Shown here piece by piece: positions 1 through 64,000 of a stretch of DNA of 64,000 bases. The stretch comes from Phenylobacterium sp. (GTDB lineage: Bacteria; Pseudomonadota; Alphaproteobacteria; Caulobacterales; Caulobacteraceae). The translations under genes were made by a program, and so were the position numbers. Within the stretch, counting starts at the first letter, position 1. Every line of letters begins with the position of its first letter. The notes under the pieces were generated by a model. The model was not told where the DNA came from, did not search any database, and saw only the letters and a list, made by a program, of their open reading frames with translations. The stretch spans positions 3,369-67,368 of the forward strand of contig NZ_JAUYOJ010000002.1 in NCBI RefSeq assembly GCF_030697925.1. The letters run 5' to 3'.

Positions 1-138
1 GCGGGCGAACCGCCGATGCGGGCGGAGACCATCCACGACCGCGAGCGCAGGCGGTTGAAGATCATCCTGGTGGGCGGGCTGGACGTCACCCGCGACCTGC
101 TGAAGCTGATCAGCTTCTGGGCGGACGCCTACCGATGA
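1..138 (+). CDS. 3' end of a gene truncated by the window edge (hypothetical)
   Basis: Frame 1 is open from base 1 (AGEPPMRAETIHDRERRRLKIILVGGLDVTRDLLKLISFWADAYR*). Its TGA overlaps the next ATG (ATGA at 135-138). Confidence 0.6.
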   Translation, partial: AGEPPMRAETIHDRERRRLKIILVGGLDVTRDLLKLISFWADAYR

Positions 139-989
139 GCGCGATCTACAGGTCGCAGGCGGCTCAGGAAGCGGTCGAGGCGGCCTATCGCAAGGTGCTG
201 GACGCCTGGCCGGTCCCTAAGCAGGAGTTGCGGATTCCAACAGCCCGAGGCGAGACGTTCGTGGTCGTCTGCGGGCCCGAGGACGCCCCACCGCTGCTGG
301 CCTTCCACGGGGCCCAGGCCAACGCCGCGACGTGGATGTTCGACAGCGCCCACTGGTCGCAGAGCTTCCGCGTCTATTCTGTGGACGTACCCGGCGACGC
401 TGGGTTCAGCGCCCCTGTGCGGCCGCCGCTGGCTTCGGAGGCCTATGTCCGGTGGCTGGACGAGGTGATGGCGGCGCTCGGTGTCCAGCGGGCCTGCCTA
501 GTCGGCGTCTCGCTGGGCGGCTGGCTGGCCCTGGACTACGCAACGCGCCGGCCGGAACGGATCGAACGGCTGGCGGTGTTGTGCCCGGCGGGCGTGGGCG
601 CGCAGAAGAACTTTCTGCTGAAGGCGGCGCCCTTGTTGTTCATGGGAAAGTGGGGCCAGGAGAAGCTTCGCGAGATGGTGTTCGGTTCGTCATTGGACGA
701 ACTGCCGCCGGAAGCTCAGGGCTTCGTGGCCTTCACGACCCTGGTCGCGAGCAGCACGCGTCCGCGTCCGCTCAAGATCCCGGCCTTCAGCGACGCCGCC
801 CTGGCCCGCCTGACCATGCCGGTCCTGGCGATCGTCGGCGGCAAGGACGTCCTGCTGGACTCCGAAGGCACGCGGCGGCGGCTGGCGGCGCATGCGCCAG
901 GAGCAGATGTCCGCTACCTGCCGGAGGGGCGTCACGTCCTGCCGGGCCAGGCTCAGGCCATCTATGACTTCCTGCGAGGTGCGTCATGA
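135..989 (+). CDS. alpha/beta hydrolase
   Basis: Oxyanion-like FHG, nucleophile elbow GVSLG, acid GGKD and C-terminal GRH. Confidence 0.9.
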   Translation: MSAIYRSQAAQEAVEAAYRKVLDAWPVPKQELRIPTARGETFVVVCGPEDAPPLLAFHGAQANAATWMFDSAHWSQSFRVYSVDVPGDAGFSAPVRPPLASEAYVRWLDEVMAALGVQRACLVGVSLGGWLALDYATRRPERIERLAVLCPAGVGAQKNFLLKAAPLLFMGKWGQEKLREMVFGSSLDELPPEAQGFVAFTTLVASSTRPRPLKIPAFSDAALARLTMPVLAIVGGKDVLLDSEGTRRRLAAHAPGADVRYLPEGRHVLPGQAQAIYDFLRGAS

Positions 990-1354
990 GCGGCCTGATC
1001 CGAGAGATGGGCGAGGTGCGGGTGATGGTCCTCGGCGCCGAAGGCCTGCCCGTGCGCAGTGATCGCGACGCCATCGACCTGATCGGCGACGCGCTGGGGG
1101 CCGGCGTCGCATGGGCGGCGATCCCCGCCGAGCGTCTGGGCGAGGATTTCTTCGTGCTCTCCACGCGCATCGCCGGCGATGCGATCCAGAAGTTCGTCAA
1201 CTATGGGATCGGGCTGGCCGTGGTCGGCGATATCTCCCGCCACTTGGCGCACAGTGGCCCGCTGCGTGACTTCGTCTACGAGTCCAATCGCGGTCGCCAT
1301 GTCTGGTTCGTGGTCAGCCTGGACGAACTGGAAAGCCGCCTCGCCGCGGCTTGA
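986..1354 (+). CDS. DUF4180-like small protein
   Basis: Motifs DFFVLSTRIAGDAIQKFVNY and LRDFVYESNRG, recognised from memory; ATGA-coupled to the hydrolase. Confidence 0.75.
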   Translation: MSGLIREMGEVRVMVLGAEGLPVRSDRDAIDLIGDALGAGVAWAAIPAERLGEDFFVLSTRIAGDAIQKFVNYGIGLAVVGDISRHLAHSGPLRDFVYESNRGRHVWFVVSLDELESRLAAA

Positions 1355-1423
1355 GGCGAGGGATCACTTGTCAAAGGCGGGCGCGCACGGCTAGGGCAGG
1401 CCTCTGAGATTGAGGAGGGCCCC

Positions 1424-1711
1424 ATGGCCATCGACGCCGCGACCGTCCGTAAGGTCGCGAGGCTCGCGCGGATCGCCGAGCCCGAGGAAAAGCTGGAGGC
1501 TCTGGCCAAGGAGCTGACCGGCATCATGACTTGGATCGAGCAGCTCGCCGAGGTCGACACCGACGGTGTCGAGCCGATGACCTCGGCCGTTCACATGCCC
1601 GCGCCGATGCGCGAAGACGTGGTCACCGAGGGCGGGGACGCTTCCCAGGTGCTCTCCAACGCGCCCAAGACCATCGACGGCTTCTTCGTCGTGCCGAAGG
1701 TGGTGGAATAG
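1424..1711 (+). CDS. gatC: Asp/Glu-tRNA amidotransferase subunit C
   Basis: VRKVARLARI...LSNAP...FFVVPKVVE; RBS GAGGAGGG; abuts gatA. Confidence 0.97.
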   Translation: MAIDAATVRKVARLARIAEPEEKLEALAKELTGIMTWIEQLAEVDTDGVEPMTSAVHMPAPMREDVVTEGGDASQVLSNAPKTIDGFFVVPKVVE

Positions 1712-3184
1712 ATGACCGCGCTCACCTCGCTCACCCTGAAGGCCGCGCTGACCGGCCTCGCCGACAAGTCGTTCTCGTCGGAGGAACTCACCGCCGCCCA
1801 CGTGACGGCGGTGGAAGCCGCCCGCCCACTCAACGCCTTCATCCTGGAGACGCCCGAAAAGGCCATCGAGATGGCCAAGGCCTCAGACGCCCGCCGGGCG
1901 AAGGGTGAGGCCGGGGCGCTGGACGGCGCGCCGCTCGGGATCAAGGACCTGTTCTGCACCGAAGGGGTCCGCTCGACCGCCGGGTCGAACATCCTTGGCA
2001 ATTTCGTCCCGACCTACGAATCCACCGTCACCGCCAACCTGTGGCGCGACGGGGCCGTGATGCTGGGCAAGCTGAACCTGGACGAATTCGCCATGGGCTC
2101 GTCCAACGAGACCTCGGCCTTTGGTCCGGTGGTCAATCCCTGGCGCGCGGAGGGCGGCAACGCCAAGCTGACTCCCGGCGGCTCGTCGGGTGGGTCGGCC
2201 GCGGCGGTGGCGGCCGAACTCTGCCTAGGCGCGACGGCGACCGACACAGGCGGCTCGATCCGCCAGCCGGCCTCGTTCACCGGCACGGTGGGCATTAAGC
2301 CGACCTATGGCCGTTGCTCGCGCTGGGGCGTGGTGGCCTTCGCCTCGTCCCTGGACCAGGCCGGACCGATCGCCAAGACCGTCGAGGACGCGGCGATCCT
2401 CCTGAAGTCCATGTCCGGCCACGATGTGAAGGACTCCACCAGCCTGGACGTCGAGGTCCCGGACTTCGCCAGCTTCGTCGGCAAGTCGGTGAAGGGCCTG
2501 CGGATCGGTATTCCCAAGGAGTACCGGGTCGACGGCATGCCGGCCGAGATCGAGAAACTGTGGGAGCAGGGGATCGCCTGGCTGAAGGAGGCCGGCTGCG
2601 AGATCGTCGAGGTGTCCCTGCCGCACACGAAGTACGCCCTGCCGGCCTACTACATCGTGGCGCCGGCCGAGGCCTCCTCGAACCTGGCCCGCTACGACGG
2701 CATGCGGTTTGGGCTGCGCGAAGACGGCGCCAACCTCACCGAGACCTATGAGAAGACCCGCGCCGCGGGCTTCGGCGCGGAGGTCAAGCGCCGCATACTG
2801 ATCGGCACCTATGTGCTCTCGGCCGGCTATTACGACGCCTACTACCTGAAGGCGCTCAAGGTCCGCCGCCGCATCGCCGACGACTTCGACCGGGCCTTCC
2901 AGAAGGTCGACGCCCTGCTGACGCCCACGGCCCCGTCGGCCGCCTTCGGGCTCGGCGAGAACGCGGACGATCCGGTGGCCATGTACCTGAACGACATCTT
3001 CACGGTGACGGTGAACCTGGCGGGCCTGCCCGGCATGAGCATTCCCGCCGGCGTCGACGCCAAGGGCCTGCCGCTCGGCCTGCAGCTGATCGGCAAGGCG
3101 CTGGATGAGGGGACGTTGTTCTCCCTGGGCGGCGCCATCGAGAAGGCCGCCGACTTCCGCGCCAAGCCGGCGCGGTGGTGGTAG
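1712..3184 (+). CDS. gatA: Asp/Glu-tRNA amidotransferase subunit A
   Basis: Amidase signature [32 protein letters not shown]. Confidence 0.98.
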
Positions 3185-3194
3185 GCGGCGCGCC

Positions 3195-3524
3195 CTAGAC
3201 GGCCGCTAGCGACCCGACGCGCGGCGGCGTCGCGGCCTCGTAGACGAACGGCCCCGTCATTTCCCCGAAGCTGAACAGGCGGAAGGCGCGGGCGCCGTCG
3301 AAATCCAGCACCCGTAGGTCATCGGTCTCCGAGAGGCCGCGCGCGACGATATCGAAATGCATGCCATAGCGCGCCTTGGCCAAGCCTAACGGGACGCTGT
3401 AGGCGAGGAACTTGTCGACCCCCTTAGCCGCGAGTTTCTCAAGCAGGTCGGGGTCCTCGATCGAGGCATGCGAGGTGAGGATCACCAGCGGGCCGCTGCC
3501 AGCGAACAGGATGAATACGTTCAT
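3195..3524 (-). CDS. small conserved-looking cytosolic hypothetical protein
   Basis: 109-aa ORF with protein-like composition, RBS-like AGGAG, 25 nt downstream of the SPFH gene on the same strand. Confidence 0.75.
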   Translation of the reverse strand: MNVFILFAGSGPLVILTSHASIEDPDLLEKLAAKGVDKFLAYSVPLGLAKARYGMHFDIVARGLSETDDLRVLDFDGARAFRLFSFGEMTGPFVYEAATPPRVGSLAAV

Positions 3525-3549
3525 GGTTTGCTCCTTCCTTGCCGGGAGG

Positions 3550-4467
3550 TCAGGCGGCTGGCCGCACGACGGCGGGCTTGGGCGCGCGGGCCTTGGCGAG
3601 CTGGAGCGCGAGCGCGGTGGTTCCCGCCAGGCCGCCCAAATTCATGGTCTCCACCGCCGTCGAGGGCACGACGACAATGGTCGAGTTCTGTTTGAGGCCT
3701 TCATAGAGCATGTTCATGGCCCGCAGGTGGAAGGCCGCGGGGTCGTCGGCGTAGGTCCTGGCCGCCTCCTTGAACTTCTCGGCCACTTGGCGTTCGGAGT
3801 CGCCCAGGATGATCCGTGCTTGGCGCTCGCGCTCGGCCTGGGCCTGCATGGACATGGCGTCTTCCAGGGACGCCGGGATGAGGACATCCTTCAGTTCGAC
3901 GGAGATGACGTTGATCCCCCATGGCTGGCTGCGTTCGTCGATGATCCGGCCCAATTCCCGGCTGATCTTTTCGCGACCCTCCAGCATATCGGCCAGCATG
4001 GTCTTGCCGATGACGTCGCGCAGGGCGGTCTGCGAAGCCCATGCGATGGCGTTGCCGTAGTCCTCGACGTCCAGCGCGGCCTTTTCCGGATCAACGACCT
4101 TCCAGAACAGGACGGCGTCCACATCGACCGGAACGGTGTCTTTGGTGAGGGTTTTCTCGGCCTTGAACGATGAGGTGATCACCCGGATATCGATCCAGTA
4201 GGCGATGGCGTCGACGATGGGGATTATGAAGAACAGACCCGGTCCCCTGAGGGCCCGGAAACGTCCCAGGCGCAGGACCACAGCCCGCTCCCACTGGCTG
4301 GCGACCTTTGTCGCGGTCCCCAGTAGCACGGCGCAGGTCAGGAAGAGGCCTTCGACCCAGATGGCGGCCGTCAGGCCACCGCCGGCGTAGGCCAGATAGG
4401 CCGTTCCCACCCCCAGGGCGGAGGTTAGGAAGAATAGGGCTGTGGGAACGCCGCTGGCCTGTCGCAT
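3550..4467 (-). CDS. SPFH/band-7 (stomatin/slipin) family protein
   Basis: N-terminal hydrophobic segments; ERAVVLRLG, GPGLFFIIP, TKDTVPVDVDAV, AQAERERQARII. Confidence 0.92.
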   Translation of the reverse strand: MRQASGVPTALFFLTSALGVGTAYLAYAGGGLTAAIWVEGLFLTCAVLLGTATKVASQWERAVVLRLGRFRALRGPGLFFIIPIVDAIAYWIDIRVITSSFKAEKTLTKDTVPVDVDAVLFWKVVDPEKAALDVEDYGNAIAWASQTALRDVIGKTMLADMLEGREKISRELGRIIDERSQPWGINVISVELKDVLIPASLEDAMSMQAQAERERQARIILGDSERQVAEKFKEAARTYADDPAAFHLRAMNMLYEGLKQNSTIVVVPSTAVETMNLGGLAGTTALALQLAKARAPKPAVVRPAA

Positions 4468-4587
4468 GGGACCTGCCTTCCGCTTGCGAGGCGCGGACGC
4501 CCCGGCGTCCGTTGCGTCGGGACCGGCCTTGCGGAGTAAACGCCGCGGCCCCGGTCAAGGTTGCCGTCTCGCTGTCCGGGAAACAGC

Positions 4588-4618
4588 AACAAAAAACCCC
4601 CGCCCGGTGAGGCGGGGT
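4588..4618 (-). terminator. Rho-independent terminator downstream of the small secreted protein gene
   Basis: GC-rich hairpin (ccccgcc/ggcgggg) followed on the minus strand by TTTTTTGTT. Confidence 0.75.
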
Positions 4619-4644
4619 CTCTCGTCTCGCGACGGTGTGTCGGC

Positions 4645-4971
4645 CTATTTGACCTTGTCGAGATCGGACTGCAGGGCGACCAGCATTTCATCGGTGATCG
4701 CGCCCTGGGACAGCGGCTGGAGCTGTTTCAGGGTCATTTCCTTGAACTGGTCATAGGCCGGATGGCTGGCCAGCTGCGGGATGTGCTTGTCGACCACGGC
4801 CTTGGTGGTCGGGTTGTCGACGAGCTGCATAACCGGGGTCGCGTCCACGGAGGCGGGGGCGGGCGCCGCGGCCGGCGCGGCGGCGGCGTCCTGGGCCAGG
4901 ACAGGCGCGGCGGCGAGCGCGCCGAACGACATGGACAGGCCGGCGAGGCCTGCGGCGAGCATCTTGTTCAT
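4645..4971 (-). CDS. small secreted protein (108 aa), Ala/Pro linker plus helical domain
   Basis: True start is ATG at 4971 inside the long antisense ORF; signal peptide MNKMLAAGLAGLSMSFGALAAAPVLA-QD; terminator follows. Confidence 0.8.
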   Translation of the reverse strand: MNKMLAAGLAGLSMSFGALAAAPVLAQDAAAAPAAAPAPASVDATPVMQLVDNPTTKAVVDKHIPQLASHPAYDQFKEMTLKQLQPLSQGAITDEMLVALQSDLDKVK

Positions 4972-5091
4972 GGGTGGTTTCCTAATCCCCGAATGGTCTT
5001 GAGCGCGGATTTCGCCTCCGTTTCCGTCCGCGTGCAAGGGATATCGCACAGCCGGCTTCCGCTCGCCCGCGACCGGCGCTAGTAGAGCCTC

Positions 5092-6585
5092 ATGACTGAG
5101 ACCTCCAAGTTGATAGAGGGCCGCACCGGCCCGTGGGAAATGGTTCTGGGCCTGGAGATCCACGCCCAGGTGGCCTCGAACGCCAAGCTGTTCTCCGGCG
5201 CGGCCGTGGGCTTCGGCGCGGGGCCCAACCAGCAGGTCAGCCTGGTGGACGTGGCCATGCCCGGCATGCTGCCGGTCATCAACCGCCACTGCGTCGAGCA
5301 GGCGGTGAAGACCGGCCTTGGCCTCAAGGCCCAGATCAACCTCAAGAGCCATTTCGACCGGAAGAACTATTTCTATCCGGACCTGCCGCAGGGCTATCAG
5401 ATCAGCCAGTACAAGCACCCGATCGTCGGCGAGGGCGTGGTCATCGTCGAGCACGACGACGGCTCGACCTTCAATGTCCGGATCGAGCGCCTGCACCTGG
5501 AGCAGGACGCCGGCAAGAGCCTGCACGACCAGGACCCCAACGCCACCTATATGGACTTTAACCGGGCGGGCACGGCTCTGATGGAGATCGTGTCGATGCC
5601 CGACATGCGCTCGTCGGCCGAGGCCGCGGCCTATGTGAAGAAGGTCCGCACCATCCTGGTCTATCTGGGCACCTGCGACGGCGACATGGAGAAGGGCAAC
5701 CTGCGCGCCGACGTGAACGTGTCGGTTTGCCGCCCGGGCGACTACGAGAAGTTCCGCGAGACCGGCAGCTTCAGCCACTTGGGCACCCGCTGCGAGATCA
5801 AGAACGTCAATTCCTACCGCTACATCCAGCAGGCCATCGAGTACGAGGCCCGCCGCCAGATCGAGATCCTGGAGGACGGGGGCAAGATCGACCAGGAAAC
5901 CCGGCTGTTCGACCCGAACAAGCTGGAGACCCGTTCGATGCGGTCGAAGGAAGAGGCGCACGACTATCGCTACTTCCCCGATCCCGATCTGCTGCCGCTG
6001 GACCTCGACCCGGCCTGGGTGAAGCGGATCGAGGAAAGCCTGCCGGAGCTGCCGGACGCCAAGAAGGCCCGCCTGCAATCGCAGTACGGCCTGTCGGCCT
6101 ATGATGCCGGGGTGCTGATCATCGAGCAGGCCCGGTCCGACTTCTTCGAGGAAGCCGCCAAGGGCCGCGACGCCAAGCTGACCGCCAACTGGGTGACCAA
6201 CGAACTGGCCGCGCGGCTGGCCGCCGCCAATCTGGAGATCGGCGACAGCCCGCTGAAGCCCGACGCCATCGCCGAGCTGGTGGCCCTGATCGAGGAGGGG
6301 GTCATCTCCTCCAAGATCGCCAAGGACGTCTTTGAGCGGATGTGGGCCGGCGAGGGGCGCCCGCGCGAGATCGTCGAGAAGCAGGGCCTGCAGCAGGTCT
6401 CCGACACCGGGGCGCTGGAGAAGATCATCGAGGACCTGATCGCCGCCAATCCGGGCCAGGCGGCCTCGGTCAGGGAAAAGCCCCAGGCCATCGGCTGGTT
6501 CGTCGGCCAGGTCATGAAGGCCACCGGCGGCAAGGCCAATCCCGGGACGGTCAATCAGCTCCTGAAAGCGAAGCTGGGGCTCTAG
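5092..6585 (+). CDS. gatB: Asp/Glu-tRNA amidotransferase subunit B
   Basis: [37 protein letters not shown]-terminal YqeY-like domain. Confidence 0.98.
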
Positions 6586-6594
6586 ATTCGCGAG

Positions 6595-7344
6595 CTAGGC
6601 CTTCACCGCCTCGACCAGATAGCGCGTGTAGGTGAAGCTCAGCGGCTCGCCGGCCTCTGCTCCCGCCTGGAGCGCCTCGAGGACTTGCCGGTGTCGATCG
6701 ACGTCGAAGTCCTGAACGACCCAGGGAATGGCCTTGAGGAAATACGCCAGGGCTCCGACGTCGCTGAAGGTGACGGCGCCGCGCCAGGTCTCGGCCCGGC
6801 GCACCTCGCACCCGAGAACGCGAAGGTCGTCGACGACCCGATCCAGGGTGTTGCCGGGGTAGGCGAGGGGCGCGCCAAATGCTTCCGCCAGGTCGGCTAG
6901 GTTGTCTCCCGCCACCTGCTGGGTGAGGAAGACGCCGCCTGGCTGAAGCACGCGGACCATTTCGGCGGCCCGGAAACCGCCATGGCGGTTGAGGATCAGG
7001 TCGAATGACCCGTCGTCAAAGGGCATGCCCGCGCGGGCGCCGCCCCTGAAGACCTGCACGCCCAGCGGCTCCAGCCTAGCTCGGGCGATCGGCAGGTTCG
7101 GTTCGAAGCCTTCGACGGCCCGGGCGCGGCCGGGGAAAGGCGCCAGGGATGACAGGATTTCTCCACCCCCGGTGGCGACATCGAGCAGGTCGGTGGACTG
7201 GCAAATCGCCGCCCTGGCCAAAGCCAGATAGTCCCACACGGGTTCGGCCTCGACCATGCGGTCCTTGAGGTAGGAGAAGTCCCAACCCTCGAACGGCGCG
7301 GCCGCGTCGCGTCTCCACTGCTCCAGGCGTGCGTCGCCGGTCAT
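6595..7344 (-). CDS. class I SAM-dependent methyltransferase
   Basis: LLDVATGGGE motif I, PFDDGSFDLI, VLQPGGVF; start ATG at 7344 with RBS-like sequence. Confidence 0.85.
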   Translation of the reverse strand: MTGDARLEQWRRDAAAPFEGWDFSYLKDRMVEAEPVWDYLALARAAICQSTDLLDVATGGGEILSSLAPFPGRARAVEGFEPNLPIARARLEPLGVQVFRGGARAGMPFDDGSFDLILNRHGGFRAAEMVRVLQPGGVFLTQQVAGDNLADLAEAFGAPLAYPGNTLDRVVDDLRVLGCEVRRAETWRGAVTFSDVGALAYFLKAIPWVVQDFDVDRHRQVLEALQAGAEAGEPLSFTYTRYLVEAVKA

Positions 7345-7358
7345 CGCGAGGGAGCTAC

Positions 7359-8702
7359 CTAGCTCTCGGGCGTAAACGCCACGCCGAGCTGCCGAACGGC
7401 GTGGACGAAGTTGTTCGGGGCGATGTCGATCTCGCCGGTCCAGGCGATGTCGGGGAAGCGCGCCAGGATTTGGCGGTAGGCCTCCTCGAGCTGGATCTGG
7501 GCCACGCGCTTGCCGATGCAGACATGGGGGCCGTAGCCGAAGGCGATGTGCTTGTCGGCGTTGGCGCGCCCGACGTCCAGGCGGTCGGGGTCTGCGAACA
7601 CGGCCTCGTCCCGGTTGGCCGCGCCGTAGTACATGATCACCTTCTCGCCCTCGCCGATCATCTGGCCGCCCAGCTCGACGTCGCGGGTGGCGGTCCGGCG
7701 CATGTAGATCACCGGGCTCACCATCCGGATGAACTCGTTGGCCGCATTGGGCAGCAGCGACGGATCGGCGATCAGCCGGGCCTTTTGGTCCGGGAACTCC
7801 GTCAGCAGCTTCATGGCGCCGGAGAGCGTATTGCGGGTGGTGTCGTTGCCGGCGAAGACGATCAGCAGCCAGGAGCCGTCCAGGAACTCGTCCGACAGGA
7901 GTTCCCCGTCCACCTGGGCCCGGGCTATGGCGGACATCAGGTCGGGCTGCGGGTCGAGCCGGCGCTTGCGCAGCATGACCCGGCCGTATTCGAACATCTC
8001 CGAGACATTGGCGTTGAAGGCGTCGATGAAGGCCTGGACCTCTGGCGGAAGGTTGGCCATGTCCAACTGGCCCTCGCCGGACTGCTCGCCGGCGATGTTC
8101 TGGGCCAGTTCCAGGAAGTGCATCCAGCCCAGGAACTTGGGCCGGTCGGCCTCGGGCACGCCCAGGATCTCGCACAGGGTGTAGAGTGGCAGGTGGGCCG
8201 AGAAGTTCGAGACCAGGTCGCAGCGGCCCTTCTTGGCCATGTCGTCCAGCAGCCGGGTCACCTCCGCCGACACTCTGTCTGTCAGTCCGCGCAGATAGGA
8301 TGGCGTGAAGTACGGCATGTGCTCGCGGCGCAGGGCCATGTGCGGCGGGCCGTCCAGGTTGATCATGGCGTCGAGACTGGCGCGGTGGAGCTGGCCGTGG
8401 CGGCCTTCCGGCTCGCCGTAGCCCATCAGGATGCCGCCCTTTTGCGACGAGAAGGTCACCGGATCGGCGTCCACCGTCATGACGTCGGCGTGGCGGGTCA
8501 CCGCCCAGAAGCCCGGGCCGCCTCTGGGCTCGGGATGCCACATCACCGGGGCGTCTCGGCGCAGGCGCGCATAGGCGTTGAAGGGCTGGCCGCCGGTGAA
8601 GCTACCCGCGTCGGCCAGATCGACGCCGGAGAGGGGCGGGTAGGCGACAGCATGGGTGGGTCCGATCCGCCCTTCCACATAGGTGTTGCTGATCAGGTCC
8701 AT
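7359..8702 (-). CDS. cytochrome P450
   Basis: I-helix FAGNDTT, ExxR (EFIR), heme-ligand FGYGPHVCIG. Confidence 0.97.
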   Translation of the reverse strand: MDLISNTYVEGRIGPTHAVAYPPLSGVDLADAGSFTGGQPFNAYARLRRDAPVMWHPEPRGGPGFWAVTRHADVMTVDADPVTFSSQKGGILMGYGEPEGRHGQLHRASLDAMINLDGPPHMALRREHMPYFTPSYLRGLTDRVSAEVTRLLDDMAKKGRCDLVSNFSAHLPLYTLCEILGVPEADRPKFLGWMHFLELAQNIAGEQSGEGQLDMANLPPEVQAFIDAFNANVSEMFEYGRVMLRKRRLDPQPDLMSAIARAQVDGELLSDEFLDGSWLLIVFAGNDTTRNTLSGAMKLLTEFPDQKARLIADPSLLPNAANEFIRMVSPVIYMRRTATRDVELGGQMIGEGEKVIMYYGAANRDEAVFADPDRLDVGRANADKHIAFGYGPHVCIGKRVAQIQLEEAYRQILARFPDIAWTGEIDIAPNNFVHAVRQLGVAFTPES

Positions 8703-8784
8703 GGCGTTCCTCCCGCCTTATCTGGCGATAGAGGATAGCGTTTTGCCGGGCGGCCGAAAGCCTGACCCTACGGCGCCCGCGGCA

Positions 8785-8816
8785 ACAAAAGCGCCCCGGA
8801 GCGGAGCTCCGGGGCG
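8785..8816 (-). terminator. Rho-independent terminator after the RcnB-like gene
   Basis: 11-bp stem cgccccggagc/gctccggggcg, 3-nt loop, TTTTGTT on the minus strand. Confidence 0.8.
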
Positions 8817-8844
8817 GGACGTGGATCGGTTCCGGATATTCGGC

Positions 8845-9363
8845 TCAGTTGTTGGCGATGATGTCGAAGATCACGCCGCTGGCCAAGGCGGCCAGCAGGT
8901 AATCGTCGCCGACCCGGTACCAGGCATAGCCGCGCGGCGGCTGGCGAAGGTGGTAGCGGTGATAGTCGTGTACGACGTAGGTCCGGTAGTACGGCGGCAG
9001 GTGCGACCCTCGGCGCCAGGCAGCGTAGCCCGGGCGATAATAGGGGTTGCCGTAATAGGCCTGGGGCGGCGGGCCGTAGTACCAGCGGTTGTTGTAGTAG
9101 TAGCCGTTGTGGCGGCCGCGATTCCAGCTGCTATAGCCGCCGCGTCGGTCGTCGCGACGGTCCTCGCGGCGATCCCAGCGGTCCTCGCGGCGGTCCCAGC
9201 GACCGCCATCATGACGATTGTCCCAACGGTCCTCACGGCGGTCCCAGCGGTCCTCGCGGTGATCGCGCCGGCCGCGGTCATCCGCATAGGCGGAGGTGGC
9301 GCTGGCCGCGATGGGGCCGGCGACGGCGGCGGCGACCGCTAGGCTGAGAATAAGGCGCTTCAT
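8845..9363 (-). CDS. RcnB-family secreted protein with Arg/Asp-rich repeats
   Basis: Signal peptide; C-terminal WRRG.HLP..YR...V.DY.RYHLRQPPRGYAWYRVGDDYLL pattern typical of RcnB/DUF3315. Confidence 0.85.
   Translation of the reverse strand: MKRLILSLAVAAAVAGPIAASATSAYADDRGRRDHREDRWDRREDRWDNRHDGGRWDRREDRWDRREDRRDDRRGGYSSWNRGRHNGYYYNNRWYYGPPPQAYYGNPYYRPGYAAWRRGSHLPPYYRTYVVHDYHRYHLRQPPRGYAWYRVGDDYLLAALASGVIFDIIANN
9146..9268 (-). repeat. imperfect 21-bp tandem repeats encoding (RREDRWD)n
   Basis: cggtcctcgcggcg(a/g)tcccag occurs about four times in two pairs. Confidence 0.8.
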
Positions 9364-9421
9364 GGCGATGACCTCCTTTCGGAAGGTTTGGTGTCCCAGG
9401 CGCTAACCCTGAGTGCTCCCG

Positions 9422-9439
9422 CCTGAACTCGACCTGAAC
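9422..9439 (-). promoter_or_regulatory. direct repeat GTTCAGG-N4-GTTCAGG (11-bp period), candidate OmpR/PhoB-type operator
   Basis: CCTGAAC at 9422-9428 and 9433-9439, about 60 nt upstream of the RcnB-like start. Confidence 0.45.
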
Positions 9440-9517
9440 GGAACTGTCAGCTTGACGGTTGCGCTTGGCGGCGCATCCGCCATGTATGAGCCCGTGGCCG
9501 CATCCGGGAGAGAACAC

Positions 9518-10243
9518 ATGGCTGAGCCGATCGACGTCTATTTCTGGCCGACGCCCAACGGCTACAAGATCACCATCGCCCTGGAGGAGATGGGGCTCCC
9601 GTACAAGCTCATCCCAATCAACATCGGGGCGGGCGCGCAGTTCAAGCCCGAGTTCCTGGCCATCAGCCCCAACAACCGCATGCCGGCCATCGTCGATCCC
9701 GAGGGGCCGGACGGGAAGCCGATCTCGGTCTTCGAGTCGGGCGCGATCCTGCAGTATCTCGGCCGCAAGACCGGCAGGTTCTACGGCCGCGACGAGCGCA
9801 ACCGCGCCGAGGTCGAGGAATGGCTGATGTGGCAGATGGCGGGCCTCGGGCCGATGGCCGGCCAGACCCACCACTTCCGCGGCTATGCGCCGTCGATGAT
9901 CGCCGACCAGCGGCAGGTGGCCTATGGCGCGATCCGCTACACCAACGAGACCGAGCGGCTCTACGGCGTGCTGAACAAGCGCCTGGAAGGTCGTGACTTC
10001 GTGGCCGGGGACTATTCCATCGCCGACATGGCCGCCTTTCCCTGGGTCGCGCCCTGGAAGATGCAGGGGATCGTCCTGGACCAGTTCCCGAACGTGAAGG
10101 CCTGGTACGATCGCATCGCCGCGCGTGAGGCTGTCCAGCGCAGCGCCGAGGCCGGCAAGGCCATCACCAGCCGCAACCTGGGCGCCCCGACCAAGGAGGC
10201 GGAGGAGGCGCGCAAGGTGCTGTTCGGACAGCGGGCGCGCTAG
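9518..10243 (+). CDS. glutathione S-transferase, YfcG/YghU (Nu-class) type
   Basis: WPTPNG, ISPNNRMPAI, FESGAIL, QMAGLGPM; start ATG at 9518 with RBS GGGAGA. Confidence 0.92.
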   Translation: MAEPIDVYFWPTPNGYKITIALEEMGLPYKLIPINIGAGAQFKPEFLAISPNNRMPAIVDPEGPDGKPISVFESGAILQYLGRKTGRFYGRDERNRAEVEEWLMWQMAGLGPMAGQTHHFRGYAPSMIADQRQVAYGAIRYTNETERLYGVLNKRLEGRDFVAGDYSIADMAAFPWVAPWKMQGIVLDQFPNVKAWYDRIAAREAVQRSAEAGKAITSRNLGAPTKEAEEARKVLFGQRAR

Positions 10244-10245
10244 CC

Positions 10246-10809
10246 ATGCTGACCAGCCGGCTGGCCACGGAGGCGGACCTCCCGGCCCTGCGGGCCCTGA
10301 TGGCCCTGGCGATCGACGACCTGCAGCGGAGCTTCCTCAGTCCCGCCGAGATCGTGGCCAGCCGGGCGGTCATGGGCCTGGACACCCAGCTGGTCGCCGA
10401 CCGCACCTATTTCATCGTCGAGGAGGACGGCCTCCTGGCCGGTTGCGGCGGCTGGAGCCGCCGCGCCACGCTCTACGGCGGCGACCATAGCGAAGCCCTG
10501 CGCGACGCGGCCCTGTTGGATCCCGCCCAAGACGCCGCCCGGGTGCGGGCCATGTACACCCATCCCGCCTTCGCCCGGCGCGGGGTGGGGCGGATGATCC
10601 TGGGCCTTTGCGAGACCGCCGCCCTGGCGGAGGGCTATGGCCGGGCCGAACTCATGGCCACCCTGGCGGGGGAGCCGCTCTACAAGGCCTGCGGTTTCAA
10701 GGAGATCGAGCGCACCGCCTCGACGCCGGTCGACGGCGTCGTCGTCCCCCTGGTGCGCATGGGCAAGTCGTTGGGACAGTTGGCGACCGCCTCGGGCCCA
10801 GTCGGCTAG
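10246..10809 (+). CDS. GNAT family N-acetyltransferase
   Basis: Acetyl-CoA motif MYTHPAFARRGVG, ATLAGEPLY. Confidence 0.88.
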   Translation: MLTSRLATEADLPALRALMALAIDDLQRSFLSPAEIVASRAVMGLDTQLVADRTYFIVEEDGLLAGCGGWSRRATLYGGDHSEALRDAALLDPAQDAARVRAMYTHPAFARRGVGRMILGLCETAALAEGYGRAELMATLAGEPLYKACGFKEIERTASTPVDGVVVPLVRMGKSLGQLATASGPVG

Positions 10810-10899
10810 TCGACTTAAGGTTCCGGATATGGATCTTTCCCGTCAGTAAAAGCTGCGAATAGTACTAAAGACTGCGGCAGAATCTCGCAGCGCCTGTAA

Positions 10900-10914
10900 T
10901 TAACCCTATGTTTA
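10900..10914 (+). promoter_or_regulatory. CtrA-like box TTAA-N7-TTTA
   Basis: ttaa ccctatg ttta, in an AT-rich stretch upstream of the Sel1-like gene. Confidence 0.6.
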
Positions 10915-11000
10915 GCGCGCATAGACTTTCCTACCCCTCAGGATGATCGGATGGGGTTCCAGAATGGATCCGCGCCGGTCGGGGAGAGGGAAACGAACTC

Positions 11001-11270
11001 ATGCTTGCGAGCGTGGAATGCACCGAAGGCCTGCCGTTGCCGAGCGCGGATGCCTCGGGCGACGAACTGTTCAAGATGGGGCTGCTCTATTCGACCGGCC
11101 AAGGCGGCGCGCCGCTGGACTACGTGTCGGCCCACATGCTGTTCAACCTGGCGGCCATGCGCGGCTCGATCGAAGCCAAGGTCTACCGCAAGGAACTGAG
11201 CCAGGAGATGGCCTCCGACGAGGTCGCCGAGGCCCAACGCCAGGCGCGCGAGTGGCTGGCCCACGGCTGA
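11001..11270 (+). CDS. small Sel1-like repeat protein
   Basis: LFKMGLLYSTGQGGAPLDYVSAHMLFNLAAMRG and EVAEAQRQAREW. Confidence 0.85.
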   Translation: MLASVECTEGLPLPSADASGDELFKMGLLYSTGQGGAPLDYVSAHMLFNLAAMRGSIEAKVYRKELSQEMASDEVAEAQRQAREWLAHG

Positions 11271-11314
11271 TCGCCGTCCGCGCTAACCGCGCTTCAGCCC
11301 GCCGGCGCCGCGCG

Positions 11315-12076
11315 TCAGTTGATGACGCGATCACCTAGGGCGTAGTTGAAGCCGAATTGCACCGGCGACAGGTCCCGGAAGTACTGCTGAATGAGCAGCG
11401 AGGCCTCGGCCACGCCGCTGCGCGGCACATAGACGATGTCGAACCGGCGCAGGGGCACCACGTCCGAGTCGCCGCTCTTCAGGCCCCGATACAGATTGGC
11501 TCGCCGCATCATGGCCCGGCCGTCCGGCCCGCGGCGGATGATGATCACCCGGCTGCGGTCGGCGCTTGTCTTGAAATCCCCGGCCTGGATCACCGCGCGC
11601 AGGGCGTCGGAATCGCCGGTCAGGTCGAGCATGCCTGGCGTGCCCACCTCTCCGCCCACGAACACCTTGAGCGGCGCGGCCTTGGCCACCACATCGACCT
11701 CGGGTCGCAGCAGTTGGCGCGAATAGGCCTCGGTGAGCGTGGCCTGCAGTTCGGGAATCGTGCGGTCCGCCGCCATCACCGTCGAGATCAGGGGCAGGGC
11801 GATCCGCCCGTCCGGCTGCACCGTCACCGTCTTGTTCAATTCGGGCGCGGAAGGGAGGGAGACCTCGATCTCGTCGCCGGGATAGAATCGGTAGTCCGGC
11901 TCGTAGTCGCTCCAGTTGGCGTAGGGAATGTCGCTGAAGGCTTGGCCGCGTGGCGGCGCGGGCTCGTCGGTCCGTCCGAGCAGGTCCATCCTCGGTATGC
12001 GCGGCATGCCGCAGCCGCCGAGCGCAAGGCTGGAGGCGACGATCAGGGCGAGCACGAGAGGCGGTCTGGAGCGCAT
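11315..12076 (-). CDS. hfsD: polysaccharide export outer-membrane lipoprotein (Wza/HfsD-like)
   Basis: Lipobox LGG-C, Poly_export motif VTVQPDGRIALPLI, SLBB region, position divergent from hfsA. Confidence 0.85.
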   Translation of the reverse strand: MRSRPPLVLALIVASSLALGGCGMPRIPRMDLLGRTDEPAPPRGQAFSDIPYANWSDYEPDYRFYPGDEIEVSLPSAPELNKTVTVQPDGRIALPLISTVMAADRTIPELQATLTEAYSRQLLRPEVDVVAKAAPLKVFVGGEVGTPGMLDLTGDSDALRAVIQAGDFKTSADRSRVIIIRRGPDGRAMMRRANLYRGLKSGDSDVVPLRRFDIVYVPRSGVAEASLLIQQYFRDLSPVQFGFNYALGDRVIN

Positions 12077-12099
12077 GGCCTAAAGGTTAAGGAGAATGG

Positions 12100-12114
12100 G
12101 TAACGGAGTGTTAA
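12100..12114 (-). promoter_or_regulatory. CtrA-like box (TTAA-N7-TTAC on minus strand) between hfsD and hfsA
   Basis: + strand gtaa cggagtg ttaa; a further TTAA at 12087. Confidence 0.65.
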
Positions 12115-12159
12115 TCGCGCGCCGCCAGGGTCCTCAACAGTTGGTGGGAACAGGATTCT

Positions 12160-13662
12160 ATGGCCGCGCCGGGCGCATGGACAGCTAGGACGCACGACGT
12201 GCCGCCGCGGGCCGACTGGGCCGCGCGACCGCGCTATGCCGTGTCGGACTTCGCGACCCTCCTGTGGCGCGAGCGCTACCTGATGGCGGCGATCTTCCTG
12301 ATCATCTTCATCGTGGGGGTTGGAGCCGCGCTCACCCTGAAGACCACTTATCCGGCTCAGTCCAGCGTCCTGGTTCGCCTGGGACAGGAATATGTCTACG
12401 AGCCCCGGGCGGGCGACGCCGGCCGCGGCGCCGTGCTCGACTCCGACCAGGTGATCCAGTCCGAAACCGCCATCCTCGGCGCCAGCCAGCTGAAGCTGCG
12501 GGTTGTTGAGAAGCTGGGCCTGTCGCGCACCTATCCCAAGCTGGCGGCCAAGTACGCCGCCGCCGGGCCCGAGGAGAAGCGCAAGATCATGAGCTCGGCG
12601 GTGCGCAGCATCGAATCCAGCCTGAAGATCGAGACCGCGCCCCAGACCCCGATCATCCGGGTGAGCTTCACCCATGAGGATCCGGAGGCCGCGGCGCTCA
12701 TCCTCAACACCCTGCTCGAGGAATACCTGATCTACCGGCGCGCGGTGCTGAGCGATCCCAACTCGCCGGCCCTGGAACAGCAGCGCCGAAATTTCGAGAC
12801 CCGGCTGGCCCAGGCCGACGCGGCCTACGAGGACTTCCTCAACAACAACCGGATCGGCGACTTCGTGGCCGAGAAGGCCTCGCTGTCCCAGCTCCAGGCC
12901 CAGATCGAGCAGCAGAAGTACCAGACCGACGCCCAGCTGCAGGATCGCATCGGCCGGCTGGCGACCCTGTCGAGCCAGTTCGGCCAGATCGCCCCGGAAG
13001 TCGGCCTCTATCGCGATGTCTCCAGCGCGCCAGGCGAGAAGCTGGTGGCTCTGAAGATCCAGCGCGAGGACCTGCTGTCACGCTATCGCGCTGACGCCCG
13101 GCCGGTGCAGGAACTGGACGCCCAGATCGCCCAGCTGGAGGCTGGCATCGCCGCCGGCCGGACCCTGGCCGAGGGCGCGCGCCGTTTCGGGGTCAATCCC
13201 GTCTACCAGACGGTGCAGACCGAGAAGATCCAACTCACCGCCGAGGTCAACGCCTTGCGCCAGTCCCAAGCCGAGCTGGTCTCGCAGATCGAGCAGGTCA
13301 CCCAGCGGCGGCTGAAGTTCGCCGAGCTGGAGCCCAAGTTCCAGGAGCTGAGCCTGGATCGCGACGTGCTGCAGGCGAATGTCCGCGACTTCTCGGTGAA
13401 GGAAGAGCAGAGCCGCGCGGCTCAGGAGATCGCCTCGCGGACCAACGACAACATCCGCATCGTCGCCCGCGCCACCCCGCCGACCAAGGGCAAGAGCCTG
13501 CGCAAGCCCGCGGTGATCCTGGCCTTCCTGTTCGCGGGATTCACGGCGCTGAGCACCGGCCTGTTGCGGATGTTCATGCGTCCGGGCCTGCCGACCGCCC
13601 AGTCGGCCTCGCGCACCCTGGACCTGCCGGTCCTGGCCGCCGCTCCGCTCAAGGCCCGATAG
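12160..13662 (+). CDS. hfsA: polysaccharide co-polymerase (HfsA/Wzc N-terminal-like)
   Basis: Two TM segments flanking a long coiled-coil periplasmic region; NIRIVARATPP; synteny. Confidence 0.85.
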   Translation: MAAPGAWTARTHDVPPRADWAARPRYAVSDFATLLWRERYLMAAIFLIIFIVGVGAALTLKTTYPAQSSVLVRLGQEYVYEPRAGDAGRGAVLDSDQVIQSETAILGASQLKLRVVEKLGLSRTYPKLAAKYAAAGPEEKRKIMSSAVRSIESSLKIETAPQTPIIRVSFTHEDPEAAALILNTLLEEYLIYRRAVLSDPNSPALEQQRRNFETRLAQADAAYEDFLNNNRIGDFVAEKASLSQLQAQIEQQKYQTDAQLQDRIGRLATLSSQFGQIAPEVGLYRDVSSAPGEKLVALKIQREDLLSRYRADARPVQELDAQIAQLEAGIAAGRTLAEGARRFGVNPVYQTVQTEKIQLTAEVNALRQSQAELVSQIEQVTQRRLKFAELEPKFQELSLDRDVLQANVRDFSVKEEQSRAAQEIASRTNDNIRIVARATPPTKGKSLRKPAVILAFLFAGFTALSTGLLRMFMRPGLPTAQSASRTLDLPVLAAAPLKAR

Positions 13663-13729
13663 AGCCCGTGGTATGTTCGGGCTGAGTCTGGGTTAGCTTC
13701 GGCAAACTGCGCGTGCGGCGATTCGAGAT

Positions 13730-14431
13730 ATGTTGGACCTAAGCGCCGAGATGGCTGAACTCTGGGCGTCGCTTGGCGCGCCGGCGGCCGGCCGCGCGCG
13801 GGTGATCCAGATCACCGCGGCGCGGCGCGGTGAGGGCGCCTCCACGGTCGCTCGGGAGCTGGCCCTGCACGCCGCCAAGCGGGCGGGGCGGTCGGTCTGG
13901 CTGGTGGACCTCGACCTGCTGGCGTCGCCGCAGCACGCGGCCCTGGTCCAGGGCGCGGAGCGCTATGGCAAGATGGGCGAGCCAGCCGCGGCCAGCCCCG
14001 ACGGCTCGATCTTCTTCACCGTCCAGCCGCCCCTGCGCCAGGCCGACGGCCAGCCCTGGCCCAATGCGCGCTATCTGGTCGCCCATCGAGTGGGCGCGGC
14101 GCGGTTCTGGGTGACCCGGTTCCGCCGCGATGCGCTGAAGGGCGGCCAGACGGTCCACGTCCTGCCCACGGGCGACTACTGGAACGCCCTGCGCAAGTTC
14201 GCCGATGTGATCATCGTCGACGCCCCGTCGCCCGAGCGCTCCCAGGCGGTGCTGACCGTGGCGCCGTTCATGGATCAGACCGTGCTGGTGGTGGCCGCCG
14301 ACGAAGCGGACGTGCGCGCCCCGGCCAAGCTGCGCGACGCGATCAACGGGGCGGGCGGCAACGTCGCCGGCCTGTTCTTCAACCGTGGCACCGTCGAGCG
14401 CCCGGCCTTCCTGAAGGCCCTGCTTCCTTAG
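13730..14431 (+). CDS. hfsB: HfsB-like BY-kinase/P-loop partner with degenerate Walker A
   Basis: GEGAST, LVDLD, VIIVDAP; follows hfsA. Confidence 0.8.
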   Translation: MLDLSAEMAELWASLGAPAAGRARVIQITAARRGEGASTVARELALHAAKRAGRSVWLVDLDLLASPQHAALVQGAERYGKMGEPAAASPDGSIFFTVQPPLRQADGQPWPNARYLVAHRVGAARFWVTRFRRDALKGGQTVHVLPTGDYWNALRKFADVIIVDAPSPERSQAVLTVAPFMDQTVLVVAADEADVRAPAKLRDAINGAGGNVAGLFFNRGTVERPAFLKALLP

Positions 14432-15357
14432 ACGGCCTCGACGTAGAGCGCGGCGCGATAGAGGCGCATGGCAAACGCGCGGGTCTTGATCGGCGCGCCC
14501 TCGATCAGGGCATAGAGTTTCAGCGCCGGGCGCCACAGGCCGCGCAGGGGTGCGTATTTCAGCACCTTGGCCACCTTGTAGCTGGGATAGGTGGCGACCA
14601 CGGCCGGGTGGGCGGCGATGACGCGCGCGAAGTTGGCCGCCGACTGCTCGTACTTGGCGGCCATGGCCGGGGCGGTGTCCAGGCCCAGGTGGGTGGCGGT
14701 GTTGTCCACGTGCAGGATCGGCCAGCGGCGGGCCACCCGCATGCCCCATTCCACGTCCTCCCAGCCCCAGCCGGCGAAACCTTCGTCGAAGGCCTCGCTC
14801 TCGAAGACGTCGCGGCGAACCAGCAGGTTGGAGGTGAAGACATGCTTGGCGGGATTGCGCGCCCGGCAGTCGGCGGTCAGGCAGTCGGAATGCGAGGCCA
14901 TGGCCCGGTGCAGGGCGTGGGCCGGCTTGAGCGGGGTCTGGTGCAGGGAGAAGCCGCCGAACGCCACCGGCGGGTTCTGGCGGGCGACCACGTCCAGCCA
15001 GTCACGCAGGAAATGCCGGCCGTCGGGCAGCATGTCGCTATCCAGGAACAGGAAGCGGCCGGCTCGGGCATGGGCGACCAGGCGGTTGCGGCCCTTGGCG
15101 CGGCCGACATTGCGCGCCAGACGTACGAAGCGGGCGGGGAAGGGCAGGGCCATGACCGCTTCGGCGACCCGCGCCGCCAGGGTCTCGTCGCCGGTGCCGT
15201 CGTCCAGAACCACCAACTCCACATCGCAGGCCTCGCGGCCTAGCGCCGCCAGCAGCGGCGTGGGGTCGTCGCCCTTGAATGGGATCAAGATCGACAGGGC
15301 GACCGATCCGGCGGACCAGGTGGCGTTGTCGTGCAGGGTCTCGTCCGGGGTGGTCAT
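14428..15357 (-). CDS. hfsG: GT2 glycosyltransferase (HfsG-like)
   Basis: SILIP, LDDG, FLDSD, GWGWEDVEW; start ATG at 15357 overlaps the flippase stop. Confidence 0.82.
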   Translation of the reverse strand: MTTPDETLHDNATWSAGSVALSILIPFKGDDPTPLLAALGREACDVELVVLDDGTGDETLAARVAEAVMALPFPARFVRLARNVGRAKGRNRLVAHARAGRFLFLDSDMLPDGRHFLRDWLDVVARQNPPVAFGGFSLHQTPLKPAHALHRAMASHSDCLTADCRARNPAKHVFTSNLLVRRDVFESEAFDEGFAGWGWEDVEWGMRVARRWPILHVDNTATHLGLDTAPAMAAKYEQSAANFARVIAAHPAVVATYPSYKVAKVLKYAPLRGLWRPALKLYALIEGAPIKTRAFAMRLYRAALYVEAV

Positions 15358-16799
15358 GCCGCGCTCCCGGCCCGTCGCGCCTGAAGGATCGCCAGAGCGC
15401 GGCTGCGCAGCCGGCCGGCATCGAGCAGGAAGACGATCAGGCCATAGGTCAGGCCGCCGGCGGCGGCCTTCAGGGCCAACTCGGGCAGGCCGCCGAGGGC
15501 TGGAAGGCTGCTGACGACCAGGGCCATGACGGCCGCGGCGCCGAGCGCCTCGCCCAGGACGCGCCAGGGGACGGGCAGGGGCATGACCTTGCGGGCCATG
15601 ACGATGGCGACCGCCACGCCGAGCGCGTAGCTGATCACGGTCGACCACAGCGCGCCTTCGATCCCGAACCGGGGGATGAGCGCCAGGTTGAGGCCGAGAT
15701 TGGCCACCGCCGGCGCCGCCATCGCCCACAGGGCCAGGCCGCTGCGCCGTCCCAGGACGAAGGCTTCCGAGAAATAGTAGGTGTTGAGGCCCGCCAGCAG
15801 GCCGCCCAGGGCGATCAGCGGCGTCACCTGGGCCGCGCCCGCCGCCATGGCCGGACCGATCATCAGCTCGGCCAAGGGACGGGCCACCAGGGCCAGGCCC
15901 ACGGCGGCCGGTAGGGTGAGTAGCAGCATCACCGAAAACTGTTCGCGGGCGGCGCTCGCCAGCGCCTCGCGTCCGCCGCGCTCCAGGGCCATGACCATGG
16001 CCGGGGCGCCCGCCGCGCCCAACCAGATGAAGGCCACGTCCAGGGTGCGGTTCGAGAGGCTGTAGCCCGCGTGGTAGACCGCGACGGCGGCGTTATCGAG
16101 GAAGGCCGCCAGCAGGAAGCGGTCGGTGGTCGATAGCACCACGGTGAGGATCAGCGACGCCGCCAGGGGCACGCCATAGGCCGCATGCTCGCGCAGCCGG
16201 GCGGGCTCGTAGCGTCCGCCCCTGGCCTTGGCCAGCTCGGGCCGGGCGCACACGGCGACGGCGACGAGAGCGGCGAGACCGAAGCCCATCAGGGGGGCCG
16301 CGCCACCGAAACCGGCATAGGCGAGCGCCGCGCCGAATCCGAAGCCGCCGAGGGTCTGGATCAGTTCGAGGCTGGCCGAGCCGCCCACCTCGCCGGCCGC
16401 CCGGCGGCGCTCCTGGCCGAGCTTGGCGAAGGTGCGCGGAACCAGGGCGACGAGGCCAGAGATCACAGCGAGCTTGAGGGACGAACTCATCTGCCAGAGC
16501 GCCGCGGCCAGCACGGCCAGCGGAATGACGACCAGCAGGCCCAGCCAGGCGCGATGGACGGTGGCCGCATGGTCCGCCCCGCCGTTGCGAAGGGACTCGC
16601 CGGCCCAGAACCGGCCGACCGCGGCTTCATTCCAGGTGAAGATCGCGGTGTGGGCGAGGGTCATGACCGAGAGGCCCAGCGCGTAGTCGCCGAACTGGCC
16701 CGGCGTCAGGGCGCGGGTGAACAGGATGATGGTGAGTAGGCCCACCAGCCCTTGAACGATATTGACCGGCAGATAGCCGAGCACCCCGCGCCAGAACAT
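15354..16799 (-). CDS. hfsF: Wzx-type oligosaccharide flippase (HfsF-like)
   Basis: Multi-TM MOP-type protein, MFWRGVLGYLPVN start, located between hfsE and hfsG. Confidence 0.85.
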   Translation of the reverse strand: MFWRGVLGYLPVNIVQGLVGLLTIILFTRALTPGQFGDYALGLSVMTLAHTAIFTWNEAAVGRFWAGESLRNGGADHAATVHRAWLGLLVVIPLAVLAAALWQMSSSLKLAVISGLVALVPRTFAKLGQERRRAAGEVGGSASLELIQTLGGFGFGAALAYAGFGGAAPLMGFGLAALVAVAVCARPELAKARGGRYEPARLREHAAYGVPLAASLILTVVLSTTDRFLLAAFLDNAAVAVYHAGYSLSNRTLDVAFIWLGAAGAPAMVMALERGGREALASAAREQFSVMLLLTLPAAVGLALVARPLAELMIGPAMAAGAAQVTPLIALGGLLAGLNTYYFSEAFVLGRRSGLALWAMAAPAVANLGLNLALIPRFGIEGALWSTVISYALGVAVAIVMARKVMPLPVPWRVLGEALGAAAVMALVVSSLPALGGLPELALKAAAGGLTYGLIVFLLDAGRLRSRALAILQARRAGSAA

Positions 16800-16814
16800 C
16801 GCCCTGGCCCCCCG

Positions 16815-18326
16815 CTACCGAACGGTTTCGGAGTCGCCCAGCAGGCAGGGCACGGTCATCAGCATGATGTAGAGGTCGAGCCAGAACGACTGGCGCTCGA
16901 TATATTCCACGTCCAGCGACACCCGCTGCTTGACCAGGTCGGGCGTATCGATGGCGCCGCGCGAACCGTGGATGGCCGCCCAGCCGGTCATGCCGGGCTT
17001 CATGCGGTGGCGATGGGCGTACTCGGCGACCAGGCGGTGGCTCTCCACGTCGCCGGTCTTCATGCCGATGGCGTGGGGCCGGGGCCCGACCAGGGACATC
17101 TCGCCCATCAGCACGTTGAAGATCTGCGGCAGCTCGTCGAGGCTGGTCTTGCGGATGAAGCGGCCCACCCGGGTGACGCGGTCGTCGTCGGCGCTGATCT
17201 GTCGCGCGGCCTTGGCGTCGGCGGCCTCGACCCGCATGGAGCGGAACTTCCAGACCACGATCTCTTCGTTGTTGAAGCCGTGGCGGCGCTGGCGGAACAG
17301 GGCGGGGCCAGGGCTGTCCATGCGCACGGCGGCGGCCACGAACAGCATCAGCGGTCCGAAGAGGAGCAGGGCGATGGTTCCGATAATCAGGTCCTGCACC
17401 CGCTTGGCGAGCGCCTTGCCGTGATCCATCTGGGCGCCGGAGATCCGGGTCAGGGGCAGGTCGGCGATGCGGCCGATGGCGACGGCCTCGTCGGCCGCGC
17501 CATTTCGGTCGAGCAGCAGGGTGATTTCGTTGGGCAGGACCTCGAGACGGGCCAGCAGGGCCCGGACCCGGTCGCGGGCGCCCGACGGGACGGTGACCAC
17601 GATGCGATCCACGTAGGGCATGATCCGGTGGGCCAGCAGAGCCTGGGTGTCGCCCAGCACCGGCACGTCGCGCACCCGCTTGGGCGCGCGCGCGGCGCGG
17701 TCGTCGAAGATGCCCAGAACGTTGGCTTCACGGTTCTTCAGCACGGCGCCGATCAGGCGCTCGGCCGCGCCGGTGGCGCCGACGATGACGATGTTGGGGG
17801 TCAGCCGGCCGTTGGCCCGCCAGCGGCGCACGTTCAGCCACCAGATGGCGTGGGCCAGCGCCATGGCCAGGACGCCCAACGGCGCCCACAGACCAAGCGT
17901 CTCCGCCAGGGCCGGCAGGGCGGTGAAGGGGGCGGCGATGGCGAAGCAGGCGGCCGCGCCCACCGCGACGGCCACCGTGACCCGCATCAGGTGCAGGGCG
18001 AGATCCTCGGCCCGGCCCAGGCGGTAGGTGTCGAACAGCTGCAGGCTGATGAAGACGGCTAGGCCCGCGGCGCTGTGGAGCATGGAGACGCTAGCCGCGC
18101 CCGACAGCGACTGGGCGACGAGGGCCGCGCCGATGAGCGCCAGGCCGTCGCCAGCCTGGAAGAACCGGGTCAGCATCCGGCCCGAAAGACGGGTGCGGGT
18201 CGGCGACAGTCGCTCAGGCCGCAGCGGACCGCGGCGCTCGCCCCACATGTCGTCGGCCGGGCTGATCGTATCGTCCAAGGGCTCTTCCGGGACGGGCGCG
18301 CGTTCGAGTTTGACGACGGAGGACAT
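16815..18326 (-). CDS. hfsE: priming polyprenyl-phosphate glycosyl-1-P transferase (HfsE/WcaJ-like)
   Basis: KRVQD, KFRSM, RKTSLDELPQ, MSLVGPRP, KPGMTGWA. Confidence 0.9.
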   Translation of the reverse strand: MSSVVKLERAPVPEEPLDDTISPADDMWGERRGPLRPERLSPTRTRLSGRMLTRFFQAGDGLALIGAALVAQSLSGAASVSMLHSAAGLAVFISLQLFDTYRLGRAEDLALHLMRVTVAVAVGAAACFAIAAPFTALPALAETLGLWAPLGVLAMALAHAIWWLNVRRWRANGRLTPNIVIVGATGAAERLIGAVLKNREANVLGIFDDRAARAPKRVRDVPVLGDTQALLAHRIMPYVDRIVVTVPSGARDRVRALLARLEVLPNEITLLLDRNGAADEAVAIGRIADLPLTRISGAQMDHGKALAKRVQDLIIGTIALLLFGPLMLFVAAAVRMDSPGPALFRQRRHGFNNEEIVVWKFRSMRVEAADAKAARQISADDDRVTRVGRFIRKTSLDELPQIFNVLMGEMSLVGPRPHAIGMKTGDVESHRLVAEYAHRHRMKPGMTGWAAIHGSRGAIDTPDLVKQRVSLDVEYIERQSFWLDLYIMLMTVPCLLGDSETVR

Positions 18327-18406
18327 GGAGTACCAGCGGAGGCGGCGGGATCAGGCTTTAGCTTGCCACGCCGCGCCTCAGCGAGCGGTTAACGCTGCGC
18401 GTTCTC

Positions 18407-18541
18407 TCAACCGGCCGTAAGGATCCAGCCCAGCAAGGCGAAGGACGCCGCGAGCAGCATCGCCAGGAACAGGCGCGTCGGTGTCAGCCCCGGATTGGGA
18501 GGCCTTGTCCGCGGCTCATAGGTGACCGGTAAGCGTGACAT
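18407..18541 (-). CDS. candidate 44-aa single-pass membrane peptide, not in the ORF track
   Basis: Manual translation MSRLPVTYEPRTRPPNPGLTPTRLFLAMLLAASFALLGWILTAG*; TATGCT lies 6 nt before the ATG and there is no SD (leaderless-like). Confidence 0.45.
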   Translation of the reverse strand: MSRLPVTYEPRTRPPNPGLTPTRLFLAMLLAASFALLGWILTAG

Positions 18542-18709
18542 GGACCGAGCATAACAAGGTTCGGTAAACGAATTGTCCGCAATTGCTCAATCTTTTCGCG
18601 ATCATAGCGTGTGGATCGACCCGCATCGCGGGTGGGAAAGCGGCCGAAATGCGGCGGGGTGGCACCTCAATTGCGGAGGCCGATCGTCAAAGACCAAGGG
18701 AGTCCCGCA

Positions 18710-19348
18710 ATGAAACAGTTCGCCTTGCTTACCGCCGGCCTGGTCATCCTCGCCGCCCAACCGGCCTCTGCTGCGGTGACTCAAATCACCACGCCGGATC
18801 TGGCCTACACGTCCGGCACGACGCTGCTGGCCATCACCGGCGCCGACTACACGGCCATCTCGGGCCTGACCGACAGTATCGTCAGCCTGACCTTCAACCC
18901 GGGCCAAGTCCGCAGCGTCAGCGGCAGCTGGTCCACCTGGGGCTCGCCCCCGGACACCGAGGGCGCCAATCCCAAGATCGTCTACACTGGCGGTCTGACC
19001 ACCATCACCTTCCAGTCGGACAAGGTTCTGTCGGTGTTCGGCTTCGAAGCGGAACCGAACCCCTTCTCGGCGCACAATTTCCAGATCGACTACTATCTGG
19101 GTGGCGTGCTCCAGGGCACCGTCAACCGCGTGGCCAACGGCAGCGCCGGCGCGCGCCTGATGGCGGCCTCGGGCAAGTTCGACAAGGCGGTTGTCTCGTC
19201 GACCACCGACTTCGCCTTCGGCCAAGTCCGCTATGACGTCTCGGCCGTACCGGAGCCGGCCACCTGGGCGATGATGATCATCGGCTTCGGCGCCGTGGGC
19301 GGCGCGGTGCGCAACCAGCGTCGTCGGCAGACCCTGGCCTTCGCCTAG
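18710..19348 (+). CDS. PEPxxWA-CTERM sorting-domain secreted protein
   Basis: Signal peptide (QPASA-A); C-terminus VPEPATWAMMIIGFGAVGGAVRNQRRR; start ATG at 18710 with RBS GGGAG. Confidence 0.92.
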   Translation: MKQFALLTAGLVILAAQPASAAVTQITTPDLAYTSGTTLLAITGADYTAISGLTDSIVSLTFNPGQVRSVSGSWSTWGSPPDTEGANPKIVYTGGLTTITFQSDKVLSVFGFEAEPNPFSAHNFQIDYYLGGVLQGTVNRVANGSAGARLMAASGKFDKAVVSSTTDFAFGQVRYDVSAVPEPATWAMMIIGFGAVGGAVRNQRRRQTLAFA

Positions 19349-19372
19349 ATATAGTCCACTTGCCTACCGATG

Positions 19373-19401
19373 CGCCGCCGGTCGATGACCGGCGGCGTTT
19401 T
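19373..19401 (+). terminator. Rho-independent terminator after the PEP-CTERM gene
   Basis: 11-bp stem cgccgccggtc/gaccggcggcg followed by TTTT. Confidence 0.8.
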
Positions 19402-19416
19402 CGTGTCCGGTGAGGC

Positions 19417-19713
19417 TCAGATCGCGAAGCGGCTGGGTTCCCGGCCGTCGTCCGCCACCACCCGAACGCCCGGGACCGCCGAGGCGCGCAGCTCGCAGTC
19501 GCGGTACCAGGCCACGTCGCGCTTGGGGTCGCAGTCCATCAGGATCGCGTCCTCGCCCAGTTCTACGAACAGACGCGCGATGTCTTCGATGGAGGCGTCG
19601 ATCTTCAGCGCCGAGCGCCCCGCCGCGGCCAGCTCATCCAGGCGTGCGTTGAGCCTGTCGCTCAAGGCCTCGCCCGAGGCCGTCTCGCTGGCGGTGGCGG
19701 ATGCACGCGTCAC
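19417..19713 (-). CDS. hypothetical protein (98 aa)
   Basis: Fills the gap between the terminator and the tRNA promoter; protein-like composition. Confidence 0.6.
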   Translation of the reverse strand: MTRASATASETASGEALSDRLNARLDELAAAGRSALKIDASIEDIARLFVELGEDAILMDCDPKRDVAWYRDCELRASAVPGVRVVADDGREPSRFAI

Positions 19714-19781
19714 ACGAGATTGTCGCCTCGCACGGGAGTCGGCGCAATGCCACGCTTGGCGAGCATTTTCCCATCCCCGCG

Positions 19782-19810
19782 TTGCCCGTCCGGAAAGCTT
19801 CGGCTATTAG
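19782..19810 (+). promoter_or_regulatory. sigma70-type promoter of tRNA-Ser
   Basis: TTGCCC-N17-TATTAG, about 90 nt upstream of the tRNA. Confidence 0.55.
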
Positions 19811-19900
19811 AACCGTCCCTTCGGAGGGACTGCGGGCGGGACGATCCAGCCGACCGCCGCTCCGCCGCCGGGTCGGGAGAAAACCCGAGCCAAATCAAAT

Positions 19901-19990
19901 GGTGACGTGGCCGAGTGGCTGAAGGCAACGGTTTGCTAAATCGTCATACGTGAAAGCGTATCCAGGGTTCGAATCCCTGCGTCACCGCCA
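19901..19990 (+). tRNA. tRNA-Ser(GCT)
   Basis: Acceptor stem GGTGACG/CGTCACC, anticodon loop TTGCTAA, long variable arm, T-arm CAGGG-TTCGAAT-CCCTG, encoded CCA. Confidence 0.98.
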
Positions 19991-20016
19991 CTTTCCAGTC
20001 CGTGAGCCGCGCGCGG

Positions 20017-21045
20017 CTAGGTTTCGACCGGATAGCCGCCCTCTCGCCAGGCCGTCATGCCGCCGTCCAGGGCGACGGCGCGGGTGAAGCCCAGCGACTG
20101 CAGCGTCGCCGCCGCCAGGGTGGAGATCTTGCCCAACTCGCAATAGGTCAAGATGCGCACCGTCGGGTCGGGGAAGGTCTCGTTGATCCGCAGCTCCAGT
20201 TGACCTCTGGGAAGCCAGCGCGCGCCAGGAATGTGGCCCGCCTCGAAGGCGTCACGCTCGCGCACGTCCAGCACCACCAAGTCGTTCTCGCGCGCCTCGA
20301 GCCGCCGCGAGAGTTCGCTCAGTCCGACGAAGGGCACCGCGGCGGAGGCCTCGGCCAGCAGCTGCGCCACCGACTTCTTGCCGCTCATGTTCACCCGTAG
20401 GGCCTCGGTGAGGTGGGTGGGCGCCGAGAGGTTCAACTCGCGCATCATGGCGACGAACCCGGCGCGATCGCGCTTCTGCAGGCGCGGGTTTTCGGCGATC
20501 TCGCGACCGATCGTCGTTGCGTCGCGACCCTTGTACTCGTGGGCCGGATAGACGCCGAGCGCCGGGTCCAGCTTCAGGATCTTGTTGAACAGGCTGTCGT
20601 AGAGCGCTTCCGGGTCGCCTGTCGGCAGGTCGGTGCGCCCGGTTCCGCCGATCAGCAGGGTGTCGCCAGTGAAGATGCGATCCTCCGCCAGCAACGTCAT
20701 GGAGTCGGCCGTGTGCCCGGGCGTGTGCATCGCCTGCAACCGCATCTGTCCGATCAGCAGCATGTCGCCGTCGTCCAGCCGTAGGTCGACAAAGGGCGCG
20801 GGGCTGTCGCGATGCATGACCACCTTGGCGGCGAGCGCGCCGGCGATTTCCCGCGCGCCCGAGAAGTGATCGGCATGGGTATGGGTGTCGATGACATAGT
20901 GGATCACCAGGCCGTCGCGCGCGGCGAGGCCGCGATAACGATCGATCTGGCTGATCTCCGGATCGATCAGGGTCGCGGCGCAGGTTTCGGCGCAGCCGAT
21001 CAGATAGGACCGGCAGCCGCCGACCTGGATAGTCTCGAAGACCAT
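20017..21045 (-). CDS. MBL-fold persulfide dioxygenase (ETHE1-like) fused to C-terminal rhodanese
   Basis: HTHADH, TPGHT, FTGDTL, YPAHEY; rhodanese LDVRE..GHIPGA and active-site CELGKIS. Confidence 0.85.
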   Translation of the reverse strand: MVFETIQVGGCRSYLIGCAETCAATLIDPEISQIDRYRGLAARDGLVIHYVIDTHTHADHFSGAREIAGALAAKVVMHRDSPAPFVDLRLDDGDMLLIGQMRLQAMHTPGHTADSMTLLAEDRIFTGDTLLIGGTGRTDLPTGDPEALYDSLFNKILKLDPALGVYPAHEYKGRDATTIGREIAENPRLQKRDRAGFVAMMRELNLSAPTHLTEALRVNMSGKKSVAQLLAEASAAVPFVGLSELSRRLEARENDLVVLDVRERDAFEAGHIPGARWLPRGQLELRINETFPDPTVRILTYCELGKISTLAAATLQSLGFTRAVALDGGMTAWREGGYPVET

Positions 21046-21094
21046 GGCGCACCTCCCGAGAACCCGGAACGGTGCGTCCGGTCACGGGCGTCCG

Positions 21095-21757
21095 TCAAGC
21101 GCCGGGCTGCGGAACGACGCGGATATAGGGCTTCACCGCCGTCCAGCCGCCGGGGAAGCGCTCGCGCGCCTCGTCGTCGCTGACCGACGGCACGATGATC
21201 ACGTCCTCGCCGCGCTTCCAGTTGGCGGGGGTGGCGACCTTGTGCTGGGCGGTGAGCTGGCAGGAATCCAGCAGCCGCAGCACCTCGTCGAAGTTGCGGC
21301 CCGAACTCATCGGATAGACCAGCATCGCCTTGATCAGCTTGTCGGGGCCGATGATGTAGACGCAACGCACGGTCTGATTGTTGGCCGCCGTCCGACCCTG
21401 GGCGGTGGTCCCGGCATCGGCCGGCAACATGTCGTAGAGCTTGGCCACGGCGAGATCGCGGTCGCCGATGATCGGATAATTAACGCTGTAGCCGGTGGCC
21501 TCGGCGATATCGCCGAGCCAGCGTTCGTGGTCGCTGACGGGATCGACCGACAGGCCGATGACCTTGCAGTTTCGTTTGTCGAATTCCGGCTTGAGCTTGG
21601 CCAGATAGCCAAGTTCGGTCGTGCAGACCGGCGTGAAGTCCTTCGGGTGCGAGAACAGGATGCACCAGGAGTCTCCGAGCCAGTCGTGGAAGCTGATCCG
21701 GCCTTCGGTGGTGTCGGCTTGGAAGTCCGGGGCGAGATCACTGATACGCAAGGACAT
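21095..21757 (-). CDS. 1-Cys peroxiredoxin (Prx6 type)
   Basis: FSHPKDFTPVCTTE, YPMSSGRNFDE, TPANWKRG; true start ATG at 21757. Confidence 0.93.
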   Translation of the reverse strand: MSLRISDLAPDFQADTTEGRISFHDWLGDSWCILFSHPKDFTPVCTTELGYLAKLKPEFDKRNCKVIGLSVDPVSDHERWLGDIAEATGYSVNYPIIGDRDLAVAKLYDMLPADAGTTAQGRTAANNQTVRCVYIIGPDKLIKAMLVYPMSSGRNFDEVLRLLDSCQLTAQHKVATPANWKRGEDVIIVPSVSDDEARERFPGGWTAVKPYIRVVPQPGA

Positions 21758-21851
21758 GCGTGCCTCCCTCGTTTTGGAATGGCCGAATTTAGCATGATCG
21801 GCTTGCGGCTTCCACGTCGCTGGTCGCCGGCTGGCCGACGACATGGCGCCC

Positions 21852-21868
21852 ATTACCTGAGGCGTAAT
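21852..21868. promoter_or_regulatory. palindrome ATTAC-N7-GTAAT, candidate operator
   Basis: Perfect 5-bp arms in the divergent intergenic region between the peroxiredoxin and membrane protein genes. Confidence 0.4.
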
Positions 21869-21942
21869 CGACCCTGGGCGGTGCGATTGGCACTTTCGGC
21901 TCACGCCTGGGACGCCCCCGGGCCAAGCCAAGGGAGCCACCC

Positions 21943-22338
21943 ATGACCGCCTCGTCCCAGTTCCTTCGCCGCGCCTTCGTCGCCGACGCGCTCGCCAGTG
22001 GCGCCACGGGCGTCCTGCTCGCCTTCGGCGGCGCCACGCTCGAGAGCCTCACCGGTCTGCAGGTCGCCCTGACCGAGCCGGCCGGCTACTTCCTGATCGC
22101 CTACGCCGCTTTCGTCGGCTTCCTGGGTGTACGGTCGACCTTGCCGGGGGCGGTGGTCTGGCTGGTGATCGTCGGCAACGCCATCTGGGCGATCGAGAGT
22201 CTGATGCTGCTGGCGCTAGGCTGGGCGCAACCGACGCCGCTCGGCTACGCCTTCGTGATCGGCCAGGCCCTGGCGGTGGCCGCCTTCGCCGAGCTCCAGT
22301 TCATGGGCCTGCGCCGCTCGCAACGGCTGGCCGTCTAG
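21943..22338 (+). CDS. small integral membrane protein (about 4 TM)
   Basis: Hydrophobic 131-aa ORF with RBS GGGAG and a downstream terminator. Confidence 0.8.
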   Translation: MTASSQFLRRAFVADALASGATGVLLAFGGATLESLTGLQVALTEPAGYFLIAYAAFVGFLGVRSTLPGAVVWLVIVGNAIWAIESLMLLALGWAQPTPLGYAFVIGQALAVAAFAELQFMGLRRSQRLAV

Positions 22339-22367
22339 ACCTCGACCTTCCTCCCCGGAACACTTCG

Positions 22368-22398
22368 CCCCGTCGGCCCGGCCGGCGGGGTTCTTTTC
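22368..22398 (+). terminator. Rho-independent terminator
   Basis: ccccgtcggc-ccg-gccggcgggg followed by TTCTTTT. Confidence 0.75.
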
Positions 22399-22497
22399 TG
22401 TCGCATGGCTGTGCTTAGATGCGCCCGCGGCCGCGCCGCGCATTTCGAAGCCAAAAGTCATTTCGCGCGGCGACCAACAGCCGCTGGGGAAACATCG

Positions 22498-24168
22498 ATG
22501 TTCAAGTCCTTCGCCGCGGCCTCGGCGCTCGCTTTCGTGCTCGCCGTCGGCCCCGCCTACGCCCAGTCCGGCCCCTCGGCGATTCCCGGCGCGGTGGAGG
22601 AGTTCGCCGCCATGCGCGATGGCGTGAAGCTGGCGGCCAATGTGTTCAAGCCGGCGGGGAAGGGGCCCTGGCCGGTGATCGTCTCGCGCACGCCATATCT
22701 GAAGGACGGCCCCAAGGACCGCGAGAACGCCCCGGCGCAGCTGGCCGCCCAGGCCAAGCGCTACACCGACGCCGGCTACGTGTTCGTGGTCCAGGACACC
22801 CGCGGCAAGGGGCGCTCGGAGGGCGCCTATCTCGCGTTCGAGAACGACATCGAGGACGGCTACGACACCCTCGACTGGCTCGCCGGCCAGCCCTGGAGCA
22901 ACGGCAAGGTCGGGATCACCGGCGGGTCGGCCCTGGGCATCACCGGCAACGCCGCGGCCATGGCGGCTCACCCGGCGTTGAAGGCGGCCTATGTGGTGGT
23001 CGCGCCGAGCGACCTGGGCGAGTACCGCGCGCCGGGCGGCGTCCCGAAGGAGAAGGACACCAGCGGCTGGCTGAAGGAGCAGGGCGTCGACGACAAGGTC
23101 ATCGAGGCGAGCCGCGCCCGCATCGGCGACGACGTGTTCTGGAACCGCGGATCCATGAGCGCCAACCGCAAGTACATCCGTATCCCGATCTTCAATGTCG
23201 GCGGCTGGTACGACATCTTCCAAGAAGGGGCGACGGGCAACTTCGCCTGGCTGCAAAACCACGGCGCCAAGGGCGCGCGGGGCAATCAGAAGGTGTTGAT
23301 GGGTCCCTTCGGCCACGGCGAGCTGTCGGGCGACCTGGCCTATCCGGGCTACGAGCAGGCGCTGAAGGCCGCCGGCGACCAGGAGTTCCGCTGGTTCGAC
23401 CACTGGCTGAAGGGCGCGCCGAACGGCATCATGGACGAGCCGCCGGTCAGCTATTTCATGATGGCCTCGGCCCGGAAGGGCGCCCCATCGCCGAAGAACC
23501 GGATGATGACCTCGGCCAACTGGCCGCCGGCGCACCGGCAGGTCCGCTACTACCTCACCGCCGACAAGGGCCTGAGCACCGCGCCGCCGACCGTGGCCTC
23601 GAAGACCACCTATCGCTTCGATCCCGCCAAGCCGGTGGAGACCGTGGGCGGCGCCAACCTGACCTTCGACCGCGGGCCGATGGACCAGCGGGCGATCCCG
23701 GCGCGCCAGGACTATCTGCGCTTCCAGACCCCGGTGCTGGACAAGGACGTGGTGATCGCCGGACCCGTGAAGGTGGAGCTCAACGTCGCCACCGACGGTC
23801 CCGACACCGACTTCATGGCCAAGGTGGTCGATGTCTATCCCGACGGCTACGAGGCCATCGTGCTGGACGCCCCGGTCCGCGCCCGGTTCCGCAAGGGCCG
23901 CCTGCCCGACGACGTGGAGCCGATGACGCCGGACGCCGCGGAAGAGCTGGTCGTCGACCTGTGGGGCACGGCCATCACCTTCGAGAAGGGCCACCGCATC
24001 GCCCTGCACATCACCTCATCCAACAGCCCGCGCTTTGAGGTGAACCCCAATACCGGCGAGGCGCCGGGCGCACGCAAGCTGAAGCCCCGGGTGGCGGTCA
24101 ACAGCGTCTATCACGACGCCGCCCACCCCTCGGCCCTGGTGCTGCCAGTGATCTATCCGGCGAATTAG
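22498..24168 (+). CDS. secreted CocE/NonD family hydrolase (peptidase S15-like)
   Basis: Signal peptide; MRDGVKLA, QDTRGKGRSEG, nucleophile GGSALG, GGWYDIF, C-terminal LHITSSNSPRF. Confidence 0.9.
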   Translation: MFKSFAAASALAFVLAVGPAYAQSGPSAIPGAVEEFAAMRDGVKLAANVFKPAGKGPWPVIVSRTPYLKDGPKDRENAPAQLAAQAKRYTDAGYVFVVQDTRGKGRSEGAYLAFENDIEDGYDTLDWLAGQPWSNGKVGITGGSALGITGNAAAMAAHPALKAAYVVVAPSDLGEYRAPGGVPKEKDTSGWLKEQGVDDKVIEASRARIGDDVFWNRGSMSANRKYIRIPIFNVGGWYDIFQEGATGNFAWLQNHGAKGARGNQKVLMGPFGHGELSGDLAYPGYEQALKAAGDQEFRWFDHWLKGAPNGIMDEPPVSYFMMASARKGAPSPKNRMMTSANWPPAHRQVRYYLTADKGLSTAPPTVASKTTYRFDPAKPVETVGGANLTFDRGPMDQRAIPARQDYLRFQTPVLDKDVVIAGPVKVELNVATDGPDTDFMAKVVDVYPDGYEAIVLDAPVRARFRKGRLPDDVEPMTPDAAEELVVDLWGTAITFEKGHRIALHITSSNSPRFEVNPNTGEAPGARKLKPRVAVNSVYHDAAHPSALVLPVIYPAN

Positions 24169-25433
24169 TCCACGCCGGCGGTGGCCAGGATCGCGACTAG
24201 GCCGACGGTCATGCCGCGCACGCTTGGGCCCTTCTCCACGTCGATCCATTCGTCGGTGGAGTGGGCCCGGCCGCCGGTTCCGCCCGAGCCGATGGTGATG
24301 GCGGGCACGCCTCTGGCCATCGGCGCATTGGCGTCGGTGGACGAGGCCTCGAAGCTGGGCGTGTAGCCGAAGGCGGTGATGGCGGCGATCGTATTGGCCA
24401 CGATGGGGGCGTCCTCGGGCGTGTTGCCGGCCGGGCGGTCGCCGATCGGCGTCAGCTCGGCGCTCACGGCGCCGACGCGGGTGGAACGGGCTGCGTTCTC
24501 CGCGGTGACGGCGGCTTCGATCACCGCCTTGAACTGGGCTTCCAGCCTGGCGAGCTCGGCGGCGTCGGCCGAGCGCATGTCGAACTCGACGAACACCTTG
24601 TCGGGGATGGCGTTGACCGAGGTCCCGCCGCCGGCGACCGAGGCCGAATAGGTGACCTTCGGCTCGACGGGCGGCTGGATCGCGTAGAGGTCGGCGATCG
24701 CCTTGCCCATGGCGGCCATCGGATTGACGATCCCGAAGGCGCCGTAGCTGTGCCCGCCCGGACCCTTGAAGGTGACCCGGTAGCGCTTCGAGCCGACGCC
24801 GACATGGGTGATGTGGGCCGGGTCGATGCCGTCGACCGAGAAGAAGGCCTTGGTCCTGTCCTTATACTTCCCCTTGCCGAAGAAATAGCGGACCCCGCGC
24901 AGGTCGCCCGCGCCTTCCTCGCCCACCGTTCCGACGAACAGGATGTCGCTGCGGGTCTTGATCTTGGCCGCGTCCAGGGCCCCGATCCAGGCCAGCAGCA
25001 CGGCCAGGCTGCGGGAATCGTCGGCGACTCCGGGGGCGTAGAGCTTGGTCCCCTCGCGGCGGACCTTCACGTTCGTGCCTTCCGGGAAGACGGTGTCCAG
25101 GTGGGCGGAGACCACCACGACCGGCCCGGCCTTGGTCCCCTTGCGCAGGCCCATGACATTGCCCTCGGGATCGATCTCCACGTCCTTCAGGCCGTGGGCC
25201 TCCAGCATGGCGCGAAAGGCCTTGGCCCGCTCGGCCTCCTTGAAGGGCGGGGCGGGGATCTCGGTCAGGGTGACGATGTCGGCGACCGTGCGATCATGCT
25301 CGGCGTCCAGGGTCGCCGCCGCCGTCTTAAAGGCCGCGCTGCCCACGATCCTCGCCACGTCGTCCTTGGGGGCGGCGAGGGCGGGGCCGGCCACCAGGAC
25401 GGCGAGGACGGCGGAGAGGCAGGTGCGGCGCAT
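24165..25433 (-). CDS. secreted M20/M25/M40 family metallopeptidase
   Basis: SAHLDTVF, GVADD, VGEEG, GGHS, STDAN, AHSTDE. Confidence 0.9.
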   Translation of the reverse strand: MRRTCLSAVLAVLVAGPALAAPKDDVARIVGSAAFKTAAATLDAEHDRTVADIVTLTEIPAPPFKEAERAKAFRAMLEAHGLKDVEIDPEGNVMGLRKGTKAGPVVVVSAHLDTVFPEGTNVKVRREGTKLYAPGVADDSRSLAVLLAWIGALDAAKIKTRSDILFVGTVGEEGAGDLRGVRYFFGKGKYKDRTKAFFSVDGIDPAHITHVGVGSKRYRVTFKGPGGHSYGAFGIVNPMAAMGKAIADLYAIQPPVEPKVTYSASVAGGGTSVNAIPDKVFVEFDMRSADAAELARLEAQFKAVIEAAVTAENAARSTRVGAVSAELTPIGDRPAGNTPEDAPIVANTIAAITAFGYTPSFEASSTDANAPMARGVPAITIGSGGTGGRAHSTDEWIDVEKGPSVRGMTVGLVAILATAGVD

Positions 25434-25490
25434 GGGACATCCGGTCGGGGCTGCGAGTCGGCGGCATACTAGCGGCCGGATGCGGCCCGG

Positions 25491-26030
25491 CTAGGCGCGG
25501 TTGGCGCTGGCCGTATGTTCAAGGGCCATGACGTCGGTGGCGTCCTCGGCGTCCATGATCTTCAGCAGCCGGGCGCGGGCCCGGTTGACCCGGCTCTTGA
25601 TGGTGCCCAGCGCGCAGCCGCAGATCTCGGCGGCCTCCTCGTAGGAGAGGCCCGCGGCGCCGACCAGCACCAGGGCCTCGCGGTGTTCGGGGGGCAGCTG
25701 GGCCAAGGCGTCCTGCAGGGCATGCATGGCCACGCTCCAGTCCTGGGTCGGCGGGCTGCGCAGGGCGCCGGCATATTCCCCCGTCTCGTCGCGCACCTCG
25801 CGGCGGCGGCGGATCACCTGGGTGTAGTAGGTATTGCGCAGGATTGTGAACAGCCAGGCCCGCAGGTTGGTGCCGGGCTCGAACTTGTCGCGGTTGGTCC
25901 AGGCCTTGATCAGGGTGTCCTGAACCAGGTCGTCGGCGTCGGAGCCGTTGTGGCTCAGTGACCAGGCGAACGCCCGCAGCGCCGGGATCATGCCGACGAC
26001 GTCATTACGCCAGTCGCTCTCTCCGCTCAT
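25491..26030 (-). CDS. ECF sigma factor of EcfG/ECF15 type (SigT/SigU-like)
   Basis: IPALRAFAWSL, ADDLVQDTL, TNLRAWLFTILRN, GLSYEEAAEICGCALGTIKSRVNRAR; start ATG at 26030; no adjacent phyR/nepR. Confidence 0.88.
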   Translation of the reverse strand: MSGESDWRNDVVGMIPALRAFAWSLSHNGSDADDLVQDTLIKAWTNRDKFEPGTNLRAWLFTILRNTYYTQVIRRRREVRDETGEYAGALRSPPTQDWSVAMHALQDALAQLPPEHREALVLVGAAGLSYEEAAEICGCALGTIKSRVNRARARLLKIMDAEDATDVMALEHTASANRA

Positions 26031-26092
26031 GATGTCCTCGACACGCCCCGGGCCATCGAGCGCGGCCAGGGGCCGACCTCTCGTGGCAGGTG

Positions 26093-26117
26093 AACGCATC
26101 CGGACTCCATGTGTTCC
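26093..26117 (-). promoter_or_regulatory. EcfG/SigT-type promoter GGAAC-N16-CGTT for the sigma gene
   Basis: + strand AACG (26093-96), 16 nt, GTTCC (26113-17). Confidence 0.8.
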
Positions 26118-26160
26118 GCGTGTTCCGCCTTGCGGATGGTCGGTGAATACCCACGTTACC

Positions 26161-26185
26161 GGAACTCCCCGGGGGTGGCGGCGTT
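26161..26185 (+). promoter_or_regulatory. EcfG/SigT-type promoter GGAAC-N16-CGTT for egtB-egtD
   Basis: GGAAC tccccgggggtggcgg CGTT, 55 nt upstream of the ATG. Confidence 0.8.
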
Positions 26186-26239
26186 TGGCGACTCGGTTCG
26201 CCGAAGACATCCCTTCAACGCGGTGACAGGAGCAGTCCC

Positions 26240-28462
26240 ATGGCGCCATCTGACGAGACTGCCGCCGCGCCGGCCTTGCACAGGGCCGCCCAGGCGGAGG
26301 CCGCCGCGCGCTACCTGCGCGTGCGTGAGGCCAGCCTGGCCATGACCGCGCATCTGTCGGCCGAAGACCAGCTCGCCCAGTCGATGCCCGACGCCAGCCC
26401 GACCAAGTGGCACCTGGCCCACACAACCTGGTTCTTCGAGACCTTCCTGCTGATCCCGAGGCTGGCCGACTACCGGCCGTTCAATCGCAGCTTCGCCTAT
26501 CTGTTCAACTCGTATTACGAGGCTCTCGGCCCCCGCCAGCCGCGGCCGGAGCGCGGACTGCTGACCCGCCCGTCGCTGGACGAGGTCAAGGCCTATCGCG
26601 CCCATGTGGACGACGGCATGATCCGGCTGCTGCGCCGCGACGCTTGCGCGGTCGCCGATCTGCTGGATCTGGGCCTGGCCCATGAGGAACAGCATCAGGA
26701 GCTGATCCTGATGGACATCCTGCACCTGTTCTCCCAGTCGCCGCTGAAGCCTGCCTACGCCCCGGCGCCGGCCCTGCCGGTGGGCGCTGATCCCGGTCCC
26801 GCGCGGCCCGTGGACTTCGCCGGGGGCCTGGTGGAGATCGGCCATTCGGGCGCGGACTTCGCCTTCGACAACGAGGGGCCGCGTCACAAGGTCTATCTGC
26901 AGCCCTATCGCATGGCCGACCGGCTGGTGACGAACAGCGAGTGGCTGGCCTTCATGGCCGACGGCGGTTACGCGCGCCCCGAACTCTGGCTCTCGGAAGG
27001 CTGGGCTACGGTGCAGGCCGAAGGTTGGAATGCGCCGCTCTACTGGCAAGAGGCGCCATCGGGTTGGCGAGCCATGACCCTGCAGGGTCTGCGCGCCATC
27101 GCCCCGCACGCCCCGGTGACCCACATCAGCTTCTACGAGGCTGACGCCTATGCCACCTGGGCCGGGGCGCGCCTGCCGACCGAGGCCGAGTGGGAGCACG
27201 CCGCCCGCGACATCCCGATGCGCGGCAACTTTCTCGGCAGCGGTCAGTTCGGCCCCGCCGCGACCCCAGCCGGGGCGTCGGGCCTGCGCCAGATGTTCGG
27301 CGACACCTGGGAATGGACCCGTAGCGCCTATGGCCCCTATCCCGGATTCCATCCGGCCGATGGGGCGGTGGGCGAGTACAACGGCAAGTTCATGATCGGC
27401 CAGATGGTGCTGCGCGGTGGCTGCTGCGTGACGCCGCAGGGCCACACGCGGGCCAGCTATCGCAACTTCTTCCAGCCGCAGCAGCGCTGGATGTTCTCGG
27501 GCCTGCGCCTGGCCTGGGACGCCATGGTCCGGGTCGAGGACGACGGCAGCGCCTTCGCCGCTGACGTGCGCCGCGGTCTGTCCCAGCGTCGCAAGGAGTT
27601 GCCGGCCAAGTACTTCTACGACGCCGAGGGCTCGGCCCTGTTCGAGGCGATCACCGACCTGCCGGAATACTATCCGACCCGCACCGAGGTCGCCCTGTTA
27701 CGCGCGACGGCGCCGGACATGGCCTCCCACATTCCGGCTGGCGCGGCCCTGGTGGAGTTCGGCAGCGGCGCCAGCACCAAGACCCGCATCCTGCTCGACG
27801 CGGCGCCGCGGACCGGGGTCTATGTCCCCATCGACATCAGCCGCTCGGCGCTCGACGCCGCCGCTGAAGCCATCGGCCGCGACTATCCGGGCCTTGAGGT
27901 GGCGCCTCTGGTGGACGACTTCACCACGGCGCTGGACCTGCCGGGCGAGGTGGGGGACCGACCCCGAGTCGGCTTCTTCCCGGGCTCGACCATCGGCAAC
28001 TTCCGGCCCCAGGAGGTGGTGGCCTTCCTGACCGCGGCCAGGCATCTGCTGGGCGAGGGCGCCGGCTTCCTGGTGGGGATAGACCTGGTCAAGGACGCCG
28101 GGACCCTGGTGGCGGCCTATGACGACGCCCAGGGCGTCACGGCCGCCTTCAACCTGAATCTTCTGGCGCGGATCAATCGGGAGCTGGAGGGGGATTTCGA
28201 TCTCTCGGCCTTCGAGCACCGGGCGGTGTGGAACGCGGAGGAAAGCCGGATGGAGATGCATCTGGTGAGCCTGCGCGATCAGGGCGTCCGCGCGGCGGGG
28301 GCCACGTTCCGCTTCAAGAGCGGCGAGACGATCCATACGGAAAACTCCTACAAGTTCACCGTGGACGGCTTCGCGAAGCTGGCGGAACAGGCGGGGTGGA
28401 AGCTGGAGCGGCGCTGGGAAAGCCCCGCTCCGAGCTTCGCGGTGGTCCTACTGAGAGCCTAG
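26240..28462 (+). CDS. egtB-egtD: ergothioneine biosynthesis fusion: sulfoxide synthase EgtB plus histidine trimethylase EgtD
   Basis: N-terminal part: SPTKWHLAH, FNSYY, HEEQHQE, FGE-like LPTEAEWE, GEYNGKFM. C-terminal part: KELPAKYFYD, EYYPTRTE, EFGSG, FPGSTIGN, GVTAAFNLN, IHTENSYK. Single reading frame. Confidence 0.92.
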   Translation: MAPSDETAAAPALHRAAQAEAAARYLRVREASLAMTAHLSAEDQLAQSMPDASPTKWHLAHTTWFFETFLLIPRLADYRPFNRSFAYLFNSYYEALGPRQPRPERGLLTRPSLDEVKAYRAHVDDGMIRLLRRDACAVADLLDLGLAHEEQHQELILMDILHLFSQSPLKPAYAPAPALPVGADPGPARPVDFAGGLVEIGHSGADFAFDNEGPRHKVYLQPYRMADRLVTNSEWLAFMADGGYARPELWLSEGWATVQAEGWNAPLYWQEAPSGWRAMTLQGLRAIAPHAPVTHISFYEADAYATWAGARLPTEAEWEHAARDIPMRGNFLGSGQFGPAATPAGASGLRQMFGDTWEWTRSAYGPYPGFHPADGAVGEYNGKFMIGQMVLRGGCCVTPQGHTRASYRNFFQPQQRWMFSGLRLAWDAMVRVEDDGSAFAADVRRGLSQRRKELPAKYFYDAEGSALFEAITDLPEYYPTRTEVALLRATAPDMASHIPAGAALVEFGSGASTKTRILLDAAPRTGVYVPIDISRSALDAAAEAIGRDYPGLEVAPLVDDFTTALDLPGEVGDRPRVGFFPGSTIGNFRPQEVVAFLTAARHLLGEGAGFLVGIDLVKDAGTLVAAYDDAQGVTAAFNLNLLARINRELEGDFDLSAFEHRAVWNAEESRMEMHLVSLRDQGVRAAGATFRFKSGETIHTENSYKFTVDGFAKLAEQAGWKLERRWESPAPSFAVVLLRA

Positions 28463-28677
28463 CTCTCCAGGCGTTCGCCGCGGGTGCGTCCGCCCCCACG
28501 GGACGATTCCCCGCCCTTGCGACCCGCCGAAGCCGCGAGGTCGCGGTCCTTGGCGAAACTACGTTTCTCACCCGGGACGCTGGCGCCGCCCTTGCGGGCG
28601 ATCTCGCGTCGGCGTTCGGGATTCATGGCTGCGAACCCTCGGCGGGATTTCGGCTTGGCGTTCGGATCAAGGTCCAT
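28459..28677 (-). CDS. KGG-repeat general stress protein (GsiB/YciG-like)
   Basis: RGFAAMNPERRREIARKGG...AASAGRKGG; start ATG at 28677 with RBS GAGGAG. Confidence 0.88.
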   Translation of the reverse strand: MDLDPNAKPKSRRGFAAMNPERRREIARKGGASVPGEKRSFAKDRDLAASAGRKGGESSRGGGRTRGERLES

Positions 28678-28799
28678 GAGCGACTCCTCTAATGCGTCGA
28701 CCGTTGGGGGATGCGGCGACGCCGCGACTTCCGTTACGGTCAAGCAAACTCGCCAGATGCGGCTGAGGTTGCGAGGAAAGTGCAGTCGGCGCCTGCGAC

Positions 28800-30050
28800 C
28801 TATTCGCGCCTTAGCGCCTCGATGGGGTCGAGCCGCGCTGCGCGCCAGGACGGATAGGCCCCGAACACCAGGCCCACGAGGCTGGAAAACCCTAGCGCAA
28901 TAGGGCCTGCCCACGGTGGAATCGCCACAGGCCAGGCGCCCAGCTTGGCGACGGCGACGGCCCCAAGCACACCGATCAGCAGGCCGATCAGGCCGCCGGC
29001 CAACGAAAGCGTGATCGCCTCGAGGGCAAATTGAATCAGAACCTGGGAGCGTTTCGCCCCCACCGCCATGCGCAGGCCGATCTCCCGGGTGCGCTCGGTG
29101 ACGGCCACCAGCATGATGTTCATGATGCCGACCCCGCCCACCACCAGCGACACCGCGGCCACCGCGGCCAGCAGGATGGTGAAGGTGGCGACGGCCGCCT
29201 GGGAGGCCTGGAGGATCGAGGCCATGTTCTGGGTCTGGAAATCGTCATCGTCTCCGGCGCGGATGCGATGCTGCTCGCGCAGCAGGTTGACGACGTCTTC
29301 CTGCACCCGGTCCAGGCTGTCGGCGTCGACGGCCTTCACATAGATGGTCTGGACGGTGTCGCCGCGGGCGCGGCGGCCGACGATGCGCGAGCGCACCGCT
29401 TCGAGCGGACCCAGCAGGACATCGTCCTGGTCCTGGCCGAAGCTCGACTGACCCTTGGATTCCAGCACCCCGATCACCTCGAAGGGCACGCTGCGCACCC
29501 GCACCCGGCGGCCGACGGGGTCGAGATCGCCCCACAGCTCGCGCGCCACGGTCTGGCCGATCACCACGACCTTGCGGCCCTGGCGCGACTCCCGCTCGTC
29601 GAACATGCGGCCCGAGGCGATGGCGAGGTCGCGGGCGACCAGGTAGTCCGGGGTCACCCCCTCGATACGGCTGTTCCAGTTGGCGCCGTCGGCGGTGAGC
29701 TGGGCCTGGCCGCGCACCACGGGGGCGATGGCGGCGACGTTCTCGACCTGTTTGGCGATGGCTTCGGCGTCGGCGTCCTTCAGAGACTGACCTGAACCCG
29801 CGGCGCCCATCACGAAGCCGCCTCCGCCGCCCCCGGCGCCGCCTCGGGAGGCGCCAGGCGAGACGATGATCAGGTTGGAGCCGAGCCCGGCGATTGTCGA
29901 GGTCACCCGCTGCTGCGCGCCCAGGCCGATGGAGGTCATCATCACCACGGCGGCCACCCCGATCACCACGCCCAGCGAGGTTAGGGCGGAGCGCATCGGG
30001 TGAGCGATGATGGCTCCCGTGGCGAAACGCAGAAGCTCGATGGAGCGCAT
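28800..30050 (-). CDS. MacB-like ABC permease (FtsX domain)
   Basis: [48 protein letters not shown]. Confidence 0.93.
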
Positions 30051-30052
30051 GG

Positions 30053-30730
30053 TCAGACCCCCCGCTCGTCGGAGACCACCAGACCGTCGCGGAAAGAGAT
30101 GCGGCGATCGGTGGAGGCCGCCACGTCGTGGTCATGCGTGACCAGGATCAGGGTCAGGCCTTCCCTGTTGAGCTGCTTGAACAGGGCCAGCACCTCCTGG
30201 CCGGTCTGGGTGTCCAGCGCCCCGGTGGGCTCGTCGGCAAGCAGCAGGTCGGGCGAATTGGCCAGCGAGCGGGCGATGGCCACCCGCTGCTGCTGGCCGC
30301 CGGAGAGCTGGGTTGGTTTGTGACCCATGCGCGGACCCAGGCCGACGCGCTCCAGCATCTCGGCGGCCCGGTCTCGGCGCTCGCGCGGGGCCAGGCCCGC
30401 ATAGATCATCGGCAGTTCGACGTTCTGCAAGGCGGTCAGCCGCGGCAGGAGCTGGAAGGACTGGAACACGAAACCGATCCGCCGGCGGCGGAACTCGGCC
30501 AGCTCGTCGTCGCTGAACGCCCCCACGTCCTCGCCCTCGAAACGGTAGACGCCCGTGGAAGGACGGTCGAGGCCGCCCAGGATGTTCATCAGCGACGACT
30601 TGCCCGAGCCCGACGGCCCGATCACCGCCACGTTCTCTCCGCGCCCGATGGAGAGAGTGACGCCGGCCAGGGCCGCGACTTCCTCCTCGCCCATCACGTA
30701 GAGCTTCCGGAGATCGGAGATCTCGATCAC
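30053..30730 (-). CDS. ABC ATP-binding protein (MacB/LolD type)
   Basis: [30 protein letters not shown]. Confidence 0.96.
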
Positions 30731-30734
30731 GGCG

Positions 30735-32321
30735 TCACATCCGCACCCGCACGCCGCCGCCGCCGCCCGTCGGGCCGCCCATGGGGGAGGGCGCCTTGAT
30801 CTTGGCCTTCGGTCCGCCGCCAGTGATCACCTGGTCGCCGGCCTTGAGCGCGCCGCGGATCTCGGTGAACGAGCCGTCGGTGGCGCCCACCCGCACCGGG
30901 ATCGGAACCGGCTTGTCGTCGCGCAGCACATAGACCACCCCGCCGGTGAAGCCCGAGCGGTCGCCGCGGCCGCCCTGGCCGATGGTGGCGCGCAGGGCCG
31001 CGAGCTTGGTCTTCTGGCCGGCCTTCAGAGAGGGTTCCAGCTTGGCCAGGGCTTCGGTCATGTTCTTGCGCATGGCCTCGCGCATCGCGCCGCGGTCGCC
31101 GCCGGCCGAGGCGAAGGCCGCCGCCGACTTCTGGCGCAGCTCGGCCTGGATGGCATCCCATTTCTTCTGCTGGTCGGCGTCGAGGTCGAGCTGGGCGATG
31201 ATCCGCTGGCCGCCCATGCCGCCGCCCTGGCGTCCGCCGCCGCCCTGCTGGCGCTGGCCGCCGCCGCCGCCGCCGGGGCCGCCCATGCCAGGCGGGCCAA
31301 AGCCCGGCGCGCGCACGGTCTGGCCGTTCTCGCTGGCCGGGGTCCAGCGCAGGGCCGCGACCGGGACCTTCATGACATTTGGCTTCTGCTGGATGACGAT
31401 GTCGGCGTTGGCGGTCATGCCGGGCAGCAGGTTGCCGCGCGGATTGTTGGCCTCGGCCATGACGATATAGGCGACCACGTTTTGCTCGGTGACCGGTTGC
31501 TTGCGGACCTGGGTGACGATCCCGGTGAAGTTCTCGTCCGGGAAGGCGTCGACGGTGAACTTCACCGACTGGCCCTCCTGCACCTGGCCGATGTCGGCCT
31601 CGTCGACGGAGATCTTCACCTCCACCTTCGACAGGTCCTGGGCGATGCGGAACAGGATCGGGGCCTGCAGGCTGGCGGCCACGGTCTGGCCGGGCTCGAT
31701 CTGGCGGTCGACGATCACCCCGTCGATCGGGGCGACGATAGTGGTGCGGCCCAGGTCCACACGCTGGCTGCGCAGGGCCGCCTGGCTCTGGGCGATGCGG
31801 GCGCGGGCGCTGTCCACGCCGGCCTGGGCCTGGCGGAAGGCGGCCTGGGAAACGTCCAGGGTCGAAGGCGCATAGATGCCCTGGCTCACCAGCGTCTTTT
31901 TGCGATCGTAGTCGGCCTGGGCCGAGGCCAGCCCTGCCTGGGCCTGGCGCAGGGCGGCCTGGCCGGCCACCACGTCGGCCTGACCTTGCTGGACCCGGCT
32001 CTCATAGGTCTGGGGATCGAGCACGGCCAGCACCTGGCCCCGCTTCACCTCATCGTTGAAGTCGACCATCACCTGGGTGATCTGGCCCGAGATCTGCGAC
32101 CCCACGTCCACCGTCACCAGGGCCTCCAGCGTTCCGGAGGCCGAGACCGATTTCGTGATCGATCCGGTCTCCACCGCCGCCGTCCGGTAGGGATCCTTCG
32201 GCGCCTTGGGCTTCATCACCTGCCAGCCGACCAGCCCCGCGGCCAACAGGGCGACGACGGCGAGCGCGATCCGGGCGACGCGGGGCAGGCGCTTGGCCGA
32301 ACGGATGGGAGAGGGGCTCAT
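30735..32321 (-). CDS. MacA-like periplasmic adaptor with Gly-rich/helical insertion
   Basis: TM anchor, VGSQISGQI, APIDGVIV, VDEADIG, LLPGMTA. Confidence 0.92.
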   Translation of the reverse strand: MSPSPIRSAKRLPRVARIALAVVALLAAGLVGWQVMKPKAPKDPYRTAAVETGSITKSVSASGTLEALVTVDVGSQISGQITQVMVDFNDEVKRGQVLAVLDPQTYESRVQQGQADVVAGQAALRQAQAGLASAQADYDRKKTLVSQGIYAPSTLDVSQAAFRQAQAGVDSARARIAQSQAALRSQRVDLGRTTIVAPIDGVIVDRQIEPGQTVAASLQAPILFRIAQDLSKVEVKISVDEADIGQVQEGQSVKFTVDAFPDENFTGIVTQVRKQPVTEQNVVAYIVMAEANNPRGNLLPGMTANADIVIQQKPNVMKVPVAALRWTPASENGQTVRAPGFGPPGMGGPGGGGGGQRQQGGGGRQGGGMGGQRIIAQLDLDADQQKKWDAIQAELRQKSAAAFASAGGDRGAMREAMRKNMTEALAKLEPSLKAGQKTKLAALRATIGQGGRGDRSGFTGGVVYVLRDDKPVPIPVRVGATDGSFTEIRGALKAGDQVITGGGPKAKIKAPSPMGGPTGGGGGVRVRM

Positions 32322-32465
32322 GCGACGGGGGATCTCCGAAATTCGCCCAATGGTTTAGCCTGCTCTACCTGAACCGCAGCCAACCGTCAGATACGGCGCC
32401 GCGCAGGCTTGCCGTCTCAAGAACAAACCGGCGTTACGTGGCAATGTCGGTGTGGCAACAAATGC

Positions 32466-33821
32466 CTAGAGCGGTAGCTGGACCCGGGCGGTCAGCCCGC
32501 CGCCGCCGCGGTTGATGAGGGAGACATCCCCGCCGTGACCGCGGGCCACGGAGCGCACGACGGCGAGGCCGAGGCCTATCCCGCCGGTTTGGCGGCTACG
32601 CGAGGGCTCGCGGCGGTAGAAGGGTTCGAAGACCCGTTCGCGATCCTCGTTCGGGATGCCGGGACCGTCGTCTTCGATCTCGACCACGGCGCTGCCGGCG
32701 TCGACGAAGACCCGCGCCCGGGCCCGGCCGCCATACTTCACGGCGTTGTCGAGCAGGTTGGTGAACATGCGGCGCAGGGCGACCGGATCGCCGTGCAGGA
32801 CCACCTTTTCGCCGCGCTCGACCTCGGTGTCGGCGCCGGTCTCGGCCATCTCGTCGCAGACGCTCTCCAGCAGGGAGGAAAGCTCCAAGGGTGTGCGCTC
32901 CCCGGCGCGGGTGGCGTCGCGCACGAAGGTCAGGGCCGCGGAGATCATCTCCTCCATCTGGTCGATGTCGGCGGCCATCTTGGCGCGGCTGTCCTCCGGC
33001 GCGCTCTCGATGCGGAACCGCAGGCGGGTGAGCGGCGTGCGCAGGTCGTGGGCGATGGCGCCGACCATGGCGGTGCGGTCCTCCACATAGCGGCGCAGGC
33101 GCTCCTGCATGTCGTTGAAGGCGCGCGCGGCGATGGCCACCTCGGCGGGGCCCTTCAGTGACAGCGGCGCGGCGCGGGGATCGCGCCCCAGCCGCTCGGC
33201 GGCGTCGGCGAACAGGCCGATGGGCGCCGACAGCCGGCGCGCGAACACATAGGCCACGGGCGCCATGGCCAGACCCGAGAGCAGGAACCAGAGCACGATC
33301 CGCTGCTGCCAGGGATCGAGCCCGATCGCGGGCTCGGGCCGCACGATCATCCATCTGCCGTCCGGCTGGCGGACCGCCACGTCGAAGGGTGCGATCAGGA
33401 AGTGCTCCTCGCGCTCCGCGGCGCCGCCCTCACGCGCCATTCGGTCGCGGACGATGCGGAACACCCGCCGATCGGAGACCGGGAAGCGGGAGGTCGCGGC
33501 GATCACCACGCGCTCGTCGGGGACGCCCAGCGCCTGGGCCAGTTGATGCCGGATGATCGGCGCCATGCGGCCCTCCATCGGCAGCTGGGGCGCGGCGTCG
33601 GCGAACTGAACGGTCAGCGGGCGTCGTTCGGTGAAGGTGGGCGTGGCGCCCCGGAACGCCGCGACGATCTCGCTCACGCGGTAGAAGTCCGGCGCGGGTG
33701 GCGGCAGGTTGAACAGCATGACCAGGCTGATGGTCTGGGCGGCCACCAGGCTGATGCCGATCAGGGCCAGGAGCTGGGCGAACAGCGAGGCCGTCGGCCG
33801 TCCCGACCAGGGAAGTCTCAT
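32466..33821 (-). CDS. sensor histidine kinase (2 TM, HAMP, HisKA)
   Basis: AIAHDLRTPL, NLLDNAVKYG, DDGPGI, GIGLGL. Confidence 0.95.
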   Translation of the reverse strand: MRLPWSGRPTASLFAQLLALIGISLVAAQTISLVMLFNLPPPAPDFYRVSEIVAAFRGATPTFTERRPLTVQFADAAPQLPMEGRMAPIIRHQLAQALGVPDERVVIAATSRFPVSDRRVFRIVRDRMAREGGAAEREEHFLIAPFDVAVRQPDGRWMIVRPEPAIGLDPWQQRIVLWFLLSGLAMAPVAYVFARRLSAPIGLFADAAERLGRDPRAAPLSLKGPAEVAIAARAFNDMQERLRRYVEDRTAMVGAIAHDLRTPLTRLRFRIESAPEDSRAKMAADIDQMEEMISAALTFVRDATRAGERTPLELSSLLESVCDEMAETGADTEVERGEKVVLHGDPVALRRMFTNLLDNAVKYGGRARARVFVDAGSAVVEIEDDGPGIPNEDRERVFEPFYRREPSRSRQTGGIGLGLAVVRSVARGHGGDVSLINRGGGGLTARVQLPL

Positions 33822-34558
33822 CCCCGTTTCACCTTGGCGGTGAACATGTAGCCCTCGTTGCGGATCGTGCGGATCAGGTCCTGGCCGCCGCCGTCGTCCA
33901 GCTTGCGCCGCAGGCGGCTGATCTGCACGTCGATGGCTCGGTCGAAGGCTTCGGAATCCGGCCCGCGGGCGAACTCTAGGAGCTGGTCGCGGGTCAGCAC
34001 CCGCTGCGGGCGCTCCACGAAGGTGCGGAGCAGTGAGAACTCACCGGAAGACAGGTTGACCACCACGCCCTGGGGCGAGCGAAGTTCGCGGCGCACCAGG
34101 TCGAGGCGCCAGCCGGCGAACTCGCAGCCGGCGGCGGCGCTCGTGGACTGGCCGCGTTGCTCGGCGCGGCGCAGCACCGCCCGCACCCGGGCCAGCAGTT
34201 CGCGCGGATTGCAGGGCTTGGAGAGATAGTCGTCGGCGCCCAGCTCGAGGCCGACGATGCGGTCGGTGTCCTCGCCCATGGCCGACAGCATGATGATCGG
34301 CGGGCCGTCGCCCACCGCCAGGCGGCGGCAGATGGCCAGGCCGTCCTCCCCGGGCAGCATGACATCCAGCACGATGAGGTCGACCGGGCCGCGCTCCAGC
34401 GCCTGTTCCATCTCGCGCGCGTCGCCGGCGGTGTCGACGGCGTAGCCGTGCTTGCCGAGGAAGTCGGAAACAACGTCCCGGATGCCCGGGTCGTCGTCGA
34501 CCATCAGGATGCGCGCGGCCCGGTGAGGCTGATCTGTCGAGGTGTCCATTCGCGCCAT
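33818..34558 (-). CDS. OmpR-family response regulator
   Basis: VDDD, LDVMLPGEDG, KP, wHTH ending IRTIRNEGY. Confidence 0.96.
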   Translation of the reverse strand: MARMDTSTDQPHRAARILMVDDDPGIRDVVSDFLGKHGYAVDTAGDAREMEQALERGPVDLIVLDVMLPGEDGLAICRRLAVGDGPPIIMLSAMGEDTDRIVGLELGADDYLSKPCNPRELLARVRAVLRRAEQRGQSTSAAAGCEFAGWRLDLVRRELRSPQGVVVNLSSGEFSLLRTFVERPQRVLTRDQLLEFARGPDSEAFDRAIDVQISRLRRKLDDGGGQDLIRTIRNEGYMFTAKVKRG

Positions 34559-34601
34559 CCTTACGTCTTCCCGTAACGCGCGGATTTCACGCTTGAAAGC
34601 A

Positions 34602-35270
34602 TCATGCGTCGGCCAGCACCTCGTCGGCGACGAAGGGATTGGTGCGTCGCTCGGCCCCGAAGGTCGACATGGGGCCGTGGCCCGGCACGAAGGCGACGTC
34701 GTCCCCCAGCGGCCAGAGTCGGCCGGTGATGGAGTCGATGAGCTGCTGGTGATTGCCGCGGGGGAAATCGGTGCGGCCGATGGAACCCTGGAACAACACG
34801 TCGCCCACCTGGGCGAAGCGGGCCTCCCGGTGGAAGAAGACCACGTGACCGGGAGTGTGGCCGGGGCAGTGATAGACCTCGAACTGGGTCTCTCCCAGCG
34901 TCACTATGTCGCCGTCGGCCAGCCAGCGGTCGGGGGTGAAGGTCTTGGCGTCCGGCATGCCCCAGCGCGCCCCGGAGGTTCCGATCTCGTCGATCCAGAA
35001 GGCGTCGTCCGGGTGCGGTCCCTCGATGGGGCAGCCGGTGATCTCCTTGAGCGCCGCCGTGCCGCCGGCATGGTCCAGATGGCCGTGGGTGATCCAGATC
35101 TTCTCGAGGGTGAGGTCGTGCGCCTTCAGGGCCTCGAGCAGGCGGGGAACCTCCCCGCCGGGATCGATGATCGCGGCCTTCCGGGTCTTGGCGCACCAGA
35201 CGATGGTGCAGTTCTGCGCCAGGGGCGTGACGGGGGCGATCAGGGCGCGGATGGGCGGTTCGGTGCTCAT
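34602..35270 (-). CDS. MBL-fold metallo-hydrolase (YcbL/GloC-like)
   Basis: THGHLDH, PGHTPGH, GDVLF, PGHG. Confidence 0.9.
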   Translation of the reverse strand: MSTEPPIRALIAPVTPLAQNCTIVWCAKTRKAAIIDPGGEVPRLLEALKAHDLTLEKIWITHGHLDHAGGTAALKEITGCPIEGPHPDDAFWIDEIGTSGARWGMPDAKTFTPDRWLADGDIVTLGETQFEVYHCPGHTPGHVVFFHREARFAQVGDVLFQGSIGRTDFPRGNHQQLIDSITGRLWPLGDDVAFVPGHGPMSTFGAERRTNPFVADEVLADA

Positions 35271-35300
35271 GGCCCTAACATCGGGCCTCCGCCGCCATAT

Positions 35301-35325
35301 GAAAAGACCCGGGCGAACCCGGGTC
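35301..35325 (-). terminator. Rho-independent terminator after the permease gene
   Basis: Minus strand GACCCGGG-TTCG-CCCGGGTC-TTTTC. Confidence 0.8.
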
Positions 35326-35333
35326 TCTCCGTA

Positions 35334-36881
35334 TCAGGCTTGGCGATCCGTCGGCGACGGCGCGCCGGGCATCGGCGGCACCGGGCCAGGCGGCGCATCG
35401 ACCGCCAGTTCCGGCACGTCGATGATGCCGCGACCCACATGGCTGCGGCTGCGCCCGTAGAGGAAGTAGACCACCAGGCCGATGGCCGCCCAGCCCACGA
35501 ACATCAGCTTGGTCTCGGTCGAGAGGCTGAAGAACAGGTAGACGCAGCCGATCGCCGCCAGCGGCGCGACGACCATGACGGCCGGGGTGCGGAAGGGACG
35601 CTTGCGGTCGGGATCGGTCTTACGCAGCACCATCACCGCGATCGCCACCATGGCGAAGGCGAACAGCGTGCCGGAGTTCGAGATGTCGGCCAGCACGCCC
35701 ACCGGGAAGAAGGCGGCGAAGGCTGAGACGAACAGGCCGGTGATGATGGTGATGACATAGGGCGTGTGGAAGGTGGGGTGCACCTTCGAGAACACGGCCG
35801 GAAGCAGGCCGTCGCGGCTCATGACGAAGAAGATCCGGGTCTGGCCGAACATCATCATCAGGATGACGGAGGGCAGGGCGAGGCCGGCGGCGAGGCCGAG
35901 CAAGTTGCCGATCTGCGGCCAGCCGATGGAGCGCAGGGTCCAGGCCAGGGCTTCCTTGGAGCAGACCACGTGGCTTTCGGTGAGCGAGGCGCAGGCGGCC
36001 GACAGTTCCGGGCTGCCGGGACGCAGGCCCGCGCCGGTGGCGTCCATCACCGGCTGGGCGCCGACGGTGCCGATCACGCCCATGGCGACCAGGATGTAGA
36101 AGATGGTGCAGATGCCCAGCGAGCCGATCAGGCCGATCGGCATGTTCCTCTGTGGATTCTTGGTCTCCTCGGCCGCGGTCGAGACCGCGTCGAAGCCGAC
36201 ATAGGCGAAGAAGATCGAGGCCGCCGCCGCCGAGACCCCGGCCATGCCGAGCGGGGCGAAGGGTTCGAAGTTCTCCATCTTCATCACCGGCAGGGCCAGG
36301 ACGCAGAAGAGCGACAGGGCGGCCACCTTGATGGCGACCAGGAAGGCGTTGACCGTCGCCGATTCCCGGGTGCCGACGACCAGCAGGGCGGTCACCACCA
36401 GGGCGATGAGGGCGGCGGGCAGGTTGATGATCCCGCCGTCCATCGGCCCGAGGACCAAGGCGTTGGGGATGTCGATATTGAAGGCGTTCTCCACCAGCCC
36501 GACCACATAGCCGGACCAGCCCACGGAGACCGCGCCGGCGGCGACCGCATATTCCAGGATCAGCGCCCAGCCGACCATCCAGGCCATCATCTCGCCCATC
36601 ACGGCGTAGCTGTAGGTGTAGGCAGACCCGGAAACCGGGACCATGGACGACATCTCGGAGTAGCAGAGCGCGGCGACCGCGCAGACGAAGCCGGCTATGA
36701 TGAAGGCCGCGATCATGCCGGGCCCGGCCTTTTGGGCCGCCTCGGCGGTGAGCACGAAAATCCCGGTGCCGATGATGGCCCCGATGCCGAGCATGGTGAG
36801 CTGGAATGGCCCCAGCGAGCGGTGCAGCGACTTTTTCTCGGCAGTCGCAAGAATCGCGTCGAGCGATTTAACTCGCCACAT
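35334..36881 (-). CDS. APC-family amino acid permease (CAT-like)
   Basis: GIGAIIGTGIF, GSAYTYSY, FAYVGFDAVSTAAEE; start ATG at 36881 with RBS GGAGGA. Confidence 0.93.
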   Translation of the reverse strand: MWRVKSLDAILATAEKKSLHRSLGPFQLTMLGIGAIIGTGIFVLTAEAAQKAGPGMIAAFIIAGFVCAVAALCYSEMSSMVPVSGSAYTYSYAVMGEMMAWMVGWALILEYAVAAGAVSVGWSGYVVGLVENAFNIDIPNALVLGPMDGGIINLPAALIALVVTALLVVGTRESATVNAFLVAIKVAALSLFCVLALPVMKMENFEPFAPLGMAGVSAAAASIFFAYVGFDAVSTAAEETKNPQRNMPIGLIGSLGICTIFYILVAMGVIGTVGAQPVMDATGAGLRPGSPELSAACASLTESHVVCSKEALAWTLRSIGWPQIGNLLGLAAGLALPSVILMMMFGQTRIFFVMSRDGLLPAVFSKVHPTFHTPYVITIITGLFVSAFAAFFPVGVLADISNSGTLFAFAMVAIAVMVLRKTDPDRKRPFRTPAVMVVAPLAAIGCVYLFFSLSTETKLMFVGWAAIGLVVYFLYGRSRSHVGRGIIDVPELAVDAPPGPVPPMPGAPSPTDRQA

Positions 36882-37054
36882 ATTTCCTCCAGGAGTTCCG
36901 GCGGCCCCCGCCGCGCGGTCGTGATTTGGCGTTACGTGGCCTCTTCGGCGCCGTGCGGTCAAGCGCCAACGCACGTGGAGCGATTGCGCCAAACCCGGCG
37001 CCCGGGGAATGGGCGGCCGCTTGGCGCGGGAACGCGGCCCGGCTAGACCGCAGC

Positions 37055-39493
37055 ATGCTCCCGGTCGAGGAAATTTTGCCCGTGCTGCGAACGGCGCTCT
37101 CCGAGCGCACGTCGGCCGTGCTGGTGGCGCCGCCAGGCGCCGGGAAGACCACCGTCATTCCCCTGCGGCTGCTGGACGCCGAGTGGCTGGCCGGCCGCAA
37201 GATCGTCATGCTGGAGCCACGCCGGCTGGCCGCCCGCGCCGCGGCCGAGCGCATGGCCCAGACGCTGGACGAACGGGTCGGCGACACGGTCGGCTACAGG
37301 GTGCGGATGCAGTCGAAGGTCTCGGCGCGGACCCGGATCGAGGTGGTCACCGAGGGCGTGTTCAGCCGGATGATCCTCGCCGATCCGACGCTGGACGGCG
37401 TCGGGGCGGTGATTTTCGACGAGTTCCACGAGCGCAGCCTGGACGCCGACCTCGGCCTGGCGCTGGCGCGCGACACCCAAGGCCTGCTGCGCGATGACCT
37501 GCGCATCCTGGTGATGTCGGCCACGCTGGACGGCGCCGCGGTGGGCCGGCTGCTGGACGAGGCGCCGGTGATCGAGAGCCAGGGCCGGGCCTTTCCGGTG
37601 GACACCCGGTATCTCGGCCGTGACGAGCGCCTGCGCCTGGAGGATCGCGTGGTCCGCGCCGTGGAGCGCGCCCTGGCCGAAGAAACCGGCAGCGTTCTGG
37701 TCTTCCTGCCGGGGCAGGGGGAGATTCGCCGCGCGGCCGAGCTGCTGGTCGAGCGGGTGCGGCGGCCGGACGTGCGGATCGCGCCGCTCTATGGCGCTCT
37801 CGACCCCGCCGAGCAGGACGCCGCCATCTCTTCGCCGCCGCCGGGCGTCCGCAAGGTGGTCCTGGCGACCTCCATCGCCGAGACCAGCCTGACCATCCAG
37901 GGCGTGCGGGTGGTGATCGATTCGGGCGTGGCGCGGGTCCCGCGCTTCGATCCGGCCAGCGGCCTCACCCGCCTGGCCACCGTCCGTGTCAGCCGCGCCG
38001 CCGCCGACCAGCGCCGGGGACGGGCGGGCCGCACCGAGCCCGGCGTCGCCTACCGCCTCTGGGACGAGGCCGAGACCCGCGCCCTGCCGGCCTATGCCGA
38101 TCCGGAGATCCTCGACGCCGACCTCTCGGGCCTGGCGCTGGACCTGGCCCGCTGGGGCGCCAAGGACGCGACGAGCCTGGCCTTCCTCGACCCGCCGCCG
38201 GCCGCCGCCTTTGCAGAAGCCCGCGGCCTGCTGCGGCGGCTGGAGGCCCTCACCGACGACGGCGTGCTGACCGCTCATGGCGAGGCCCTGGCCGAGTTCC
38301 CCCTGGCGCCGCGGCTGGCCCACATGGTGCTCAAAGCCCAGGCCAGCGGGCAGGGCGGTCGCGCCGCGCGGATCGCCGCCCTGGTCACCGAGCGCGGCCT
38401 GGGCGGACGTGACGCCGACCTGCGGCATCGGCTGGAAGGGTTCGAACGCGACCGCTCGCCCCGCGCCCGCGACGCCCGGGCCCTGGCCGATCGCTGGGCC
38501 GGCCTGGCGGGCAAGGCCGGGCGCGAGGCGCCGCTGGACGACGGCCTGCTGCTGGCCTTCGCCTATCCGGAGCGGATCGCCAAGGCGCGCGGCGGCTCAG
38601 GCGAGTTCCAACTGGTCAGTGGTCGGGGCGCCTTCGTGGAGCCCAGCGACGCGCTCGCCCGTGAGAAATGGCTGGCGGTGGCCGAACTGGGCGGCGGCGA
38701 CCGGCGCGACCGCATACTGCTAGCCGCACCCCTGGACGAGGCCGACCTCGCCAGGATCTTCGCCGGCCAACTCGAGACCGAGACCCGGCTGGAGGAGAGC
38801 GGCGGCGGACGCCTGCGCGCCAAGCGGATCGTGCGGCTGGGTCGCCTGGCCATCTGCGAGGAGATCGACGAGCGGCCCGATCCGGCCCTGATCGCCGCCG
38901 CCCTGGCCGATCGGGTTCGCGCCGAGGGCCTCTCGGCCCTGCCCTGGAGCGAGGCGACCCTCGGCCTGCGCCGGCGCGCGGCCTTCTTGAGATCTCGGGA
39001 GGGCGAGGCATGGCCCGACCTGTCGGACGCGGCGCTTGTCGGGCGGCTGGAGGATTGGCTGACGCCCTTGCTGATCGGCGTTCGCGCGCTGGCCGCCCTT
39101 AAGCCCGATGCCCTGGACGGCGCGGTCCGCGCCCTGATTCCCTGGGACCAGCAGCGCCGGCTGGACGCCGCCGCGCCCATCCGCTGGACCGCCCCCACCG
39201 GCAACAGCTTCGCCATCGACTACGCCGCCGAGGGCGGGCCCCGAGTCGATGTCCGCGTGCAGGAGGTGTTCGGCCTCAACGACCATCCCTCGGTCGGCGG
39301 CGTTCTGATCACATTGTCGCTCCTGTCGCCGGGCCATCGTCCGGTCCAGATGACCAAGGACCTGCCTGGCTTCTGGAAGGGATCCTGGAAGGACGTCCGC
39401 TCCGACATGCGCGGCCGCTATCCCAAGCACGTCTGGCCGGAAGACCCCGCGACCGCCGCGCCCACGGCGCGCGCCAAGCCGCGCGGAACTTAA
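37055..39493 (+). CDS. hrpB: ATP-dependent RNA helicase HrpB
   Basis: APPGAGKTT, DEFHER, MSAT, QRRGRAGR, C-terminal WKDVRSDMRGRYPKH. Confidence 0.95.
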   Translation: MLPVEEILPVLRTALSERTSAVLVAPPGAGKTTVIPLRLLDAEWLAGRKIVMLEPRRLAARAAAERMAQTLDERVGDTVGYRVRMQSKVSARTRIEVVTEGVFSRMILADPTLDGVGAVIFDEFHERSLDADLGLALARDTQGLLRDDLRILVMSATLDGAAVGRLLDEAPVIESQGRAFPVDTRYLGRDERLRLEDRVVRAVERALAEETGSVLVFLPGQGEIRRAAELLVERVRRPDVRIAPLYGALDPAEQDAAISSPPPGVRKVVLATSIAETSLTIQGVRVVIDSGVARVPRFDPASGLTRLATVRVSRAAADQRRGRAGRTEPGVAYRLWDEAETRALPAYADPEILDADLSGLALDLARWGAKDATSLAFLDPPPAAAFAEARGLLRRLEALTDDGVLTAHGEALAEFPLAPRLAHMVLKAQASGQGGRAARIAALVTERGLGGRDADLRHRLEGFERDRSPRARDARALADRWAGLAGKAGREAPLDDGLLLAFAYPERIAKARGGSGEFQLVSGRGAFVEPSDALAREKWLAVAELGGGDRRDRILLAAPLDEADLARIFAGQLETETRLEESGGGRLRAKRIVRLGRLAICEEIDERPDPALIAAALADRVRAEGLSALPWSEATLGLRRRAAFLRSREGEAWPDLSDAALVGRLEDWLTPLLIGVRALAALKPDALDGAVRALIPWDQQRRLDAAAPIRWTAPTGNSFAIDYAAEGGPRVDVRVQEVFGLNDHPSVGGVLITLSLLSPGHRPVQMTKDLPGFWKGSWKDVRSDMRGRYPKHVWPEDPATAAPTARAKPRGT

Positions 39494-40278
39494 GTCGCCG
39501 CGTAGATCATGATCCCCGTGGCCACCGCGAGGTTGAGGCTGTCGGCCCGGCCGCGCATGGGGATCTTGACGTTGACGTCGCAGAGTGCGGCCATGTCCGG
39601 GGTCAGGCCCTGCTGCTCGTTGCCCATCAGCACCAGGGTGGGCTTGGCGTAGGTGGCCTGGCGGTGGTCGACCTCGGCGGTCAGCAAGGTGCCCACCACC
39701 GAGCCCGGCCAGGCCGCGCGCCAGGCTGCGAACTCGGCCTCGGCGGCCTTGACGATCGGCACGGCGAAGATCGAGCCCATGGTGGCGCGCACGGCCTCCA
39801 CAGAGAACGGGTCGCAGCACTCGCCCACCAGGATCACCGCCCCGCAGCCCGCCGCGTCGGCGGTGCGCACGATGGTCCCCAGGTTCCCGGGGTCGCGAAC
39901 CCGGTGCAGCCCGACGAAGCAGGGCGCCGCGTCCGGCCTCAGATCCTCCAGCGCCGTGAAGATCTGCGCGAAGACACCGACCACGGCTTGCGGATTGTCG
40001 CGCCGCGAGACCTTGGCGAGTATCTCCTGGGTTACCTCGATCACCTCGCCCCGCGCGGCCTGGGTCGCGGCGATGGCCTGGCGGAGCAGGGGATGGCCCT
40101 GCGCCTCCTGGCCGTACATCAGGATGGCCGGCGCATGGCCCAGTTCGACCGCCTCGGTGACGATCTTCAGGCCCTCGGCGACGAACAGGCCGGTCGCATC
40201 GCGTTCCTTGCGTAGATGCAGGGCGCGAACGGCCTTGACCGTCGGATTGGTCAGGGAGGTGACGGCGCGCCCGGTCAC
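39490..40278 (-). CDS. TrmH/SpoU family RNA 2'-O-methyltransferase
   Basis: RDPGNLGTIVR, MGNEQQG, IPM...SLNLAVA; GTG start at 40278 overlaps the upstream stop. Confidence 0.9.
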   Translation of the reverse strand: MTGRAVTSLTNPTVKAVRALHLRKERDATGLFVAEGLKIVTEAVELGHAPAILMYGQEAQGHPLLRQAIAATQAARGEVIEVTQEILAKVSRRDNPQAVVGVFAQIFTALEDLRPDAAPCFVGLHRVRDPGNLGTIVRTADAAGCGAVILVGECCDPFSVEAVRATMGSIFAVPIVKAAEAEFAAWRAAWPGSVVGTLLTAEVDHRQATYAKPTLVLMGNEQQGLTPDMAALCDVNVKIPMRGRADSLNLAVATGIMIYAAT

Positions 40279-41177
40279 GCGGCCCACCGGGCGTAGAAGC
40301 TCATGCCCACCTGGCGTTCGCCGCCGTCCTGGACCAGGGCCAGCTCACCCCATTCGATCTTGCCGCCCCGGTCGCCGAGCTTGTCGGCTAGGAGGCCGGC
40401 CAGGGCCGCGCCGGAGATCCGCTCGGCATAGGCGTTGAGTAGAAGGAAAGAAGCATTTTCCGATAGAAGTTCAGCGCATAGGGTCGAAAGTTCAGGCAGG
40501 TTCTCGAACAGTCGCCACACCTCGCCATCGGGTCCGCGGCCGTATTTCGGCGGATCGAGGATGATCCCCTCATAGCGCGAGCCGCGCCGCACCTCGCGCT
40601 GGACGTAGCGTCGCGCGTCCTCGCAGATCCAGCGGATCGGACGGTCCTCCAGCCCCGACAGGGCGGCGTTCTCCCGCGCCCAGCCGATGGCCTTCTTCGA
40701 GGCGTCCACGTGGGTGACGGCCGCGCCGGCCGCCGCGCAGACCAGGCTGGCCACGCCCGTATATCCGAACAGGTTCAGCACCTTGGGCTGACCTCCTGCG
40801 GCGCGGACCTTCGCGTCCAGCCAGGCCCAGTTGGCCGCCTGCTCGGGGAAGAAGGCCAGGTGCCGAAATGCGGTGAAGCGCGCCTGGAACCTGGCCTCGC
40901 CCCAGGCCATGGGCCAGCTTTCCTTGGGTTTGCCCTGGAAGCGCCAGCGGCCGGCGTCCTCCTCATCGCTGGGATCGAAGACGGCGTCGGCCCGCGCCCA
41001 GACCTCCGGCGCCAGCTTCGGGCTCCACAGGGCCTGCGGTTCTGGCCGGACCACGGAATAGGGGCCGTAACGCTCCAGCTTGCGGCCATCGCCACTGTCC
41101 AGCAGGCCGTAGTCGCTCCAGCCGGTGGTGCGCATGACGCCGGGAGCCTCGGCGACGGCGGGGGCGATCTTGCTCAT
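40275..41177 (-). CDS. class I SAM-dependent (RlmI/RlmK-like) methyltransferase
   Basis: LLDSGDGRKLERYG, VLNLFGYTG, HVDAS, ILDPPKYG. Confidence 0.88.
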   Translation of the reverse strand: MSKIAPAVAEAPGVMRTTGWSDYGLLDSGDGRKLERYGPYSVVRPEPQALWSPKLAPEVWARADAVFDPSDEEDAGRWRFQGKPKESWPMAWGEARFQARFTAFRHLAFFPEQAANWAWLDAKVRAAGGQPKVLNLFGYTGVASLVCAAAGAAVTHVDASKKAIGWARENAALSGLEDRPIRWICEDARRYVQREVRRGSRYEGIILDPPKYGRGPDGEVWRLFENLPELSTLCAELLSENASFLLLNAYAERISGAALAGLLADKLGDRGGKIEWGELALVQDGGERQVGMSFYARWAA

Positions 41178-41225
41178 GGCCTCCGCACTAGCCGTTCGGG
41201 CGCCCGGCCGTCCAGCCTCGGGAAG

Positions 41226-41447
41226 CTAGTGGCTCTGCAGCGCCGCTTCGGTGCTCTCGATCTCTTCCTTGATCCAGTCGTGGCCGTTGAACGCGAAGAC
41301 GCCTTCCAGGGCGGCGATATGGACGCTCAGGCGGTCGCGGATTTCGGGGTCGACGTCGGTGCGCCCGGCCATCCACTTGGCGATGAGGTGAAGGCCGAAA
41401 GCGCTATGCAGGGCTAGGCGTTGGAGTTGGTCGTCCGGCAGTTTCAT
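41226..41447 (-). CDS. hypothetical protein (73 aa)
   Basis: Protein-like helical ORF in an otherwise empty gap; start ATG at 41447. Confidence 0.6.
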   Translation of the reverse strand: MKLPDDQLQRLALHSAFGLHLIAKWMAGRTDVDPEIRDRLSVHIAALEGVFAFNGHDWIKEEIESTEAALQSH

Positions 41448-41639
41448 GGTCGCTTCCAATCCGTGAGACATCCCCAAGGAAAGTTGGCGCCCGCCGCCGC
41501 GGTTCCGTCAAGCTGCGGCGTTGCGGCGCGCCTGAATCTGCAGTCTGGCCTTAGTCACGGAAATGCCTCACTTTCCGGAGGCGGACTCGCCAAGAGGCGG
41601 TTATGGTCCGCGGAGTGTTCAGACGTCGGAAGGATTCCC

Positions 41640-42269
41640 GTGACCACGGCAGTGACCACGAGACGCTCGGCCCGCAAGCCCAAGGGTGACGGCCATCTGC
41701 GTCGCGCCGAGATTCTAGAGGCCGCGGAGCGCATCTTCGTCGCCGAAGGCTATGAAGGCGCCACGATCCGCAAGATCGCCGACGAGGTGGGGGTGTCCTC
41801 CACCGCCCTCTACATGCACTTCCCGGACAAGGGCTGCATCCTGCTCGAGATCTGCGAGCGGACCATGGAGCAGTTGCTGGAACGCAACAGCATCATCGCC
41901 GCCAAGCCGGTGGACGCCGCCACGCGGGTCAAGCTGATGCTGGAATCCTATATGCGCTGGGGTTTCGAGCATCCCAACGCCTATGAGCTGGTGTTCTCCG
42001 GCGCCCGGCAAATCTCGGGAGTCTGGCACGAGGGCACCGCCGACATGGGCGCCCGCTGCTACGAGATCTTCTCCGGCGTGGTGCGTGAGATCGCCGCCGA
42101 GGGCCGCCTGCGCACCGGCACGGCGGACTCGGCCGCCCAGGCCCTGTGGGCCTCCTGCCACGGGGTCGTGACCCTGATGGTCACCCGGCCGAACTTCGGC
42201 TGGGCCCCCACCGACGAGATCATCGAGGTCACCCTCGACGGCCTGATGCACGGCCTGGTGGCCGACTAG
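41640..42269 (+). CDS. TetR/AcrR family regulator (WHG-type C-terminus)
   Basis: HTH ATIRKIADEVGVSSTALYMHF, WASCHG; GTG start at 41640 inferred. Confidence 0.9.
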   Translation: MTTAVTTRRSARKPKGDGHLRRAEILEAAERIFVAEGYEGATIRKIADEVGVSSTALYMHFPDKGCILLEICERTMEQLLERNSIIAAKPVDAATRVKLMLESYMRWGFEHPNAYELVFSGARQISGVWHEGTADMGARCYEIFSGVVREIAAEGRLRTGTADSAAQALWASCHGVVTLMVTRPNFGWAPTDEIIEVTLDGLMHGLVAD

Positions 42270-42286
42270 CCTTACTGGGCCGACCC

Positions 42287-44446
42287 TTATTGGGGATTGG
42301 GAATCGGCGTGTTCGCCCCGCCGATCGGCAGGCGGGGCGCCGTCGTCTGGGCGGGACCGGCATAGGTCCCGTATGCGCCGCGCCGCAGGTCGCTCGAAAG
42401 GGTGATCGGGGCGCTGCCGCCGTTGAGCTTGGCCCGGTAAACTTGCATCCCCTCCATCACCCGCATGACGTAGTTGCGGGTTTCCGAGAACGGAATGCAC
42501 TCGATGAAGTCGACCGGATCGGTCGAACCGCCGCGCGGGTCGCCGCAGAAGGCCGTCCATTGGCTAGGGCGTCCGGGCCCGGCGTTGTAGGCGGCGATGG
42601 CCATCGGATAGGAGCCGGAGAAGGTTCCGATCATCTCGCCCAGATAGGCCTGGCCGAGCTGCATGTTGTAGTCCGGATCGTCCAGCATGCCCGGCGAATA
42701 GTTCATTCCGGCCTTGCGGGCTGTGAGCGCCGCGGTGGCCGGCATCAACTGCATCATGCCCCGTGCGCCCACGCCGGAGCGCACCAGGGGATCGAAGCCG
42801 CTTTCCTGCCGGGTGATCCCGAGCGTGAGCGCGGTTTCCGGAGCGCCCATCACCTGAGGCGGGGTGCGGAGCGGATAGCCGCGGCCCGGCAGGATGAAAC
42901 CGCGCTGGGCGGCGGTTCGGACCACCTTCATCGAGGTGTCCTGGTCGCCATAGGCGCGGGCCAGGTCGACCAGCAGGGCCTGCTCCTCGGCCGTCGGCAG
43001 GACGTCATCCAGGGCCAGGACGAAGGCGCGGAAGCGGTCCTTGTCGCCCATCTCGTGGAGCAGGCGCGCCGCGCGCACCGAACCACGCCCCTCGAACCGG
43101 GCGCGGTCGGCCTGGGTCACCGTTGGGTCCTGGCCGAGCGTCAGGCGCCCTCCGTCCACCTTCTCGCCGGCCAGCAGACCGTAGAAGGTGGTGTTGTGCC
43201 GCGCCGCGGCCGAATAGAAGCCCTCGGCCTTGGCCTTGTCGCCGGCGGCCTCCGCCGCCCGGCCGCGCCAGTAAAGCGCCCGGCCGCGGGTGATCGGCGA
43301 CGAGCCGATCTTCTCCAGGTTGGCGAAATGGATATCGGCCTGCTTCGGGTTGCGCAGCCGATTGAGCGCCAGCCAGCCGGCGTAGAACTCCGCGTCCGCC
43401 GCGTCGCCGCCCGAGGTCAGGCCGCTATTTGCTGCGGCGGCATAGGCGCCCTGAGCGTCGCCGTTGCGCAGGGCGAACAGCACCAGGCGGTAACGCTCGT
43501 CCCAAATCCGGTCGGCCATCTCGGCATGCGGCGCCTCGGTCGGGAAATAGCGCACCTGGGCCAGGGCCAGGTTCTCGAGATTGCGCTTGCGGTAGAAGGC
43601 GGCGCGCTCGAAGGCCAGGCCCGGATGGTTGGCGAATTGCGGGGGCAGGGCGGCGGCCAGGTCGTTGGCGTTGGTGGCGTTGGCCCGATAGGCCATCCGC
43701 GCCTGGGCCAGGGCCAGGTGGTCCAGCGGCAGCAAGGGCAGCAGTTCGCGGGCGGCCGGCCCCTGCGCGCCATAGAGCACGACGTCGGCCCGGCGGATGT
43801 GGTCCTCGGGCGTCAGCGCGGCCCCGAACCGGGCCAGCATGGCCCTCTGCGGGGCGACCTCGAAGATCCGGTTGCGCCAGAAACCGCGGATCAGCTCGGC
43901 GGCCTCCTTGGGCTTGCCGGTGGCCTGATAGGCGGAGGCCAGCGCCATGGCGCCCTCGGCGGTCTGGGGTTCGCCGCCGCCGAACCACTCGACGATTCGC
44001 TGCGGGCTCTGGCCGGAGGTCTCTAGTAGCCGCTCGGAGGCCTGCAGCCGGCGCTGGCCGCGCGGCCAGCCGGCCAGGTCGCGGCGAGCCTGGTCAACCT
44101 CGAAGAACGACAGCGACTCGGCGGCGGCGTCGACCAGGGCCCAGGTGGCGATCTTCTTGGCGATCGGATCGCCGATCATGCCGATGGCCGAGCGGGCGCC
44201 GGTGACGTCGGCCCGCTTGGCGGCGTCCAGCGCGCTGCGCAGGGCCGCGGAATCGGCGTCGGACAAGGCTTGGCGATAGGCGGTCTGCGGGGTCTGGGTC
44301 AGTTCGATCGGGCGCGGCGGCCCCTCATAGGCCTGGCGCGTGGACGCGGGCTGGGCCTGGGCGACGCTCGTGACGAGGATCGCGGCCGTGGCGGTCAGGA
44401 ACGCTTTGCGGGCCTTGAAGTGCAAGTTGGCGAACTCCGGTCTCAT
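42287..44446 (-). CDS. soluble lytic transglycosylase, Slt70-like (SdpA-like)
   Basis: Catalytic ITRQESGF, GMMQLM, AYNAGPG, ETRNYV; start at 44446 inferred. Confidence 0.92.
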   Translation of the reverse strand: MRPEFANLHFKARKAFLTATAAILVTSVAQAQPASTRQAYEGPPRPIELTQTPQTAYRQALSDADSAALRSALDAAKRADVTGARSAIGMIGDPIAKKIATWALVDAAAESLSFFEVDQARRDLAGWPRGQRRLQASERLLETSGQSPQRIVEWFGGGEPQTAEGAMALASAYQATGKPKEAAELIRGFWRNRIFEVAPQRAMLARFGAALTPEDHIRRADVVLYGAQGPAARELLPLLPLDHLALAQARMAYRANATNANDLAAALPPQFANHPGLAFERAAFYRKRNLENLALAQVRYFPTEAPHAEMADRIWDERYRLVLFALRNGDAQGAYAAAANSGLTSGGDAADAEFYAGWLALNRLRNPKQADIHFANLEKIGSSPITRGRALYWRGRAAEAAGDKAKAEGFYSAAARHNTTFYGLLAGEKVDGGRLTLGQDPTVTQADRARFEGRGSVRAARLLHEMGDKDRFRAFVLALDDVLPTAEEQALLVDLARAYGDQDTSMKVVRTAAQRGFILPGRGYPLRTPPQVMGAPETALTLGITRQESGFDPLVRSGVGARGMMQLMPATAALTARKAGMNYSPGMLDDPDYNMQLGQAYLGEMIGTFSGSYPMAIAAYNAGPGRPSQWTAFCGDPRGGSTDPVDFIECIPFSETRNYVMRVMEGMQVYRAKLNGGSAPITLSSDLRRGAYGTYAGPAQTTAPRLPIGGANTPIPNPQ

Positions 44447-44544
44447 GATAGATATGTTGCGGCGCGGGGGCGGGCCAACATATTGTCCGGCCAAATCTTG
44501 AGGCCGCAATTAACAGGCCTCGCTTTCACGGCTTTTTGCAGACC

Positions 44545-45429
44545 ATGTCAGATCCATTGTTCAAGGGCGTCATGCCAGCCCTGGTGACGCCGTTCCGCGA
44601 CGGCGGCCTGGACGAGCAGGCCTTCGTGGCCCTCGTCGAGCGCCAGATCGCCGGCGGCGTCCATGGCCTGGTGCCCGTCGGCACCACCGGGGAGACCGCG
44701 ACCCTCAGCCACGACGAGCATCGTCGCGTCGTCGAGTTGTGCGTCAAGGCGACAGGCGGTCGCGTCCCGGTGATCGCCGGGGCGGGGTCAAACTCCACTG
44801 CCGAGGCCATCGAGCTGGTCCGCCACGCCAAGACCATCGGCGCCGACGCGGCCCTGGTGGTGACGCCCTACTACAATCGCCCCAGCCAGGAAGGCCTCTA
44901 CGCCCACTATGCGGCGATCAACGAGGCCGTGCAGCTGCCGGTGCTGGTCTACAACGTGCCGGGCCGGACCAGCGTCGATATCGCCGACACGACCCTGGCG
45001 CGGCTGGCCAAGCTGCCGAACATCGTGGGCGTCAAGGACGCCACCGGAGACATGTCCCGGGCGACCATGCAGCGCCTGCTGTGCGGCGACGACTGGGTGA
45101 TGCTCACCGGGGACGACCCGACGGCGCTCGGCTACATGGCCCATGGCGGCCACGGCTGCATCTCGGTGACCTCCAACGTCGCCCCGGACCTCTGCGCCAC
45201 CTTCTACAACGCCGCCCTGGCCGAGGACTGGAAGACCGCTCTCTATTGGCAGGACCGGTTGTTCCGCCTGCACAAGGCGCTGTTCTCGGATGCGTCGCCG
45301 GCGCCGACCAAGTTCGCCCTGGCGCACCTGGGCCTGTGCGACGCCTTCGCGCGCCTGCCGATCACGCCGGCCTCGGAGGCTTCGCAGGCCGAAGTGCTGG
45401 CCGCCATGCGGGAAGCCGGCGTGGTCTGA
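44545..45429 (+). CDS. dapA: 4-hydroxy-tetrahydrodipicolinate synthase
   Basis: GTTGE, PYYNRP, YNVPGRT, catalytic GVKDA. Confidence 0.97.
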
Positions 45430-45884
45430 TGGCCGGCAAGCTGATCGCCGAGAACCGCCGCGCGCGGTACGACTACTTCCTGGAGGAGACCTTCGAGGCA
45501 GGCATCATGCTGACCGGCTCGGAGGTGAAGTCGCTGCGCCTCGGCCGCGCCAATATCGCGGAGTCCTACGCCTCGGTGGAAGGCAAGGACATCGTGCTGA
45601 TCAACGCCGACATCCCGCCCTTCGCCCAGGCCAACCGCTTCAACCACGAGCCGCGCCGGCACCGGAAGCTGCTGCTGCACAAGAAGCAGCTCGACAAGCT
45701 GATCGGCGCCGTCCAGCGCGAGGGCCGCACGCTTATCCCGACCAAGCTCTATTGGAACGAGAAGGGCCTGGCCAAGCTGGAGATTGCGCTCGCCAAGGGC
45801 AAGAAGACCCACGACAAGCGCGAGGCCACCGCCGAGCGCGACTGGCAACGCGACAAGGCCCGCCTGATGCGGGACAAAGGCTAG
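45429..45884 (+). CDS. smpB: SsrA-binding protein
   Basis: [34 protein letters not shown]. Confidence 0.97.
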
Positions 45885-46621
45885 TGGAAGTCGAGGCCAT
45901 CGAACGCGCGACGCTCGCCGCCGTCGCGCCGCGCGCGGTCGCCGAGGTCGACGGCTGGCTGGTCGCCCTCGAGCCCGGCACGATCCGGCGCGCCAAGAGC
46001 GCGGTCCCGCTCCTCCATGATCCGGCCTTCTCGCCCGCGATCCTCGACCGCATCGAGGCCGCCTTCGCCGAGTCTGGGCTGGAACCGGCCTTCCGCCTGG
46101 CCGACGCGCCCGGTCTTGAGGCCGTGCGGGCCGAGCTCACCCGCCGGGGCTATGGCTTCGAGCAGCCGACGCTCGTGAAGGTCGGCTCACCGATGGCCAT
46201 GGTCGCCGCCGCCAGAGGTGCGCCCGCCGACGTCGCCGATGCGCCGGACGAGGGCTGGGCCCAGGTGTTCACGGGCCAGGGATTCGATCCTGCTGACGGC
46301 GCCAACCGGGTGGCGGCGCTGACTCGCTCGCCGGACGCCGTCTATGGTGGAGTGCGGCAGGACGGCCGGACGGTGGCGGTGGGCGTCGCCGCCTTCCGCC
46401 AAGGTTGGGCCAGCGTGCACGGCATGCGCACCGATCTCAGCCGCCGTGGCGAAGGTCTGGCCGGACGTGTCCTGGCGGGTCTGGCCGGCGCCGCCCAGGC
46501 GCGCGGGATCGACCGGGTGTTCCTGCAGGTGGAGGAAGCCAATACGCCCGCCCGCTCGCTCTATCGCGCGTTCGGGTTCAGGCTGGCCTGGCGGTATTTC
46601 TACTGGAGCCGGCCCGCCTAG
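45884..46621 (+). CDS. GNAT family acetyltransferase
   Basis: GTG start overlapping the smpB stop; RRGEGLA motif, LQVEEANTPARSLY. Confidence 0.82.
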   Translation: MEVEAIERATLAAVAPRAVAEVDGWLVALEPGTIRRAKSAVPLLHDPAFSPAILDRIEAAFAESGLEPAFRLADAPGLEAVRAELTRRGYGFEQPTLVKVGSPMAMVAAARGAPADVADAPDEGWAQVFTGQGFDPADGANRVAALTRSPDAVYGGVRQDGRTVAVGVAAFRQGWASVHGMRTDLSRRGEGLAGRVLAGLAGAAQARGIDRVFLQVEEANTPARSLYRAFGFRLAWRYFYWSRPA

Positions 46622-47265
46622 CCGTCCACCAGTTCCCGCGCCCGGCGGAAAACCGCCTCGAACATCTCAGCCGTCAGCCGGCCGGTGTTCGTGTTGAGCC
46701 GCGAGCAGTGGTAGCTATTCAGCACCACATAGGGCCCGGCCTGGAACTCCGTCCCGTGGCCCGGCGGGCCGGCCGAGGCCTTCAGCCCCAGCGCCTTCAG
46801 CACATTGCGCCGCGAGACGTCGCCCAGGGTGATGATGACCTTGAGCCGGGGCAGGGCCGTGAGCCGGGCGGTCAGGAACGGGCGGCAGGTGTTCTCTTCG
46901 CGGGTCTCGGGTTTGTTGCCCGGCGGGGCGCAGCGCACCGCATTGGTGATCATGCAATCGACCAGCTCGAGCCCGTCATTCGGGTCGGCCTTGTAGACGC
47001 CGCGCGCGAAGCCGGTCTTGATCAGGGTCTCGTAAAGCATCCAGCCGGCGCCATCGCCGGTGAAGGGCCGCCCCGTGCGGTTGGCCCCCGTGCGGCCAGG
47101 CGCCAGGCCCGCCACCAGCAGGCGCGCCTGCTGGTCGCCGAAGGACGGCGCCGGGCCGTTCCACCAGTCGGGGTTCTGGGCGCGGTTGGCCTCGCGATAG
47201 GCGACCAGCCGGGGACAGAGCGGGCAGTCGCGGGGCGGCTCGGCGCCCCAGAGCTCAACCGACAC
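46618..47265 (-). CDS. uracil-DNA glycosylase, Fe-S (family 5/UdgB-like)
   Basis: CPLCPRL, GLAPG..GANRTGRPFTGD, VRCAPP, SYHCS. Confidence 0.9.
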   Translation of the reverse strand: MSVELWGAEPPRDCPLCPRLVAYREANRAQNPDWWNGPAPSFGDQQARLLVAGLAPGRTGANRTGRPFTGDGAGWMLYETLIKTGFARGVYKADPNDGLELVDCMITNAVRCAPPGNKPETREENTCRPFLTARLTALPRLKVIITLGDVSRRNVLKALGLKASAGPPGHGTEFQAGPYVVLNSYHCSRLNTNTGRLTAEMFEAVFRRARELVDG

Positions 47266-47873
47266 TAGGCTTCGGCGTCGACGTCGGCGTCCGCGTCGCG
47301 GTCGGCCGAACCGGTACGGCTTTCCTGGATGAAGCGGGGCAGGCGCGAGGGCCGGCCGATGATGTCGGCCAGGTCGGCCAGGTCCACGAAGCTGTCGGCC
47401 TGGCGGCGCAGGTCATCGGACGCCATCGGCGGCTGCGACTTGACGGTGGAGACCACGGTGACCCGCGCGCCCTTGCGCTGAACGGCCTCGACCAGGACCC
47501 GGAAGTCGCCGTCGCCAGAGAACAGCACCAGGTGGTCGGCGTGGCCGGCCATCTCCAGCATGTCGACGGCGATCTCGACATCCATGTCCCCGCGCCAGCG
47601 CTTGCGGCCCTGGGCGTCGGTGTATTCCCGTGCTGGCTTGGTCACCAGGCGGAAGCCGTTGTAGTCCAGCCAGTCCACCAGCGGGCGGATCGGGGAGTAT
47701 TCCTGATCCTCGACCAGGGCGGTGTAGTAGTAGGCGCGGATCAGGACGCCGCGCTTGCGGAATTCTTCCAGAAGCTTGCGATAGTCGATATCGAAGCCCA
47801 GCCCCTTGGCGGCCGAATACAGGTTCGCGCCGTCGATGAAGAGCGCGAGCCTGTCGGTGGGGTAGAACGTCAT
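47265..47873 (-). CDS. NYN-domain (LabA/DUF88) protein
   Basis: FIDGANL, DMDVEIAVD, FSGDGDF; true start ATG at 47873. Confidence 0.92.
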   Translation of the reverse strand: MTFYPTDRLALFIDGANLYSAAKGLGFDIDYRKLLEEFRKRGVLIRAYYYTALVEDQEYSPIRPLVDWLDYNGFRLVTKPAREYTDAQGRKRWRGDMDVEIAVDMLEMAGHADHLVLFSGDGDFRVLVEAVQRKGARVTVVSTVKSQPPMASDDLRRQADSFVDLADLADIIGRPSRLPRFIQESRTGSADRDADADVDAEA

Positions 47874-47900
47874 GGTTGCGGAAATCCTGGAAATGGGGCG

Positions 47901-48428
47901 TTGGGCTTGAAGGCGGACGAGGCGGTCATCATCGCCCTTGGCGGAAATATCGCCGGCGACTTTGGGTCGTCCGAAGCCCTTCTCGAAGCGGCGCTCGCGC
48001 GTTTCGCAGAGGCGGGATTGCCTCTGGTGGCCCGGTCGTCCTGGTGGCGCTCCGCCGCCTGGCCGGACCCGACAGGCCAGGAGTATCGCAACGGCGTCGT
48101 GCTTGTCGAGGCTCGACAGCCCCCCGAACACGTAATCCGAACATTGTTCAACCTCGAGGTGGCGTTCGGGCGCGAACGTGGTGCGCGGAACGCCGCGCGG
48201 ACGCTCGATCTCGACCTCATCGCCCACGGCAGGACGGTCTCAGACGATCCGAACCTGACCCTGCCGCACCCCCGCGCCCACGAGCGGCTGTTCGTCATGG
48301 GCCCCCTGGCCGAGATCGCGCCGGAGTGGCGTCATCCCGTGCTGGGCAGGACCGCGGCGGAACTGGCCGCCAACGCGACGGTGGGCCTGGACGCGAGGCC
48401 GGTCCGGCCGTCCGTCAGGCGATCCTGA
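47901..48428 (+). CDS. folK: HPPK, 2-amino-4-hydroxy-6-hydroxymethyldihydropteridine diphosphokinase
   Basis: [29 protein letters not shown]; TTG start approximate. Confidence 0.9.
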
Positions 48429-48864
48429 GCGCGCGGTCCAGCGACCAGGCGTCGCCGCCACGGGCGACGAGGAAGATTAGGATCGCCGCCCAGGACAGGT
48501 GGGTCGGCCAGGCGTCGGGATAGACGAAGATCTGAATCACCAGGGTCATGCCGAGCAGGGCCAGGGCCGCGAAGCGGGTGAACAGGCCCAGGACCAGCAG
48601 GATCGGGAAGGCGTGCTCGGCGTAGGTCGCCAGGTGCGCGGCGAGGTCGCTCGGGATCAGCGGCACCCTGTATTCCTCGGCGAAGAGCACATAGGTCCCG
48701 TCGCGCAGGTGCAGCAGGCCGTCGACCTTGGTGCGTCCGGACTGCCAGAAGACCCCGGCTATGCCGAGGCGCGCGACGAACGACAGGAGGGCCTGCGGCA
48801 GGGCGCGTTCGGCGGCCGCGCCCGCCAGGGCGAATGGCGCGCGCGCGGTTTCAAGCAGGGACAT
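48415..48864 (-). CDS. DoxX family membrane protein (bufferin cluster BufD-like)
   Basis: [21 protein letters not shown]; last gene of the DUF2282/DUF692 operon. Confidence 0.88.
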
Positions 48865-49618
48865 GGGGCGGCTCCGGTTCGATAGGGATGAAGTCTGTGA
48901 AGGCGCCGAAGCCGATCAAGCGGCCCAGCAGGCTGCCCAGCTCGGCCCTGGGATCAGTGGCCAGGGCGGCGATGGCGCAGTCGAGCAGGGTTGCGCCGCT
49001 CCGGGAGGCGTCGAGGAAGGCGAAGGCCGCCGCATCCAGGACCAGGGCCTCGACGCTTTCCGCCGGGCGCGCCAGCAGCAAGCCTTCGGGGCGATCGTCG
49101 AGCAGCAGTTCACCGCCCTCGAAGTCGGTTCGATTGGCCAGCCACAGCGTCGGAATGGTGGTCTCGAACCAGGCGAAGCGGGCTGAGGGATGCAGGCGAC
49201 AACGCGTTCGCTCCATCGCCCCGGCGTCAAGCTCCGCCAGGCTGCCGAACCCGAGCACCGGGACGTCCGCCGCCAGGTGGGCCTCGGTCCAGCCCCGATC
49301 GAGCCGGGCGATGTCGGGGAGGAAGGGAAGCAAACCCGCCGGGGGGAACTCGACCAGGAAGTCGGCGAAGCCCTCGCCGTAGAGCGACAGCATCGGACAG
49401 CTCGGCGCGTGGATCTCGGCGAAGGCGGCGGCCGCGGCGCGAGTCCAGTCCGACCCGGTCAGCGCGGCAATGGCGGGATAATTGGCTTCCAAGGCGTCGA
49501 TCCAGCCCTTCCAGACCGTATTGCGGTAGACGGCGAAGGCGGGATGCGCGGCCAGGGGATGCTCCGCTCCCCTCAGGCCCGCGGCGAAGGCGTCCTGCCA
49601 GGCAGCTAGCGGGCTCAT
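48851..49618 (-). CDS. DUF2063-type MNIO partner protein (BufC-like)
   Basis: FAVYRNTV...[25 protein letters not shown]; located between DUF692 and DoxX. Confidence 0.85.
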
Positions 49619-50457
49619 GCGGCGACCCCGCGGCTGCAGGTCGTCAGCACCGCATGGGCGCGATCACGCTCGGCCATCAGCTCGGCGAAGGCGGGTATAT
49701 CGTCGTCGCGCTCGATCAGTGTCGGCCGGGGGCCGATCCGCGCGACCAGGCGCTCGTACAGGGCCCAGACCCGATCGGCGACAGGCGCGGAATGGCTGTC
49801 GATCAGCAGGGCGCGGCCCAGGTCCGGGTCTTCGGCGTGGCCGGCCAGATGGATTTCAGCGACGTGTTCGCCGGGAAAGGCGTCGAGATAGGCTTCCGCC
49901 GAAAAGCGGAGGTTGTTGGCGCTGACGAAGACGTTGTTGACGTCCAGCAACAGGCTGCAGCCGGTGCGACGCACCAACTCGCTCAGGAAATCGATCTCGT
50001 CCCAGTCGTGCCCGTCGATAGGCATGTAGTGGCTAGGGTTCTCCACGGCGATGGGGCGGCCCAGTGCGTCCTGCGCCCGGTGCACGTTGGCCGCGATCCG
50101 AGTGAGCGCCTGGCGCGTTCGCGGAAAGGGCAGCAGGTCGGGATGGTAGGCCCCCCGCCAAGCCGACCAGGCCAGATGCTCGGAGACGAGGGCCGGCTTG
50201 AAGCGGTCGACCAGGTCCTTCAGGCGCGCGAGATGGCCGCGATCGGGGTCCGCGTCCGCGGCGAGCGACAGGGCCACGCCATGGAAGGAGAGGGGACGGC
50301 GGGCTCCCATGCGCTCGAGCCAGGTGAGCCGCGGCCCGCCGTCCGCCATGTAGTTCTCGGGATGGACCTCGAACCACAGCCCGCCCGCCGAAGCGGCCAG
50401 CGCCTCTTGATAGTGGATGGGCTTCAGGCCCAGTCCAGCGGTCAGGTCGTGGTTCAT
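49615..50457 (-). CDS. DUF692 multinuclear non-heme iron oxidase (MNIO, BufB-like)
   Basis: EVHPENY, FHGVALS, VSEHLAW, DLLP, ENPS, LLDVNN, EIHLAGH, DSH, IERD; start ATG at 50457. Confidence 0.93.
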   Translation of the reverse strand: MNHDLTAGLGLKPIHYQEALAASAGGLWFEVHPENYMADGGPRLTWLERMGARRPLSFHGVALSLAADADPDRGHLARLKDLVDRFKPALVSEHLAWSAWRGAYHPDLLPFPRTRQALTRIAANVHRAQDALGRPIAVENPSHYMPIDGHDWDEIDFLSELVRRTGCSLLLDVNNVFVSANNLRFSAEAYLDAFPGEHVAEIHLAGHAEDPDLGRALLIDSHSAPVADRVWALYERLVARIGPRPTLIERDDDIPAFAELMAERDRAHAVLTTCSRGVAA

Positions 50458-50477
50458 GGCGTGCTCCGGCCCTGGGA

Positions 50478-50774
50478 TCAGCGGCCGGGGATCGGGCTCA
50501 GGGAGCCCATACCCTTGGGCGTCTTGATCGTGGTGCAGGTGCCGGCCGCGACGTGGACCCAGGCATTGCCCTGGTAGTCGCGCTTGGCCGTGCCGGCGCA
50601 GGTGGTGCCGGGCCCAGCGGCGCAGTCGTTCTTGCCGGCCTTGGCGACGCCGTAGCACTTCTCGGTGGCGGCTCCCGGCTTGGCGGGGGCGGTCTGTGCG
50701 GTCGCGGCGCTGGCGACGAGGGCGGAGAGCGCCAGGGCGGAAAGCGCCGAGGCGACGAGGGTCTGGGTCTGCAT
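50478..50774 (-). CDS. DUF2282 / BufA1-type bufferin precursor peptide
   Basis: Signal peptide followed by [25 protein letters not shown]...GNAW...GTC (four Cys). Confidence 0.9.
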
Positions 50775-50830
50775 GGGTGTCCTCACGGTGGTTTCGGGGA
50801 GCCCGGGTCGATCCCGGCCTCGGTGAGGAA

Positions 50831-50856
50831 TTCGCCGCCGCCGCCGCCGCGGTTAC
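50831..50856 (-). promoter_or_regulatory. SigF (ECF16)-type promoter GTAACC-N16-CGAA for the buf operon
   Basis: + strand TTCG ccgccgccgccgccgc GGTTAC. Confidence 0.82.
50833..50850. repeat. (CGC)6 trinucleotide tract forming the promoter spacer
   Basis: cgccgccgccgccgccgc, read directly from the sequence. Confidence 0.9.
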
Positions 50857-50924
50857 AGGCGACGCGAAATTATTTCTCGCGGGAGCAGCGGAACGCGAGC
50901 GGTTCTCTTTTCGCAGCGAAGCTT

Positions 50925-50950
50925 GTAACCGAAAGGGTCTCGGCGACGAA
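50925..50950 (+). promoter_or_regulatory. SigF (ECF16)-type promoter GTAACC-N16-CGAA for sigF-nrsF
   Basis: GTAACC gaaagggtctcggcga CGAA, 19 nt upstream of the GTG. Confidence 0.82.
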
Positions 50951-50969
50951 CTTATGGACGTGACCGCGC

Positions 50970-51512
50970 GTGCAGGAGATCGAACAGCGCTTACGGCGCC
51001 TGATGATCGACGGCCTGTCGGGCGACGGGACCGCCTATCGCGACCTGTTGCGCGAATTGACCCCGCGGCTGCGCGCCTTTTTCCGGCGCCGGTTGGTCGG
51101 CTGGCCGGAGGACTGCGAGGACCTGGTGCAAGAGACCCTGCTGGCGGTGCATGCGCGACGCCACACCTACGACGCCGGTCAGCCCTTTACGGCCTGGGCC
51201 TACGCCGTGGCGCGCTACAAGCTGGTCGATTGGCACCGCCGCCACCGCCGCCGCGAGGCCCTGCACGATCCGGTGGAGGATCGGATCGAGGAATTGTTCG
51301 CCGAGATGGAACACGACGCCTGCGACGCCCAGCGGGATGTCCGGGCGATGCTGGAGACACTGCCCGCGAAGCAGCGCGAGCCAATCCGCCTGGTCAAGCT
51401 GGAGGGCTTGAGCGTCGCCGAGGCTGCGGCCCGCACCGGCCTGTCGGTTTCGGCGGTGAAGATCGGCGTGCACAGGGGCTTGAGGGCCCTGGCGGTGAGG
51501 TTCAAGTCGTGA
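50970..51512 (+). CDS. sigF: ECF sigma factor, SigF/ECF16 type
   Basis: GDGTAYRDLL, EDLVQETLLAVH, FTAWAYAVARYK, VKIGVHRGL; adjacent to nrsF. Confidence 0.88.
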   Translation: MQEIEQRLRRLMIDGLSGDGTAYRDLLRELTPRLRAFFRRRLVGWPEDCEDLVQETLLAVHARRHTYDAGQPFTAWAYAVARYKLVDWHRRHRRREALHDPVEDRIEELFAEMEHDACDAQRDVRAMLETLPAKQREPIRLVKLEGLSVAEAAARTGLSVSAVKIGVHRGLRALAVRFKS

Positions 51513-51521
51513 GGCCCGACG

Positions 51522-52163
51522 ATGCACACTGACGACCTCGCCGAGATGCTGGGCCGCAACGCCGAGGCCGAGACAGTCGGTCGCCCTGCGCGATGGTGGG
51601 CCCTCGCCGTCGCCGGCGGCGTGGCGGCCACAGCGGGGCTGATGCTCATCACCCTGGGCCTGCAGCCACGCCTGGCCACGATGATCGAGACGCCGGCCTG
51701 GTTGGGCAAGGCCGGGTTCGGCCTGGCCATGGCCCTGGCGGGGCTGGCCGCCGCCACGCGGCTGGCGCGGCCCGGCGCGGCCAGGCCCTGGCTGATCGCC
51801 CTGGCGCTGGCGCCGCTCGCCCTGCTCTGGCTGGCTGCGGCGATCCAGTTGCTGGGGGCGCCAGCGGAACTGCGCGCCGAGCTCGTCATGGGCCGGACTT
51901 GGCGCGAGTGCCCCTGGCGGGTGGCGAGCCTGTCGGTCCCGGCCCTGGTCGGGGCGCTCCTGGTCCTGCGGCGAATGGCGCCGACCCGGCCGCGGCTGGC
52001 GGGGGCTGCGGCTGGTCTGTTTGCGGGCGGCGTCGGCGCGGCGGTCTACGCCTTCCACTGTCCGGAACTCGCCCCGGCCTTCGTGGCGGTGTGGTATGTG
52101 GCGGGGGTGCTGACTCCCACGACGTTCGGCGCCCTGATCGGCCCGCGCGTCCTGCGCTGGTGA
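51522..52163 (+). CDS. nrsF: NrsF/DUF1109 membrane anti-sigma factor
   Basis: MHTDDL, multi-TM, two Cys (WRECP, YAFHCPE), FVAVWY. Confidence 0.88.
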   Translation: MHTDDLAEMLGRNAEAETVGRPARWWALAVAGGVAATAGLMLITLGLQPRLATMIETPAWLGKAGFGLAMALAGLAAATRLARPGAARPWLIALALAPLALLWLAAAIQLLGAPAELRAELVMGRTWRECPWRVASLSVPALVGALLVLRRMAPTRPRLAGAAAGLFAGGVGAAVYAFHCPELAPAFVAVWYVAGVLTPTTFGALIGPRVLRW

Positions 52164-52213
52164 GGCCGGACGCCGCGGCGGTCATAATGAGCGCAAAACC
52201 TCCATCACGGTGG

Positions 52214-52238
52214 GGCTGAACAGCCGGCTGCTTCAGCC
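52214..52238. terminator. inverted repeat between convergent nrsF and 2H gene
   Basis: ggctgaa-cagccggctgc-ttcagcc; no clear U-tract. Confidence 0.35.
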
Positions 52239-52751
52239 TGGAAGCTCAACCCGGTGAAGTAGTCGGACCTGCTCGCCGGAAAATTCGATCAGTTCCAAGG
52301 CCGATAGCCGCGCCGAGATTCCGACCTGGCCGAAGGAGCGGGCGAGAGCCACCGCGGCGGAATGGTCGTCGCGGGCCGCAACCGTCACGTGGGGAATGAA
52401 TGGGATGTCGGCCCGAAGACCCTGCGCGAGCGGACCGGCGTAGAGCGAATCGTGCAGGGCTTCGATCTCCGCCCTGCCATGGTCTGGAACCATGAAGACG
52501 TGGCTGTGTCGGTCCTCGGCGTCACGAACCGTGAGATAGGCCGCCAGGCGAAGTGCGATAGCGCCTTGCGTCGCGGCGACGGCCGAGAGATGGGCGGCGG
52601 CGACACCGGCGCCAGGCTCTTCAAAGCCGAAGACCAAGGTCACGTGGGCCCCGATTAGGGCATGGTGAGGGTCGTGCCGTCGGCGCATCGCCTCAATGCG
52701 CGCGAGATCCGGTCGAGACACGTCCAGAGGCGCGACGATCAAAAGGGGCAT
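52233..52751 (-). CDS. 2H phosphoesterase (2'-5' RNA ligase-like)
   Basis: Two HxT motifs: AHVTLVF and PHVTVA. Confidence 0.85.
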   Translation of the reverse strand: MPLLIVAPLDVSRPDLARIEAMRRRHDPHHALIGAHVTLVFGFEEPGAGVAAAHLSAVAATQGAIALRLAAYLTVRDAEDRHSHVFMVPDHGRAEIEALHDSLYAGPLAQGLRADIPFIPHVTVAARDDHSAAVALARSFGQVGISARLSALELIEFSGEQVRLLHRVELPG

Positions 52752-52862
52752 GGCGATCTCGGTCTAGGAGCGTGTGAGTCGTGCGGTTGCGACCTTTGCG
52801 GCGTTGCACAATGAGCGCAGAACCTCTATTTTGCGGGGTTCTACCGCTCCTCTGAGGATTCC

Positions 52863-53222
52863 ATGGCCCGCGTCACCGTCGAAGATTGCGTCGAGAAGGT
52901 TCCCAACCGCTTCAGCCTCGTGCTGCTGGCGGCCCATCGCGCCCGCGCCATTTCGGCCGGCGCCCAGCTTCTCGTCGACCGCGACAACGACAAGAACCCG
53001 GTCGTCTCGCTGCGCGAGATCGCCGACGACGTGGTCGACGCCGACGAGCTGCGCGAGAACCTGATCGGGACCCTGCAACGGGTCGACGAGCGTTCGGAAG
53101 CCGAGGAAGAGGCTGAAACCCTCGCCCTGCTGGCCGATCCGACCCACATGCAGATGAGCGAGCTGGAACTGGTCCGCGCGCTGCAGAGCGACCGTGACGG
53201 CGGTCAGGAGGAGCGGTACTGA
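52863..53222 (+). CDS. rpoZ: RNA polymerase omega subunit
   Basis: [35 protein letters not shown]. Confidence 0.97.
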
Positions 53223-55474
53223 GCCTCGAAGGCCCAGAACCCCTCACCCTGAAGGCGGCGACCGCCGCCGATCAAAGGGACGCGCCGTCCAGCAAGCGTC
53301 CTAAACTCCTGCGCCAGTACGAGCTGATCGAGAAGGTCCGCTCCTACGACCCGACCGCGGACGAGGCGATCCTCAACCGCGCCTATGTCTACGCCATGCG
53401 CATGCATGGCTCGCAGAAGCGCGCCTCCGGCGACCCCTATTTCGCCCACCCCATCGAAGTGGCGGGCATCCTGACCGACTATCGGCTCGACACCTCGACC
53501 ATCGTCACGGCGCTGCTGCACGACGTGATCGAGGACACCCCGGTCACCCCCGACGACATCAAGGCCCTGTTCGGGGCCGAGATCACAGAGCTGGTCGAGG
53601 GGGTCACCAAGCTCACCAAGCTGGAACTCAACAGCGAGCACACCAAGCAGGCCGAGAACCTGCGCAAGTTCATCCTGGCCATCTCCAAGGACGTGCGTGT
53701 CCTGATGGTCAAGCTGGCCGACCGCCTGCACAACATGCGCACGCTCCACTACATCACGAGCCCGGCCAAGCGTGAGCGCATCGCCCGCGAGACCCTGGAC
53801 ATCTACGCGCCCCTGGCCCGGTCCATCGGCTGTCACCGCATCTGTTCGGAGCTGGAGGAGCTCGCCTTCGAGCACCTGAACCCCGTGGCCCGCGACGCTA
53901 TCGGTCGGCGGCTGGCGAATCTGCGGGTCGAGCAGGGCGGGGCGGTGGCCGTGGTCTCCGGCGAAATCGCCGCCAAGCTCGAGAATGGGGGAATATCCGC
54001 CCGGGTCTTCGGCCGCGAGAAGAACCCCTATTCGATCTGGCGGAAGCTGCAGCGCAAGTCGATCGGCTTCTCCCAGCTTTCCGACATCTACGCCTTCCGG
54101 GTGATCGTCGACAGCGAGGGCGACTGCTACGCGGCGCTCGGCGTCATCCACCGCGCCTGGCCCAGCGTGCCGGAGCGGTTCAAGGACTTCATCTCCACGC
54201 CCAAACGCAACAACTACCGCTCGCTGCACACCACGGTGGTCGGCCCCAAGGGCATGCGCATCGAGATGCAAATCCGCACCGAGGCCATGGACCGGGTGGC
54301 CGAGGACGGGGTGGCCGCGCACTGGCGCTACAAGGACAAGTCGTACGGTTTCGATGCGGAGGCCCAGGCTGACGCCGGCGGTCGCGATCCGCTGCTCAAC
54401 CTGCGCCACCTGGTCCAGGTGCTGGAGCACGGCGGCGATGTCGAGGAGCTGGTGGAGCACGCCAAGCTCGAGATGTATCTCGACCAGGCCTTCGTGTTCA
54501 CGCCCAAGGGCAAGCTGGTCAGCCTGCCGCGGGGCGCCATGGCGCTGGACTTCGCCTACGCCGTCCACACCGACGTGGGCGACACCTGCATCGGGGTGAA
54601 GATCAACGGCGAGCTGAAGCCGCTGCGGACCATCCTGCAGAACGGCGACGTGGTCGAGGTGGTGCGGGGCCCCAAGCCCGTGGTGCCGCCGGACTGGCGC
54701 TCGCTGACCGTCACCGGCCGGGCGCGTTCGGCGATCCGCCGCCATATCCGCCAGACGGAGAAGGAAGAGTTCACCCGCCTGGGCCGCGCCACGGTCGACC
54801 AGACCTTCGAGCGGGCCGGCAAGGCGCGCAAGGACGTCTCCCTGCGCCCGGCCCTGGAGCGCTTCGCCATCGCCGGCGAGGACGAGCTGTTCGAAACCGT
54901 CGGCCGCGGGCGGCTCTCGCCGACCCAGCTGCTGGACGTGATCTTCCCGGGCCTGAAGGCCTCCGACCGCGAGGCCGCCGTGGCCACCCGCCGGATCGAG
55001 GGCGGCAAGGCCGCGCGGCTCTATGTGCGCGGCGGCGGCCTGACGCCCGGGGTGTCGCTGCACTTCGGGGCCTGTTGCACGCCCGTGCCCGGCGACCGCA
55101 TCGTCGGCATCATCGAACCTGACGGCACTGGCCTGACCATTCACACCATCGACTGCGCGACGTTGGCCGAATACGAGGACCGTGAAGAGCTCTGGCGCGA
55201 CCTGCAATGGACGCCGGAGGCCGAGCGCAACACCGTCACCCTCTCGCGCCTGACCGCCACCATCCACAATGCGCCAGGCGTGCTGGGCCAGGCCTGCACG
55301 GTGATCGGCGAGGCTGGCGGCAATATCGTCAACCTGCGCATGCACCGTCGCCAGGCGGACTTTTTCGACGTGGATTTCGACATCGAGGTCAAGGACGCCA
55401 AGCACCTGACCCACATCGCCGCGGCCCTGCGCGCCAACCCGTCCATCGAGACGGTCGACCGGGCCAAGGGCTAG
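53219..55474 (+). CDS. spoT: bifunctional (p)ppGpp synthetase/hydrolase (long RSH); start inferred at CTG 53219
   Basis: HD domain (LLHDVIED), synthetase (RFKD, YRSLHT, QIRT), TGS, ACT. The conserved-looking LRQYELIE segment lies upstream of the first ATG (53396). Confidence 0.93.
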
Positions 55475-55505
55475 ACGCTCTCCGTGGCGGTCGGATCGCG
55501 CATCC

Positions 55506-55524
55506 TTCTCCCGCAAGGGGAGAA
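55506..55524. repeat. REP-like short hairpin (ttctccc-gcaa-ggggagaa)
   Basis: Inverted repeat with GCAA loop 30 nt after spoT; resembles alphaproteobacterial extragenic palindromes (from memory). Confidence 0.4.
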
Positions 55525-55778
55525 TGGACGGGAGCCGACGAGCTTTGCAGGAGTCCAGATACAGCGAAGCCCGGGGGTCGCTCCGAGGTGAATCGGGGAA
55601 ATCCTCCGGGCTTCTTGTCCGATCTGTTTCCGTTTCATTGGATGCCAGATCGGGCGTGGTTGTCGGCTTTCGCGTTCAACCGAATGATTAACAGGCGATC
55701 CGGGCGGCCGGTTCCCGGGGATTCGAAAAATTTTCCGAGCCGCCTGACACGCGACAGATTCTCGCCTCAGATGGGCCG

Positions 55779-57509
55779 ATGAGAACTCTCGTCGCCGTCT
55801 CGCTCACCGCCGTCCTGCTCGCCGGCTGCGCCACGCCGTCCCAGCGCGCACCCTATGACCTGCTGATCCGCAACGCCGAGGTCTATGACGGCTCGGGCGG
55901 CACGCCGTTCAAGGGCGAGGTGGCGATCTCGGGCGACCGTATCGCCTATGTGGGGCCCCGCGCGCCCGGCGCCGGCAAGGCCGTGATCGACGCGCGCGGC
56001 AAGGCGGTCTCGCCCGGCTTCATCAACATGCTCTCCTGGGCGACCGAGAGCCTGATCGCCGACGGCCGGGGCCTGTCGGACCTGAGACAGGGCGTGACGC
56101 TGGAAGTGATGGGCGAGGGGACCTCCATGGGCCCGCTGTCGCCGGAGATGAAGCGGCTCGAGATCCAGCGGATGGGGGACATCAAGTACCCCATCGAATG
56201 GACCACCCTCGACGAGTACCTGACCTTCCTCGAGCGGCGGGGGATCTCGATCAATGTCGCCTCCTTCATTGGCGCGGCCACCGCGCGCCAGCATGTGCTG
56301 GGCGAGGGCGACGTCGATCCGACGCCGGAACAGCTCCTGGCCATGCGCAAACTGGTGGTCGAGGCGATGGAGGACGGGGCGCTGGGTGTCGGCTCATCGC
56401 TGATCTATGCGCCGGCCAGCTATGCCGAGACCCCGGAGCTCACGGCGCTCGCCGCCGAGGCCGGCCGCTGCGGCGGGATCTATATTAGCCACATGCGCTC
56501 GGAGGCCGACCGGCTGCTGGAGGCCATCGACGAACTGATCGAGATCTCGCGGCTGTCGGGGGCGCCGGCCGAGATCTACCACCTGAAGGCCGCCGGCCGG
56601 GCCAACTGGCCGAAGATCGAGGCGGCCATCGCGCGGATCGAGGCCGCCCGGGGCAAGGGCCAGCGGATCACGGCCGACATGTACACCTACACCGCCGGCT
56701 CCACCGGCCTGGACGCCGCCATGCCGCCCTGGGTGCAGGCGGGCGGGGCGGAGGCCTGGATCGGCCGCATGAAGGACCCGGCGACCCGGGCCAAGGTCCT
56801 GGCCGAGATACGCCAGGAGAAGCCGGCCTTCGAGAACCTCTACCGCCACGCCGGGCCCGAGGGGACCCTGCTGGTCGGGTTCAAGAACCCGGCGCTGAAG
56901 GGCTTGACCGGCAAGACCCTGGCGGAGGTGGCCAAGGCTCGCGGCGTCTCGCCGGAGGACGCCGCCATCGACCTGGTCATCGAGGATGGGAGCCGGGTCC
57001 AGGTGGTCTATTTCCTGATGTCCGAGGAGAATGTGAAGCGCCAGACGGCGCTGCCCTGGATGAGCTTCGGCTCCGACGCCTCGGCCCAGGCCCCCGAGGG
57101 GGTGTTCATGAGGTCCAGCACCCATCCCCGCGCCTACGGCAACTTCGCTCGCCTGCTGGGCAAGTATGTGCGCGAGGAGAAGGCCACGACCCTGCCGAGC
57201 GCGATCCATCGGCTCTCGGACTTGCCGGCCAGGAACCTGGGCTTGAAGGACCGCGGCCTGCTGAAGGCGGGCTACTTCGCCGACCTCGTGGTGTTCGATC
57301 CCGGCACGGTGGGCGACAAGGGGACCTACGAGGCGCCCAAGCAGTTCGCCACCGGGGTCAGCCACGTGGTGGTCAATGGCGCGGTGGTGCTGGCTGATGG
57401 CGAGCCGACTGGCGCCAAGGCTGGCAAGGTCGTGCGCGGCCGTGCCTGGAAGGGCTGGTCAGACGGCGGCTGCCGGCCCACCGCCAAGGACTGGAGCTGG
57501 GCGTGGTGA
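55779..57509 (+). CDS. lipoprotein N-acyl-D-amino-acid deacylase-like amidohydrolase
   Basis: Lipobox LLAG-C, PGFIN, SHMRSE, HLKA, FGSD, HPRAYG, ADLVVFD. Confidence 0.88.
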   Translation: MRTLVAVSLTAVLLAGCATPSQRAPYDLLIRNAEVYDGSGGTPFKGEVAISGDRIAYVGPRAPGAGKAVIDARGKAVSPGFINMLSWATESLIADGRGLSDLRQGVTLEVMGEGTSMGPLSPEMKRLEIQRMGDIKYPIEWTTLDEYLTFLERRGISINVASFIGAATARQHVLGEGDVDPTPEQLLAMRKLVVEAMEDGALGVGSSLIYAPASYAETPELTALAAEAGRCGGIYISHMRSEADRLLEAIDELIEISRLSGAPAEIYHLKAAGRANWPKIEAAIARIEAARGKGQRITADMYTYTAGSTGLDAAMPPWVQAGGAEAWIGRMKDPATRAKVLAEIRQEKPAFENLYRHAGPEGTLLVGFKNPALKGLTGKTLAEVAKARGVSPEDAAIDLVIEDGSRVQVVYFLMSEENVKRQTALPWMSFGSDASAQAPEGVFMRSSTHPRAYGNFARLLGKYVREEKATTLPSAIHRLSDLPARNLGLKDRGLLKAGYFADLVVFDPGTVGDKGTYEAPKQFATGVSHVVVNGAVVLADGEPTGAKAGKVVRGRAWKGWSDGGCRPTAKDWSWAW

Positions 57510-57516
57510 GTTCCGC

Positions 57517-60500
57517 CTAGACCTCGGTCGCGTAGAAGCCGCGCGCCGGCTGGCAGGCCGGGTCGCTGCAGCAGGCCGCCCGGCTGGCGGCCACATAGGA
57601 TGCCTCGTGCCACCAGAAAGCCGGCCTGGCGGCGTTGCGGCGGATCGGGCGGGCGTCGGCCTGGGTCGCGTTGGCGAAGGGCGCGATGAGCGTGGCGATG
57701 TCGTAGACCTCGCCATTCTTGATCACCTGGCGGACGGCCGCGGCGTCCTCGATCCGCGCCAGGGGGTCGCCATCGGTGACCACCAGGTCGGCCAGCATGC
57801 CCTTGGCGATGACCCCCAGCGGCTGCGCCAGGTATTCGCCGGAATAGCGCGTGGCGGTGGTGAGCGCCTCGTAGGCGCTCATCCCGTATTTCACCATCGC
57901 CCGCAGGTTCATGTGCAGGCTGATCCCGTTGAAATCGATTGGAGAGTCGGTCCCCGTCACCACCCGCCCGCCGCCGGCTAGTATCGCTTTCAGATGGGCC
58001 ACGTTCCGCTCCAGCGAGGCCAGGGCCACCTTGGGATCGCCGGCCGCGGCCTGGGCGGCCCGCTCGGTGAGGCGGGCGTATTCCCAGGGCGGATAGAGCG
58101 CCTTGACCCGCGGGTCATCCACCAGGGAGCGGTCGGTCCCGTAAAGGACCGAGGATTGGAAGAGCGTCGGCGTGCGCCGGGCCCCAGAGGCCGCGAACAG
58201 GGCGGTGACGTCCTGGTAGCTGGCGCCCAGGGCGCTGACGGTCCGGGAATAGCCAAAGCGGCTGGTGGCCCCCATATGCTCCATCCCGTCCAGGCCGAAG
58301 GCCAGGGCCGGATAGTGGTAGTGCGAAGTCACGTGTATGCCGTTGGCGTGGGCCCAGGCGGTGACGTCGCGCTGGGCCTCCAGAGGCAGGCGGACATAGG
58401 CCTTGATCAGGTCGTAGGAGAGGGCCTTGGCGCGGGCGAGCTCCAGCTGCATCTGGCCGGGCTCGGTGACCGGCCGCATGAAGTTGTAGAAGATGCGCGA
58501 GCCGTCGATGGCCTCGCCGGTCGAGAAATAGCGCGGGCCGAGCCGCGCACCGGCGTCGATGGCCTCGCGGTCCTCGACCATGTGATAGGCCGGCGATCCC
58601 GGCGAACGGGCGGTGGTGACCCCCAGGGACAGCCATAGCCGCCCCTCGCGGTCGCCGTAGCCATAGCCCTGCATCTGGCGGTGGGCGTGCATCTCCACCA
58701 GGCCGGGGATGACGCTGGGACCCTCCACCAGCTTGGCGTCGCCCATCGTGGCCTGTCCGGCGGGCACGATGTCGGCGATCCGATTTCCCGTGATGACGAT
58801 GTCGACGTCGCGGCGCTGTTCGGGGCTCAGTCCCTGCCAGAGCTTGCCGGCCCGGACCACGACCTTGCCCTGCGGCCTGGCCAGCGCCCAGGTCAGGCTG
58901 TGCGGGACGGTCCGGGTTGCGCCGCCTGCCGCCGCGATCAGCCTGAGCTTGCCGTTGCAAAGATAGAGCAGGCTTTGGGAATCGCCGCTCCAGGTCGGGG
59001 CGTCGGTGACCTCATTGTTCAGCGCCCTGGGTTCGGCCTGGAACCTGCCCTTGGCGTCGACCGGTACGGTCCAGAGGCGGCTGGCGAAGACGAAGGCCAG
59101 GCTCTTGCCGTCCGGCGACCAGACCGGGCCGTCGTCGCCCCGCGTGCCCAGCGACTTGTCCGGGAAGACTGGCTGATAGGTCGCCGCCCCTGTCGCCACG
59201 TCGATGGTGAGGATCTCGCTCAGCCCCTCGCGGAAGCGGGCGGAATAGGGCTTGAAGGCGGCCAGGGCCAAGGTCGCGCCGTCCGGGCTCCAGGTGGGCT
59301 TGCCAGGTTCCCAGATGGCGTCGAACACTTGGCGGATGGCGCCGGTCTCCACCGCTACGGTGTGCAGCGCCCCGGTCTGGTCCAGGAAGGCGACGGACTT
59401 GCCGTCCCGAGACCACGCGGCCGACACCGCCGCGCCCTTGTGCCGGGTCAGCTGGCGCTCGGCGCCCGTCGCCAGGGTCCGCAGCCAGATATCGAGCTTA
59501 CCCCCACGGTCGGAGGAATAGGCCAGGGTCGCCCCGTCCGGCGAAAAGGCCGGATCACAGGCCCAGAACCCGTCCTTCACCAGAGGCGCGGGCTTGCCTC
59601 CGATGGGCAGCAGGTAGAGGGCGTTCAGCGCCCGGAACACTACGGTCTTGCCGTCCGGAGACAGGGCGGGCGAGCCGATCCCCACGACGGGCTTCGGGCC
59701 TGCGCCGTCGTAGTCGCGCTTGGCTTTGGCGTATTTCGGCTTGGCGACGGGGATGGTGACCGAGAATGGGATGTCGGTGGCCGTCCCCCCCGCGCGCCGG
59801 CGTATCTTGCCATTGGCCGCGTAAACCAGGTCGCCGCCGGGCAGCCAGGTTGGGCGGAAGGGGAAGACGTCCTCGCCGGTGAACAGGACTCCGTCCGCGG
59901 TGCGGAGCTGGACGGTTCCAGCCTCAATGACGCTGTAGACGATCGTCCCATCCGGGGCGAAGCCCGGGCTGTGCAGTTCGGTCGGGCTCATCCGGTCGGC
60001 GGAGGCCTTCACCGCCGCGGCCACCGTGGTCGCGCCCGTGGCGTCCGCGGTCATCACCCGGGACCGGTCGACCGCGAAGGCGATCCGGGTTCCGTCCGGC
60101 GACCAGGCCGGCTGACAGGCCTGGCCCGCCACCTGGGCCCAGAGCTTCGTTTCACCAGTGGCGAGGTCCAGCACGTGGATGGCGCAGACCCCGGTGCGGT
60201 CCGACGAGAAGGCCACCCGCTTGCCGTCCGGGGCGAACCGCGGCTCGCGGGAATCGAAGGGCCCGGAGGTGTGCTGCTTCAGGCCCGTCCCGTCGGCGCC
60301 CACCGACCAGACATGGAAATTGCCGTCGCGATAGGACTGGAAGACCAGGCGCTTGCCGTCCGGCGACCAACTCGGCTGGGCGCCGTCGGTGAGGTTGTCC
60401 GTCAGCCGGGTGGCCACGCCGCCGCCGACGGGAACCGTCCAGATCACTCCGAACAGGTCGAAGGCCACGCTCTTGCCGTCGGGCGAGGCGGCGACGGCGA

Positions 60501-60645
60501 TGTTGGTGCCCTCGGTCAGGGTCACCGATCCTGCCGAGGTCTGGGCCCTGGCCGCCATGCCCGGGAGAGCCGTGGCGGCGATCGCCGTCCCGCCCAGCGA
60601 CAACACCCCGCGGCGGTCGACGCCGCCGTTCCGTGGATCCTTCAA
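57517..60645 (-). CDS. Tat-exported protein: PD40/TolB-like propellers plus amidohydrolase
   Basis: DRRGVL twin-arginine leader, many P.WSPDG repeats, PGLVEMHAH, KAY, TSH, GTDSP, LADLV. Confidence 0.88.
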   Translation of the reverse strand: MKDPRNGGVDRRGVLSLGGTAIAATALPGMAARAQTSAGSVTLTEGTNIAVAASPDGKSVAFDLFGVIWTVPVGGGVATRLTDNLTDGAQPSWSPDGKRLVFQSYRDGNFHVWSVGADGTGLKQHTSGPFDSREPRFAPDGKRVAFSSDRTGVCAIHVLDLATGETKLWAQVAGQACQPAWSPDGTRIAFAVDRSRVMTADATGATTVAAAVKASADRMSPTELHSPGFAPDGTIVYSVIEAGTVQLRTADGVLFTGEDVFPFRPTWLPGGDLVYAANGKIRRRAGGTATDIPFSVTIPVAKPKYAKAKRDYDGAGPKPVVGIGSPALSPDGKTVVFRALNALYLLPIGGKPAPLVKDGFWACDPAFSPDGATLAYSSDRGGKLDIWLRTLATGAERQLTRHKGAAVSAAWSRDGKSVAFLDQTGALHTVAVETGAIRQVFDAIWEPGKPTWSPDGATLALAAFKPYSARFREGLSEILTIDVATGAATYQPVFPDKSLGTRGDDGPVWSPDGKSLAFVFASRLWTVPVDAKGRFQAEPRALNNEVTDAPTWSGDSQSLLYLCNGKLRLIAAAGGATRTVPHSLTWALARPQGKVVVRAGKLWQGLSPEQRRDVDIVITGNRIADIVPAGQATMGDAKLVEGPSVIPGLVEMHAHRQMQGYGYGDREGRLWLSLGVTTARSPGSPAYHMVEDREAIDAGARLGPRYFSTGEAIDGSRIFYNFMRPVTEPGQMQLELARAKALSYDLIKAYVRLPLEAQRDVTAWAHANGIHVTSHYHYPALAFGLDGMEHMGATSRFGYSRTVSALGASYQDVTALFAASGARRTPTLFQSSVLYGTDRSLVDDPRVKALYPPWEYARLTERAAQAAAGDPKVALASLERNVAHLKAILAGGGRVVTGTDSPIDFNGISLHMNLRAMVKYGMSAYEALTTATRYSGEYLAQPLGVIAKGMLADLVVTDGDPLARIEDAAAVRQVIKNGEVYDIATLIAPFANATQADARPIRRNAARPAFWWHEASYVAASRAACCSDPACQPARGFYATEV

Positions 60646-60667
60646 GCGCTTGTCCCCACGAGCATAC

Positions 60668-63106
60668 TCAGAACTTCCAATTGAGCCGGGTGTAGTAGAA
60701 GCCGCCGGTGATTCCGAACGGCGAGTACTGGTTGAAATAGACGAAGGGGTTGGCCCCGCCCCGATTGGCCGGCTGAACCACGTCTGGATAGGTGTCGAGC
60801 AGGTTGTTGGCGCCCAGCGAGACCTTGACGGCGTCGGTCACCTCATAGCTGAGGTCCAGGTCTACGATGCCGGTCGGGGAGATGGTCTCGTCCAGCCGGG
60901 GATTGACCGAGTTCCGCTGGATGACCTCGCCATAGCGGGTGACGCGGACATTGGCGTTGAAGCGACCGCGCGTGTAGTCGGCCGAGAGGATTTGCTTGTC
61001 GCGCGGCGTGCCGACCGTGAAGTCGCCGATCCGCGAGCGGCCCACCAGGACTAGGCCGGCGGCGGCCAGTTGCGGCGGGGGCGGGGTGATGCGGTCGAAC
61101 TCGCTCTTGTTGTAGTTGGCCGAGAAGGTCCAGCGGACCGCGCCGTAGTCCCCGAAGTCCGTGCGGTAGTCGACCACGAAGTCGACGCCCTTGGTCGTCA
61201 TGTCGGCGGCGTTGGCGTAGTAGAACGCCGCCTGCCCGGGATTGAGCCCCTGGCTGACCAGCACGGCGCTGACCGTGGCGTTGGGGCCCAGCTGCTCGCT
61301 CTGCATGATCCGGTTCTTGATCTCGATTTGGTAGACGTCGAGTGTGGCGCTCAGCGCCGGCAGCGGGTTCATCACCAGGCCCAGGGAGTAGCTGGTCGAC
61401 TCCTCGGGCTCGAGCGGCTTGGCGCCCAGGGCGATGGCCGCGGGATTGTCGGACGGCAGGATCTGCGACGGGCCGAGCTGGGCCGGTTGGCCGGGCAGGG
61501 CGACATTGATCGTGCTGGCCGAGCCATAGTGCTGCTGCTGCAGCGACGGGGCCCGGAAGCCGGTCGAGGCGGTGCCGCGGACGGCGACCCCGTCGAAGGG
61601 CTCCCAGCGCGCGGAGATCTTGCCGGTCGTGGTCTCGCCGAAGTCGGAATAGCTCTCATAGCGCCCGGCCAGAGAGATCTCGAAGCTGTCGCTCAGCGCC
61701 TGTTCGACATTGATGTAGACGCTCTTGTTGTCGCGCTCGAAGGTCCCGGCGGCGAAGGGCGGGAAGCCCGACACACCCTGCGACCCGCCGGCCGTGAGCT
61801 GACCGGCCAGCGGCGTGCCGGCCGGGGCGACATAGCCGCCCGAGATGTACGAGGCCGATTCGCCCACCCCGATGGTGAACTCGTCCTTGCGGTATTCGGC
61901 GCCGATGGCGAGGAACAGCGGCTTCTCCAGCCCGATGTCGAACTCGCGGTTGATGTCGAAATTGGTGGTCCACTCCTTGAAAGTCAGCGTCCCCAGATAG
62001 AAGAAGCTGGGGCTGGCCGGGCCCATCGAGGCGTTGAGCGAGTTCTCATAATAGCCGACCTCGTTCTTGCTGAGCGTCGTCGAGAGGTCCCAGGCGAAGG
62101 AGAACAGGTTGTCGCCCTTGGCGCCCAGGGCGAACTGCCAGTCCTGGTCGTCCAGCTTCAGGCGCACCACATAGCCGTCGGGATAGACCGCGACATTGTT
62201 CAAGATGCTGTTCGGCGGCCGGTAGGTCAGCCAGGCGGCCGTCTGGCGGCTGGCGATGGTGCCGAACGAGTAGAGCTTGATGCCGTCGCCGAGCTCGTAG
62301 CCACCGTTATAGGCCAGGGAATAGAACTGCACCTGCGGGCTGCCTGGGTGGGCGGTGTGGCGGGTGTGGGTCCCTTCGCGCGGGTCGGGTTGGCCGTTCA
62401 CGGGGAAATAGAAGGTCCCGGTGAAGGGCGTGAACTTGCCGCGGTCGGCGGTGTTGGTGGTCCGGGCGTCCAGGGTGAGGTTCAGATAGCCGGTCTCCCC
62501 GAACGAGAAGCCGTGGTTCAGCGAGCCCTGGAGGGTTTCGCCGTCGCCCTTGCCGGTCATGCCGGCCAGGGCGGTGAAGCCGCCGCCCTCGGCGTCGTCC
62601 TTCAGGATGATATTGATCACCCCGGCCAGGGCGTCGGAGCCATACTGGGCCGAGGCGCCGTCGCGCAGCACCTCGATGCGCTCGACGGCCGAGGAGGGGA
62701 TCAGGTCGAGATCGGGGGGCGACTGTCCGTTCTGTGTGGTGCCGTTGACGAACAGGATGGCCGTATTGTGCCGCCGCTTGCCGTTCACAAGCACCAGGGT
62801 CTGGTCGCCGGCCAGGCCGCGAAGCGACACTGTCTTGATGGCGAAGCTGGCCCCGGCCCCCGAGTTCGAGGTGTTGGCCGACGGCACCAGGGTGGAGATC
62901 AGGTCCCGCGTGGACTGCTTGCCGCTCTTCTGGAGCACTTCGGCCGACAGGACGTCGATGGGCGCCAGGCTGGTGGTGACCGTGCGTGTGGTCGACCGCG
63001 TGCCGGTGACGATCACCTCGTCGACCGTGTCGCTACTCTCGTCCGCCCATGCGGGCGACGCCGTGGCCAGGGCGAGCAGGCTCGCGGCTGCCAGATACGC
63101 TTTCAT
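60668..63106 (-). CDS. TonB-dependent receptor
   Basis: Signal peptide, TonB-box-like DEVIVTG, plug IERIEVLRDGASAQYGSDALAGVINII, NNLLD, C-terminal F. Confidence 0.95.
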   Translation of the reverse strand: MKAYLAAASLLALATASPAWADESSDTVDEVIVTGTRSTTRTVTTSLAPIDVLSAEVLQKSGKQSTRDLISTLVPSANTSNSGAGASFAIKTVSLRGLAGDQTLVLVNGKRRHNTAILFVNGTTQNGQSPPDLDLIPSSAVERIEVLRDGASAQYGSDALAGVINIILKDDAEGGGFTALAGMTGKGDGETLQGSLNHGFSFGETGYLNLTLDARTTNTADRGKFTPFTGTFYFPVNGQPDPREGTHTRHTAHPGSPQVQFYSLAYNGGYELGDGIKLYSFGTIASRQTAAWLTYRPPNSILNNVAVYPDGYVVRLKLDDQDWQFALGAKGDNLFSFAWDLSTTLSKNEVGYYENSLNASMGPASPSFFYLGTLTFKEWTTNFDINREFDIGLEKPLFLAIGAEYRKDEFTIGVGESASYISGGYVAPAGTPLAGQLTAGGSQGVSGFPPFAAGTFERDNKSVYINVEQALSDSFEISLAGRYESYSDFGETTTGKISARWEPFDGVAVRGTASTGFRAPSLQQQHYGSASTINVALPGQPAQLGPSQILPSDNPAAIALGAKPLEPEESTSYSLGLVMNPLPALSATLDVYQIEIKNRIMQSEQLGPNATVSAVLVSQGLNPGQAAFYYANAADMTTKGVDFVVDYRTDFGDYGAVRWTFSANYNKSEFDRITPPPPQLAAAGLVLVGRSRIGDFTVGTPRDKQILSADYTRGRFNANVRVTRYGEVIQRNSVNPRLDETISPTGIVDLDLSYEVTDAVKVSLGANNLLDTYPDVVQPANRGGANPFVYFNQYSPFGITGGFYYTRLNWKF

Positions 63107-63445
63107 TTGCCGATTTCCCCTATGATCCCCACGAGAACCCGGCCTGGACTCCTCCCTGGCGCTCAGTTTTTGACGGCCGGTTCAGAAACAGCCGCAATGA
63201 GTCGCTTGATCTCGCGCACGGAAGCGCCCGCAAAAGCGGGTCAAGCCGAGCGAATGTTCAAATTGAATACTTATGAGAGAGACAACGGAGCATCTATCCG
63301 CCTGACTCTCATGCAACTGATCTAGATGATCGCCGTCAATCTACCGGATCGCCTGGGCATATATTGCTCCAGCCATGGCGACGCATTCAGCAGGCGGAGA
63401 ATGTCTTGCCCATTCGGCGGTCACCGGTCCGCCGATCTGCGTCGT

Positions 63446-64000
63446 TCAGGTTGCAATGCGCTCGGCGCTCGCCCGCGCCTTGGCCGCGGCCTGCTGTTCG
63501 GCGATGGCGTCCCGGGTCTCGGCGATCAGCCGCGCGGCGATGGGATCGGTCTGGATCGCTCGCCAATAGGCCGCCAGCCTGGGCAAGGTCGCCAAGGGAT
63601 CGGGCGTGCCGAACAGGCCGGGGATCCATTCGCTGGCCAGCACCAGCTGTGGGGCTATGGCCCCGTCGGCCTGGGTCAGGGACCGACCGATCGCGTATCC
63701 TTCCTCGCCAATGAAGTCCTCAAGATAGGCCAGGGCCTCGGCCAGCTTGCCGACGGCGGCGTTCACGACCTCGGGCTCCCAATGACGCCGAGAGCGGCCG
63801 GCCAGAGTGAACAGCGGGACCATGGCCATGACCACGTAGAAGTCGCAGATCCTCGACAGCAGCCGCATCCGCGCCCGCTCCCACGGGTCGTCGGGCCGCA
63901 GGGAGGGCTCGGGATAGGCGTCCTCCAGGTATTCGCAGATCACCTCCGACTCGGGCAGGGCCCGGCCGTTGTCCAGCACCAGGGTCGGCACCCGACCGAT
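63446..64000 (-). CDS. glutathione S-transferase family protein (5' end beyond the window)
   Basis: IGRVPTL, ESEVICEYLE, SLTQAD. Confidence 0.88.
   Translation of the reverse strand: MGRVPTLVLDNGRALPESEVICEYLEDAYPEPSLRPDDPWERARMRLLSRICDFYVVMAMVPLFTLAGRSRRHWEPEVVNAAVGKLAEALAYLEDFIGEEGYAIGRSLTQADGAIAPQLVLASEWIPGLFGTPDPLATLPRLAAYWRAIQTDPIAARLIAETRDAIAEQQAAAKARASAERIAT

Follow-up and report, generated by a model that had tools for sequence, protein, structure and literature searches.

Here, we report a pair of back-to-back promoters of the general-stress type that lies between the gene of an EcfG-family sigma factor and a gene of ergothioneine biosynthesis in Phenylobacterium sp. On the strength of motif, gene neighborhood and conservation in relatives, we consider it probable that these are two divergent EcfG (ECF15) promoters controlled by PhyR-NepR-EcfG, one of which drives the sigma gene and the other egtBD. 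Ergothioneine is a widespread microbial antioxidant, and to our knowledge its regulation outside the actinobacteria has barely been studied. The analysis covered the whole 64-kb stretch of DNA (the window) together with orthologous loci from other genomes, and the following features of the window are of concern here.

25491-26030, minus strand: gene of an EcfG-family ECF sigma factor, 179 aa (Pfam Sigma70_r2, Sigma70_r4_2 and PhyR_sigma2)
26093-26117, minus strand: sigma-facing EcfG-type promoter, exact match (-35 box GGAAC at 26113-26117, -10 box CGTT at 26093-26096)
26111-26128, no strand: 9-bp tandem duplication, two copies of GTGTTCCGC, between the promoters, which yields a second, mis-spaced GGAAC
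26161-26185, plus strand: egtBD-facing EcfG-type promoter, exact match (-35 box GGAAC at 26161-26165, -10 box CGTT at 26182-26185)
26240-28462, plus strand: egtBD, gene of a 740-aa EgtB-EgtD fusion (EgtB at residues 22-425, EgtD at residues 439-737)
28459-28677, minus strand: gene of a KGG-repeat stress protein, 72 aa (PF10685, 48.4 bits), convergent with egtBD
28747-28772, minus strand: putative variant EcfG promoter of the KGG gene, GCAAC-N17-AGTT

The original prediction had named two exact GGAAC-N16-CGTT motifs on opposite strands, 43 bp apart, and both are present as described. They are the only two exact matches in the window, for which the chance expectation is 0.30, and at least two matches were obtained in 4 of 100 shuffles of the same sequence. 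GGAAC and CGTT at N15 or N17 spacing are absent from the whole 64-kb window, and copies with one mismatch show no excess over the chance level across it. The reading of GGAAC-N16-CGTT as the alphaproteobacterial general-stress consensus agrees with the literature, in which it is the accepted promoter consensus of this response (PMC7083833). Both sites lie inside one 209-bp intergenic region and are separated by a gap of 43 bp (26118-26160); since the -35 boxes are the proximal ones, the two promoters stand back to back and are divergent. The sigma ATG (26030) is located 62 nt past the CGTT of the minus-strand site and the egtBD ATG (26240) 54 nt past that of the plus-strand site, the corresponding distance in relatives being 24-84 nt, and an AGGAG ribosome-binding site precedes the egtBD ATG by 7 nt. 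If transcription starts are reckoned 6-9 nt downstream of the -10 box, we infer a start near 26084-26087 for the minus-strand promoter and near 26191-26194 for the plus-strand promoter. As the marks of an EcfG-type (ECF15) promoter we took the GGAAC and CGTT boxes 16-17 nt apart, the orientation, the distance to the start codon and the conservation of the boxes; both sites have the spacing, orientation and start distance of such promoters and are conserved across orthologous loci. Please note that several ECF groups share GGAAC/CGT-type boxes, so the motif alone cannot prove which sigma factor reads the promoter.

The gap between the two sites varies within the genus: three other Phenylobacterium loci lack the GTGTTCCGC duplication and have a gap of 33 bp, and the near-identical locus of Phenylobacterium sp. 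LH3H17 (CP101283.1), whose sigma factor is 98% identical, has 43 bp likewise. A riboswitch or structured leader for egtBD was considered and rejected, with no Rfam match in the 5' UTR of egtBD and fold z-scores of -0.8 to +0.7 in five loci. Among metagenomes, the sequence occurs in DNA runs only, chiefly from groundwater and soil. For a Brevundimonas locus, contigs from four RNA-labelled runs (the label is a guess for three of them) span or flank the promoter and give no clear start.

Judged by its sequence, the gene on the left belongs to the EcfG family. Sigma70_r2 covers residues 17-78 and Sigma70_r4_2 residues 105-156 (numbered on a 180-residue translation that begins one codon before the ATG), i.e., the protein has the two-domain ECF architecture with sigma2 and sigma4 only. 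It matches PF22029 PhyR_sigma2 with E = 1.3e-12, and it is 27% identical (E = 3e-6) to the N-terminal sigma-like domain of a PhyR protein. The best match in the PDB is 5uxx_A (E = 6.5e-50, with the next match at 3.5e-22), which we take to be from the Bartonella EcfG-NepR complex; a NepR query retrieved no partner chain of 5uxx, and the literature yielded nothing relevant on this entry. Homologues across Phenylobacterium are 85-99% identical and 178-179 aa long, and because of this length the start was set at ATG 26030. By its closest homologues, the window belongs to Phenylobacterium of the Caulobacteraceae. Homologue searches with the sigma factor returned generically named Phenylobacterium and Caulobacter sigmas, none of them named SigU (CC_2883) or SigT. 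With a predicted EcfG-type promoter of its own, it is plausible that the sigma gene would be under positive feedback.

The product of the gene on the right was identified as both enzymes in one chain. It scores 577.6 bits against TIGR03440 (EgtB, ergothioneine sulfoxide synthase; cut-off 360) and 405.4 bits against TIGR03438 (EgtD, histidine N-alpha-methyltransferase; cut-off 290.9), and its score with the model of the selenoneine synthase SenA, 348, stays below the cut-off of 420. The two motifs had been predicted to face an EcfG-like sigma gene and egtB-egtD; the targets were named correctly, but egtBD is one fused 740-aa ORF rather than two genes. The ~740-aa fusion is the usual form among homologues, both in the clade and far outside it. 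EgtB-EgtD as a single polypeptide also occurs in Bacteroidota, Acidobacteriota and Pseudomonas, with matches covering residues ~20-740. Among the genes neighboring egtBD no C-S lyase was identified, so ergothioneine is the presumed end product. A further gene of sulfur metabolism, a metallo-beta-lactamase and rhodanese fusion (20017-21045, minus strand), is situated 5 kb from the egt gene; we presume that this architecture is persulfide-dioxygenase-like.

The KGG gene meets egtBD head-on. Their frames overlap by 4 bp at the 3' ends (28459-28462) with no terminator between them, so transcription from either side would enter the other gene. Its promoter candidate is weak if taken alone, being two mismatches away from the consensus; in most orthologues of the KGG gene, G[GC]AAC-N16/17-[GA]GTT occupies the equivalent place, and the general-stress promoters of Sphingopyxis granuli include variants with GCAAC as the -35 box and GGTT as the -10 box, a GGTT promoter being among the templates picked for in vitro transcription in that work (PMC7083833). 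Of the 80 egtB loci that we compared, 14 have a KGG homologue, which in 13 of them lies directly downstream of egtB(D) and convergent with it; the five additional loci (L081-L085), found via homologues of the sigma factor, all have one too. The sigma gene, egtBD and the KGG gene thus appear to form a small general-stress module.

To see how far the promoter in front of egtB extends beyond Phenylobacterium, i.e., the conservation in relatives by which the original prediction was to be checked, we used the 80 egtB(D) loci, one genome per species, and looked for an exact coding-strand GGAAC-N16/17-CGTT no more than 400 bp before egtB. Such a motif was found in 13 of 35 alphaproteobacterial loci vs 0 of 44 others (Fisher p = 5.6e-6), so the motif is indeed conserved, and this in three genera: it precedes egtB in 3/4 Phenylobacterium, 5/5 Bradyrhizobium and 3/4 named Brevundimonas, and additionally in one Brevundimonas-like MAG and one further alphaproteobacterial MAG. 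If one mismatch is allowed within 250 bp upstream, the numbers are 21/35 vs 3/44 (p = 3e-7). With the additional loci, the exact egtB-facing motif was seen in L001-3, L083, L085, L075, the Brevundimonas loci L008, L010, L013 and L019 and the Bradyrhizobium loci L009, L012, L014, L015 and L016. The background is low, with six matches in 421 kb of non-alphaproteobacterial loci, none of them near egtB; 19 of the 28 alphaproteobacterial matches are at egtB or the sigma gene. Alignments of the Bradyrhizobium and the Brevundimonas loci show GGAAC and CGTT to be invariant and the spacer to be variable, and such invariant boxes with diverging spacers are what a phylogenetic footprint looks like at the level of sequence. 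The comparison shows that egtB has a predicted EcfG-type promoter with or without an adjacent sigma gene. A strongly conserved block, GAGGCTTTTTTCCCGTAACG-AGCCCCTATCTAGGACG, was also noticed ~20-60 nt upstream of the -35 box of the five Bradyrhizobium egtBD genes; it could terminate transcription of the gene upstream or serve as another regulatory site.

In 6 of the 80 loci, egtB is adjoined by a divergent homologue of the sigma factor (74-86% identical). The same linkage is seen in L081-L085, and together with the window this gives a set of 12 sigma-adjacent loci. Of these, 11 have the exact sigma-facing site and six the exact egtB-facing one, which is missing in L006, L007, L076, L081, L082 and L084. 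When seven of the sigma-egtB intergenic regions were aligned, AACG and GTTCC, i.e., the sigma-facing promoter, were the only invariant blocks. Loci with a single site can be read on the opposite strand as nnAAC-N16-nGTT (GAAAC-N16-CGTT in L076, GAAAC-N16-TGTT in L084), and we speculate that in the compact loci L076, L081, L082 and L084 one quasi-palindromic site may fire both ways, serving the sigma gene in one direction and egtB in the other. The locus of Caulobacter sp. 17J80-11 (L083) is of another kind: exact GGAAC-N16/17-CGTT sites stand at 3041-3066 before a small gene without annotation, at 6825-6849 before egtBD, at 7961-7985 before a PRC-barrel gene and at 8428-8453 before the gene that follows, and the sigma gene itself is without a canonical site, which recalls ecfG2 of S. 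granuli.

The sigma factor had been proposed to be a secondary, SigU-like one. This label found no support, since the orthologous block adjoins phyR in five relatives and nepR in four of them. The five are the Caulobacteraceae loci L076 (Caulobacter sp. S45), L081, L082, L083 and L084, in which the sigma-egtB-KGG block is flanked by phyR, and in L076 and L081-L083 it is also flanked by nepR, which passes or approaches the Pfam cut-off, so that phyR and the sigma gene (and nepR in the four) are found within ~4 kb. In L076, L081, L082 and L084, phyR has an exact EcfG-type promoter of its own (in L083 the site is not exact). The sigma factor of the window is 76-80% identical to the five phyR-linked sigmas, and the window and LH3H17 have orthologues of the outer flanks of the phyR-linked loci: amino-acid permease (71% identical), metallo-beta-lactamase (74%), response regulator (71-78%) and histidine kinase (55-57%). 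In Phenylobacterium, an HlyD-ABC-MacB operon is found on the side of phyR, and on the side of nepR there is an M20 peptidase gene. By synteny, the Phenylobacterium locus is thus the positional equivalent of the general-stress core locus minus phyR and nepR. Its sigma factor is a positional orthologue of the EcfG of the core locus, which makes an accessory paralogue less likely. The primary EcfG copy is marked by being linked to nepR and phyR; membership in the family does not depend on this.

Neither phyR nor nepR was found within the 64-kb window, where a NepR HMM run on the six-frame translation detected nothing. An ORF at 25045-25494 (plus strand) was considered as a convergent nepR and rejected, since its translation is a spurious antisense reading of the M20 peptidase gene. 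A weak sigma paralogue at 51108-51479 was likewise rejected as PhyR, since this ECF sigma is SigF-like and comes with an NrsF anti-sigma. This gene, the only other ECF sigma gene in the window, encodes 180 aa and is followed by an NrsF-family anti-sigma gene (50970-52163 for both; PF06532, 205 bits), an arrangement that resembles the SigF-NrsF pair. In Caulobacter, SigF of that pair has a link to heavy-metal stress.

We found two published data sets that bear on the EcfG dependence of egt genes. The general-stress (EcfG1/EcfG2) regulon of S. granuli TFA includes egtB and egtD, which are 3.0-fold and 6.7-fold down, respectively, when both ecfG1 and ecfG2 are missing; the same promoters can be read by paralogous EcfG sigmas in this species (de Dios et al. 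2020, PMC7083833). In the ecfG mutant of Sphingomonas melonis Fr1, a 'TIGR03440 family protein' is at log2 -3.96 and the adjacent 'probable methyltransferase' at log2 -3.86, so that the EgtB and EgtD homologues are about 15-fold down, and an EcfG motif is predicted 52 bp upstream (Gottschlich et al. 2019, PMC6599016, Table S1). The link had been thought undescribed; it is in fact contained in both works, S. granuli naming it in one sentence (PMC7083833) and S. melonis carrying the data in the supplement under generic gene names, with ergothioneine named in neither the supplementary tables nor the main text (PMC6599016). We found no literature linking ergothioneine to the general stress response in Caulobacteraceae, Bradyrhizobium or Methylobacterium, and literature on ergothioneine with Caulobacter, PhyR, RpoE2 or SigT yielded nothing except the S. 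granuli paper. The supplements of PMC8092242 (Bradyrhizobium) hold no EcfG regulon list. A review credits ergothioneine with helping Methylobacterium to survive heat, UV and sunlight. That ergothioneine production would be a direct output of the general stress response, the central proposal, is well supported by sequence comparison and by what has been published on two other species.

The motifs, the gene identities, their conservation and the synteny were seen directly, and from them we deduce sigma usage, start positions, stress induction and product in the following scheme. According to the established partner switch, stress would lead to phosphorylated PhyR, which would capture NepR and so release EcfG; with neither phyR nor nepR in the window, this locus is presumed to be tied to the switch. 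RNA polymerase with EcfG would then start leftwards into the sigma gene, giving auto- or cross-activation (a feedback or a cascade), and rightwards into egtBD, raising the level of EgtBD. The EgtD part would methylate histidine to hercynine, the EgtB part would add sulfur from a thiol donor with oxygen and iron, and a C-S lyase would carry out the last step to ergothioneine. The third, weaker EcfG-type promoter would co-induce the convergent KGG gene.

Could the adjacent sigma factor instead be a dedicated regulator of egtBD with a signal of its own, uncoupled from PhyR-NepR? The tight divergent linkage of sigma gene and egtB, which is kept in 12 loci, and the absence of phyR and nepR from the window would fit such a private circuit. 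However, Brevundimonas and Bradyrhizobium have the motif before egtB without any sigma gene next to it, the orthologous sigma gene sits beside nepR and phyR in relatives, and egtBD needs the general EcfG in the two sphingomonads; we therefore regard a dedicated circuit as unlikely. It is also conceivable that a housekeeping promoter, so far missed, drives most of the egtBD expression and that the EcfG site is minor. Alphaproteobacterial sigma-70 promoters are degenerate and easily overlooked, and half of the sigma-adjacent loci are without an exact egtB-facing site; yet no sigma-70-like site was found when 25300-29100 was searched, the consensus EcfG boxes are kept in three genera, and the 8- to 15-fold EcfG dependence in S. 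melonis speaks against it as well, which leaves this idea with quite a low probability. That both motifs are functionless chance matches is hardly credible and effectively refuted by the comparative data: the motif does specify nine bases only, and shuffling occasionally yields two copies, but both sites occupy one intergenic region in the right orientation and at the right spacing to the start codons, and they are kept in orthologous loci while the surroundings diverge.

Returning to control by the general EcfG pathway, which we prefer, the locus and its relatives suggest that in Caulobacteraceae and Bradyrhizobium the egt genes are served by general-stress promoters of the consensus type, and that some genomes have these genes within the regulatory locus. 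Three findings are new: how widely the promoter is conserved, how well it fits the consensus, and that in some Caulobacteraceae egtB(D)-KGG is embedded in the regulatory locus. Only tentatively would we go further and propose jointly that egtB(D) and KGG were built into the core locus in part of the Caulobacteraceae, that ergothioneine is an ancestral core output in several alphaproteobacterial orders, and that the single site of the compact loci is bidirectional; this combined reading is possible, and we would not be surprised if it failed. The model of when soil and water Alphaproteobacteria make ergothioneine is testable, and the locus offers a clean promoter pair for studying the division of work among paralogous EcfG sigmas. 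The accepted view of how the general stress response works stays as it was.

Among the closest known systems is that of S. granuli TFA, in which the egt genes also stand behind an EcfG-type promoter and EcfG dependence was measured. The S. granuli egt promoter is degenerate (GAAAC...GATT), and egtB and egtD are separate there with no reported sigma or phyR neighbor; the promoter in the window is the perfect consensus, the gene is fused and a divergent sigma gene is adjacent. The S. melonis egt promoter, GCAAC...GCGCT, is non-consensus as well, in contrast to the exact consensus in the window. In the canonical phyR/nepR-ecfG core locus, nepR is upstream of the sigma gene in an operon, whereas in L076 and L081-L083 nepR is convergent with the sigma gene, and L076 and L081-L084 have egtB(D) and KGG between the sigma gene and phyR. 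These non-canonical layouts extend over 2978-6710 in L076, 3057-6869 in L081, 1212-6813 in L082 and 3097-7816 in L083. Unlike the core locus, the window is without phyR and nepR and has a MacAB-type efflux operon on the phyR side. As for sigU of C. crescentus, it has a SigT motif, is 15.9-fold SigT-dependent and thereby shows the strongest SigT dependence of the regulators in Table 1 of Britos et al. (2011, PMC3073932). The window resembles it in having an EcfG-family sigma gene behind an EcfG-type promoter with no nepR beside it; unlike in the SigT-to-sigU cascade, the sigma factor of the window is a positional orthologue of the sigmas of phyR/nepR loci in other Caulobacteraceae, which argues against a purely accessory role.

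Follow-up and report, generated by a model that had tools for sequence, protein, structure and literature searches.

Among the enzymes described so far in the pathway to ergothioneine, an antioxidant, the type II sulfoxide synthase EgtB of Chloracidobacterium thermophilum (CthEgtB) is a stand-alone tetramer of ~430 aa, in which Tyr93 and Tyr94 have a catalytic role and represent the defining twin-Tyr trait of type II EgtB, a group for which a preference for cysteine has been described (PMC10903977). In fungi, Egt1, e.g., NcEgt1 from Neurospora crassa, associates in one chain an EgtD-type methyltransferase, which comes first, with an EgtB-type synthase, and uses cysteine as the sulfur donor, with gamma-Glu-Cys, EgtA and EgtC being bypassed. 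In mycobacteria, EgtD occurs as a separate protein (structures 4pim and 7scf), and a gamma-Glu-Cys pathway operates with EgtA, EgtC and EgtE. OvoA consists of an N-terminal sulfoxide synthase and a C-terminal methyltransferase, also in one chain. In Methylobacterium, the name egtBD refers to tandem genes, whose requirement for ergothioneine has been genetically proven, and translationally coupled egtB and egtD genes similarly occur in Bradyrhizobium and other Caulobacteraceae. With respect to natural bacterial proteins in which EgtB precedes EgtD, no biochemical study was found in the open literature, and a literature search for naturally occurring bacterial EgtB-EgtD fusions that had been characterised gave one passing sentence only.

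The egtBD gene of the Phenylobacterium genome investigated here occupies positions 26240..28462 (+ strand) of the window, i.e., the whole 64-kb stretch of DNA that was analysed, and consists of a single ORF of 740 aa encoding a fused EgtB-EgtD protein and closed by a TAG stop codon (28460-28462). A Shine-Dalgarno sequence AGGAG (26228..26232, + strand), read from the sequence, precedes the start codon (ATG, 26240) by 7 nt, and the N-terminus of the protein (MAPSDE...) is kept among its homologs. The EgtB sulfoxide synthase domain of type II (26303..27514, + strand; residues 22-425), made of a DinB_2 and an FGE-sulfatase-like region, is followed by the interdomain linker WDAMVRVEDDGSA (27515..27553, + strand; residues 426-438) and by the EgtD histidine N-alpha-trimethyltransferase domain (27554..28450, + strand; residues 439-737). 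Pfam accordingly recognizes DinB_2 at residues 26-154, FGE-sulfatase at residues 191-324 and onwards, and Methyltransf_33 at residues 439-739. Both halves exceed the equivalog cut-offs of NCBIfam, since TIGR03440 (EgtB) scores 577.6 bits for a cut-off of 360 over model positions 2-413 of 413, and TIGR03438 (EgtD) scores 405.4 bits for a cut-off of 290.9 over model positions 2-300 of 301. The initial annotation had recognized a single 740-aa frame with EgtB ahead of EgtD, in the reverse order to fungal Egt1, as well as the junction LRLAWDA-M-VRVEDD with an internal ATG at 27524 (Met429), and all of these points are borne out by the ORF, the domain matches and the sequence itself. An AF2 model of the 740-aa protein consists of two well-folded domains (pTM 0.56), separated by linker residues 431-434 with a pLDDT <50.

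CthEgtB is the closest solved structure to the EgtB half, residues 24-427 of which match the Chloracidobacterium structures 6o6l, 6qki and 8qf6 with E ~1e-148 and ~500 bits, whereas the type I enzyme MthEgtB (157 bits), SenA/OvsA (~97), EgtB-IV (73) and OvoA (61) give weaker matches. Three histidines, His61, His148 and His152, correspond to the Fe(II) triads of CthEgtB (His62, His153 and His157) and MthEgtB (His51, His134 and His138), and are present in all 128 fused homologs. The FNSYYEA loop contains a Tyr92-Tyr93 pair (codons 26513..26518, + strand) which aligns with Tyr93/Tyr94 of CthEgtB and is kept almost throughout the fused homologs (Tyr92 in 126/128, Tyr93 in 127/128). An Arg cluster, Arg99/Arg102/Arg105, is conserved and equally shared with CthEgtB, and both enzymes lack the type I Tyr; the column of Tyr377 is occupied by Val in the phmmer alignment or by Ala373 in the MAFFT alignment, its exact position being alignment-dependent. 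Judged from these features, the EgtB half is of type II character, in agreement with the resemblance to the Chloracidobacterium twin-Tyr loop noticed at the outset, but it differs from CthEgtB in that a C-terminal EgtD has been added via a linker.

The EgtD half resembles the mycobacterial EgtD structure 4pim (E 2e-71) and possesses every residue of its histidine-binding site. Tyr460, Phe468, Tyr477, Thr584, Asn587, Tyr627, Thr634, Met673, Glu701 and Ser703 are the counterparts of Tyr39, Phe47, Tyr56, Thr163, Asn166, Tyr206, Thr213, Met252, Glu282 and Ser284 in the EgtD of Mycobacterium (Ms/Mtb), and depending on the residue they are kept in 124-128 of 128 homologs. An EgtD-type methyltransferase and an EgtB-type synthase are thus united in one chain as in fungal Egt1, although the latter has its methyltransferase first and the two fusions have independent origins.

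The whole of these features is best accounted for, with a probability of about 0.82, by a bifunctional ergothioneine-pathway enzyme which associates a cysteine-using type II EgtB with EgtD and is probably driven by a stress sigma factor. The EgtD domain would convert L-histidine and three SAM into hercynine, which the type II EgtB domain, relying on a non-heme Fe(II) held by the three-His triad and on Tyr92/Tyr93 as a putative acid-base pair, would combine with L-cysteine and O2 to yield S-hercynyl-L-cysteine sulfoxide. The synthesis of ergothioneine would then be completed by a C-S lyase, PLP-dependent and encoded at another site of the genome. The product had previously been presented as a minimal enzyme leading from hercynine to hercynylcysteine sulfoxide; the starting substrate, however, should be histidine rather than hercynine, because EgtD makes hercynine.

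The genome, which is ~90% complete, so that absences have to be read against that figure, contains one EgtB match and one EgtD match, both in the egtBD ORF. No egtA, egtC or egtE occurs among the neighbours of egtBD, as had been remarked before, nor was any detected above cut-off by profile search in the genome, at variance with the mycobacterial gene complement. This lack fits a short route from His, SAM, Cys and O2. As for the C-S lyase, the best EgtE-like match, a PvdN/SufS-like class V enzyme, reaches 97 bits for a cut-off of 400, and the lyase was not found in this search.

The preference of the egtBD product for L-cysteine, which we infer from its closeness to CthEgtB and from the absence of EgtC and EgtA orthologs, has to be weighed against the use of gamma-Glu-Cys by the EgtB half, as in the mycobacterial type of enzyme, followed by removal of the glutamyl group by a non-orthologous hydrolase. 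The organism probably makes gamma-Glu-Cys, because a GshA-like gamma-Glu-Cys ligase match of 161.7 bits is present in its genome, and the Arg residues aligned to the gamma-GC-binding Arg87/Arg90 of MthEgtB are conserved. Moreover, homology leaves the selectivity for the sulfur donor unsettled, since CthEgtB reportedly displays some activity with gamma-Glu-Cys too. Against this, the best EgtC match in the genome amounts to 21.7 bits for a cut-off of 218.65, the EgtB half is far more closely related to the type II enzyme, which prefers Cys, than to that of type I, and the twin-Tyr architecture is present while an equivalent of Tyr377 is missing, which makes a gamma-Glu-Cys-dependent enzyme improbable.

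Even less probable is a synthase of selenoneine (SenA-type) or ovothiol (OvoA-type) in the N-terminal domain. The SenA model NF041186 does recognize this domain with 348.3 bits, and the genome encodes a genuine selD, but the score lies under the cut-off of 420, as does that of the OvoA model TIGR04344 (88.6 bits for a cut-off of 400), whereas EgtB is well above its own cut-off. In addition, the neighbour of selD is mnmH, which encodes the tRNA 2-selenouridine synthase; neither a SenB-like glycosyltransferase adjacent to selD nor a sen cluster is present, and a single EgtB/SenA-like gene occurs in the genome. With respect to OvoA, the architecture is shared, but OvoA differs by its other regiochemistry and by an unrelated methyltransferase domain; its structure 8khq aligns only with residues 52-423 of the 740-aa protein, the C-terminal half of which is EgtD-type, and the earlier statement that the methyltransferase is not that of OvoA is therefore upheld.

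The bifunctional reading also depends on the junction. The linker comprises ~11-13 aa in the egtBD product and 7-49 aa among the homologs, 128 of which, isolate genomes included, keep a single frame across the EgtB-EgtD junction. As these 128 homologs hold the frame while the length of the linker varies, the fusion may safely be regarded as genuine rather than as a sequencing artefact. The in-frame ATG at 27524, lying exactly on the domain boundary and preceded 5 nt upstream by a weak GGGA, might be taken as the start of a separate EgtD produced besides the full-length EgtB-EgtD. Yet Met occurs at that column in 0/128 homologs, any Met inside the linker is found in 12/128, and the purines upstream of the ATG belong to conserved Trp-Asp codons of EgtB; a second protein is thus very unlikely, and the internal ATG appears incidental, given its absence from that column in every homolog. 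It is scarcely conceivable that an error of sequencing or assembly masks a stop or overlap normally parting egtB and egtD since, although the source genome is a 251-contig draft, unfused relatives are one indel at the overlapping stop/start away from fusion and a fused Variovorax MAG adjoins a nearly identical unfused isolate, the single frame with its 7-49 aa linker recurs in many independent assemblies, including isolates (Phenylobacterium Root77, Root700 and Root1290, Caulobacter sp. 1776 and Paraburkholderia fungorum), the 90% cluster of the egtBD protein has 11 member sequences, and 5/5 Phenylobacterium genomes with EgtB carry the fused form.

The protein search gave at least 8000 candidates at E <= 1e-10, and the fused architecture was checked among the 120 matches listed. 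In the Caulobacteraceae, the family of the source organism, about 54 of 96 EgtB loci are fused, as scored by open frames of at least 720 aa, whereas outside this family the fusion is sporadic, with at least 4-6 changes of state on the tree. The rarity implied by the initial annotation has accordingly to be abandoned: the egtBD fusion is common in the Caulobacteraceae, where it represents the majority form, and it is already in databases, under the name EgtB in RefSeq. In the set of 80 related loci, 21 show one uninterrupted frame, consisting of 20 true fusions and one stand-alone EgtB from Cupriavidus, and the idea of a fusion occurring in nearly every phylum was rejected, since only 20/80 related loci are truly fused. 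Bacterial relatives with the opposite order, EgtD then EgtB, also exist (P0123, P0127 and P0129, 49-51% identical to the query).

Coupled egtB-egtD genes of Methylobacterium, Bradyrhizobium and other Caulobacteraceae share with egtBD the two activities, the gene order and a type II EgtB. They differ from it as two overlapping ORFs in different frames, while egtBD forms one frame with a linker. Such a stop/start overlap in different frames (GATGCTTGA, ATGA, TGATG) was encountered in 16/20 sampled loci. The two genes share the same frame in 55/59 unfused loci of the related-loci set, and an origin by loss or readthrough of a single stop codon was considered but rejected as a ranking artefact, since in an unbiased sample none of 16 pairs has its two genes in one frame, the overlap being out of frame in every case. 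The Methylobacterium egtBD was similarly ruled out as a fused gene, the loci containing two ORFs for egtB and egtD, in keeping with the tandem genes of the published description.

Upstream of egtBD, an EcfG-type promoter-like motif GGAAC-N16-CGTT (26161..26185, + strand), detected by motif search, faces the gene at 55 nt before its ATG. A second copy (26093..26117, - strand), conserved in six related loci (L008-L012 and L015), faces a divergent gene (25491..26030, - strand) for an EcfG-like ECF sigma factor of 179 aa with Sigma70_r2, r4_2 and PhyR_sigma2 domains, which resembles PRK12546/12547 and might be autoregulated through this second copy. These two are the only matches in the window. 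In orthologous loci (L008-L012), the boxes of the egtBD-facing motif (GGAAC-N16/17-CGTT) are kept and its spacer is divergent, and a motif of the general stress response (GSR) type also occurs at the locus of Caulobacter sp. 1776 and upstream of egtB in 7/7 Bradyrhizobium loci. The sigma factor is syntenic in Phenylobacterium loci, with 83-86% identity, and no sigma-70-like promoter was found in the region upstream of egtBD. Since GGAAC-N16/17-CGTT is not enriched genome-wide (63 found for 57 expected from base composition), the assignment of the promoter is based on where the motif lies, which way it faces and how well it is conserved. In Sphingopyxis, egtB/egtD belong to the EcfG regulon. 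Transcription of egtBD is thus probably driven by the EcfG-type general-stress sigma factor encoded next door, by which ergothioneine synthesis would join the stress response. Downstream, and convergent with egtBD, lies the gene of a KGG-repeat stress protein of 72 aa (28459..28677, - strand; Pfam KGG), the stop codons of both genes overlapping within CTAG. In 10 related loci (L008-L015, L018) this gene likewise follows egtBD in synteny, and no GSR motif with up to one mismatch was found upstream of it.

As the linker is short and flexible, tethering of the two domains would more likely ensure a 1:1 stoichiometry and proximity than create a rigid channel. Whether the EgtB-then-EgtD tether has been selected rather than fixed neutrally, with EgtD placed around a tetrameric EgtB core and hercynine used locally, is a tentative idea, on the whole unlikely, which draws on the at least 4-6 independent origins and on the majority status of the fusion in the Caulobacteraceae. 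If it were true, product inhibition of EgtD would be relieved and a fast burst of ergothioneine could arise from a single stress-induced transcript; the B-then-D enzyme would also be kinetically better and more compact than fungal Egt1 for production strains.

Phenylobacterium and many other Caulobacteraceae probably produce ergothioneine by a cysteine-dependent route which requires two activities and belongs to the general stress response. For engineering, a bacterial module consisting of one gene and leading from His to hercynylcysteine sulfoxide may be handy, a role which is already served by the combination of EgtD with a type II EgtB, and by fungal Egt1. A correct functional annotation is also gained, in which both activities of the egtBD product are named. 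In public databases each name covers one activity, namely "EgtB" (RefSeq) or "dimethylhistidine N-methyltransferase" (JGI).

The egtBD gene (26240-28462, + strand) consists of a single open reading frame of 740 amino acids in which an EgtB region precedes an EgtD region. A good match to a Shine-Dalgarno sequence (AGGAG, 26228-26232, + strand) occurs 7 nt ahead of the ATG at 26240, and the resulting N-terminus (MAPSDE...) is common to the homologs. Three Pfam domains, DinB_2, FGE-sulfatase and Methyltransf_33, are recognized in the protein. Residues 22-425 correspond to EgtB (NCBIfam TIGR03440, 577.6 bits vs. a cut-off of 360) and residues 439-737 to EgtD (NCBIfam TIGR03438, 405.4 bits vs. 290.9), and the SenA and OvoA models remain below their cut-offs (348 bits vs. 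420 and 88.6 bits vs. 400, respectively). The two regions meet at a junction reading ...SGLRLAWDA-M-VRVEDDGSAFAADV..., where Met429 is encoded by an in-frame ATG at 27524. Reading frame, junction and domain models all agree with the initial annotation of one 740-residue EgtB-EgtD frame containing this internal ATG, and the gene was correctly identified as EgtB plus EgtD in one chain, both models lying above cut-off.

Strong comparative evidence, drawn from sequences, establishes that the fusion is genuine. The single frame is kept in all 14 homologs at 69-90% identity. Among 128 fused homologs, 7 to 49 residues separate the last EgtB from the first EgtD residue (median 12, and 11 in the Phenylobacterium protein), the interdomain segment is little conserved in sequence, and any Met within the linker occurs in 12 only. 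None of the 128 possesses a Met in the Met429 column, which disposes of a conserved internal start at this position. Taken together, the length variation, the low conservation and the lack of a Met429 equivalent correspond to the behaviour of a true interdomain linker. This variability also argues against a stop codon masked at the junction; the sequencing error envisaged at the outset is contradicted by a frame intact in the 128 homologs, including those of isolates (e.g., Phenylobacterium sp. Root77, Root700 and Root1290, Caulobacter sp. 1776 and Paraburkholderia fungorum). In an AlphaFold2 model built from 44 sequences, both domains fold well, the EgtD half mostly with pLDDT values of 90 or more. 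With linker pLDDT values under 50 at residues 431-434 and an overall pTM of 0.56, the model predicts no confident fixed interface between the two domains.

The catalytic residues of both domains are intact. The EgtD half matches the EgtD of M. smegmatis and M. tuberculosis (PDB codes 4pim and 7scf, E 2e-71). The residues that bind histidine in EgtD structures, namely Tyr39, Phe47, Tyr56, Thr163, Asn166, Tyr206, Thr213, Met252, Glu282 and Ser284 (PMC8593015), are found as Tyr460, Phe468, Tyr477, Thr584, Asn587, Tyr627, Thr634, Met673, Glu701 and Ser703, each of the ten being kept in 124-128 of the 128 homologs. For the EgtB half, the nearest solved structures are those of Chloracidobacterium thermophilum EgtB (CthEgtB; PDB codes 6o6l, 6qki and 8qf6), matched over residues 24-427 with an E-value of about 1e-148 and about 500 bits, followed by the mycobacterial type I EgtB (4x8b, 157 bits), SenA and OvsA (about 97 bits) and EgtB-IV (73 bits); the match to the OvoA structure (61 bits) is confined to residues 52-423. 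CthEgtB prefers cysteine and requires both Tyr93 and Tyr94, which take the place of Tyr377 in the gamma-Glu-Cys-using mycobacterial enzyme (PMC10903977). Tyr92 and Tyr93 of the FNSYYEA segment align with this pair, and the type II-like character initially attributed to the FNSYY loop is thus borne out, CthEgtB being also the nearest structure. In the alignment, the iron ligands of the Chloracidobacterium and the mycobacterial EgtB have their counterparts in His61, His148 and His152, and the arginine cluster of CthEgtB in Arg99, Arg102 and Arg105. No Tyr occurs in the column of mycobacterial Tyr377, which holds Val (phmmer) or Ala373 (MAFFT). These key residues are conserved in 123-128 of the 128 fused homologs. 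The ranking of structures, the twin tyrosines, the His and Arg residues and the lack of a Tyr377 equivalent all assign the EgtB half, on sequence grounds, to type II, and cysteine would be its sulfur donor.

In the genome (Phenylobacterium, Caulobacteraceae; 4.8 Mb, 251 contigs, about 90% complete), the only EgtB match and the only EgtD match are both the egtBD frame. No EgtA, EgtC or EgtE exceeds its cut-off, in accordance with the absence of egtA, egtC and egtE noted initially for the neighbourhood of the gene. The best EgtA-like match (161.7 bits vs. 370.8) is probably the gamma-Glu-Cys ligase of glutathione synthesis, and the EgtC model reaches only 21.7 bits vs. 218.65, which is consistent with a cysteine route. 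The search for the C-S lyase yielded a best EgtE-like match of 97.5 bits vs. a cut-off of 400, a class V PLP enzyme resembling PvdN/SufS. A true selD is present, back-to-back with mnmH, the tRNA 2-selenouridine synthase gene; the pair comprises C126, 20830-21759 (- strand), and the adjacent + strand gene, and occupies 5729-6775 and 6781-7953 in the numbering of locus L108. No SenB-like gene lies beside selD and the SenA model stays below its cut-off, so that selenoneine is not supported as the product; the divergent pair indicates that selenophosphate is produced in this organism for the 2-selenouridine of tRNA.

The rarity initially implied for the fusion does not hold. An indexed protein search returned at least 8000 candidate matches, and the 120 matches listed all share the three-domain architecture over about 730-800 residues, under the names "ergothioneine biosynthesis protein EgtB" or "dimethylhistidine N-methyltransferase". 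The protein is a typical member of a populous family, already annotated, though incompletely. Among 121 genomes from 27 genera of the Caulobacteraceae, EgtB exceeds its cut-off in 94, with bimodal frame lengths (by manual count, about 54 of 720-894 aa and about 42 of 399-526 aa), fused and unfused forms being classed by the open-frame length at the EgtB match alone; all five EgtB-positive genomes of Phenylobacterium fall in the long class. In a survey of the class (150 families, one genome each), EgtB occurs above cut-off in 38 genomes and a long frame in only three, i.e., the present genome, another of its family and one of a different family. The fusion is enriched in Caulobacteraceae and recurrent elsewhere. 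Of the 80 best-ranked loci found in GTDB genomes at species level, 21 exhibit one uninterrupted frame and 20 are true fusions, the Cupriavidus locus encoding a stand-alone EgtB. An exhaustive search of 50%-identity representatives gave about ten distinct EgtB-first clusters among the best 150. Proteins with the EgtD-first order of Egt1 (P0123, P0127 and P0129) are 49-51% identical to the query, with both models above cut-off; this order also occurs in P0201 and P0223, and such proteins span 722-795 aa. In another genus of the family (g24; G024, G078, G093, G106 and G117), EgtB-model matches of 155-165 bits, below cut-off, in frames of 722-758 aa probably represent ovothiol synthases of the OvoA type, not EgtB.

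When the EgtB halves are placed in a maximum likelihood tree, the query belongs to a clade of 15 members, all fused (97% support), whose mixture of Phenylobacterium, Caulobacter, Pseudoxanthomonas, Luteibacter, Pseudomonas sp. NFACC02 and Paraburkholderia fungorum points to horizontal transfer. Separate fused tips are found in Rhizomicrobium, a Variovorax MAG, SAR116, Acidimicrobiales and another alphaproteobacterial MAG. At least six changes between fused and unfused states are counted, at least four of them forced by well-supported branches. The fused Variovorax MAG gene and its counterpart in isolate Root318D1, which is not fused, are nearly identical (L033 and L047; branch lengths 0.07-0.09), and this fusion is either a very recent event or a MAG error. 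In 16 of 20 loci from members of the family with separate genes (sample L088-L107), egtD and the egtB stop overlap in different frames (GATGCTTGA, ATGA or TGATG), never in the same one, so that one indel close to the 3' end of egtB would suffice for fusion. These genes share only about 60% and 50% identity with the two halves of the query and therefore belong to a different lineage. The frame shared by 55 of 59 unfused pairs in the top-ranked set (L022-L083) appears to be a ranking artefact of same-frame joining, given the 0/16 of the unbiased sample.

An EcfG-like ECF sigma factor gene (25491-26030, - strand; Sigma70_r2, r4_2 and PhyR_sigma2-like domains) diverges from egtBD. Only two copies of GGAAC-N16-CGTT, the promoter motif of the alphaproteobacterial general stress response, are present in the 64-kb window, both lying back-to-back within the intergenic region of about 210 bp, one oriented toward egtBD (26161-26185, + strand) and the other toward the sigma factor gene (26093-26117, - strand); no sigma-70-like promoter was found in this region. 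The motif is not enriched genome-wide (63 found vs. 57 expected), so that the promoter argument depends on position, orientation and conservation. Both motifs recur in five Phenylobacterium-type loci (L008-L012), with conserved boxes and divergent spacers, and the synteny of the sigma factor gene, egtBD and a convergent gene for a 72-residue KGG-repeat stress protein (28459-28677, - strand) is kept in these loci and in L015. The + strand motif is likewise found ahead of the fused gene of Caulobacter sp. 1776, and GGAAC-N16-(A)ACGTT occurs about 140 nt before the start of the egtB match in all seven Bradyrhizobium loci with an unfused gene (L023, L025, L026, L029, L030, L032 and L034). Its absence from beta- and gammaproteobacterial fused loci is expected because the sigma factor is specific to Alphaproteobacteria. 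In Sphingopyxis granuli, egtB and egtD are reported to be members of the EcfG regulon (PMC7083833). EcfG-type regulation of egtBD is thus likely, and the Bradyrhizobium loci suggest a widespread general-stress control of ergothioneine genes in Alphaproteobacteria.

In the proposed mechanism, the EcfG-like sigma factor would direct the transcription of egtBD under stress from the promoter at 26161-26185. The EgtD domain would convert histidine to hercynine using three SAM, and the tethered type II EgtB domain would combine hercynine, cysteine and O2 into hercynylcysteine sulfoxide at a three-His iron site, with Tyr92 and Tyr93 as putative acid-base catalysts, before a PLP lyase performs the final step to ergothioneine. 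Stoichiometry and proximity, not a structural tunnel, are the benefit suggested by the flexible linker and by the absence of a confident interface. The sequence comparisons establish the domain identities, the intact residues and the genuine fusion, and from them donor selectivity, activity, regulation and any kinetic advantage are predicted. In Methylobacterium aquaticum, the genes called "egtBD" stand in tandem, and ergothioneine is lost when they are deleted (PMC4621440); fungal Egt1 is an egtD plus egtB fusion that prefers cysteine (PMC11664081); no biochemically characterised natural bacterial EgtB-first fusion was found in the open-access literature, to which the search was restricted. 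The interest of the fusion lies in its repeated independent origin and in whether tethering improves flux.

The stop codons of egtBD (TAG) and of the KGG gene overlap in a palindrome CTAG (28459-28462), with no terminator-like hairpin between the two genes; in L008 the overlap is replaced by a gap of about 47 nt. Further along lies a MacB-type ABC efflux operon, comprising a MacB permease (28800-30050), an ATPase (30053-30730) and an HlyD-family adaptor (30735-32321), behind a HAMP/HisKA sensor kinase gene (32466-33821), the whole region (28800-33821) being on the - strand. On the other side, a metallo-beta-lactamase-fold and rhodanese fusion of 342 aa (20017-21045, - strand) is possibly a persulfide dioxygenase-sulfurtransferase.
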